Shown here: positions 1-32,000 of the stretch, one piece after another
Layout: each line of letters opens with the position of its first letter
How positions within the stretch are numbered: the first letter of the stretch is position 1
Notes under the pieces: model-generated
The model's input: only the letters and a program-made list of their open reading frames with translations
Told to the model about the DNA's origin: nothing
The model's database searches: none
Program-made: the position numbers and the translations under genes
Assembly (NCBI RefSeq): GCF_003231495.1
Contig: NZ_PQWO01000003.1
Location: 270,001 to 302,000, forward strand
Direction: 5' to 3'
Length of the DNA: 32,000 nt
Source of the DNA: Acaryochloris thomasi RCC1774
GTDB lineage: Bacteria; Cyanobacteriota; Cyanobacteriia; Thermosynechococcales; Thermosynechococcaceae

Positions 1-405
<405 letters not shown>

Positions 406-432
406 GCGTACCGCTCCCTCAGGTATACGACA

Positions 433-465
433 TCTAGAGCGCAGGCCTATTGGCTGCGCTCTAGA
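433..465. terminator. Perfect 12-bp-stem hairpin between convergent rpoC2 and thiE; putative bidirectional terminator or RNA-stability element
   Basis: TCTAGAGCGCAG (433-444) and CTGCGCTCTAGA (454-465) are exact reverse complements with a 9-nt loop. The right arm encodes the last thiE codons and the loop contains the thiE stop (447-449). The flanking U-tracts are weak. Confidence 0.45.
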
Positions 466-1517
466 TTATGACCCGGAAACTTCTTAAGAAGTCTCTGGGT
501 TATTTCTGTCGGATTTGGATCCTGCATAATTGCTCGCACCACTGCTGCTTTTTCTGCTCCAGCAGCTAGTACCTCGGTTAAGTTCTGTTCGTCAATGCCG
601 CCGATTGCATACCAGGGCATTGGGGAATTTTGAGAGACATATTGAATGTAATCTAGCCCGACGGGTGCTTTACCCACTTTGGTTGGTGTGGCAAAAATCG
701 GACCTACGCCAATGTAATCAGCTTTTTCTTTAATGGCTCGCTCCATTTCGTCAACGTTTGTTGTCGACCGACCAACAACTTTTTCGGGACCGAGAATTTG
801 GCGAGCGAGGGCCATTGGAACATCTTGTTGACCCAGGTGGACACCATCGGCGTTAACGGCCAGCGCAATATCAACACGATCGTTGACGATAAAGAGCGCA
901 TCATGCTGATGGCAGAGCTGACAAAGCTGATGGGCGGTGTGCAAGCGTTCGCTGTCAGATGAGTCTTTGTCCCGATGCTGTACTAACTTCAAGCCGCCCT
1001 TCAAGGCTGCTTTTACTGTTGCAACTAAGGTTTCACTAGGGGAAGTCACAAGATATAGGTCAGGTAGAGTGTATGGATCTCGTAGAAGCCTGCTTCTCAA
1101 AGATGAATGGTGTGTAGCTCGAGACAATTGGCTTTCGAGGGTGTAAATTTGATATCGCATCTGCTTGCAAATGTCTGCCATTGCGGGTTCGCAAAGCTTG
1201 CTGTATTCTTCCAGCACCCTTAGTGATTCTTGAGTACGGGCGAGATTGGCTTGTAGAACAGCGTCAGGACTGGCCCGAGACTGCTCTTGAATGTGGGTTA
1301 GCTGTGTGCCTGGATCGTGGAGAGTATCGCGAGCCTGCCGGAAAATTGGCCGGTGTAACTGGGCTAATTCATGACGCAGATGCTTGCACTGGTCTGCTAG
1401 CTCAAGGTCCCGCAGACTAAAGCGACACCACTCTTCGATGACGCGGATTCCCTCACGGGCACGATCAAGGTTCGCATCCAAGATACGGTAGATGGCAGAA
1501 TTATGCGGCTTCTCCAT
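447..1517 (-). CDS. thiE: Thiamine-phosphate synthase (ThiE) with a ~140-aa N-terminal extension
   Basis: The C-terminal ~210 aa show the TMP-synthase fold signature (LYLVTSP..., VQHRDKD, FIVNDRVDIALAVNADGVHLGQQD, GVGPIFATPTK, AIGGI). The long helical N-terminal extension is typical of cyanobacterial ThiE. Confidence 0.85.
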   Translation of the reverse strand: MEKPHNSAIYRILDANLDRAREGIRVIEEWCRFSLRDLELADQCKHLRHELAQLHRPIFRQARDTLHDPGTQLTHIQEQSRASPDAVLQANLARTQESLRVLEEYSKLCEPAMADICKQMRYQIYTLESQLSRATHHSSLRSRLLRDPYTLPDLYLVTSPSETLVATVKAALKGGLKLVQHRDKDSSDSERLHTAHQLCQLCHQHDALFIVNDRVDIALAVNADGVHLGQQDVPMALARQILGPEKVVGRSTTNVDEMERAIKEKADYIGVGPIFATPTKVGKAPVGLDYIQYVSQNSPMPWYAIGGIDEQNLTEVLAAGAEKAAVVRAIMQDPNPTEITQRLLKKFPGHNLERSQ

Positions 1518-1590
1518 TGTTTTAGAGATTGGGGTGGACAGGTAAAAATTAGTTTCTTCTGCAGTACTTGTTTACAAAGTCGACATAAAA

Positions 1591-3900
1591 TCAAGGTTTT
1601 CCGAGGGTTTGTAGCAGTTGTCCCGTCATTAGTTGCCAAACCCGGATGGTATTGTCTTCGCTACCGCTGACGACAATCGCGCCGTCGGGACTAACGCTCA
1701 ACGCCGAAATTTCACCGCTGTGTCCTTTGAGGGTCTGGACTAACTGAGCATCCTGTAAGCGCCAAAGCTTGATCAGGCTGTCGCTGCTACCGCTGGCCAA
1801 GACTGCGTTATTTGTGCTGAGCGCTAACGCAGAAATGGCTTGGCCATGTCCAGGCAAGGCTCTGATCAGCTGACCTGTTTGCATGTTCCAAAGATGGATG
1901 GCGCCTCCTAAACCTCCGCTGGCCAACTGACGACCATTCTGGCCAACGGCTAGGGCACTTGTAAACTGCATTGTCTTGATCGCATCCCAGTCATTCACAT
2001 TGGGAAAGCTGCGTCGAAACTGTCCCGTTGGGATGTCCCACAGCTTGATTTGGCCATCACTGGTACTGCTAATTAAGGTCTGGGCATCAGGGGTAACGGT
2101 AATGGCTTGGGAGGTTGATACTGAACCTGGCTCAATTTGCCGAACTTCATTGGTTCGTAAGTCTCGGAGCAAAATGGTACCGTCCCAGGCTACGGAGGCT
2201 AGGATTGTTCCACTGCTATCCAACGTTTTGCCGACGGTCTGCCCTCCAGCTTCCTGTAAATTTAAGCGATTACGAGGCTCCCCTGTTGCGAAATCCCACA
2301 GCAAAACTTTGCCGCTGGCGCTGCGACTGACCAGTATTTTCCCCCGATCGGCAAACTGGACGGAGGTAACGGGTTCATAGTGACCAGATAAGGTACGTAG
2401 TAGCTTCCCGGTCTGCAGATTCCAAATTTTGATCATAAAATCTTGGCTACCGCTGACTAGAAATCGACTGTCAGGGCTGATTGCAAGGGTCGAGACCCGA
2501 TCTCCATGGCCTCGTTGACTTGTTGAGGCTCTTATAGATTCAGGCTTCGGTATTTTGGAACCGGGAAGTGTAGTGGATAACCATTCAAAGGAGCGGGTCA
2601 GCTGTTGGTCAAAGGAGCGCTCTAAAGATTGAGGGATGCTCCCGCGTAGATCGGGCAACAATAAAATTGCGAGGCCCGCTAAGCTAGACAGACAAAGAAA
2701 ACTGCCCACCACTGCTTTCGAAGGAGTCGGCAAGCGGATCAGGGCCGACCGATGCCTAGTGGAAGGGGATGGCAGGCTGCTAGAGGAGTGACGCTTGTTT
2801 GAGGTAGACCGTCTGAGAGAAGTTGGTTTTCTAGGGGAGGCGGTTCCGCGAGGCTTGGGGGCCGGGCGAACTTTTGGCTTGGGTTTTGGACTGAAGATAT
2901 CAATGTTGAGCTTGGATTTGCGATCGCACCAATAGCACCGACCATAGCTGAGGCTATAAAGATGATTGGTCTCTATTTTGCAGGTCATCAGATCCTTGCG
3001 AGCCAGCCTTAACGCCCTCACCCAATCAGCTGCAGTAGGTCGATTCTGGGGTTGCCGATGTCCCTTGGAGAAGCAACGGTGAAAGCAATCCTGCAGTTCA
3101 GGATGCACGATGGATAAAGCAATGGTGTGGGGGCCGGGCTGAATCAGGCTGTCTTTTCCAAAGGGCCAGTATCCGGCCTTAATTAACTCTGATGGCTGCG
3201 GTGACTCTCCTTTACCCACCCAGCGACCCTTGAACGGTTGGTCGCCAAACAACAGTAAATAGATGATGACTGCTAATCGAAAGCGGTCGTGGATCTCTGT
3301 TTGATCAACCGTTGCCAGATCTTGACCGAGAAGCTCTGCTGGCGTGAAGCCTTCAGAGCCAACAAGGCATCGATAGAGCTCACGCGTGTGGGGGTCACGT
3401 ACCTGAAAGGAATCAGCATCAATGACAGAAACCAGAGCCTGATTATTGACCAAGATATTCTGAGGTTTGACGTCACCGACGACGTAATCTTCTTGGTGCA
3501 GCGACTGCATCGCCAGCGCAATATTCAACGCGGCGGTGTGCAGATAGTACCAGTTGAAGCGAGGAGCTTTCCGACTGCGCAGCTTCGCATTGTAGATCGT
3601 TGAAAGCTTAACGCTGCTGTCCACCTCCGGCATTAGAAAACCTAGGCATTGCCCCTGAGAGTCCTGCAGCAAATCGTGGGGCCATGCAAAGGTAATATGC
3701 CCGTGTTCCGTCATCGGATCGCGAGGGGGGTGGGCTACCATCACCTGCAGCTTTTTCACCCTTTCAGGGGTCGCTGTATGGTACAGCTTTGCCAGGTATC
3801 CTTTAAGACTAGTCTGCCAGACCGTTCCTTCACCGCTATTGGCAATTTGATCCGTCAACTGGACGGACTGACCTGCAATCATGCGCAGCAGAACCGTCAT
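1591..3900 (-). CDS. Ser/Thr protein kinase-like protein (YegI/TerY-P-type) with Cys cluster, basic S/P-rich linker, one TM helix and C-terminal 7-blade WD40 propeller
   Basis: 769 aa. The kinase core has SGEGTVW (G-loop-like), LAKLY (Lys), VGDVKPQNILV (catalytic loop), VIDADSF (DFG-equivalent) and GFTPAEL. It is followed by C-x13-C-x2-C, then a K/R/S/P-rich stretch (aa 337-395), then AVVGSFLCLSSLAGLAILLL (aa 396-415). Seven WD-type blades end in IWNL, LWDF, LRDL, LWDI, LWNM, LWRL and VWQL. The ATG overlaps the upstream stop (ATGA). Confidence 0.85.
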   Translation of the reverse strand: MTVLLRMIAGQSVQLTDQIANSGEGTVWQTSLKGYLAKLYHTATPERVKKLQVMVAHPPRDPMTEHGHITFAWPHDLLQDSQGQCLGFLMPEVDSSVKLSTIYNAKLRSRKAPRFNWYYLHTAALNIALAMQSLHQEDYVVGDVKPQNILVNNQALVSVIDADSFQVRDPHTRELYRCLVGSEGFTPAELLGQDLATVDQTEIHDRFRLAVIIYLLLFGDQPFKGRWVGKGESPQPSELIKAGYWPFGKDSLIQPGPHTIALSIVHPELQDCFHRCFSKGHRQPQNRPTAADWVRALRLARKDLMTCKIETNHLYSLSYGRCYWCDRKSKLNIDIFSPKPKPKVRPAPKPRGTASPRKPTSLRRSTSNKRHSSSSLPSPSTRHRSALIRLPTPSKAVVGSFLCLSSLAGLAILLLPDLRGSIPQSLERSFDQQLTRSFEWLSTTLPGSKIPKPESIRASTSQRGHGDRVSTLAISPDSRFLVSGSQDFMIKIWNLQTGKLLRTLSGHYEPVTSVQFADRGKILVSRSASGKVLLWDFATGEPRNRLNLQEAGGQTVGKTLDSSGTILASVAWDGTILLRDLRTNEVRQIEPGSVSTSQAITVTPDAQTLISSTSDGQIKLWDIPTGQFRRSFPNVNDWDAIKTMQFTSALAVGQNGRQLASGGLGGAIHLWNMQTGQLIRALPGHGQAISALALSTNNAVLASGSSDSLIKLWRLQDAQLVQTLKGHSGEISALSVSPDGAIVVSGSEDNTIRVWQLMTGQLLQTLGKP
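2920..2927. repeat. HIP1 octamer GCGATCGC
   Basis: Exact match read in the sequence. Confidence 0.95.
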
Positions 3901-4670
3901 TGACCCTGCTCACAAAGGCACATCAGCAGCGTTTTATCATCATCGGTTTTAGCGTTGAGACGGTCAGAATTGAGGAACGTCTCTAGATATACCTGTCGCT
4001 CTGCCGGATCATCCATTGTCTGCAAACAGGACATAAACGGCGCAAAGAAGGGAGGATGCGGTTGCCAATCATGGAAGCGAATGGCAACCTTCTCTAAGCC
4101 ATCGGTGGCGGCACATACGAGGGGCTGTTCCCCGGACTTGACCGCAACCTGCATAGCATCTAAGGCATGCTCTGAAGTCACAAAGACTGTTTCATTGATA
4201 TACTCTCCTTTCTCTGGCTGAAAAAGAAGCTGATACGGCTCCGTTTCTGACATTTTTGCCACAATGAAGCCATCTCCTATCTGCATCGCAGCAATCCAGG
4301 TGGGGGTGGCGATAAAGGTTAACAGCGTACAGCCTAGATCTCGCAGGGCGTAGCCACCAGCCTGGGCTTCTTGATCAAGGGCCAACACCGCCGCATCTAA
4401 TGCACTTTCAAAAATGGCCTGCGCTTGCGTCTCAATGACCTCTCGCTCTAAAGAAGATTGGCTAGAGAGCCATCTTTCTAGATTTGAGAGTACTGTTTTA
4501 ACGGCAAGTTGAGACCCAATATCTGAATATTTGGCGCTGCCCGCTCCGTCAGCAACTGCACCAATGATGCTGTGCTCGCAGGTCACAAAGTCACCATAGT
4601 CCTGGCAGGGAACGCCCCGCTGTAGATGCCGGGTCCCCATCGCTGAATGAACAGTCGCTCTCCAGACCAC
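3897..4670 (-). CDS. PP2C-family protein phosphatase (TerY-P triad / YegK-PphC-like)
   Basis: The N-terminus VWRATVHSAMGTRHLQRGVPCQDYG and the later AVADGAGS, MQIGDG and ATDGL blocks fit PP2C-like phosphatases. I place the start at GTG 4670 because AGGAG (4680-4676) lies 5 nt upstream. The ORF stays open to a TTG at 4730, so the start is uncertain. The stop overlaps the kinase ATG. Confidence 0.8.
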   Translation of the reverse strand: MVWRATVHSAMGTRHLQRGVPCQDYGDFVTCEHSIIGAVADGAGSAKYSDIGSQLAVKTVLSNLERWLSSQSSLEREVIETQAQAIFESALDAAVLALDQEAQAGGYALRDLGCTLLTFIATPTWIAAMQIGDGFIVAKMSETEPYQLLFQPEKGEYINETVFVTSEHALDAMQVAVKSGEQPLVCAATDGLEKVAIRFHDWQPHPPFFAPFMSCLQTMDDPAERQVYLETFLNSDRLNAKTDDDKTLLMCLCEQGQ

Positions 4671-4774
4671 AGCCACTCCTTTGCACGGTTTAATCGTTGT
4701 GATGCTTAGGTCACCCCAGGGATACCACAAGCTAAGAACTACAGATATTCTCTCGGTTATTGGGCTACAGGTTA

Positions 4775-5437
4775 TTAAGTTGCAATCTGTCCCCAGCCAA
4801 CAGGCGGCAGCGCCACCATATCGCCGCCAACGGTGCTGCTGGAAACGCGAACCATCGAGTCACTTAACCAGAGGAACATGGACCGAAAGTCTAGACCGTT
4901 TAGCATCAGAGGCGGTCGCTCTGCAGGGGCGATTTGGCTAAGCGTGTAGATATCCGCGCCCTGGACGCCGACAGCAAAAAATGACATCTTACGTTGGGCT
5001 TCAGCTTCTCGAATACGCTGGGCGGCCTGTTGCCAGGGTGAGGTTGGGTTGGGTGCTCCATCGGTAATTAGAAACACCCAAGGTCGATAGTATTGAATCC
5101 CATTAGTACGATAGGTTTGCTTACGATCTTCAAGGAGATCGAGGGCGTAGGTCAACGCTTCTCCCATAGGCGTTAATCCCTGGGCGACTAAGGTCGGTGG
5201 GACAAAGTGGTCAATGGTAACGAAGTCCTGGACCAGTTCCACGGGGCCAAAGCTGACGATCGCAACATCCACTCTCAGGGCGGCCTGCTCATCTTGGAGA
5301 ATTGCATCTTGAAATGCTTCTAGGCCCGTATTGAGAGCGGCCATAGGCGCACCCTGCATTGAACTAGAGGTATCTACCAATAAAATTACAGGGCACCGAT
5401 TCTCGGGATTTTCAACAAATTCCGGTTGTCCTACCAT
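4775..5437 (-). CDS. von Willebrand factor A (vWA) domain protein, TerY/YegL-like
   Basis: 220 aa. It has a MIDAS motif in VILLVDTSSSMQG, a later LTPMGEAL block and WVFLITDGAPN. ATG at 5437 is preceded by GAGGA. Confidence 0.85.
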   Translation of the reverse strand: MVGQPEFVENPENRCPVILLVDTSSSMQGAPMAALNTGLEAFQDAILQDEQAALRVDVAIVSFGPVELVQDFVTIDHFVPPTLVAQGLTPMGEALTYALDLLEDRKQTYRTNGIQYYRPWVFLITDGAPNPTSPWQQAAQRIREAEAQRKMSFFAVGVQGADIYTLSQIAPAERPPLMLNGLDFRSMFLWLSDSMVRVSSSTVGGDMVALPPVGWGQIAT

Positions 5438-5596
5438 TATTTCCTCGTTGTGAAGGCCAAAGCGCTGCCTCGGCCCATCATAGACGCCGACTAAACCTCC
5501 TTGTAGGTTATCCTATATCGTCTTTGACCGGCAACAATTGGCTGAGTCGAGACCAAAAAAGGCTAATAAAGACCGTTTTGGCGCGAACGGATGCAA

Positions 5597-7870
5597 TTAT
5601 TCTTGCGGTTCTTGCCGCTGGCACTCTTCAAGCTGACTGACGCGGCGCAGCTTCAGAATATCGCTCATTTGTCGAATGCGGGCGCTGATTTGGTCCAGCT
5701 GGTTGCAGTGTTCAATATCTAGCCCCAGTGTAATCAAGGCGGTTTGTCCTGGAAAGGTTTTAACTTGTGCTTTATGAACGTTGACTTTGTTGTCCGTTAG
5801 GCGAGTCAAAATATCCTTGAGGACGCCAACGCGATCGATCACCTCAATCTGCAGCTCGATGGGATAGGTGGGTTGGCGTTTACTCTGTGGCTTTGGGGTG
5901 TTCCAACTTACGGGAATAACGCGATCTCCGGGAATATTCTCGACATTGGAACACCCCTGACGGTGAATCGAGATTCCCCGATTACTCAAGGTAATTACAC
6001 CAATAATCGACTCGCCAGGAATTGGATGGCAGCAGCCAGCGATGTGATAGACCAAGCCTTCGACGCCCAGGATTGGAGAATCACTGGTTTTCTCGGGGCG
6101 TTGGGCTGCAGTGCTGGAGACGAGGTTGATATCTTTAGCTTCTGTGGCCAGGTCATGGCCGTTTTTCGCCTGCTCGTCTCGATTGGTCTCTCGAATGCGA
6201 TTGACGACTAGGTTGAGCGTGATCTCGCCATACCCTAGCCCTGCTAGCAGATCTTCTGGGGTCGAGTAGTTACAGCGCTGGGCAACCGCCTGCATCGGTT
6301 CAGATTTAAGTAGGGCGTCAAACCCTTTTTTGCCCAGCTCTTTCTCTAACATGCTGCGACCCCGGTCGATGTTCTCATCCCGGTGCGATCGCTTGTACCA
6401 TTGCCGAATGCGATTGCGGGCAGAGGTAGAGGTGGCAAAGTTGAGCCAGTCCAGGCTGGGATGGGCGCTTTTTTGGGTCATGACTTCGACGATGTCGCCG
6501 TTGGTGAGGGCGGTATCGAGGGTAACCATCCGACCATTAACGCGCGCCCCGCAGCAGTGATTGCCGACTTCGGTATGAATGCGATAGGCAAAGTCAACGG
6601 GGGTCGCGCCACGCCCCAGTGCAACTAGATCTCCCTTGGGAGTGAAGATGTAGACTTCGCTGTCGAAGAGATCTTCCTTGACGTTATCGAGGAATTCTTG
6701 GGCGTCTTTGAGGTCACTCTGCCATTCTAAAAGCTGCCGCAGCCAGGTGAATTTTTCATCGGCAGCGTTCCATTGCCCGCCGCGAGAATTACCGGATTCT
6801 TTGTATTTCCAGTGGGCGGCAATTCCCAGCTCGGCAATGTGGTGCATTTCTTGGGTACGGATTTGTACTTCTACGGGGCGTCCCCCTAGGCCAATGACGA
6901 CAGTATGGAGGGATTGATAGCGGTTGGGCTTGGGGAGGCCAATATAGTCTTTGAAGCGTCCAGGAATCGGTCGGAAGCAGTCATGGACGATGGCTAGGGC
7001 GCGATAGCATTCGTCGTGGGTGCTGACGATTACTCGGACGGCGGCGACGTCGAAAATTTGATGGAAACCCTTTTGCTGCCGCTCCATTTTTTGATGGATG
7101 CTGTACAGATGTTTGGGGCGACCCGTAATCTCTAAATGACTGAGGTTGAGGGAGCTGAAACGGCTCTGGAGGGTTGCGATCGCATCTTCAATCTGCGCCT
7201 CTCGATCCGCTCTCTTTTCTGCGATCAGCGTCTGCATCTCTCGATAGTCTTCAGACTCTAGATACTTGAAAGCCAGATCTTCGAGTTCCCATTTAAAGCG
7301 CCAAATCCCTAGGCGATTCGCCAGGGGAGCAAAAACATCTCTCGTCTCTTGGGCAATGCGGCGCTGCTTGGCCAGAGGTAAATGCTCCAAGGTGCGCATA
7401 TTGTGGAGGCGGTCCGCTAGCTTAACCACAATCACTCGAATATCTTGGGCCATCGCCAAAAACATGCGGCGAAAATTTTCAGCTTCCCGCTCCGTCTTCG
7501 TCGAGAAATTGAACTTTGAGATTTTGGTCACCCCTTCTACTAGGTGCCGCACCTCAGCCCCGAAATCTTCCTCGAGCTGCTCTAGCGTAATGTCAGTATC
7601 TTCAACAACATCATGCAAGAAGCCCGCTGCGATCATCGAACCGCTCCCCCCCAGCTCCCGCAATAGACCCGCCACCGCCACCGGATGAGCAATGTAAGGC
7701 TCCCCAGATGCTCGGCGCTGCCCCTCATGAAGCTGATAACCGAATTGAAAAGCCTGGCAGATCAGTTGTGCGTCTGATGGACTCTTTCCAGCCTCTCCAT
7801 CAACCTCAATCATGCAGCTTTGCAACCAGTCAGGGAGTTGAAGATCAGAAGGGATGGTTGCCAGGTTCAT
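5597..7870 (-). CDS. spoT: Bifunctional (p)ppGpp synthetase/hydrolase (RelA/SpoT homologue)
   Basis: 757 aa. Contains an HD hydrolase motif (FLHDVVEDT), a synthetase block (RFKDYIGLPKPNRYQSLHT), a TGS region and a C-terminal ACT-like domain. Confidence 0.95.
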   Translation of the reverse strand: MNLATIPSDLQLPDWLQSCMIEVDGEAGKSPSDAQLICQAFQFGYQLHEGQRRASGEPYIAHPVAVAGLLRELGGSGSMIAAGFLHDVVEDTDITLEQLEEDFGAEVRHLVEGVTKISKFNFSTKTEREAENFRRMFLAMAQDIRVIVVKLADRLHNMRTLEHLPLAKQRRIAQETRDVFAPLANRLGIWRFKWELEDLAFKYLESEDYREMQTLIAEKRADREAQIEDAIATLQSRFSSLNLSHLEITGRPKHLYSIHQKMERQQKGFHQIFDVAAVRVIVSTHDECYRALAIVHDCFRPIPGRFKDYIGLPKPNRYQSLHTVVIGLGGRPVEVQIRTQEMHHIAELGIAAHWKYKESGNSRGGQWNAADEKFTWLRQLLEWQSDLKDAQEFLDNVKEDLFDSEVYIFTPKGDLVALGRGATPVDFAYRIHTEVGNHCCGARVNGRMVTLDTALTNGDIVEVMTQKSAHPSLDWLNFATSTSARNRIRQWYKRSHRDENIDRGRSMLEKELGKKGFDALLKSEPMQAVAQRCNYSTPEDLLAGLGYGEITLNLVVNRIRETNRDEQAKNGHDLATEAKDINLVSSTAAQRPEKTSDSPILGVEGLVYHIAGCCHPIPGESIIGVITLSNRGISIHRQGCSNVENIPGDRVIPVSWNTPKPQSKRQPTYPIELQIEVIDRVGVLKDILTRLTDNKVNVHKAQVKTFPGQTALITLGLDIEHCNQLDQISARIRQMSDILKLRRVSQLEECQRQEPQE
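6385..6392. repeat. HIP1 octamer GCGATCGC
   Basis: Exact match read in the sequence. Confidence 0.95.
7176..7183. repeat. HIP1 octamer GCGATCGC
   Basis: Exact match read in the sequence. Confidence 0.95.
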
Positions 7871-8451
7871 GTGTTGAGCAGATTATTGAAGGATCAAGAA
7901 ACAGAGGTAAATAGACGGTCCCTGGATAGCATCTATCGCTAGATAACGCTCAAGGATCCCACTCACTTTCTCTATTCTATGTAATATTCTCTCAATGTAT
8001 GGTGACAGATGATCAAAAATTCTGCTTTGAACACAAACTGCGAATTGCCTGCATCCGTAAAAATCGAGAGGGTCTAAGGCTCATGGTGTAAGCAGAGCCT
8101 CACAATCTAAGAGCTTAGGCTATTGAAAACAACTTTATTAGTTATGGATGCAGAAGTAGCGTCCATCCGTGTTCAACTATCTGAAATGTCGAGTCACCAG
8201 CCAATGCAGCAGAACCAGCTTTTAGAAAAAAGCAAGCTGGAATAACACCTGATCAAATCCAGATTTTTACTCTCTAAAGAAAAAAATATACTGTATTAGA
8301 CTTAATCGGTAGAATATCTTTAAATAAAATCAAAAGTTAATTGCGATGCGATAGATAAGAATACCTAAAAAAAACAACAAATGGTAAATCTTGATATGCT
8401 TCTCTTTCAGTTTATCTGAGATAGAAATGTCAGCTCATCCAGGCTTTTGCC

Positions 8452-9309
8452 ATGACTACGGCCCCCATTATGGAACCCATCAAGCTATTAATCATTGAGG
8501 ATGACACTGGTGACCTCGAGCTACTGGAAGCGTACCTTGAGCCAATGGAATCGGAAGTCATTGAAGTTGTTGTCTGTCAATGGCTTCGGGATGCGAAACA
8601 ACAGTTAGAATCGCAACGTTTTGACCTAATTCTCTTGGATTTATCCCTACCAGATAGTAGAGGATTAGACACCTTTAGAAAAATTCAGGGTTTTGCGCCT
8701 ACAGTACCCGTTGTGATTCTCAGTGGCCTCAGTGATCAAGATCTATCATTGCAGGCTGTCCGCTTAGGTGCTCAAGACTATTTAACAAAAGACCAGGTCA
8801 ATAGCCAGATTCTGTTGCGATCTATTCATTACGCCGTTGAGCGGCACAGGCTCCTATTACAGGCTGGCCAAACGGAGCGGCAAACCCAGAATGAACGTGA
8901 CCTATATCTGCTGGAATCTTTACCCACCCAGCAAAGCACTGTTACTGCGATGTTGTATAACTCAGCCTCGCTCAAAGCCAGTTTCCCTGATGAGTTTCAG
9001 CAAATGGTTCAGCAGTATGGCCGATTGATGGATCTAGCCTTAGAAAAGCGTATGTTTCAGCTCGGTAGCTCGCTTTCTGACCAGCTTCAGGCTGTGGCAG
9101 AAAACCTTGCTTTTTATCAAGTTGGCCCCCGCGACGTGATTGAAATTCATACCGCTGCCGTTCAAACGAAGACCGCTGATTCGCCTTCCGAGAAAACAAC
9201 CGCCTATCTGGAAGAATCTCGTTTTCTAGTGCTAGAGCTGATGGGATATTTGGTCGCTTACTACCGTCGCTATTGTGTTAGAGTCAATCAGCCCAAAATA
9301 AAGCCATAA
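8452..9309 (+). CDS. kaiA3: Chimeric KaiA-like protein: canonical response-regulator receiver domain fused to a KaiA-type C-terminal domain (KaiA3-type)
   Basis: aa 11-135 form a complete REC domain: EDD 16-18, phospho-acceptor D63 in LILLDLSLPD (nt 8638-8640), S91 and K113. The C-terminal segment GPRDVIEIHTAAVQ...EESRFLVLELMGYLVAYYRRY aligns by eye with the S. elongatus KaiA C-terminus (VTKVVEIHMELMDEF...LLDYRLTLIDVIAHLCEMYRRS). The gene lies 22 nt upstream of kaiB. An alternative start is ATG 8470. Confidence 0.7.
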   Translation: MTTAPIMEPIKLLIIEDDTGDLELLEAYLEPMESEVIEVVVCQWLRDAKQQLESQRFDLILLDLSLPDSRGLDTFRKIQGFAPTVPVVILSGLSDQDLSLQAVRLGAQDYLTKDQVNSQILLRSIHYAVERHRLLLQAGQTERQTQNERDLYLLESLPTQQSTVTAMLYNSASLKASFPDEFQQMVQQYGRLMDLALEKRMFQLGSSLSDQLQAVAENLAFYQVGPRDVIEIHTAAVQTKTADSPSEKTTAYLEESRFLVLELMGYLVAYYRRYCVRVNQPKIKP

Positions 9310-9331
9310 ATTATTATCCCGAGTGTCTTCC

Positions 9332-9607
9332 ATGAGCAAGATTCTGCTAACGCTTTATATTACTGGACGGACCCCAAAGGGAGAAAGGGCGATTGCAAAC
9401 CTTTCACAAATATGTGACTCACAATTTCCAGACCAGTATCAAATCAAAATTATCGACGTGCTTGAGCAACCTTACCTAGCAGAGCAAGAAAAGATATTGG
9501 TAACGCCTACTTTGATCAAGCAGCTCCCTCCACCTCTAAGACGCCTCATTGGCGATCTATCTGATCAAGAGCAAGTATTGGTCGGTTTGAACGTGCACCC
9601 CCAATAA
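9332..9607 (+). CDS. kaiB: Circadian clock protein KaiB (short form, no acidic tail)
   Basis: The translation LLTLYITGRTPKGERAIANL...IIDVLEQPYLAEQEKILVTPTLIKQLPPPLRRLIGDLSDQEQVLVGL is closely collinear with KaiB. ATG 9332 is preferred over the in-frame GTG at 9323. Confidence 0.9.
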   Translation: MSKILLTLYITGRTPKGERAIANLSQICDSQFPDQYQIKIIDVLEQPYLAEQEKILVTPTLIKQLPPPLRRLIGDLSDQEQVLVGLNVHPQ

Positions 9608-9643
9608 TCTAGCAACAGAAGTTCCTACAATTATTTGGCGTTT

Positions 9644-11191
9644 ATGAGTTCCAATCAAAAGTTTGCAGACATCCAGGCTGATGAATGTGTAGAAAAACTA
9701 CACACGGCTATCCCTGGTTTAGACCTTATTGCAGAGGGCGGCCTGCCTCAAGGACGAGTGACATTACTCTCTGGGACCGCAGGCAGCGGAAAAACAGTGT
9801 TAGCGGCCCAGTTTCTGGCTGCAGGCATCGTGCACTGCGACCAGCCAGGGGTGTTTATCACGTTCGAAGAACCGCCCAAGGCGATCCGCAAAAATATGCG
9901 TGGATTTGGCTGGACGATTGCGCAATGGGAATCAGAGCAGAAATGGGCGTTTGTGGATGTGTCCCCTCAGCCTCATCAACCACCAACGGTGACGGGCGAG
10001 TATGACATGGGGCCGCTGCTGGCCCGTATTGAGTATGCCATTCGTAGTATCAAGGCGAAACGAGTGGTGCTTGACTCCCTCGGCTCAATTTTTAATCGAA
10101 TTCCCGATCAAGCTTTAGTGCGCGAGGAACTCTTTCGATTGGCGCTTGCGTTAGGTGAGCTAGGAGTTACAACTATCGTCACTGCTGAGCGTGCCGCTGA
10201 ACATGGTGAAGTGGCTCGTTTTGGCGTCGAAGAATTTGTGACGGATGACGTGATTATTCTTCGCAATGCCCTCGAAGCCGAAAAAAGACGCCGAACGGTA
10301 GAGATTCTAAAGTTTCGAGGCACCTCTCACCAAAAAGGTGAGTATCCGTTCACAATTTTGCCAGATGAAGGACTGATCGTAATTCCACTATCTGCGATGG
10401 AGCTGACCCAAACGTCTACTGATGAGAGGATTACGTCAGGGATATTGGAGTTAGATGACCTGTGCAACGGTGGCTTTTTCCAAGATTCGGTGATTTTGGT
10501 GTCAGGACCAACAGGCACCGGTAAAACACTCCTGGTGACTCAGTTTTTGGATGGCGGCTTCAAAAATGACGAGCGCTGCCTGTTATTTGCCTTTGAAGAA
10601 AGTCGCGATCAGCTTAATCGTAATGCAACCGGCTGGGGCGTCGATTTTGATGCAATGGAAGAAGCCGGTCTGCTGAAAATAGTTTGCCGCTACCCTGAAT
10701 CGACTGGATTAGAAGATCACCTGATCCGGATGAAAGAAGTCATGGAGGCTTATAAACCCAATCGTGTCGCCGTTGATAGTCTTTCTGCACTGGAACGGGT
10801 TTCGACGGAAAAAGGCTTTAGAGAGTTCGTGATTAGCCTGACTTCGTTTATCAAGGCCCAGAAGACCGCTGGTTTATTCACTGCGACCACCGCCAATTTG
10901 TTAGGAGGCACCTCGGTAACAGAGGCACATATTTCTACCATTACGGACTCCATTATTTTGTTGCGGTATGTGGAGATGTTCGGTGAGATGCGTCGCGGGA
11001 TGACGGTGCTGAAAATGCGAGGTTCCATGCATGTGAAGGATATTCGGGAGTTTCGGATTGATGGAAGCGGCGCCCATATCGGTAAGCCGCTTCGCAACAT
11101 CAATGGCATCCTTTCTGGCAACTTTTCCTATATGAATCAGGGTGAATTAGATAGAATGAGTCAGCTCTTTAGTGAACCTTCTGCTCATTGA
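9644..11191 (+). CDS. kaiC: Circadian clock ATPase/autokinase KaiC (double RecA-like domain)
   Basis: Two Walker A motifs (GTAGSGKT at nt 9773-9796 and GPTGTGKT). Catalytic EE pairs in ITFEEP and FAFEES. The phosphosite motif EAHISTITD has Ser at 10934-10936 and Thr at 10937-10939. There is a C-terminal A-loop-like INGILSG. ATG 9644 is preferred over the TTG at 9635; with it, Ser/Thr number 431/432. Confidence 0.92.
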   Translation: MSSNQKFADIQADECVEKLHTAIPGLDLIAEGGLPQGRVTLLSGTAGSGKTVLAAQFLAAGIVHCDQPGVFITFEEPPKAIRKNMRGFGWTIAQWESEQKWAFVDVSPQPHQPPTVTGEYDMGPLLARIEYAIRSIKAKRVVLDSLGSIFNRIPDQALVREELFRLALALGELGVTTIVTAERAAEHGEVARFGVEEFVTDDVIILRNALEAEKRRRTVEILKFRGTSHQKGEYPFTILPDEGLIVIPLSAMELTQTSTDERITSGILELDDLCNGGFFQDSVILVSGPTGTGKTLLVTQFLDGGFKNDERCLLFAFEESRDQLNRNATGWGVDFDAMEEAGLLKIVCRYPESTGLEDHLIRMKEVMEAYKPNRVAVDSLSALERVSTEKGFREFVISLTSFIKAQKTAGLFTATTANLLGGTSVTEAHISTITDSIILLRYVEMFGEMRRGMTVLKMRGSMHVKDIREFRIDGSGAHIGKPLRNINGILSGNFSYMNQGELDRMSQLFSEPSAH

Positions 11192-11905
11192 TTGATAAGG
11201 GCTGCATCTGTACAAGATGGTCGTAATGCTGGAACTACTTTCTAACCCTCTATGATTTCTGCGCTCCTAGAAGAACGGTGGAGCTTTGTGTGCTAAATCT
11301 CCTACTCTTTTGCGCACTATACTGTCGGGCTAATGGGTATAGTTGCTTCTGCGAATAGATGCTGTAGCACGTTTAACCAAGTTACAATTTTCCTATAGCT
11401 TTGCGGCGGTGCATCTTTTCAGCTCCAAATAGAGTCACGATTACGATCTCTCGCCGAGATGTATTTTCACACCCACATCAATGGAATGCGAAGCAGCGTT
11501 ACCTCTTAGCTTGAATCTGCGATGGCAGATTCTTTTTCGACTCCAGGTAATTTCAACTATCGAGACTAAGGCCCGATGACTCTCTTGAGCTAATGAGAGA
11601 AGCTTTGAAAGCTTGTGCTAATTTAACCTGTCTCACCTTATCAATTTATTCCTTTATTCTTTATCCAACAAGTTTCTTATACGTGTTCTCATACTTTTCA
11701 AGCATGTTCTTATACATTTTCTTTGACCTCGTAACGGCAAATAAGTGCTATGTATTTGTTGGGTAGATTTTCTTCCTAAATAAAATATATTCTTGTTGGA
11801 GAAATGATCGTTTTATCGTTGAGGCGGGCTAAATAAAGCATGGATGTTAGATCGTAGAATTTAATTTCCTAATTTGCCGATACCTACAGCGTCTGACATT
11901 GAGTT

Positions 11906-14014
11906 ATGCCTACAGGTTCTATTAAGCTTCTAGTAATTGATGACGACCCCGTCGATATTAAGCTCCTGTCGACGTACTTGTCTGGCCACCCACAGCTTCG
12001 GTTTGAACTTCAAGCGGCTCATAGTCTGTCAGAGGGCTTGAGCTGCTTAAAGCAGGATGATGTCGATGTTGTTTTATTAGACTTGTTCTTGCAAGATGGC
12101 GGGGAGGGGCTTCCCACTTTTCGAAGACTCTATGACCACTGTCGAGATATACCAATTGTTATCTTGACTGGGCTGCAAGATGAGTCGTTAGCGGTCTGTG
12201 CACTCCGAGAAGGTGCTCAAGACTATCTCACAAAAGGAAACTTCGACTGCAATTTATTAGGGCGAACGATTCGGTACGCAATTGAACGACATCATTTGCA
12301 TACGCAGATTGAATCCCAAAATCAAGCATTACGACGGAGCGATCACGAGCTGCGCAACCTAATTGAGCGGAATATAGACGGCATCCTGATCTTGGATGAG
12401 AACGGCACTATTCAATTTGCTAACGCGGCCGCGGCCAAGCTTCTAGGACAGCCTGCCTCTGAGATGGTTCAAGAGTGCTTTGGGGTTCCCTTGGTCCCCA
12501 ATCATATGGTTGAGGTGGAAATCCCAGGATCCCCTGAAAAATCCAAAAATGCTGAACTACGTGTGGTGGAGCTGACCTGGGAGGGGAAGAAAGCCTATCT
12601 TGCTTCTTTACGAGACGTGACTCAGCAAAAGGAATCAGAGGTAACTCTACAGCAATTAGCCTACAGTGATTCGCTGACGCATCTTGCCAATCGGGCATTG
12701 TTTATGGAGCGTCTGCGTCAAACCTTAGCCCGTGCTCATCGTCATTGTGATCGTCCGTTTATGGTGATGTTTATCGACCTTGATCACTTCAAGCAGGTAA
12801 ACGATACGCTAGGTCACTCTGCGGGCGATCAGTTGCTGGTTCATGTGAGTCATCAACTGCAACACTGTATTCGGCCAGAGGATACGCTGGCTCGATTGGG
12901 TGGTGATGAATTTGCCATCATTCTGGAAGATATCACTGAGGTTGGGGACGCCATTCGCATCGCAGAGCGCATCTTAGGGCAATTATCTCAGCCTTATACT
13001 TTGCAAGGACATGATTGTCTCATCAGTGGCAGTATTGGCATTGTCTCTAGCCAAAATCAGCTCACGAAAACAGCCTATCCTGATATCGAAAGCTTGCTTC
13101 GAGACGCTGATATTGCGATGTACCGAGCCAAGCAGGAAGGGAAAGCTCGATACGCTGTCTTTGATCACCGTGCGCAGGCCAAGGCAATGCTGGAGTTTGA
13201 GCTTGAGGCAGAGCTGCGACGTGCGGTTGCTCAACAGGAACTCTGTTTGTTCTATCAGCCCATTGTGCGTTTAAAGACCGGAAAGATCTGTGGTTTTGAA
13301 GCGTTAGTGCGTTGGAAGCATCCTCGGCGAGGTCTTCTGGTACCTGGAGAGTTCATGCCCGTCGCGGAACGAACCGATTTAATTGCTGAGATCGATACTT
13401 GGGTGCTGCAATCAGCCTGTCAGCAGTTTCAGTGGTGGAATACGCAAGGGCTCAGTCAACAACTAGGAACGGTGAGCGTTAATGTATCGGGTCGCCGCTT
13501 GGCTCAAAAATCTTTTATCGAGCAAACGCAGCAGGCTCTGCACCGTAGTGGTCTATCGCCGCACCATCTACAGCTAGAAATTACTGAAGATATCATTCTG
13601 ACCAATACGCAAACGGTGGTGAGCAGCTTAGAGCATCTGCGAGCTTTGGGATGCAAATTGAGCATTGATGACTTTGGTACTGGGTATTCTTCGCTCAGTA
13701 GACTGCATTCATTTCCGCTCGATACGCTGAAGGTGGATCGTTCCTTTTTGCTACAGGCCGCTCGCCAACAGAACCACTGGTCGATTGTGCAGGCGATTAT
13801 TAACTTGTCCACCGATTTGGGCTTGAGTGTCGTTGCTGAGGGGATTGAAACCAATGAACAGTGTGATCGACTACGGCAACTTTCCTGTAGCAAGGGACAA
13901 GGATACCTCTTCTCGAGACCCGTCACTCAAGAGAAAGCAACCCAGTTATTGAGGGCCAATCAGTCATACCTTGAACCGGTCGTTTGCCCGACGACGGCTC
14001 TGCAATATGCATGA
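11906..14014 (+). CDS. Response regulator with REC-PAS-GGDEF-EAL architecture (c-di-GMP synthase/phosphodiesterase)
   Basis: 702 aa. REC domain (DDD 12-14, D59, T88, K110). PAS region at aa ~145-245. GGDEF domain with RPED-x5-GGDEF (I-site plus active site, aa 323-336). EAL domain with EALVRW, SVNVS, EITE, DDFGTG, KVDRSF, EGIET and QGY. Confidence 0.92.
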   Translation: MPTGSIKLLVIDDDPVDIKLLSTYLSGHPQLRFELQAAHSLSEGLSCLKQDDVDVVLLDLFLQDGGEGLPTFRRLYDHCRDIPIVILTGLQDESLAVCALREGAQDYLTKGNFDCNLLGRTIRYAIERHHLHTQIESQNQALRRSDHELRNLIERNIDGILILDENGTIQFANAAAAKLLGQPASEMVQECFGVPLVPNHMVEVEIPGSPEKSKNAELRVVELTWEGKKAYLASLRDVTQQKESEVTLQQLAYSDSLTHLANRALFMERLRQTLARAHRHCDRPFMVMFIDLDHFKQVNDTLGHSAGDQLLVHVSHQLQHCIRPEDTLARLGGDEFAIILEDITEVGDAIRIAERILGQLSQPYTLQGHDCLISGSIGIVSSQNQLTKTAYPDIESLLRDADIAMYRAKQEGKARYAVFDHRAQAKAMLEFELEAELRRAVAQQELCLFYQPIVRLKTGKICGFEALVRWKHPRRGLLVPGEFMPVAERTDLIAEIDTWVLQSACQQFQWWNTQGLSQQLGTVSVNVSGRRLAQKSFIEQTQQALHRSGLSPHHLQLEITEDIILTNTQTVVSSLEHLRALGCKLSIDDFGTGYSSLSRLHSFPLDTLKVDRSFLLQAARQQNHWSIVQAIINLSTDLGLSVVAEGIETNEQCDRLRQLSCSKGQGYLFSRPVTQEKATQLLRANQSYLEPVVCPTTALQYA

Positions 14015-14050
14015 CTGTGCGTGAATGCTGAGCTGGGTTCAAGTTGCCTT

Positions 14051-14086
14051 GAAAGCACCATCGTTTTTTGAACCGATGGTGCTTTT
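14051..14086. terminator. Intrinsic terminator hairpin between the convergent GGDEF-EAL and aminotransferase genes
   Basis: AAAGCACCATCG (14052-14063) and CGATGGTGCTTT (14074-14085) form an exact 12-bp stem with a 10-nt loop. The stem has an A-tract on its 5' side and T-residues on its 3' side, so it could act in both directions. Confidence 0.7.
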
Positions 14087-14124
14087 CTACCTCTAGGTCA
14101 AGGTTGCGAGATAGAGCAGAATTC

Positions 14125-15291
14125 CTAGGAAGCGCTGTAACCTTCCTTGGCCAAAACTTCTTTTAGGGCCGTGAGCAACAGCGTCACATTCTCAGGGCGA
14201 CTGTTGAAGCCCATGAGGCCGACGCGCCAGGCTTTACCTGCGAGTTCACCTAGGCCGTTGCCGATCTCAATATTGTAATTTGCTAGAAGCTGACGGGTGA
14301 CGGCTTTGCCATCAATACCTTCTGGAATGCACACCGTTGTCAGCGACGGCAGACGATATTGAGCCTCAACGTGACATTTGATACCCATCTCTGCTAGCCC
14401 TTCCCAGAATAGCTCTGCTGTGTGGCGGTGTCTGGCCCATCGGGCCTCTAATCCTTCATCTGCGACTAGCCGGAGGGCCTCCCGAAGCGCATAGTTCATG
14501 TTGATGGGAGCGGTGTGATGGTAGGTGCGCTCTGTTCCCCAATACTGGGCCACCAGGGCCATGTCGAGATACCAGTTCGGCACTGGTGTTTTTCGTTGAG
14601 ATAGCTTGTTCACGGCACGGGGGCCGAGGGTGAACGGGGCAATGCCGGGAGGACAGCTTAGGCACTTTTGACTGCCGCTATAGGCCATATCAACGCCCCA
14701 TTCGTCTAGTAAGAGGGGAACACCGCCTAGGCTCGTGACCGTATCTGCGAGCAGTAGACAATCGTACTCACGGCAGAGGTCACCCACGTCTTCGAGAGGC
14801 TGACAGGCTCCGGTGGAGGTTTCGGCGTGGACTAGGGCCAAGATGGCGGGACGGTGTTCTTCCAGTCCTGCTCTAAGCTCATCAAGATTGAAGACTTCTC
14901 CCCAGGGTTTTGTGAGCTTGCGAACGTCGGCTCCGTAGCGACCGGCCATATCAACTAAGCGATGACCGAAGTATCCGTTGATGCCGACCAGGACCACATC
15001 CCCTGCTTCGATTGTGTTGGCAAGCGTGCCCTCCATGGCGGCGCTGCCGGTGGCGCTCACGGGAATGGTCAAGGGGTTATCGGTTTGCCACGCATATTTA
15101 AGGAGACTTTGGATTTCATTCATCAGCTCGATGAATTGAGGGTCAAGATGGCCGATCTGGCGCATGCCCAAAGCCTGGAGAACGCGAGGATGGGCGTTGG
15201 ATGGTCCTGGGCCCAGAAGAAGGCGCGGGGGAACGTCGAGCTGCTGGGTTTGAATGCGGTGGTTTTCGTTGATGAGTAAGGATGCGTTCAT
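14125..15291 (-). CDS. Class-V pyridoxal-phosphate aminotransferase (alanine-glyoxylate / serine-pyruvate aminotransferase type)
   Basis: Contains LLGPGPSNAHPRVLQA, the PLP-lysine block YSGSQKCLSCPPG and LRVADEGLEARWARH. Start taken at ATG 15291 (MNASLL...). The ORF continues to 15351 without homology-like sequence. Confidence 0.85.
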   Translation of the reverse strand: MNASLLINENHRIQTQQLDVPPRLLLGPGPSNAHPRVLQALGMRQIGHLDPQFIELMNEIQSLLKYAWQTDNPLTIPVSATGSAAMEGTLANTIEAGDVVLVGINGYFGHRLVDMAGRYGADVRKLTKPWGEVFNLDELRAGLEEHRPAILALVHAETSTGACQPLEDVGDLCREYDCLLLADTVTSLGGVPLLLDEWGVDMAYSGSQKCLSCPPGIAPFTLGPRAVNKLSQRKTPVPNWYLDMALVAQYWGTERTYHHTAPINMNYALREALRLVADEGLEARWARHRHTAELFWEGLAEMGIKCHVEAQYRLPSLTTVCIPEGIDGKAVTRQLLANYNIEIGNGLGELAGKAWRVGLMGFNSRPENVTLLLTALKEVLAKEGYSAS

Positions 15292-15416
15292 GCTGGTTGT
15301 GCTGCTGTGGAGCGGTGAGTTAGGACTGATGCAAACAGCTCCATCACACAAAATTTGGTGTGTTGTTGGTAGACTATTAATGCATAACTCTCTTTAATGT
15401 CTCACGAAGCACCCTA

Positions 15417-15647
15417 ATGCAAAAGCGCAACAGTATTGATACGACCCACATCATGCGTCGGGCCGAAGAGCTAATCGGAGGCGCATCAAATCGGTACAAA
15501 ATTACGGTTCAGGTTGCAACCCGTGCGAAGAAGCGGCGACGACGAGAGCATCTAGAAGATTTTGAAGATTCGGGTCTTAAAACTGTGATGCAGACCATTG
15601 TAGAGATGGCAGATGAACTGACGCAGCCTGAGATTATCGGCGAATAG
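15417..15647 (+). CDS. rpoZ: RNA polymerase omega subunit (cyanobacterial RpoZ/Ycf61)
   Basis: 76 aa. The blocks [19 protein letters not shown] and [15 protein letters not shown] match the cyanobacterial omega signature. Confidence 0.9.
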
Positions 15648-15649
15648 CA

Positions 15650-16276
15650 ATGAAAAAATGGTGGTTTATTGGGGTTGCGATCGCAACGACTCTCACTATT
15701 ATTCTAGGGACCGGCCATCGATCATTACTTTCCATCGACTCTGCCGCTGCTCAACGAATTGATCCTAGAGAAGTCGCAGCTCAGGTATATCAACAGCAGC
15801 CTGAGCTGCCGCTGGAAAATCAATATATCCGTAAGCGCAGCCGTAAAGCTGTCGAAAGCAGCACATTGGTGAGCCGACTGATCGAATACCACACCCTCAC
15901 CAAGGGACGATCACCGCAGTTCCGCCTAGACTGGAAGTTTACGTTTGCTGATTACCTGGGCCTCAACGAATACCTCGTTGAGAAAAAGTATCCCGGCCAT
16001 GCCTATCTTAAATCTAGTCCGATGGAGCAGGACCAAGCCATCATTCAGTCCTTCAATCGCCAGCAGCGCGCGGATCTCATTCAGGCGCTCGTGGATCTCC
16101 ATACAGCAGGGACCGTGACTGCCCCCGCCGAATCGCCTCCAGCTCCTGCCACATCAGAAAACGCTGCGCCGCAACCTCGCCCACAGCCGTCTCAAGATGC
16201 AGATCTGTTGCGGGTCACGCCTCCTGCCACTTCTCCTCAACCCACAGGCGCATCTCGCCTCCTGCTGCCGCAGTAA
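15650..16276 (+). CDS. Hypothetical secreted or membrane-anchored protein with Pro-rich C-terminus
   Basis: 208 aa. It has an N-terminal hydrophobic segment (WWFIGVAIATTLTIILG) and a P/A/S/Q-rich tail. It starts 2 nt after the rpoZ stop. No family recognised. Confidence 0.6.
   Translation: MKKWWFIGVAIATTLTIILGTGHRSLLSIDSAAAQRIDPREVAAQVYQQQPELPLENQYIRKRSRKAVESSTLVSRLIEYHTLTKGRSPQFRLDWKFTFADYLGLNEYLVEKKYPGHAYLKSSPMEQDQAIIQSFNRQQRADLIQALVDLHTAGTVTAPAESPPAPATSENAAPQPRPQPSQDADLLRVTPPATSPQPTGASRLLLPQ
15677..15684. repeat. HIP1 octamer GCGATCGC
   Basis: Exact match read in the sequence. Confidence 0.95.
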
Positions 16277-16651
16277 GTGCCTCAACAACTGCAGCAGGGA
16301 GAGGGCTGGCGGCTGGGCTGGAATCCTGACGCAAACGACTTTCGCGCCTTAGTCGGGGCTAATGATTGGGCTGTCGAATTGACGGGGCCTGAGTTTGATG
16401 ACTTCAGCCGGTTATTATCGGAGCTACTGGAAACCCTCGCGCAGATGCAGTCAGAACTGATGGACTCAGAGGCCATTGCCTGCGAAGCCACAAGCGATCT
16501 GCTCTGGATACAGGTTCACGGCTATCCCCCGAAGTTTCAGCTCAGCTTTATGCTGCACCACGGGCGTCGCGCTGAAGGCAGTTGGGATGAGGCCGCAACG
16601 GCTGCTTTTGTCACCGCTCTGCAAACCATTCAGCATTTATCAGATTCATAG
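16277..16651 (+). CDS. Conserved cyanobacterial hypothetical protein (DUF1818-like by recollection)
   Basis: 124 aa. The GTG start directly abuts the upstream TAA. The motif GEGWRLGWNPD is followed by an acidic helical segment. The family assignment is from memory only. Confidence 0.55.
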   Translation: MPQQLQQGEGWRLGWNPDANDFRALVGANDWAVELTGPEFDDFSRLLSELLETLAQMQSELMDSEAIACEATSDLLWIQVHGYPPKFQLSFMLHHGRRAEGSWDEAATAAFVTALQTIQHLSDS

Positions 16652-16670
16652 AATGCTGCACTGCTAAAGA

Positions 16671-17525
16671 CTAGCGAATCTGAAGGCAGCACCAGTCCTC
16701 TTGCTGTGTCATCTCCATAACCTGCCAGCCGTGTTCAGATAGAGCATCGGTAATCATTGCGGCTTGACTCACCAAAAGGCCGCTCAAGAGTCCCCAGGCA
16801 CCGGGCCGCACAATAGACCTAAACTGAGGCATGAGCTGCACAATCACCTCTGCCAAAATATTGCAGACAAAGCCATCGACAAGCTGATCTGTCGCAATCA
16901 CCTGCTCAATACTGCCGAGATCAAACTGAATGCGATCGGCAGCTATGCCATTAAGGTTACGACTTTCCCGTGCGGCATCGACGGCCAGCGGATCGGTATC
17001 GACACCATACACTCGCTGCACGCCCAGCAGAGCCGCCGCGATCGATAAGATGCCTGAGCCACACCCAAGATCGGCCAGGGTTTCTGCCGACTGTGACTCC
17101 AATGCCCTTAAGCAGAGCTGCGTCGTGGCATGAGCGCCAGTTCCAAAAGCCACGCCTGGGTTGAGCGTTACCACCAGTCGATCTGTGTCTGGCAGCGGTA
17201 ACCACGCGGGATGGATCAGCAAACGATCACCGATCTCTTCTGGGTGCCAGTGGGCTTTCCAGCTTTTGGCCCAGTCCTCCTCCGGGACAATCTGCCAGGT
17301 TACGGTCAAGTCGCCACACCCCATCTCTGCCACATCCTGACGCAGCATAGCGGCAATCTGTTCTAGATCAGGAGCCTGACTCTCGGGTAGGTAGCCCCGC
17401 ACCATAAAGGACTGATCCGTTTGTTGGCTGGCAGTGCCTAAGCAGCCTTGCTCTTGCAACCGCCAGCAAATTGGGTCGTCTAGAAGCGGATCAGCCGTGA
17501 CCGAGATTTCCCACCATTGCGTCAC
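16671..17525 (-). CDS. prmA: Ribosomal protein L11 methyltransferase
   Basis: 284 aa. Has the WWEISV N-terminus, the SAM motif DLGCGSGILSIAAALLG and GVDTDPLAV. The GTG start overlaps the serA stop (GTGA). Confidence 0.88.
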   Translation of the reverse strand: MTQWWEISVTADPLLDDPICWRLQEQGCLGTASQQTDQSFMVRGYLPESQAPDLEQIAAMLRQDVAEMGCGDLTVTWQIVPEEDWAKSWKAHWHPEEIGDRLLIHPAWLPLPDTDRLVVTLNPGVAFGTGAHATTQLCLRALESQSAETLADLGCGSGILSIAAALLGVQRVYGVDTDPLAVDAARESRNLNGIAADRIQFDLGSIEQVIATDQLVDGFVCNILAEVIVQLMPQFRSIVRPGAWGLLSGLLVSQAAMITDALSEHGWQVMEMTQQEDWCCLQIR

Positions 17526-19105
17526 TGGAGCGTCACGATGTAAGAATCACGAATGCCCTCAGTTTTATTGATTTCTGCAACGACACCCTCTGGAGGCAGA
17601 TCATCTAAGCTGAGGACCATGACCGCATCACCGCGCACCATCTTGCGGCCCACCTGCATACTGGCAATATTGACGTTGAAGCCCCCCAGTTGGGAACCGA
17701 TCTGGCCGATAATCCCCGGCATATCTCGGTGCAGGGTAATCAGCATATGGTTGGCCGGGGCGACGTTAACCGGGAAGTCATCAATATCTGTAATCCGAAT
17801 CTCGTTGTCGCCCAGCAATGCCCCCGTGACCGATCGCGTTTCCAGCGGTCCCTTGGCCTCAAGGTGAATGGAGCCAGCATAGTCTCGGGCCGCCGCATCA
17901 CGGGTTTCAATCACTCGAATGCCGCGCTCTTTTGCTTCAATGCCAGCGTTGACGTAGTTGACGCGCTCCTGCAGGGCCGGAGACAGAAGCCCCTTCAGTG
18001 CCGCAATCACAATCGGATCGCTTTCGTTGTTTGCCAACTCGCCCTGCAGGCGGATATCGAGGGACTCGATGCGACCTCCAGCCAGTTGCCCCACTAGGTT
18101 ACCGAGAGTCTCAGCCAGCAGCATATAAGGCTGTAGCTTCTCTAGAACCTCGGGCCGCAGTCCAGGAATATTGACGGCGGAGCGGGCCGGTAGCCCCAAC
18201 AGCACGTCTCGAATTTGCTCGGCTACGTCTACTGCCACATTAGTTTGCGCTTCTTCGGTGGAAGCACCCAAGTGGGGAGTCAGAATTAGATCGCCTTCTA
18301 CCGCAGAGAGAGGAGATTCGCCGAGGGGTTCGTTCTCAAATACATCTAAGGCTGCTCCTGCGATTTGCCCCTCATCTATAGCCTTTGCCAAAGCGGCTTC
18401 ATCAATAATGCCGCCTCGGGCACAGTTGACGATCCGGGCGGTGGACTTCATCTTTGCCAGGGTCTCAGCGTTAATGAGGTGGTAAGTCTCTGGCGTTTTA
18501 GGGATGTGAAGAGTGATGTAATCGGCTTCGCTAAACAGAAAATCCAGCTCCACCAGTTTGCAGCCTAGCTGCTCCGCTCGCTCTTGGGATAAAAACGGAT
18601 CGTAGGCGAGCAACTGCATGCCCATGGCCCGTGCGACCTTCGCCACATGGGAGCCAATTTTACCGAGGCCCACAATGCCGAGCGTTTTTTTGTAAACTTC
18701 AACACCCGTGAACTTTTTGCGTTCCCACTTGCCTGCTTTGAGGGAGACGTTGGCCTTGGGGACGTGGCGAGAGAGGGCCAGCATCATGGTAAGTGCGTGT
18801 TCAGCCGCAGCAATGGTGTTGCCTTCAGGGGAGTTGACCACCACAATTCCCTTGCGGGTGGCGGAGGGAATATCAACGTTATCGACGCCAACCCCGGCCC
18901 GACCAATAATTTTGAGGAGCTTACCGGCTTCAATAACTTCGGGGGTGACTTTAGTTCCCGAACGGATCATCAGAGCATCGTAGTTGGGAATGACCTGAAT
19001 CAGTTGTTCGGGGGTGAGGTCAGTTTGAACATCGACTTGGGCCACTTGACCCAGCAGTTCAATACCGACGGGGTCAATGGGATCGGAAACGAGAACCTTA
19101 GGCAT
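17522..19105 (-). CDS. serA: D-3-phosphoglycerate dehydrogenase (long form with ASB and ACT domains)
   Basis: 527 aa. Has the NAD motif GIVGLGKIGSHVA, the catalytic blocks NCARGG and TPHLGAST, and a C-terminal ACT-like region. Confidence 0.93.
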   Translation of the reverse strand: MPKVLVSDPIDPVGIELLGQVAQVDVQTDLTPEQLIQVIPNYDALMIRSGTKVTPEVIEAGKLLKIIGRAGVGVDNVDIPSATRKGIVVVNSPEGNTIAAAEHALTMMLALSRHVPKANVSLKAGKWERKKFTGVEVYKKTLGIVGLGKIGSHVAKVARAMGMQLLAYDPFLSQERAEQLGCKLVELDFLFSEADYITLHIPKTPETYHLINAETLAKMKSTARIVNCARGGIIDEAALAKAIDEGQIAGAALDVFENEPLGESPLSAVEGDLILTPHLGASTEEAQTNVAVDVAEQIRDVLLGLPARSAVNIPGLRPEVLEKLQPYMLLAETLGNLVGQLAGGRIESLDIRLQGELANNESDPIVIAALKGLLSPALQERVNYVNAGIEAKERGIRVIETRDAAARDYAGSIHLEAKGPLETRSVTGALLGDNEIRITDIDDFPVNVAPANHMLITLHRDMPGIIGQIGSQLGGFNVNIASMQVGRKMVRGDAVMVLSLDDLPPEGVVAEINKTEGIRDSYIVTLQ

Positions 19106-19250
19106 GATTTAAGTCTGTAGTGTGTGTTCAGTAAGGCTGAGCTGGCAAGGAGGCAGCAACCTCTTTCACGCCGCTGGCGATTTAGATTTATCTGTAAGCC
19201 GCTATTGTACAGAATTGAGCTGTCCGCGTGAAGGTTCCCCAAATCACTCT

Positions 19251-19949
19251 TCAGACAATTGCCTTTTCAACGGAACGTAGGCGACCGTCTTCCATGTGGA
19301 TCAGGCGATCGGCCACGTCTAAAATTCGGTTGTCATGGGTGACGATGATGATGGTGCAGCCCTGCTGCTTGGCTAGCTTTTGCATCAGTTCCACGACATC
19401 TCGGCCTGTGTGTTTATCTAAGGCTGCGGTGGGTTCATCGGCGAGGACGATCTTGGGTTGGCTGACGAGGGCACGGGCTATGGCAACCCGTTGCTTCTGT
19501 CCCCCCGATAGCTCCTGCGGGAAATAATCTCTCCAGTCCTTTAGCCCCACAGCTTCCAGCATTTCGGAGCTTTGCTGCACTGCTTGCGTTCCTGAAATCT
19601 CGGGATGCAAATCTAAAGACATCTGGACGTTCTGACGCGCCGTTAACGAATGCAGCAGATTGTGGGACTGAAAAATATAGCCAATGTTGCGGCGCACCTT
19701 GACTAACTTATTTGTTCCGGTGCGCTGTAGCTCTTGTCCTAGAACTTTGAGGCTGCCTTCTTGAGTGGAGCGCAGTGCTCCCATCAGCGTCAGCAGCGTG
19801 GTTTTTCCCGATCCTGAGGGGCCAGTCATGATCACCACTTCGCCCGCATGAATTTCAGCACAGATCTCAAACAGAATCTGCTTGCGGAGTCGTCCTTTGC
19901 CGAAAGAATGGTTGACGTTATCAATGGCGATCACGGGTTCAGAGATCAT
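19251..19949 (-). CDS. devA: ABC transporter ATP-binding protein, DevA-like
   Basis: Walker A GPSGSGKTT, signature LSGGQKQR and Walker B IVLADEPT. Start taken at ATG 19949 (MISEPVIAI...). The longer ORF to 20009 would overlap devC. Confidence 0.85.
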   Translation of the reverse strand: MISEPVIAIDNVNHSFGKGRLRKQILFEICAEIHAGEVVIMTGPSGSGKTTLLTLMGALRSTQEGSLKVLGQELQRTGTNKLVKVRRNIGYIFQSHNLLHSLTARQNVQMSLDLHPEISGTQAVQQSSEMLEAVGLKDWRDYFPQELSGGQKQRVAIARALVSQPKIVLADEPTAALDKHTGRDVVELMQKLAKQQGCTIIIVTHDNRILDVADRLIHMEDGRLRSVEKAIV

Positions 19950-19956
19950 GGGTGAG

Positions 19957-21120
19957 CTAGAAGATATCCGCAGGGTCAGCAGCCTGGACTTTTCGCATTG
20001 CGATCGCACCTGACAACAAACACATTACTAAGGTTAGAGTAAAGACCAGTAAAGCGCGACTGGTCACCATTGTGAGTGGTAGAGCTGTGGCACTGCGCGT
20101 CAGGCCATAGAGCAGCCAAGACAGGCCAAACCCCGGCAGGTAGCCTAGTACGGACAGAATTAACGCTTCCTGTATCACCACAGAAAACAGGAATGTGCTT
20201 TTGTATCCCATTGCTTTGAGAGTTGCATATTCTGGCAGGTGGTTCGAAACATCAGTGTATAAAATCTGGTACACAATCACGATGCCCACAATAAAGCCCA
20301 TCATCGTCCCGAGGGTAAAAATAAAGCCAATGGCGGTGCTGCTGCGCCAATAAGCCTGCTCAAATTCAGTAAAACCCTCCTTAGAAAGAACAATGACATC
20401 ATCGGGAAGGGTTGTTTGTAGCCGCTGAATCACGCTCTCAATATCCGCTTCTGGCTGCGTCCGAATAAGGCCCACATCAATGAGCCCTGGAGGACGCTGA
20501 TCAAAAATCCGCAGAAAATTGAGATCGCTGGTGATCAAATTACCGTCGGCAGCAAAGGAGGCTCCCAGCGTAAATAATCCCCCCACCCGAACTTCACGAC
20601 TAGAGACCTCGGTTGTGACCCGCTTCCCCTGCCTAAACTCAGCGGCGATCGGCCCAAACTCTTCCCGTGAGGCCTGATCAAATAGAACGACGTCTGGGAC
20701 TTTGACCTTATTCTGCAGGGCTTCTACCTCTGGCAGGTCTAACACAGATACATCTGGATCAAACGCAAGGGCCAAAATTTGCCGGGTCTCACGGGTCTCA
20801 GGATTTTTCCAAAAGCCAAAGTCTAAGTAAATAGGGATCACAGACTCAACCCCGGCGATCCCCTGAGCTTGGTAAAGGCGACTACGGGCAAAGCTCTTCA
20901 TGGCAATCAATGCCGTTGATTGGGGATTAATCAACACGATGTCGGTTTTCAAGCGCCGATGTAGCGTTACAGATGATTCAAAGAGCGCGTCTTGAAAGCC
21001 AAGCTGCAGCATCATCAGAATGACAGCAAAGGCGATGCCTGCTAAAGCAATGACGAGTCGAGCTTTTTCTCGGACGAGCTGCAGCCAAGCTAGCGGAATC
21101 GCAAAGATCATTAAGAGCAT
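19957..21120 (-). CDS. devC: ABC exporter permease, DevC-like (FtsX/MacB-type)
   Basis: 387 aa. It has an N-terminal TM helix, a large periplasmic domain and three C-terminal TM helices. It sits between the HlyD-type and ATPase genes. Confidence 0.8.
   Translation of the reverse strand: MLLMIFAIPLAWLQLVREKARLVIALAGIAFAVILMMLQLGFQDALFESSVTLHRRLKTDIVLINPQSTALIAMKSFARSRLYQAQGIAGVESVIPIYLDFGFWKNPETRETRQILALAFDPDVSVLDLPEVEALQNKVKVPDVVLFDQASREEFGPIAAEFRQGKRVTTEVSSREVRVGGLFTLGASFAADGNLITSDLNFLRIFDQRPPGLIDVGLIRTQPEADIESVIQRLQTTLPDDVIVLSKEGFTEFEQAYWRSSTAIGFIFTLGTMMGFIVGIVIVYQILYTDVSNHLPEYATLKAMGYKSTFLFSVVIQEALILSVLGYLPGFGLSWLLYGLTRSATALPLTMVTSRALLVFTLTLVMCLLSGAIAMRKVQAADPADIF
20000..20007. repeat. 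HIP1 octamer GCGATCGC
   Basis: Exact match read in the sequence. Confidence 0.95.
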
Positions 21121-21122
21121 GT

Positions 21123-22316
21123 TTAGCCCTGAGGGCGAATAACAACGTCAACCTGCAGGTTCGTCAGTTGTGCCACAGGTGAGCCGTTGGCAAGGCCAAT
21201 TTTGACCTCAATGACCCGAGAATCAGTATTGGCAGCCGGATCCGTATCGAGGACGTCATTTTTACCAATTCGTAGCCCGACCTGCTTGACGACCCCATAC
21301 AGCTCACCATCAAAGGCAGGACTGGTCACCATTGCAGATTGACCGACCTTGACGTGCCGAATATCTGTTTCGTAGACCTCTGCCACCACAACCATGCGGC
21401 TGGTGTTGCCCATTTCTACAATGGTAGGATCCCCGTCAGAACCACCCTGACTCCCGCCGAGAGGAACGGCTTCACCTTCTCGCAGCAGCACTTTAAGAAT
21501 TTGTCCGTTTTGCGGAGCGGCAATGATGGTACGCGCAAGGCGGGCGTTGGCAACCTCTAGCTCCCGAATTCTAGAGGCAACCTGTGTTTGCACTTGGGAT
21601 TTGATGGTACCGGCCCGTGCCATGTCCACTTGGGTGGTGGCGTTGGCGAAATCAGTCTGGAGCTGCTGTCTGAGTTGAGCAAAGGTGGCGGCGGCGTTGT
21701 TTAGCTCTTCTTGTCTGCTCCGGAGGGCCAAGGCGCGATCGTCGAGTTCTTTGGCAGAAATTGCCCCTCGCTCCTGCAGGTACTGAAAACGTTGATAATC
21801 TTTTTGGGCCAGCGTTAGTTCAGCTTTTAAGCGCTCTACGGTGGCAGCTTGGGCACGCATCTGCTCGGCCTTAGGCTGGCTCACCTGGGCCTGTCGCGTT
21901 TGGGCCTCCTGTACCTGTACCTGTCCTAACTGCTGTTCGCTGGCGAGCAGCGCTTTGGCTTCCTGTAGCTGGCTTTTGGCGAGATCCCGTTCAGCCAGTT
22001 GCTCAGGGTAGCTCTCTAGGTAAGCAATGGCCTGTCCCTGCTTCACCTCTTGGCCGTCTTGCACCAGCATCCGCAGAATACGTTCGCCTGCGGGAGCGCC
22101 GATTTTGATGATTTCACCTTCGGGTTCTACGCGCCCCAGAGCCGTCACAAGTCGGCCACCGGTCTCAGAAGCTTGCTGACCTTCTGCTGAGGCCTCTTCG
22201 CCTGGCTGGAGCTGAGCAACTCGGGCGATGCCTACGGCAGCCGTTGTTAAGGCCACAAGAATGGCTCCGCCCACAATCCATTTGCCCGGAGGCTTCAATA
22301 ACGGTTTATCACCCAC
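21123..22316 (-). CDS. devB: HlyD-family membrane-fusion protein, DevB-like
   Basis: 397 aa. It has an N-terminal TM helix, a long coiled-coil region (Q/A/E/L-rich) and flanking beta-barrel segments. GTG start; the stop lies 2 nt before the devC ATG. Confidence 0.8.
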   Translation of the reverse strand: MGDKPLLKPPGKWIVGGAILVALTTAAVGIARVAQLQPGEEASAEGQQASETGGRLVTALGRVEPEGEIIKIGAPAGERILRMLVQDGQEVKQGQAIAYLESYPEQLAERDLAKSQLQEAKALLASEQQLGQVQVQEAQTRQAQVSQPKAEQMRAQAATVERLKAELTLAQKDYQRFQYLQERGAISAKELDDRALALRSRQEELNNAAATFAQLRQQLQTDFANATTQVDMARAGTIKSQVQTQVASRIRELEVANARLARTIIAAPQNGQILKVLLREGEAVPLGGSQGGSDGDPTIVEMGNTSRMVVVAEVYETDIRHVKVGQSAMVTSPAFDGELYGVVKQVGLRIGKNDVLDTDPAANTDSRVIEVKIGLANGSPVAQLTNLQVDVVIRPQG

Positions 22317-22392
22317 AGTTTGACCTATTTATCTAACTCAATTGTAGAGGCAATTTGTCTGGGCTGTTTTTAGGGTGAGATTTGCTGGTTCT

Positions 22393-23832
22393 TTAGTCGT
22401 TGTGGGCGTGTTCAAATTCGTAGACGTAAAACAAACGGCTGAATTTCTGCAGCAAATATCCCCCCCCAGCCAAGAGAATGGAGGATGCGATCGCGACCCA
22501 AAAACCAACAGACGGCATCACCCATAGCTGACTTGTCGCACGAATCGCCCGAGCATCCACCAAAATCCCAACGCCAAAGCAGATGATCGCCGCAACGTAA
22601 GCCACCACCGTCACCCGCTGAATATTTTTCAACGCTTGGCGACAGACCTGGCAGTCTTTTGTATGGGTTGACCAAACATCGAACAAAACCTGCTTATCGC
22701 GCTCAGCAGGTGGTAGCTCTGGGTCACAGGCCCAGGGAATGCCGCCTCCAGCTTTGTACTGCAGCCACTTGCGAAAGGCGATAATCGCCTTGTCTTGGGG
22801 ATTTGGTGTATAAACCTGATCGAGCCATTCTTCTGACCGACGCGCAATGATCTTTTCTTGATAGTGCAAGAACACCAAGTCTTGATGCATAAACAGCGAT
22901 GTGAGGGCATGGCCTAACCACTGTGGCATGGGTAGCCCGTAGAATCCCAAGCCCGACGGCAACTGGCCCGCTTCATTTTTGACTAACACCTGACACCCAA
23001 CTTGGCGACACCAGCCCGGACGAGTGGGGCTTGCATAGAGAGCCAAAATAAACTTGCCGCCATCTTTATACTGCGAGCCAATGTGGACTAAACAAGGGGG
23101 CTGAAAGTCTTGGACCGTCTGCGCAATCACGTCAGGGGTCGGGCCAACCTTGAAGGACAGTCCTTCTTGGGCAGAGACTTCTTTGACGCGAGACATCTCC
23201 ACGTAGCGCGCATCTTCTCGTTTGCCCATAATGCCGTGGTGGGACACGGTGACGTGGGCAGGGTCGATGACGTTCTCAATGAAAGAGTCCCAGCCGTAGG
23301 GCAAGTCCCGAACGTACCAGAACAGCTTTTTAACTCGGCCTGAATCATCTTCAAGCTCTGGAATAATGCGAGGCTCACGCATCTGGCTTTCTAGGTATGC
23401 TTCTGCGCCTGATTCAGCCCAGATCCACAGCAGCCCCTGACGCTCTTGTGTTGGATATGCGATCGCACATGCCTTCGGGTTTGCCTTGTGCTTCTCTTCC
23501 GTCGCTGCATCCTTTGATTGAGGGATGCTAACGCAGTTTCCGGCTCCATCAAATCGCCAAGCATGGTAAGCACAGAGTAAAGTGCCGTCGTCCTCCACTC
23601 GACCTTCTGAGAGAGGTACCAAACGGTGAGGGCAGGCATCTTCAAAGCAGTGCCATTGCTTATCCCCATCGCGCCACAACACCAAGTCTTTTCCTAAAAG
23701 CTGCACTGCATGAGGTTTCTTTGGGTCCAGTAGCTCAGTCACAGCCAATGGGTACCACTGCTTTGTCCATTGAAAGACCTCTTGCTCATTTTCAGAGGAC
23801 ACTTCAACGGAGCGCGCTTCGGCCAGACTCAT
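22393..23832 (-). CDS. Rieske [2Fe-2S] non-haem-iron oxygenase of the pheophorbide a oxygenase (PaO/Tic55/LLS1) family
   Basis: Rieske motif CPHRLVPLSEG...CAYHAWRF. Mononuclear iron motif ENVIDPAHVTVSHHG. It also has a CxxC near the C-terminus followed by two TM helices. Confidence 0.85.
   Translation of the reverse strand: MSLAEARSVEVSSENEQEVFQWTKQWYPLAVTELLDPKKPHAVQLLGKDLVLWRDGDKQWHCFEDACPHRLVPLSEGRVEDDGTLLCAYHAWRFDGAGNCVSIPQSKDAATEEKHKANPKACAIAYPTQERQGLLWIWAESGAEAYLESQMREPRIIPELEDDSGRVKKLFWYVRDLPYGWDSFIENVIDPAHVTVSHHGIMGKREDARYVEMSRVKEVSAQEGLSFKVGPTPDVIAQTVQDFQPPCLVHIGSQYKDGGKFILALYASPTRPGWCRQVGCQVLVKNEAGQLPSGLGFYGLPMPQWLGHALTSLFMHQDLVFLHYQEKIIARRSEEWLDQVYTPNPQDKAIIAFRKWLQYKAGGGIPWACDPELPPAERDKQVLFDVWSTHTKDCQVCRQALKNIQRVTVVAYVAAIICFGVGILVDARAIRATSQLWVMPSVGFWVAIASSILLAGGGYLLQKFSRLFYVYEFEHAHND
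22487..22494. repeat. HIP1 octamer GCGATCGC
   Basis: Exact match read in the sequence. Confidence 0.95.
23459..23466. repeat. HIP1 octamer GCGATCGC
   Basis: Exact match read in the sequence. Confidence 0.95.
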
Positions 23833-24146
23833 CTCAAAACCTCGGTGGACTAGGCTTACATTTCTTTACAAATTCTAAATGATTTTGAGAGCTCAGTTAT
23901 GAGAGGACAAATTACGTCCAGTCTTTGGCCTCTCAAATCGCTTAGCCAAATTAATAATTCAGTATTTTTAAATACTCTAGCGGTGCCAATCTTCGTGGCA
24001 GAGTAACTGAACCTAGCTTTCTCAATCTTTCACCGCTTATTTTTCGAAATCGCAGTATTGCTTACTTAAAACCTCGAAGACTCTAATGCTGGACTAGACT
24101 TCAGCGCACGCGCTAGGGTGTATATACCTCAATTGGAGAACCGTTC

Positions 24147-26825
24147 TTGAGTAGCTTCAACGCCAAACAAACCCTCACCGTTGCTGACAAGACCTACGAA
24201 ATCTATAGCTTGCCGGCCGCCGCGCAAACCTTGGGGGATGTCAGCCGCCTTCCCTATAGCCTCAAGGTACTGCTAGAGAATCTGCTGCGTTACGAAGACA
24301 ATCGCACCGTCACGGCAGACGATGTGCGCTCCATTGCTGATTGGCTGAAAACTCAAACCTCCAAGCGAGAAATTGCCTACCGCCCTGCCCGCGTACTGAT
24401 GCAGGATTTTACAGGTGTTCCAGCCGTAGTGGATCTCGCCGCCATGCGCGATGCCATGGTTTCATTGGGCGGTAACCCCGAGGCCATTAACCCCCTTTCT
24501 GCTGTCGATCTGGTGATTGACCACTCTGTAATGGTGGATGCTTCTGGTAGTGCCGATGCTTTTGCCAAAAACGTTGAGCGCGAATTTGAGCGTAACTACG
24601 AGCGCTATGCCTTTTTACGCTGGGGTCAGCAAGCCTTTGATAACTTCCGGGTGGTGCCGCCGGGGACTGGCATTTGTCATCAGGTCAACCTAGAGAATCT
24701 ATCTCAAGTGGTTTGGATTAAGGACGTAGATGGCGAAACCGTTGCCTACCCTGACACGTTAGTGGGCACCGATAGCCACACTACGATGGTGAATGGCCTG
24801 TCTGTTTTGGGCTGGGGCGTAGGTGGTATTGAGGCTGAAGCCGCCATGCTAGGCCAACCCATCTCGATGCTGATTCCGGAAGTGGTGGGTGTGAAGTTGA
24901 CTGGGCAGCTTCCTGAAGGAGCTACGGCGACAGATCTAGTGCTGACCGTGACGGAGATGTTGCGATCGCAAGGTGTCGTTGGAAAGTTCGTCGAATTTTA
25001 TGGCGCCGGTCTTGATCATCTAACATTGGCCGACCGGGCCACCATCAGCAACATGGCTCCCGAGTACGGAGCCACCTGTGGATTCTTTCCTATCGATGCT
25101 GAAACAATTAACTATCTGAAGTTCACAGGCCGAGAACCTGATCGGGTTGCTTTAGTAGAAGCCTATGCCAAAGCTCAAGGCATGTGGCGAAATACCGACA
25201 GTCCTGATCCTATCTTCACAACGAATTTGCAGCTTGATCTAACCACTGTGGAACCGTCAATGGCTGGTCCCAAACGCCCACAAGATAGGGTGCTGCTTTC
25301 CAACGCAGCTGAGCAATTTAAAACAAAGGACTTCCCTGGATTTAGCAATCTAGAGTTCTCTCAAAGTCGTTCAGTTCCGGTAGAAGGGGCCGACTATGAG
25401 CTCAGAGATGGTGCAGTCGTCATTGCTGCAATTACAAGCTGCACCAATACCTCCAACCCTTCCGTGATGTTGGGGGCAGGATTGGTAGCTCGCAAAGCTC
25501 GAGAGAAAGGCTTAACCGTTAAGCCGTGGGTCAAGACTTCGCTGGCTCCAGGCAGTCAAGTTGTAACCGACTATCTTGTGAATGCTGGTCTGCAGGCAGA
25601 GCTAGACGCCCTAGGCTTCAACCTAGTGGGTTATGGCTGCACCACCTGTATTGGTAACTCTGGCCCTCTACCTACTCCCATCATCAAGGCCATTGAAGAG
25701 CAGGAGCTAGTTACCTGCGCGGTCCTCTCTGGAAACCGCAACTTTGAAGGTCGAGTCAGTCCCCACACTCGCGGCAATTATCTGGCGTCTCCACCGTTGG
25801 TCGTCGCCTATGCGCTGGCCGGGAACTTCTCCATCGACCTTCGCACAGAGCCATTGGGCAACGATACGGAAGGCAATCCGGTGTATCTCAAAGACATCTG
25901 GCCGACGAGTCAAGAGATTCGAGATACGCTGCAGGTTGCCCTCACACCTGAGATGTTCCGCAGTCGCTATAGCAATGTGTTTACGGGCGACCAAGAATGG
26001 CAAAAAATCAAAGCAGAAGACAGCCAGACCTATAGCTGGAATACCTCTAGCACCTATGTCCAAAACCCACCCTTCTTTGAGGGGATGGGGGCCAAAAGTC
26101 AGAGCAGCTCCGCCGATATTAAGGACGCTAGACCACTAGCCCTGCTGGGTGACAGCATCACTACAGATCACATCTCTCCTGCCGGAGCCATTAAGCAAGA
26201 TAGTCCCGCAGGCAGTTACCTTGTCGATAACCAGGTGAGCGCCACCGACTTTAACTCCTTTGGTTCACGACGCGGCAACCATGAAGTGATGATGCGCGGG
26301 ACCTTTGCCAATATTCGGCTCAAAAATGAGATGGCACCGGGTACCTCGGGCGGTATTACAAAATACATGCCTGCTGGTGAACAGATGTCGATATACGATG
26401 CAGCAATGAAGTATCAGGCGGAAGACACGCCGCTAATTGTGATTGCGGGTAAAGAATACGGCACGGGTTCATCTCGGGATTGGGCAGCAAAGGGCGTTCG
26501 GCTACTGGGCGTTAAGGCCGTAGTGGCCGAGAGCTATGAACGTATTCACCGCTCTAACTTGGTGGGCATGGGCGTTCTACCTCTACTGTTCCCAGACGGC
26601 GTTAGCCGGAAGACCCTGAAGCTAGATGGTACTGAAACATTTGACCTTACGGGCCTCAGCAACGGCATCCAGCCTGGAATGATAGTGACCTTAGTGATTC
26701 ATCGTGCCGATGGTTCTACGGAAGAGACTGACCTCCTGTGCCGGATTGATACCTTAGATGAGGTGGAGTACTACAATAACGGCGGTATCCTGCACCATGT
26801 CTTGCGGCAGTTGGTTGCGGCCTAG
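24147..26825 (+). CDS. acnA: Aconitate hydratase A (AcnA/IRP-type), TTG start
   Basis: 892 aa and collinear with E. coli AcnA from the first residues (MSS..., [50 protein letters not shown]). Cluster ligand contexts are SCTNTSNP and [12 protein letters not shown] 24147 has GGAG upstream. Confidence 0.92.
24962..24969. repeat. HIP1 octamer GCGATCGC
   Basis: Exact match read in the sequence. Confidence 0.95.
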
Positions 26826-26919
26826 TGCTGTAAATATCTACTGAAGAGCTGCTCCTTACACAGCGCTCACGTTTTGAGAGAGAATTGTGAGAGTGCTTGG
26901 GTTGTAGAGAGGAACAAAT

Positions 26920-28869
26920 ATGTCTAATAGCGAGGTCCTGTCCCCCGGCGTAGCTGACTACACCGCCATTACGTCCATTGCTGATGTTTGGCCCATCGCG
27001 GCTCGTCATTTCGGGGAAACGGTGGCCCTTAGAGATCCGCACCGGCAACCCGAAGTTAGTCTCACCTTTGCAGAGCTTAATCAGCAGCTTCATGGCTTTG
27101 CAGCAGGTTTGCAGGCTCTCGGGGTAGAACCCGGTGATCGCATCTCCATCGTGGCTGACAATAGTCCTCGCTGGCTGATTGCCGATCAGGGTAGTCTCAT
27201 GGCAGGGGCCGTCAACGTGGTCCGCAGTTCCCAAGCTGATGCACAGGAATTGGCCTATATCCTTGAACATAGCGGCTCAACGGCTCTGCTAGTTGAAGAT
27301 CTTAAGACCCTGCGCAAGCTGAAACCTTTCCTGGGTTCCCTTCCTCTCAAGTTTGTGGGCCTCATGTCTGATGAAGAGCCAGAACCTTCAGAGTCTGTGA
27401 AGATGCTGAGCTTTAATCAAATTTTTACATCGGGTGCTGCTAGCGGCCTGAAAGACGTATCTGGCAGCCCAGACCGCTTAGCTATTCTGATGTACACCTC
27501 TGGGACCACAGGCCAACCCAAAGGGGTTATGCTCAGTCACGGGAATTACCTCTTTCAACTCACTCACCTTCGCAGCGTGCTTCAACCAGAACCAGGCGAT
27601 CGCGTTCTCAGCATCTTGCCCAGTTGGCACGTTTTTGGTCGCATCGTCGATTATTTCTTTTTATCCCAGGGCTGCACTCAGATCTACACTTCAATCCGCC
27701 ATGTCAAGAAGGATCTGCAGGTTTATAAGCCTCAGTTCATGGGCAGCGTTCCTCGACTGTGGGAATCTATCTATGAAGGCATCCAAAAGCAGTTTCGCCA
27801 ACAGTCTAAAATCCAACAGCTACTGATTAATCAATGTTTCAGTGCTAGTCAACGATACATTTTGGCCCAGCGTACGCTACAGGGGCTAGATCTCATAAAT
27901 TTGAAGCCCTCTGGTGGTCAGCGGCTGCAGGCCCGTATTCAGACGCTATTGGCTTTACCGCTCCATGCCCTAGGGAAGAAGCTGGTCTACGGCAAAGTGA
28001 ATGCAGCCCTGGGTGGGAATTTCAAGTACTCCCTTAGCGGCGGCGGCTCTTTAGCCATGCATATAGAAAACTTCTTCGAGATCGTGGGCATTGATTTGCT
28101 GGTAGGCTATGGCCTCACAGAGACAGCGCCCGTACTAACCGCTCGACGGCCTAGGCATAATCTGCGCCGATCCTCGGGGCGACCGATCCCTAAAACGGAG
28201 CTAAAGATTGTAGATCTAAAAACGCGGCAGGCTTTGCCCTTAGGAGAAACTGGCTTGGTTCTAGCACGGGGACCGCAGGTTATGCAGGGCTACTATCATA
28301 ATCCTGAGGCTACAGCTAAGGCCATTGATCCAGAAGGATGGTTTGATACCGGCGACCTTGGCTGGATGACGGACCAGCAGGATTTAATCATCACCGGGCG
28401 CTCGAAAGATACGATTGTGCTCTCCAATGGCGAGAACATTGAGCCACAGCCTCTAGAAGACGCCTGCGCTCGTAGTACCTATATCGATCAACTTGTGGTG
28501 GTGGGGCAAGACCAGCGATTGTTGGGGGCGCTCATTGTGCCCAATCTAGAGGTGCTACAGCAGTGGGCAATCAGCCAAAATGCAACGCTGAAGTTACCTC
28601 CTGTTCTGCAGGATTTAGTGGCATCAGCCCCCGCGGGCGCTCAAGCTTGGGATCTAGACAGCCAACCGGTGCAGGAGCTGTTTCGCCAAGAGCTGCTGCG
28701 AGAAGTCAAAAATCGTCCAGGCTATCGAGCCGATGACCGGATTGGGGTGTTCAAGTTCATTCTGGAGCCGTTCACGATTGAGAATGGCTTACTCACGCAA
28801 ACCCTCAAAATCAAGCGGCCTGTTGTTGCAGAACAATACCGCACATTAATCAACGAGATGTTCATTTAG
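26920..28869 (+). CDS. aas: AMP-dependent long-chain acyl-ACP/acyl-CoA synthetase (cyanobacterial Aas-like)
   Basis: 649 aa. AMP-binding motif MYTSGTTGQPKGVMLSH, GYGLTETAP and TGDLGWM. The N-terminal region resembles cyanobacterial Aas as I recall it. Confidence 0.8.
   Translation: MSNSEVLSPGVADYTAITSIADVWPIAARHFGETVALRDPHRQPEVSLTFAELNQQLHGFAAGLQALGVEPGDRISIVADNSPRWLIADQGSLMAGAVNVVRSSQADAQELAYILEHSGSTALLVEDLKTLRKLKPFLGSLPLKFVGLMSDEEPEPSESVKMLSFNQIFTSGAASGLKDVSGSPDRLAILMYTSGTTGQPKGVMLSHGNYLFQLTHLRSVLQPEPGDRVLSILPSWHVFGRIVDYFFLSQGCTQIYTSIRHVKKDLQVYKPQFMGSVPRLWESIYEGIQKQFRQQSKIQQLLINQCFSASQRYILAQRTLQGLDLINLKPSGGQRLQARIQTLLALPLHALGKKLVYGKVNAALGGNFKYSLSGGGSLAMHIENFFEIVGIDLLVGYGLTETAPVLTARRPRHNLRRSSGRPIPKTELKIVDLKTRQALPLGETGLVLARGPQVMQGYYHNPEATAKAIDPEGWFDTGDLGWMTDQQDLIITGRSKDTIVLSNGENIEPQPLEDACARSTYIDQLVVVGQDQRLLGALIVPNLEVLQQWAISQNATLKLPPVLQDLVASAPAGAQAWDLDSQPVQELFRQELLREVKNRPGYRADDRIGVFKFILEPFTIENGLLTQTLKIKRPVVAEQYRTLINEMFI
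27596..27603. repeat. HIP1 octamer GCGATCGC
   Basis: Exact match read in the sequence. Confidence 0.95.
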
Positions 28870-29670
28870 CGTCAAGATCAGATGATAGCGGTAGAGCGCA
28901 ACCGGTCGATTCCCCGCCTTAAAATACTGCGGATCTTGGGGAGATAGATAAATCGCCGTCACTTGGTCTGCTTCAATCTGAGGCTTCTCGATGCTGGTAA
29001 GACGGTAGTCAGTCGTGTTTTCCACCTGATTGACGTAAATTTGGCTGGCGCTGCTAAATATTTGCTGAAATAGCTCGCTTGTGATGAATTCAGCTGTGCT
29101 AGATTCTGTGGCGCGATCGCTAATCACCGAAGTTAACTTGCGATCTCCCCTTAAGCGTGTCACCTGCCGTGTCGGATCCTTCGGATCAACCGTCACGTTT
29201 TGCACACTGCCGTCTCCTAGATAGGCCGTGATTAAACTACGGCTGTTGTAAGCCTGATCGGCCACAATTGCCGCATCGCTGGTGTCCTCAGAACCAAAGC
29301 GCACATCAAACACCACGGGCTGCTCAAGGTATCGCTCTTGATCTGCAAACCCCGGCGTCACAATTTCAGGCGATAAAGGAGCCTCCAGCGCCGTTAGGGT
29401 GCTGGTCACCTGCCACTCACCTTGAAACCAGTCAGGATACTGCAAATTCCCCTGAGCAGGCTTAAGGGGCGGCCGAGATTTCCAGCTGGGAAACTGATCG
29501 AGCCGATCTGCTAGAGGACCGGCTAAAACACCGCCCTTGATGTCAGCCCATTTATACACCGACGTTTTATACATCGATGTATAGGGTAATGAAAACCAAC
29601 AAAACACAAATAGCAACATCAAGGCTATTGAGCGTCCAATACCCTTGATGCGTTGCAGAAGAACGGTCAT
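28846..29670 (-). CDS. Hypothetical membrane-anchored protein, co-oriented 6 nt downstream of thiC
   Basis: 274 aa. It has an N-terminal TM or signal anchor (IALMLLFVFCWFSL). No family recognised. Its 3' end overlaps the aas 3' end by 24 nt. Confidence 0.6.
   Translation of the reverse strand: MTVLLQRIKGIGRSIALMLLFVFCWFSLPYTSMYKTSVYKWADIKGGVLAGPLADRLDQFPSWKSRPPLKPAQGNLQYPDWFQGEWQVTSTLTALEAPLSPEIVTPGFADQERYLEQPVVFDVRFGSEDTSDAAIVADQAYNSRSLITAYLGDGSVQNVTVDPKDPTRQVTRLRGDRKLTSVISDRATESSTAEFITSELFQQIFSSASQIYVNQVENTTDYRLTSIEKPQIEADQVTAIYLSPQDPQYFKAGNRPVALYRYHLILTLNEHLVD
29113..29120. repeat. HIP1 octamer GCGATCGC
   Basis: Exact match read in the sequence. Confidence 0.95.
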
Positions 29671-29676
29671 AAAACG

Positions 29677-31153
<1,477 letters not shown>

Positions 31154-31491
31154 TGAAAATCGTAGCATTTACCTAAGAGGAGACGCGCTGAGATTGAGTA
31201 AAGTTTTGCGAGGTTTCGTAAACGCCAACGAATTTATGGGTCAACGATTCCCAGCTCTAAGCGACAGGTTGTTTGTAGTCCTTGCCCAACGACTGTCGTT
31301 AGCTATGCTCGCTGGCGTGAATCCCTTGCCAGGAGAATCTTGGCACAGTGCCACATTTACCAGTAGTTAATTGTTGTGATTGGCTGCTGCGGATCGACCT
31401 TCAGAGGAAGATCTGTGCCAACGGCCATTGAGAATATCTAAGGCTCGTCGCTTTGCCTAGAGTACTGTGTTGTCTCCGAAGCATTCAAACT

Positions 31492-31821
31492 TCAGCTAAA
31501 TCGCTCAGCGACGGCTCTGTCTACGGATTCACGATCAGGATGAATATCAAAGACCTGATCGACGCCAATCATATCCATGATCATGCGTGCACTGGAGTTC
31601 ATTGCGCAAAGATAGAGGTGGCAACCATCCTTCTCAGCTCGTTTGAGAATACGGACGAGAATGCCAACGCCCATGCTGTCAACAAAGGTGACATGGGTAA
31701 AGTCAATCAAAATTGCTTTTGCGCCCTGATTAATGGCAGCCGTTGTCTCTTGCAGTAGCGGAGGATTCGCTTCTTGCCCCCCTAGCCATCCCGTCGGGTT
31801 AAAGATTTTTAGCGCTGACAT
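31492..31821 (-). CDS. STAS-domain anti-sigma-factor antagonist (SpoIIAA/RsbV-like)
   Basis: 109 aa. Contains LIDFTHVTFVDSMGVGILV, with the conserved phosphorylatable Ser in the DSMG context. Confidence 0.8.
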   Translation of the reverse strand: MSALKIFNPTGWLGGQEANPPLLQETTAAINQGAKAILIDFTHVTFVDSMGVGILVRILKRAEKDGCHLYLCAMNSSARMIMDMIGVDQVFDIHPDRESVDRAVAERFS

Positions 31822-32000
31822 CTAGAATTTTTGGTAGATGAAGGAACCTTTTCTAGGATATACTACTCACTCACAATAGCCTTTAACCTAGGGTGAGGAT
31901 AGTCTAACGCATAGCGATGGTCATCTTGCCTGTATTTTTGTCCATAATGAGGTCGATGTCCGCGCAGAGATTCCGCCATGTCTAGAACCGCCAATGAATT

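Follow-up and report, generated by a model that had tools for sequence, protein, structure and literature searches.

A YegL–PphC–YegI-type vWA–phosphatase–kinase triad in Acaryochloris thomasi, with a kinase predicted to carry a WD40 propeller beyond a single transmembrane helix

The TerY-phosphorylation (TerY-P) triad, as described in PMC11090510, consists of a TerY-like vWA protein, a PP2C phosphatase and a Ser/Thr kinase that bears a zinc ribbon at its C-terminus. The Escherichia coli genes yegL-pphC(yegK)-yegI encode the same proteins in the same order as the locus analysed here. PphC is an active phosphatase that requires D46 and dephosphorylates YegI (10.1101/303594), and YegI shows kinase activity that depends on K39, D141, a DSD motif and S162 (10.1101/819920). 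Ser160 is one of three YegI autophosphorylation sites. The kinase itself is the only substrate reported so far, even in E. coli, where progress on yegLKI has been blocked because the genes are barely expressed; expression of yegI and pphC was not detected under the conditions tried. Beyond this family, the FHA and vWA proteins ArnA and ArnB of Sulfolobus form a phospho-regulated module. The DRA0331-0334 vWA-STPK-FHA-PP2C operon of Deinococcus links a stand-alone vWA protein genetically with Ser/Thr kinases and phosphatases (10.64898/2026.01.23.701218). Both of these systems employ an FHA phospho-reader and canonical kinases, whereas no FHA protein is encoded in the DNA described below.

We analysed a stretch of 32,000 nucleotides from Acaryochloris thomasi RCC1774 (the window). 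Three consecutive minus-strand genes for a vWA protein, a PP2C phosphatase and a kinase, proposed by a first-pass annotation of this DNA, were recovered as open reading frames with Pfam matches well above chance (Table 1), the maximal phosphatase frame spanning 3897-4730. Aligned directly with their E. coli K-12 counterparts, the proteins showed identities of 53% (vWA), 33% (PP2C) and 31% (kinase domain), which bears out the proposed assignment to the TerY-P or yegL-yegK-yegI type. The triad clearly belongs to a known cassette type, of which it is an ordinary example with an unusual sensor-domain layout; the YegL/PphC/YegI (TerY-P) family is widespread, with 2,924 kinase clusters (50% identity, E≤1e-30). 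Public annotations name the parts ‘uncharacterized protein YegL’, ‘PP2C family phosphatase’ and ‘WD-40 repeat-containing serine/threonine protein kinase’, and a search of the literature turned up no publication dealing with a vWA-PP2C-kinase cassette from cyanobacteria. We consider it probable that this chromosomal family member operates as a self-contained Ser/Thr phospho-switch. An NCBIfam search gave only sub-threshold generic matches. Plus-strand open reading frames inside the region reach at most 134 aa and were set aside as unsupported.

Table 1. Features of the triad and their positions within the window.
Feature	Position	Strand	Details
YegL-like stand-alone vWA protein	4775-5437	-	220 aa; Pfam VWA 1.2e-9; YegL 53%
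MIDAS DxSxS (D22-T-S24-S-S26; DTSSS)	5360-5374	-	translation
MIDAS-completing T89	5171-5173	-	translation
MIDAS-completing D126	5060-5062	-	translation
PphC/YegK-like PP2C_2 phosphatase	3897-4670	-	257 aa from probable start GTG 4670; Pfam PP2C_2 1.9e-53
ATGA overlap, PP2C stop codon/kinase start codon	3897-3900	-	read from sequence
Full kinase open reading frame	1591-3900	-	769 aa
YegI-type Ser/Thr kinase domain, aa 1-300	3001-3900	-	Pfam Pkinase 1.6e-10 (N-terminal 340 aa)
Kinase K38	3787-3789	-	conserved residue
Catalytic loop VVGDVKPQN	3457-3483	-	translation
IDADSF, in place of DFG	3406-3423	-	translation
Zinc-ribbon-like motif C307-x5-H313-x8-C322-x2-C325	2920-2988	-	conservation; metal binding putative
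Basic Ser/Thr/Pro-rich juxtamembrane linker, aa 336-393	2722-2895	-	composition
Single predicted transmembrane helix, aa 394-415	2656-2721	-	Kyte-Doolittle mean 2.38
Seven-bladed WD40 beta-propeller, aa 469-769	1594-2496	-	Pfam WD40 5.9e-50

The vWA protein, which is 100% identical to C1752_01340 of A. thomasi RCC1774, is the most conserved member of the triad and matched E. coli YegL over its full length (213 aa, E 1e-73). It has neither a signal peptide nor a transmembrane segment and is predicted to be cytosolic, and its AF2 model (pLDDT 88.9) adopts the vWA fold. The MIDAS DxSxS motif had been described as intact; it is, and T89 and D126 complete the site, with all five residues (D22, S24, S26, T89 and D126) invariant across 45 homologues. 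A fold search with the model returned generic vWA/I-domains alone (TM-score about 0.55-0.6) and gave no hint of a ligand. Searching PDB sequences with the vWA protein and the PP2C produced no match.

Similarity of the phosphatase to E. coli PphC likewise extended over the full length (E 1e-40), and the Asp of its ADGAGS motif aligned with the essential D46. Translation probably starts at GTG 4670 rather than TTG 4730, since an AAGGAG element is located at 4682-4677 and it is from this GTG onward that the N-terminus can be aligned with PphC; one public annotation places the start at ATG 4640 (247 aa). The 4-nt ATGA junction with the kinase gene was read in the window as the first-pass annotation had it, and it recurs in at least 15 related loci. 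Strains of E. coli B and O157 are likewise described as having an ATGA overlap between pphC and yegI (10.1101/819920). In E. coli K-12, unlike the window, the yegL/pphC/yegI locus is interrupted by yegJ.

The kinase aligned with YegI over residues 10-325 (E 8e-39). It contains neither HRD nor DFG, and the motifs that had been singled out, VGD, DVKPQN and IDADSF, are present; VVGDV and ID(A/S)DSFQ are common to the window kinase and YegI. Residues D143, K145, N148, D161, D163 and S164 were invariant in 76 kinase homologues, and K38 was conserved in at least 90% of them. As judged from the alignments, the triad enzymes retain every residue proven essential in their E. coli counterparts. The catalytic-loop Asn of DVKPQN is kept in the window kinase, whereas YegI has Ser instead, and an Ala occupies the position of YegI Ser160, which is Thr in most relatives. 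A PDB sequence search with the kinase domain retrieved generic eukaryotic kinases only.

The first-pass description of the kinase was right for its core and missed aa about 300-769, where a Cys/His motif, a basic linker and a transmembrane segment are followed by the WD40 propeller. The four putative metal ligands C307, H313, C322 and C325 were invariant in the 76 homologues and are present in YegI, where the C-H-C-C motif also follows the kinase domain. The 58-residue linker comprises 15 K/R, 17 S/T and 12 P with no D/E and is probably disordered. It leads into aa 394-415, the sole hydrophobic segment of the kinase. In contrast to the linker, the stretch after this segment contains 8 K/R and 6 D/E, a charge distribution that supports the predicted topology. 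Among the relatives, 14 full-length kinases with one transmembrane segment before the WD40 domain had it scored at the same position. The propeller is predicted to be extracytoplasmic, and its AF2 model contained 28 strands (pLDDT 74).

Membrane anchoring, as predicted here, is a further likeness to E. coli YegI, along with the VGD loop and the DxDS segment. However, YegI ends in a hairpin that crosses the membrane twice, so that both termini are cytoplasmic and an external domain is absent, whereas in the window kinase a single predicted transmembrane helix is followed by a WD40 propeller of ∼300 aa. A two-transmembrane form of the kinase was found in 18 other cyanobacterial relatives. The WD40 fusion is not new: 34 of the 76 cyanobacterial kinase relatives possess it, and kinases of this kind are already annotated in RefSeq. 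Among natural proteins in the PDB, the propeller was matched best by the WD40 domain 5yzv from Thermomonospora curvata (E 2.5e-25, 31% identity). We take this structure to be from PkwA, a bacterial Ser/Thr kinase with a C-terminal seven-bladed WD40 propeller. PkwA is a canonical Hanks kinase (HRD/DFG) that, to our knowledge, has no transmembrane segment between kinase and WD40 and belongs to no vWA-PP2C triad.

Co-occurrence of the three genes was then assessed across cyanobacteria, where all three genes are present, in vWA-PP2C-kinase order on one strand, at 71 of 80 related loci. Five loci encode a solo kinase with its partners absent within 10 kb. Across loci, the similarity scores obtained for the three proteins are correlated with one another (rho 0.40-0.66). 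In the Acaryochloris/Thermosynechococcaceae clade spoT lies directly upstream of the triad at 12 of 17 loci, and this placement is syntenic across genera. Subgroups of the spoT-adjoining loci have further flanking genes in common, so the adjacency could be plain inherited synteny. The neighbours within the 32-kb window are housekeeping genes (rpoC2, a thiE-type gene, spoT, kaiBC and metabolic genes). Genes for defence or mobility were not found there, nor were terZABCDE, TerD or TerY-C genes, and no ter, McrBC, helicase or nuclease genes lie near the triad. An open reading frame at 8452-9309 was considered as KaiA and rejected, as Pfam gives a receiver domain alone. Scanning 1300-8500 for promoters and terminators gave sites no more numerous than in shuffled sequence.

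The first-pass annotation had called the cellular role unknown. For the family this does not wholly hold, since a TerY-P-like triad acting as a system of its own reportedly defends against T7-like phages (Gao 2020, as relayed in PMC11090510 and PMC7699616). An equivalent function at the present locus would have the kinase sense infection, perhaps through its repeat domain, with the phospho-switch and vWA protein triggering arrest or restriction. The two systems share the same three domain types, and several features of the family suit such a function: triads embedded in CoCoNuT/McrBC and Helicobacter pylori island contexts, highly variable C-terminal domains (WD40, TPR or transmembrane; lengths of 350-1086 aa), two paralogous triads in several genomes, and copies on cyanobacterial plasmids, one of which adjoins an integrase and an HNH endonuclease. 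However, an OB fold replaces the zinc ribbon in the anti-phage kinase, according to PMC11090510, and is absent from the window kinase, which has a transmembrane helix and WD40 propeller. When PADLOC anti-phage models were scanned at E≤0.01 and E≤10, the vWA protein matched ‘TerY’ only weakly (E 0.025), the PP2C matched nothing up to E 10 and the kinase gave generic kinase matches only. The housekeeping surroundings form no defence island, and the stable position beside spoT across genera indicates vertical inheritance. The proteins are also much nearer to E. coli yegLKI than to the TerY of ter operons (53% versus about 36% identity for the vWA protein), and our literature search met with no report that yegLKI acts in defence. 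A defence role for this triad is therefore unlikely in our judgement.

TerY-P was originally hypothesised to be a switch that senses metal and depends on phosphorylation (Anantharaman 2012, as relayed in PMC11090510), and a metal- or tellurite-type stress sensor, with the MIDAS site sensing metal and the kinase and phosphatase transducing, would accord with the intact motif. The triads of ter operons and CoCoNuT/McrBC islands have in common with the window a conserved unit of three genes, for a MIDAS vWA protein, a PP2C and a kinase whose C-terminal part holds a zinc-binding motif. The IncHI2 ter cluster is arranged VWA-TerD-VWA-TerY-C-PP2C-kinase; its PP2C, of 546 aa, and its kinase, which carries an InaA family annotation, differ from those of the window in size and annotation. 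The window vWA protein resembles IncHI2 TerY proteins (about 36% identity, E 1e-10). This similarity is distant and partial, however, covering aa 13-130, about half of the length, and the ter genes are missing from the window. Moreover, MIDAS sites usually employ their metal for binding a protein ligand, not for sensing metal. We regard metal sensing as very improbable. Barely credible is a reading in which the genes are adjacent by chance or history without joint function, or in which the kinase has no catalytic activity and serves as a scaffold. The solo kinases and the missing HRD and DFG motifs would favour it, but order and orientation are kept at 71 loci, the ATGA overlap is conserved, and YegI, whose essential residues are all conserved in the window kinase, is active with the identical deviant motifs (10.1101/819920).

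A phospho-switch of the YegL-PphC-YegI type could operate as follows. By homology to the E. coli proteins, the kinase would be an Mn2+/Mg2+-dependent, autophosphorylating Hanks-type enzyme whose catalytic loop contains VGD and whose metal/activation segment is DxDS, the PP2C would reset it by stripping its autophosphorylation, and the ATGA overlap would couple synthesis of the two. The domain anatomy suggests that the kinase passes the membrane once, with kinase domain, zinc-binding motif and basic linker in the cytoplasm and the propeller facing the periplasm or thylakoid lumen as a ligand-binding sensor; ligand binding may then control dimerisation and trans-autophosphorylation. More conjecturally, the MIDAS metal site might engage a residue that is acidic or phosphorylated, be it on the activated kinase or a downstream target, and the conserved C-terminal RVSS(S/T) patch of the vWA protein may be phosphorylated, with the vWA protein passing the signal on.

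Because the triad is conserved directly downstream of spoT, (p)ppGpp metabolism is a speculative candidate output in the spoT-adjoining clade. A full version of this idea, in which the Acaryochloris/Thermosynechococcaceae triad is a transmembrane receptor kinase whose extracytoplasmic WD40 domain relays an envelope or lumenal signal, with the phospho-switch and MIDAS vWA protein acting on SpoT/Rsh, is a long shot. If true, it would tie Ser/Thr signalling to (p)ppGpp control and provide the first physiological output for the yegLKI/TerY-P family. Cyanobacteria offer many copies of the cassette with recognisable sensor-type domains, and the stable chromosomal spot beside spoT together with the probable external propeller gives a handle on family function (ligand, topology and candidate output). 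The clade may also help to tell housekeeping-signalling members from phage-defence members.

The idea of WD40 as an always-external sensor is weakened by Nostocales relatives, in which the domain precedes C-terminal transmembrane segments and would therefore be cytoplasmic. Within the clade, identities were 61-91% for the kinase domain, 29-80% for WD40 and 12-62% for the linker; lower conservation of WD40 than of the kinase domain is expected of a faster-evolving sensor.

The first-pass annotation had read three consecutive minus-strand genes in the window, for a vWA protein, a PP2C-like phosphatase and a Ser/Thr kinase, as a cassette of the TerY-phosphorylation (TerY-P) or yegL-yegK-yegI type. 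All three were found in the ORF list and matched the expected Pfam domains (table below), and the quoted motifs DTSSS (the MIDAS DxSxS motif), VVGDVKPQN and IDADSF each lay at the expected codons. Around position 3900 the sequence reads GGT CAA TGA; the ATG at 3900-3898 lies within CAA TGA, so the phosphatase ends and the kinase begins in a shared ATGA, as reported earlier. For the phosphatase, an AAGGAG at 4682-4677 ahead of a GTG at 4670, an alignment with E. coli PphC (YegK) that starts at the residue encoded by this GTG, and the 257-aa length of its relatives suggest that the protein probably starts there and is likewise 257 aa long. One public annotation takes ATG 4640 as the start.

Features of the cassette and its neighbours, in window coordinates
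Feature	Position	Strand	Length	Evidence or remark
vWA gene	4775-5437	-	220 aa	Pfam VWA, 1.2e-9
PP2C gene, maximal ORF	3897-4730	-	277 aa	from first possible start, TTG; Pfam PP2C_2, 1.9e-53
Kinase gene	1591-3900	-	769 aa	Pfam Pkinase, 1.6e-10, on first 340 residues
spoT/rsh	5597-7870	-		
Receiver-domain protein	8452-9309	+	285 aa	Pfam receiver domain, 2.9e-21
kaiB	9323-9607			
kaiC	9635-11191			
REC-PAS-GGDEF-EAL protein	11906-14014	+	702 aa	

Direct protein comparison with the E. coli K-12 yegI-yegJ-pphC-yegL locus showed the cassette reading to be right. YegL and PphC match the window vWA and PP2C over their whole lengths (53% identity, E 1e-73, and 33%, E 1e-40, respectively), and YegI matches the kinase over its first 325 residues (31%, E 8e-39). 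In contrast, the TerY proteins of the IncHI2 tellurite cluster, where the gene order is VWA-TerD-VWA-TerY-C-PP2C-kinase, share ∼36% identity with the window vWA over half its length (E 1e-10), making it by sequence a distant relative of TerY and a close one of YegL. YegI is an active kinase that autophosphorylates and prefers Mn2+, although VGD replaces HRD and DSD replaces DFG, and its activity needs K39, D141, the DSD motif and S162 (10.1101/819920). The window kinase has K38, D143, D161-A-D163 and S164; among 76 cyanobacterial homologues D143, D161, D163 and S164 are invariant and K38 is at least 90% conserved. It also keeps the catalytic-loop Asn that is absent from YegI. PphC is an active, D46-dependent PP2C that removes phosphate from YegI (10.1101/303594), and the equivalent Asp is present in the window PP2C within AVADGAG. 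With the residues essential in YegI and PphC in place, the sequence offers no reason to suppose either enzyme dead.

A scan for kinase-domain relatives, using one genome per species, returned more than 550 of them, and in the best 80 loci ORFs were called and searched with the three window proteins. All 80 proved cyanobacterial. The complete triad was present in 71, each time with vWA first, then PP2C and kinase, on a single strand, so the co-occurrence expected of such a cassette held across this cyanobacterial set. The other nine comprised five solo kinases, one locus without the PP2C and three broken by contig ends. The 4-nt phosphatase/kinase overlap was seen again in at least 15 loci, and the similarity scores of the three proteins co-vary between loci (Spearman 0.40-0.66), suggesting joint inheritance of the triad. 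The solo kinases (loci L017, L023, L025, L026 and L067) are YegI-like and end in two TM segments; neither a vWA nor a PP2C gene was found within 10 kb of them. The kinase family comprises 2,924 clusters at 50% identity (E≤1e-30), with proteins of ∼350 to 1,086 residues.

The C-terminal part of the window kinase, the 440 residues past the kinase domain, was overlooked in the first reading. The motif C307-x5-H313-x8-C322-x2-C325, a putative metal site, is invariant in 76 of 76 homologues and also present in YegI; it corresponds to the zinc ribbon listed as a component of the TerY-P kinase (PMC11090510). The motif is followed, in this order, by a basic linker of 58 residues (15 Lys/Arg, no acidic residue, 17 Ser/Thr and 12 Pro), a sole hydrophobic segment at residues 394-415, and a WD40 region (Pfam WD40, 5.9e-50). 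Modelled alone, the latter was predicted to form one helix followed by 28 strands, that is seven blades (pLDDT 74), and its best natural structural match was the WD40 domain of a Thermomonospora curvata protein (PDB 5yzv). The charge flanking the hydrophobic segment, +15 before and +2 after, predicts a cytoplasmic kinase side and a propeller exposed to the periplasm or thylakoid lumen.

Among the 76 full-length cyanobacterial kinases compared, 34 carry WD40 repeats. The window-type layout, one TM followed by WD40, was scored by script in 14 full-length relatives; the window and the related loci L009 and L015 share it but were mis-parsed, bringing the total to roughly 17. It is carried by the closest relatives, from Acaryochloris, Thermosynechococcaceae, Altericista, Stenomitos and others. 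Acaryochloris marina MBIC11017 (L006) holds a member of this clade. In the Nostocales type the WD40 repeats come straight after the kinase, with one or two TM segments at the extreme end, an arrangement in which the predicted propeller must be cytoplasmic. Eighteen relatives have a YegI-like two-TM hairpin without WD40, and other WD40-less relatives have one TM or none, some with TPR repeats. Within the window's clade identity is 61-91% in the kinase domain, 29-80% in WD40 and 12-62% in the linker, as would be expected if a conserved catalytic core were joined to a sensor that evolves faster. In a close metagenomic relative (L002, 4400-5192) the kinase ORF ends at 500 aa, after the first WD40 blade, and is followed by a separate 227-aa gene; a frameshift within WD40, or an assembly error there, probably explains this break. 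Four genomes hold two kinase-family loci (Altericista L008/L045, an Acaryochloridaceae MAG L007/L062, Petrachloros L015/L059 and Stenomitos L013/L037). In each, one copy has TM plus WD40; the other lacks WD40 and has a tail with two TM segments, one or none. Three of the second copies are full triads and one lacks the PP2C.

The vWA is the most conserved of the three proteins. It matches a hypothetical protein from Acaryochloris thomasi RCC1774 with 100% identity. All 45 homologues compared share its MIDAS residues D22, S24, S26, T89 and D126, and the AlphaFold2 model (pLDDT 88.9) shows a standard vWA fold with generic structural neighbours only. Ahead of the first vWA strand, the peptide PEFVxNPENRCP (residues 5-16) is invariant in the 45 cyanobacterial homologues and partly kept in E. 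coli YegL (NPEPRCP). A docking role is conceivable for this peptide; confidence in the model is low at residues 1-7 (pLDDT <50).

By homology with the characterized proteins, the kinase would autophosphorylate within its activation segment, a modification that the co-translated PP2C would reverse. The predicted external WD40 propeller may bind a ligand and so control kinase oligomerization; YegI kinetics are second order (10.1101/819920). Through its MIDAS metal site, the cytosolic vWA may bind the kinase or a target at an acidic or phosphorylated residue, and may itself be phosphorylated at a conserved C-terminal RVSS(S/T) patch.

A less likely reading gives the triad a role in phage defence. 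As cited in PMC11090510 and PMC7699616, a TerY-P-like triad with an OB-fold kinase is reported to protect against T7-like phages (Gao 2020). Searched with PADLOC profiles, the window vWA gave 'TerY' at E 0.025 only and the PP2C matched nothing; membership of that defence family is thus not supported by these comparisons. A defence role keeps a low probability because the sensor domains are variable, several paralogues occur per genome and copies lie on plasmids. Paralogous triads are plasmid-borne in Trichormus variabilis 0441 (L085, 5995-9512) and Calothrix sp. PCC 7716 (L042), which makes some members mobile, in contrast to the window copy. In L085 the kinase is of the WD40 type, the plasmid is conjugative, and an integrase and an HNH endonuclease are encoded a few kb away.

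The genes flanking the window triad (the end of rpoC2, ThiD2/TMP-TENI, spoT, kaiB and kaiC) are consistent with a cyanobacterial chromosome. Elsewhere the window holds housekeeping genes (PGDH, PrmA, an ABC exporter, a Rieske/PaO oxygenase, aconitase, an acyl-AMP ligase and ThiC), and lacks defence, mobility and ter genes. For 12 of the 17 loci in the TM-WD40 clade, spoT/rsh lies directly upstream of the triad and on its strand; the loci noted for this are the window and relatives L003-L011, L013, L014, L016 and L019. Genes farther out vary between subgroups of the clade. This suggests that the triad was inherited vertically in a stable position and may be tied functionally to spoT. As some further flanking genes are common to subgroups, the adjacency could also be plain inherited synteny. 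A consensus scan of the spoT-vWA gap found no convincing promoter or terminator.

The window triad is an ordinary example of a family that has been described and is widely annotated. RefSeq labels the plasmid-borne T. variabilis homologue 'WD-40 repeat-containing serine/threonine protein kinase', with VWA and PP2C genes beside it, and JGI labels the vWA proteins 'uncharacterized protein YegL'; the WD40-kinase architecture is therefore already known to databases. A literature search found no paper describing the cyanobacterial vWA-PP2C-kinase architecture. The additional features of the window triad, its predicted TM and external WD40 layout and its spoT adjacency, are useful leads rather than surprises.

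Just upstream of kaiB and kaiC, in the place expected for kaiA, lies a protein with a genuine response-regulator receiver domain; its 160-aa C-terminal part had no Pfam match, and no KaiA domain was detected. Just downstream of kaiC is a c-di-GMP signalling gene encoding the REC-PAS-GGDEF-EAL protein.

Follow-up and report, generated by a model that had tools for sequence, protein, structure and literature searches.

A probable KaiA3-KaiB3-KaiC3 module in Acaryochloris thomasi RCC1774 whose first gene is annotated as LuxO

Directly upstream of kaiB and kaiC in Acaryochloris thomasi RCC1774 lies a gene whose product is 100% identical to an A. thomasi RCC1774 protein annotated "Regulatory protein LuxO", and the locus raises the question of whether this product is an ordinary response regulator or the KaiA-type activator of a Kai clock. 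We analysed the locus within a 32,000-nucleotide stretch of DNA (the window) and put the probability that the module is KaiA3-KaiB3-KaiC3, a second type of Kai protein oscillator, at about 0.8. This system was described in 2024-2025, together with its gene order and in vitro oscillation, and the locus is therefore a divergent, misannotated member of a known system. It corrects the "LuxO" misannotation in Acaryochloris, a genus found neither in the supplements of the KaiA3 paper nor in the published ortholog list, and the local biology is otherwise as the published system predicts. The A. thomasi genome paper mentions none of kai, circadian or clock, and Acaryochloris does not appear in the main text of the Schmelling 2017 survey.

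The kaiB and kaiC genes

The three genes are co-oriented on the + strand: a kaiA3-like gene of 285 amino acids (8452..9309), which encodes a receiver, a helical linker and a C-terminal KaiA-like four-helix bundle; a KaiB3-like kaiB (9332..9607, 91 aa from its ATG); and a kaiC of the KaiC3 group (9644..11191, 515 aa from its ATG). The gaps of 22 and 36 nt given in the original prediction are exact with the ATG starts at 9332 and 9644, and each of these has an alternative start three codons upstream, a GTG at 9323 that would lengthen KaiB to 94 aa and a TTG at 9635 for KaiC. Its assignment of the second and third genes was borne out by PF07689 (2.3e-29) for KaiB and by the NCBIfam KaiC equivalogs NF006799 (699 bits, cut-off 408) and TIGR02655 (619 bits, cut-off 546). 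KaiB itself falls below the cut-offs of both NCBIfam KaiB equivalogs (102.9 vs 110 and 100.5 vs 145.3); nearly all KaiA3-linked KaiBs match it at 99-127 bits and the KaiB1s of the PDB at 93-96 bits, and these differences are only small. All of the predicted KaiC motifs were found at their expected positions in ATG numbering, namely the two Walker A motifs (GTAGSGKT 44-51, GPTGTGKT 288-295), the EE pairs at 75-76 and 318-319, and HISTITD at 429-435, which contains the ISTITD phosphosite motif and gives T426, S431 and T432. This numbering is the same as in Synechococcus elongatus PCC 7942, whose canonical KaiABC has the same A-B-C order and identical KaiC motif positions.

With KaiA3-linked KaiCs the window KaiC shares 62-69% identity, with KaiC1 only 51-54%. 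In a neighbour-joining tree in which KaiC3 was defined as the KaiCs linked to kaiA3, Synechocystis Slr1942 itself being left out, it grouped as predicted with the KaiA3-linked KaiCs, and this group split from KaiC1, ancestral gamma and ancestral beta in 200/200 bootstraps. Only 51/200 replicates placed it within the crown cyanobacterial KaiC3 clade, and a place in the KaiC3 group but outside that crown clade is thus supported by the sequences. A search with Thermosynechococcus elongatus KaiC1 as the query returned as its best 120 matches proteins of other cyanobacteria at 86-99% identity, which crowded the list, with no Acaryochloris among the matches listed.

The position of KaiC bears on another reading of the locus, a KaiBC-type hourglass timer or stress switch like those of Rhodobacter and Legionella, which would need a daily external reset and in which the receiver protein would serve mainly as an input adaptor gated by phosphorylation. 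Several features would suit such a timer: the divergent position of KaiC outside the crown clade; an intact receiver, which implies that an external kinase signal is needed; the damped in vitro rhythm of Synechocystis KaiA3B3C3; and the adjacent PAS-kinase/GGDEF genes, which are characteristic of KaiBC signalling cassettes outside the cyanobacteria. As in the window, the KaiB2-KaiC2 pair of Rhodobacter sphaeroides (PDB 8dba, 8fwj) has genes for PAS-type signalling next to it. However, the window KaiC scores 564-795 bits against KaiC1 and KaiC3 and only 302 bits against the Rhodobacter KaiC (KaiC2 type), and its phosphosite pair is S-T, whereas the R. sphaeroides-type KaiC has S-S phosphosites together with an extended C-terminus and forms dodecamers. 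Moreover, the non-cyanobacterial KaiBC timers are without a KaiA-like protein, the component thought to enable autonomy, which is present here, and two KaiA3 systems have been reported to be self-sustained in vitro. We regard an hourglass as unlikely and prefer the KaiA3-KaiB3-KaiC3 oscillator.

A receiver joined to a KaiA-like domain

The first gene begins with a receiver domain (aa 1-134; 8452..8853, + strand) that matches PF00072 at 2.9e-21 over residues 13-120 and has the catalytic residues E16, D17, D63, S91 and K113. Each of the 58 family members has D63 and K113, and 56 of them carry T or S at position 91. In the AlphaFold model of the full-length protein (pLDDT 89) the receiver adopts the (beta-alpha)5 fold, its best structural matches are true receivers (6oap, NtrC1 and FixJ; TM 0.80-0.86 against receiver-only targets), and the KaiA pseudo-receiver is absent from its top 50 matches. 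The N-terminus is hence a real receiver and not the KaiA pseudo-receiver, as had been read from the letters, and judged by its residues it looks phosphorylatable. The linker that follows (aa 135-178; 8854..8985, + strand) comprises the end of helix alpha5, which runs to about residue 156 (118-156 in the model), and then a low-confidence segment in which pLDDT drops below 50 at residues 161-168. Compared with the related contig L081, the linker has evolved under the weakest constraint in the gene, at a dN of 0.25 as against about 0.10 for both domains; only dN values are usable here, since dS per domain was saturated or undefined.

The C-terminal domain (aa 179-274; 8986..9273, + strand) carries the motifs GPRDVIEIH and LELMGYLVAYYRR, and its AlphaFold model (pLDDT 86.4) has four helices. 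When this model was compared with the PDB by Foldseek, the top 8 matches were all KaiA C-terminal domains (prob 0.96-1.00, TMt 0.62-0.72 against domain-only targets), at E-values of 0.06-0.5 that are not significant by themselves. BLASTP aligned VIEIH...LVLELMGYLVAYYRRY with VVEIH...LIDVIAHLCEMYRRS of KaiA at 24% identity over 74 aa (pairwise E 0.003), and hhalign paired the same two segments. Against a 117-sequence KaiA profile, hhalign reached a score of 27.6 with 89 columns in register, while column-shuffled controls gave 13.2 +/- 2.5 (max 21.3) and 0/100 attained 27.6, a separation of about 5.8 SD. A profile of just two KaiA sequences already gave the right register, at a probability of 28%, and because enlarging both profiles left the probability at 23-27%, shuffled and reversed controls were used for calibration. 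Thus, ORF1 shares the KaiA fold with the S. elongatus protein, with the VVEIH and YRR motifs in register, and Tyr266 stands where KaiA has His270/271, a position that is Y, H or F in the KaiA3 family.

The proposed resemblance of the C-terminus to KaiA is upheld by these comparisons, but the Pfam KaiA profile PF07688, which had been suggested as a check, did not match the C-terminal region even at E<=10, so that ORF1, in contrast to canonical KaiA, lies outside the Pfam KaiA model and has a true receiver in place of the pseudo-receiver. A family HMM built from 59 sequences did not find KaiA among all PDB sequences at E<=10, and a phmmer-type search queried with the C-terminal domain of verified S. 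elongatus KaiA had no KaiA3-type protein among the 120 of 229 matches listed. These 120 all carry PF07688 and are all <=212 aa, and for this reason an A. thomasi KaiA could not show in that search. The relationship to KaiA therefore shows only in the fold search and in the calibrated profile-profile comparison, and the likeness is remote. Because the KaiA3 C-terminal domain goes unrecognised by the current Pfam and NCBIfam models, annotation systematically misses KaiA3-type modules. At E<=10, Pfam on the isolated C-terminal region gave a weak RsbU_N match (residues 213-251, E 0.04-0.06), which points to the KaiA/RsbU fold. To our knowledge, the RsbU N-terminal domain is the only other protein with a KaiA-type four-helix bundle. 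This domain of Bacillus subtilis (PF08673; PDB 2j6y) appeared at rank 31 among the structural matches to the ORF1 C-terminal domain, much weaker than KaiA, and its context differs, RsbU being a PP2C phosphatase activator of sigma-B signalling without a link to kaiB or kaiC.

What might still be argued is that the first gene encodes an ordinary response regulator, as the name "LuxO" implies, which happens to lie beside kaiBC and whose C-terminal helices form an unrelated domain that serves output or dimerisation. PF00072 is the only domain that Pfam recognises in it, the best NCBIfam match is LuxO, four-helix bundles are common, and the Foldseek E-values fall short of significance when taken alone. 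All the same, the highest-ranking fold matches are without exception KaiA, the profile-profile score clears its shuffled controls, genes of the C-terminal family are linked to kaiB and kaiC in many phyla, and the Synechocystis ortholog has been found experimentally to be a KaiC3 activator. We consider the ordinary response regulator extremely improbable. As for a sigma-54 activator of the LuxO/NtrC type, that assignment was rejected because the AAA+ and HTH domains are absent from the 285 aa protein; the NCBIfam LuxO match reaches 59.6 bits where the cut-off is 800, and it is confined to residues 15-176.

Orthology to Sll0485 and the published KaiA3 systems

Searching reference genomes with the C-terminal motif yielded 231 relatives, including proteins of Synechocystis, Microcystis, Cyanothece, Pleurocapsa and Roseiflexus, and the family with this KaiA-like C-terminus is kept together with kaiB and kaiC across many phyla. 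One locus retrieved by a search from the window's C-terminal domain, that of Synechocystis salina (L016), encodes a 299 aa protein with the phospho-Asp D65, which matches the published description of Sll0485. In a reciprocal-best-match test, with the reverse search carried out within this window, the best match of the S. salina protein was ORF 8452-9309, aligned over its full length at 33% identity (289 aa, E 5.6e-52). Among 80 reference-genome loci, the order kaiA3 then kaiB is nearly universal and kaiC comes next in most, while the Microcystis and Synechocystis loci have no adjacent kaiC, in agreement with the published pattern. Taken with this synteny and the grouping of KaiC, the match to the Sll0485 ortholog sustains the original prediction that the receiver-KaiA chimera, KaiB and KaiC are of the KaiA3B3C3 type. 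Its view of the compact operon as distinctive did not survive, as contiguous kaiA3B3C3 is the usual arrangement and Synechocystis the exception (Koebler et al. 2024, PMC11372060). It had also described KaiA3 as recently reported, working with KaiB3/KaiC3 in Synechocystis, which is correct, and as barely characterised, which is somewhat dated now that in vitro oscillation has been published for two KaiA3 systems.

The published count of KaiA3 is 15 cyanobacteria and 5 other genera. In a side survey, the KaiA-like domain family comprised about 1,800 clusters at 50% identity from many phyla, and besides the plain receiver its N-termini were RR-PAS, PAS, GAF or MEDS. This suggests a far larger and more diverse family than the published count, a point that bears on when KaiA-type activators arose.

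The systems of Synechocystis sp. PCC 6803 (Sll0485, Sll0486, Slr1942; PMC11372060) and Cyanothece ATCC 51142 (PMC12081879) consist of the same three protein types as the window. As in these systems, KaiA3 joins a receiver that has the conserved phospho-Asp to a KaiA-like C-terminal bundle by way of a linker, its gene immediately precedes kaiB, and KaiC has S-T phosphosites. Unlike Synechocystis but like most other species, the window has its three genes contiguous, and unlike either characterised system its lineage has an RR-PAS-GGDEF-EAL gene after kaiC. Since the window KaiA3 is 33-36% identical to the experimentally tested Chroococcales KaiA3s and its KaiC lies outside the crown KaiC3, the module may behave differently from the characterised ones.

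For the Synechocystis proteins, it was reported that KaiA3 binds KaiC3 and promotes its phosphorylation, that KaiB3 promotes dephosphorylation, that the three proteins form a ternary complex, and that Synechococcus KaiA does not activate KaiC3. By analogy with Synechocystis and Cyanothece, we infer KaiC binding, stimulation of phosphorylation and oscillation in A. thomasi as well. KaiC would form hexamers, each subunit a double-domain ATPase, and phosphorylate itself on S431 and T432; the KaiA3-like protein would dimerise through its C-terminal four-helix bundle and bind KaiC, thereby promoting this autophosphorylation; and phosphorylated KaiC would be bound by KaiB, by which KaiA3 would be recruited or sequestered and dephosphorylation favoured. 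The predicted outcome is a roughly daily phosphorylation cycle, perhaps a damped one. Because the N-terminal domain, unlike that of canonical KaiA, is an intact receiver, an input is conceivable in which a histidine kinase could set KaiA3 activity via D63.

Flanks, selection and a possible fourth component

An AT-rich intergenic region (7871..8451; GC 0.372 vs about 0.52 in the flanking genes) separates kaiA3 from a divergent relA/spoT gene and presumably holds the promoter region of the kai genes. Its block at about 7950-8025 is near-identical in L081, and a consensus promoter scan, with 4 sites against 6.9 expected from shuffles, was uninformative because it found fewer sites than the shuffles did. 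Some 320 nt after kaiC, a consensus scan placed a terminator-like hairpin with a T-run (11513..11542, + strand). It is the sole such site in 7800-12000, where shuffles predict 3.4, which makes it weak evidence for a terminator, and it sits in a stretch of about 400 nt that is absent from L081. An Rfam search of the whole window found nothing in or near the kai module, its sole match being a TPP riboswitch at thiC.

The next gene (11906..14014, + strand) encodes a 702 aa RR-PAS-GGDEF-EAL protein with Pfam matches to Response_reg, PAS, GGDEF and EAL, whose receiver is 43% identical to that of KaiA3 (E 2.6e-26). L081 has the same gene after kaiC and keeps the same arrangement and flanks, with proteins 78-96% identical to those of the window (KaiB 96%, dN 0.019). 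None of the ORFs is disrupted, and against L081 the dN of kaiA3, kaiB and kaiC is far lower than their dS; the three genes are under strong purifying selection. GC3 is 0.44-0.49 in these genes and the GGDEF-EAL gene and 0.51-0.63 in most neighbours, a thiE-like gene being similarly low.

The difference in GC3 could be taken to mean that the locus, including the GGDEF-EAL gene, is a horizontally acquired accessory cassette with little or no timekeeping role in its host. In keeping with this, KaiA3 and KaiC are equally close to Chloroflexota and cyanobacterial versions, and loci with an RR-PAS gene after kaiC come from Chloroflexota, Verrucomicrobiota and Acidobacteriota, whereas the other cyanobacterial loci have none there. 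The compositional shift is modest, however, with the thiE-like gene as low, and both the purifying selection on intact ORFs and the conservation of arrangement and flanks in L081 speak against a dispensable cassette; moreover, a foreign origin would be compatible with function. An accessory cassette of this kind is, in our judgement, quite improbable.

Under the preferred reading of a KaiA3-KaiB3-KaiC3 module, the RR-PAS-GGDEF-EAL protein is a candidate for an associated input or output component, and PAS signalling proteins come next after kaiC in 22/36 KaiA3-type loci. One might go further and propose, very tentatively and with the odds against it, that the functional unit is all four genes, kaiA3, kaiB, kaiC and the RR-PAS-GGDEF-EAL gene, in which one phosphorelay would serve both paralogous receivers or the enzyme would read the state of KaiC. 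If so, the Kai timer would be coupled directly to c-di-GMP signalling, and in other phyla the PAS histidine kinases encoded after kaiC would play the part of this fourth component.

Organization of the kai genes and identity of KaiB and KaiC

The original prediction described a compact operon in which a receiver-KaiA chimera is followed by KaiB and KaiC. As predicted, three co-oriented ORFs lie on the plus strand, at 8452-9309 (ORF1, the KaiA3-like protein of 285 aa), 9323-9607 (kaiB) and 9635-11191 (kaiC), the second and third with mechanical GTG and TTG starts located three codons 5' of ATGs at 9332 and 9644. Counted from these ATGs, the intergenic gaps are exactly 22 and 36 nt. The rest of the window holds no other clock gene, its remaining content being housekeeping.

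The product of the second gene matched the Pfam KaiB family (PF07689) at 2.3e-29, and it scored just under both NCBIfam KaiB equivalog cut-offs (102.9 versus 110 and 100.5 versus 145.3), which points to a KaiB of a type other than canonical KaiB1. The third exceeded the cut-offs of the NCBIfam models NF006799 (699 bits, cut-off 408) and TIGR02655 (619 bits, cut-off 546), and its residue numbering from the ATG is the same as in S. elongatus. All the motifs ascribed to this KaiC could be located: the Walker A motifs at residues 44-51 and 288-295, the EE pairs at 75-76 and 318-319, and T426, S431 and T432 inside the phosphosite motif TSVTEAHISTITD.

To place this KaiC, we used phmmer and a bootstrapped neighbour-joining tree (200 replicates, eight real KaiC1 references). 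Nearly all full-length KaiA3-linked KaiCs scored 700-795 bits against it, compared with 564-572 bits for KaiC1 structures and 302 bits for the Rhodobacter KaiC2-type protein; the best solved relative was 8zn5, a reconstructed ancestor, KaiC-beta (680 bits). In the tree, KaiC1, gamma and beta were split from the window KaiC together with the KaiA3-linked KaiCs in 200/200 replicates. All 200 replicates also grouped the 13 other cyanobacterial KaiA3-linked KaiCs as one clade, but the window KaiC joined it in only 51/200, its placement shifting in the remaining replicates among Chloroflexota and other lineages. These results argue for a KaiC3-group protein, as had been proposed, although on a divergent branch.

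A receiver joined to a KaiA-like C-terminal domain

The N-terminal half of ORF1 had been claimed to be a real response-regulator receiver rather than the KaiA pseudo-receiver, and this held. It matched PF00072 at 2.9e-21 and carries E16, D17, D63, S91 and K113; all 58 family members compared share D63 and K113, and 56 of them have T or S at position 91. In the full-length model (pLDDT 89.2) the N-terminal half folds as a canonical (beta-alpha)5 receiver, whose alpha5 helix reaches approximately residue 156 and is followed by a short disordered stretch and then by a helical bundle at 179-274. Structural neighbours of the N-terminal half were true phosphorylatable receivers (6oap, NtrC1, NtrX, FixJ and LvrB), and the KaiA pseudo-receiver was absent from its best 50 structural matches.

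The crux of the claim is the KaiA likeness of the C-terminal domain, and here the simpler searches and the more sensitive tests diverged. The search with the Pfam KaiA model, named in advance as a refutation test, gave no match to ORF1 even at E<=10, the sole Pfam match of the C-terminal region being a weak RsbU_N hit (residues 213-251, E 0.04-0.06). Likewise, a family HMM of this region (A1, 59 sequences) retrieved no KaiA chain from the PDB (E<=10), and a search with the C-terminal domain of S. elongatus KaiA, its sequence checked against PDB 5n8y, 4g86 and 1r8j, had no KaiA3-type protein among the 120 matches listed, all of them PF07688. Canonical KaiA combines a pseudo-receiver with a Pfam KaiA match, whereas ORF1 has a true receiver and no such match.

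However, when the four-helix AlphaFold2 model of A1 (pLDDT 86.4, pTM 0.72) was compared with the PDB by Foldseek, the best eight matches were KaiA C-terminal domains (1q6a, 5jwr, 5n8y, 1r8j); 1r5q and 4g86 took ranks 11-12, and RsbU-N (2j6y) rank 31. The KaiA matches had probabilities of 0.94-1.00 and TM-scores of 0.62-0.72 (domain-only targets); the E-values of 0.06-0.5 are not significant alone, as expected of a small helical domain. Furthermore, hhalign of the KaiA3 C-terminal profile (n=255) with the KaiA C-terminal profile (n=117) aligned 89 columns over all four helices, with a score of 27.6, P 7e-4 and a probability of 27%, pairing VIEIH of KaiA3 with VVEIH of KaiA, and LELMGYLVAYYRR with LIDVIAHLCEMYRR. 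As controls, 100 column-shuffled KaiA profiles scored 13.2 +/- 2.5 with a maximum of 21.3, none attaining 27.6, and the reversed KaiA profile scored 16.9. From the fold search and the calibrated profile alignment we conclude that the C-terminal domain of ORF1 is a genuine though remote homolog of the KaiA C-terminal domain. A KaiA-like C-terminal domain has likewise been reported for Sll0485, the Synechocystis PCC 6803 KaiA3 (Koebler et al. 2024, PMC11372060).

The ORF1 protein is 100% identical to an A. thomasi RCC1774 entry (431-kb contig) named 'Regulatory protein LuxO'. The LuxO model covers its receiver only (59.6 bits versus a cut-off of 800), and the NCBIfam/Pfam domain search found neither an AAA+ nor an HTH domain, so the public name of the 8452-9309 protein is a misannotation. 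Neither Pfam nor NCBIfam holds a model recognising the KaiA3 C-terminal domain.

The KaiA3 family and the published KaiA3-KaiB3-KaiC3 system

Searching reference genomes with the motif [AVG][GS]PRD[VI][VI][ED][ILV]H returned 231 relatives, from which 80 loci were kept. They span Synechocystis, Microcystis (14 loci), Cyanothece, Pleurocapsa, Hydrococcus, Roseiflexus and Chloroflexaceae, all taxa named in the KaiA3 paper (PMC11372060), and also come from Acidobacteriota, Verrucomicrobiota, Nitrospirota, Desulfobacterota, Tectomicrobia and others. In nearly all 80, kaiB comes after the KaiA3-type gene, with kaiC next in most; adjacent kaiC is missing in some Chroococcales (Synechocystis, Microcystis and a few others), an exception already published (PMC11372060), whereas in A. 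thomasi all three genes are contiguous. ORF1 is 46% identical to its relative in Zarconia, 42% to that in Roseiflexus and 33-36% to those in Chroococcales. The Synechocystis salina KaiA3 (locus L016; 299 aa, phospho-Asp D65), which fits the published description of Sll0485, found the 8452-9309 ORF as its best match within the window, over the full length, at 33% identity and E 5.6e-52. This match, the synteny, the KaiC tree and the remote KaiA homology together support the KaiA3B3C3-type reading.

Koebler et al. 2024 (PMC11372060) had already set out every element of that interpretation, including contiguous kaiA3B3C3 as the usual arrangement, the link to RsbU and the suggested kinase input. 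Since Acaryochloris is absent from the text and supplements of that paper and the gene is misannotated, the A. thomasi module is a new, rather divergent member of the published KaiA3-KaiB3-KaiC3 system.

Its function we infer from orthologs, and the proposed self-contained alternative clock would be a candidate role. In Synechocystis, KaiA3 forms oligomers, shows specific binding to KaiC3 and raises phosphorylation at adjacent Ser/Thr residues, KaiB3 drives dephosphorylation, a ternary complex is formed and the three proteins oscillate in vitro; the conserved receiver Asp suggests kinase input to KaiA3 (PMC11372060). The KaiA3 system of Cyanothece ATCC 51142 also oscillates in vitro (PMC12081879). 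Between the window and L081, a metagenomic relative carrying the same kai locus, protein identity is 78% for KaiA3, 96% for KaiB and 90% for KaiC. The dN of the kai genes is far under dS, which is saturated, indicating purifying selection on the module; within kaiA3, the linker has the highest dN (0.25), against 0.11 in the receiver and 0.10 in the KaiA-like domain.

Clustering the KaiA3-type C-terminal domain family at 50% identity gives 1,814 clusters (E<=1e-3; proteins P0121-P0258, alignment A5). Its C-terminal position is constant, but the N-termini differ: 44 of 52 long members have PAS, 26 a receiver (RR-PAS-KaiA-like), nine GAF and two MEDS, and some members of 160-210 aa are apparent stand-alone domains or fragments. 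One Anaerolineae MAG (L020, 2408-7996) has two A3-kaiB-kaiC modules in tandem, the first very divergent. The order A3-kaiB-kaiC-kaiB-kaiC in a MAG labelled Candidatus Helarchaeota (L050, 5524-10277) may reflect a binning artefact or transfer.

Neighbourhood of the module

Upstream of kaiA3 lies a divergent relA/spoT gene. On the other side, an RR-PAS-GGDEF-EAL gene (11906-14014, plus strand) starts 714 nt 3' of kaiC, with one terminator-like hairpin between them. Its receiver is 43% identical to that of KaiA3 (E 2.6e-26). This gene likewise comes after kaiC in L081 (7748-9856; an 80%-identical relative) with syntenic flanks; about 400 nt 3' of kaiC (11192-11590) are missing there, and the gene is absent after kaiC in a 50%-identical relative. 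Across 36 largely non-cyanobacterial KaiA3-type loci, the domains encoded by the post-kaiC gene are PAS (22 loci), histidine-kinase domains (15), a receiver (11) and GGDEF (five), the PAS-type proteins being mostly histidine kinases. GC3 is 0.44-0.49 in the three kai genes and the GGDEF-EAL gene (8452-14014) versus 0.51-0.63 in most flanking genes; the intergenic regions flanking this stretch have a GC of 0.37-0.40. Receiver identity, synteny, the survey and GC3 support a loose association of the GGDEF-EAL gene with the module, possibly through common origin, any functional link being putative.

Three direct copies of TTCTYATAC (11674-11682, 11686-11694 and 11707-11715, plus strand), about 200 nt 5' of the GGDEF-EAL gene, are the only ones in the 32-kb window (0.33 expected; 3/100 shuffles got to three), and two TTCTTATAC copies are kept at the equivalent place in L081; they may form a transcription-factor site. 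In the relA/spoT-kaiA3 intergenic region, otherwise diverged between the window and L081, a block of about 75 nt (~7950-8025; …CTCTCTATTCTATGTAATATTCTCTCAATGTATGGTGACAGATGATCAAAAATTCTGC) is almost 100% identical in L081 (~4100-4175). This block, 80-155 nt 5' of the minus-strand relA/spoT start, has no Rfam match and could be a regulatory element, leader or small RNA. A minus-strand cluster encoding a WD40-repeat protein (769 aa), a PP2C phosphatase and a VWA-domain protein (1591-5437) adjoins relA/spoT, as do the PP2C and VWA genes in L081 (13-1553). Farther out lie a thiamine-phosphate synthase fusion gene (447-1517) and thiC (29677-31053, minus strand), directly preceded by a TPP riboswitch (RF00059; 31061-31157, minus strand, 62.5 bits).
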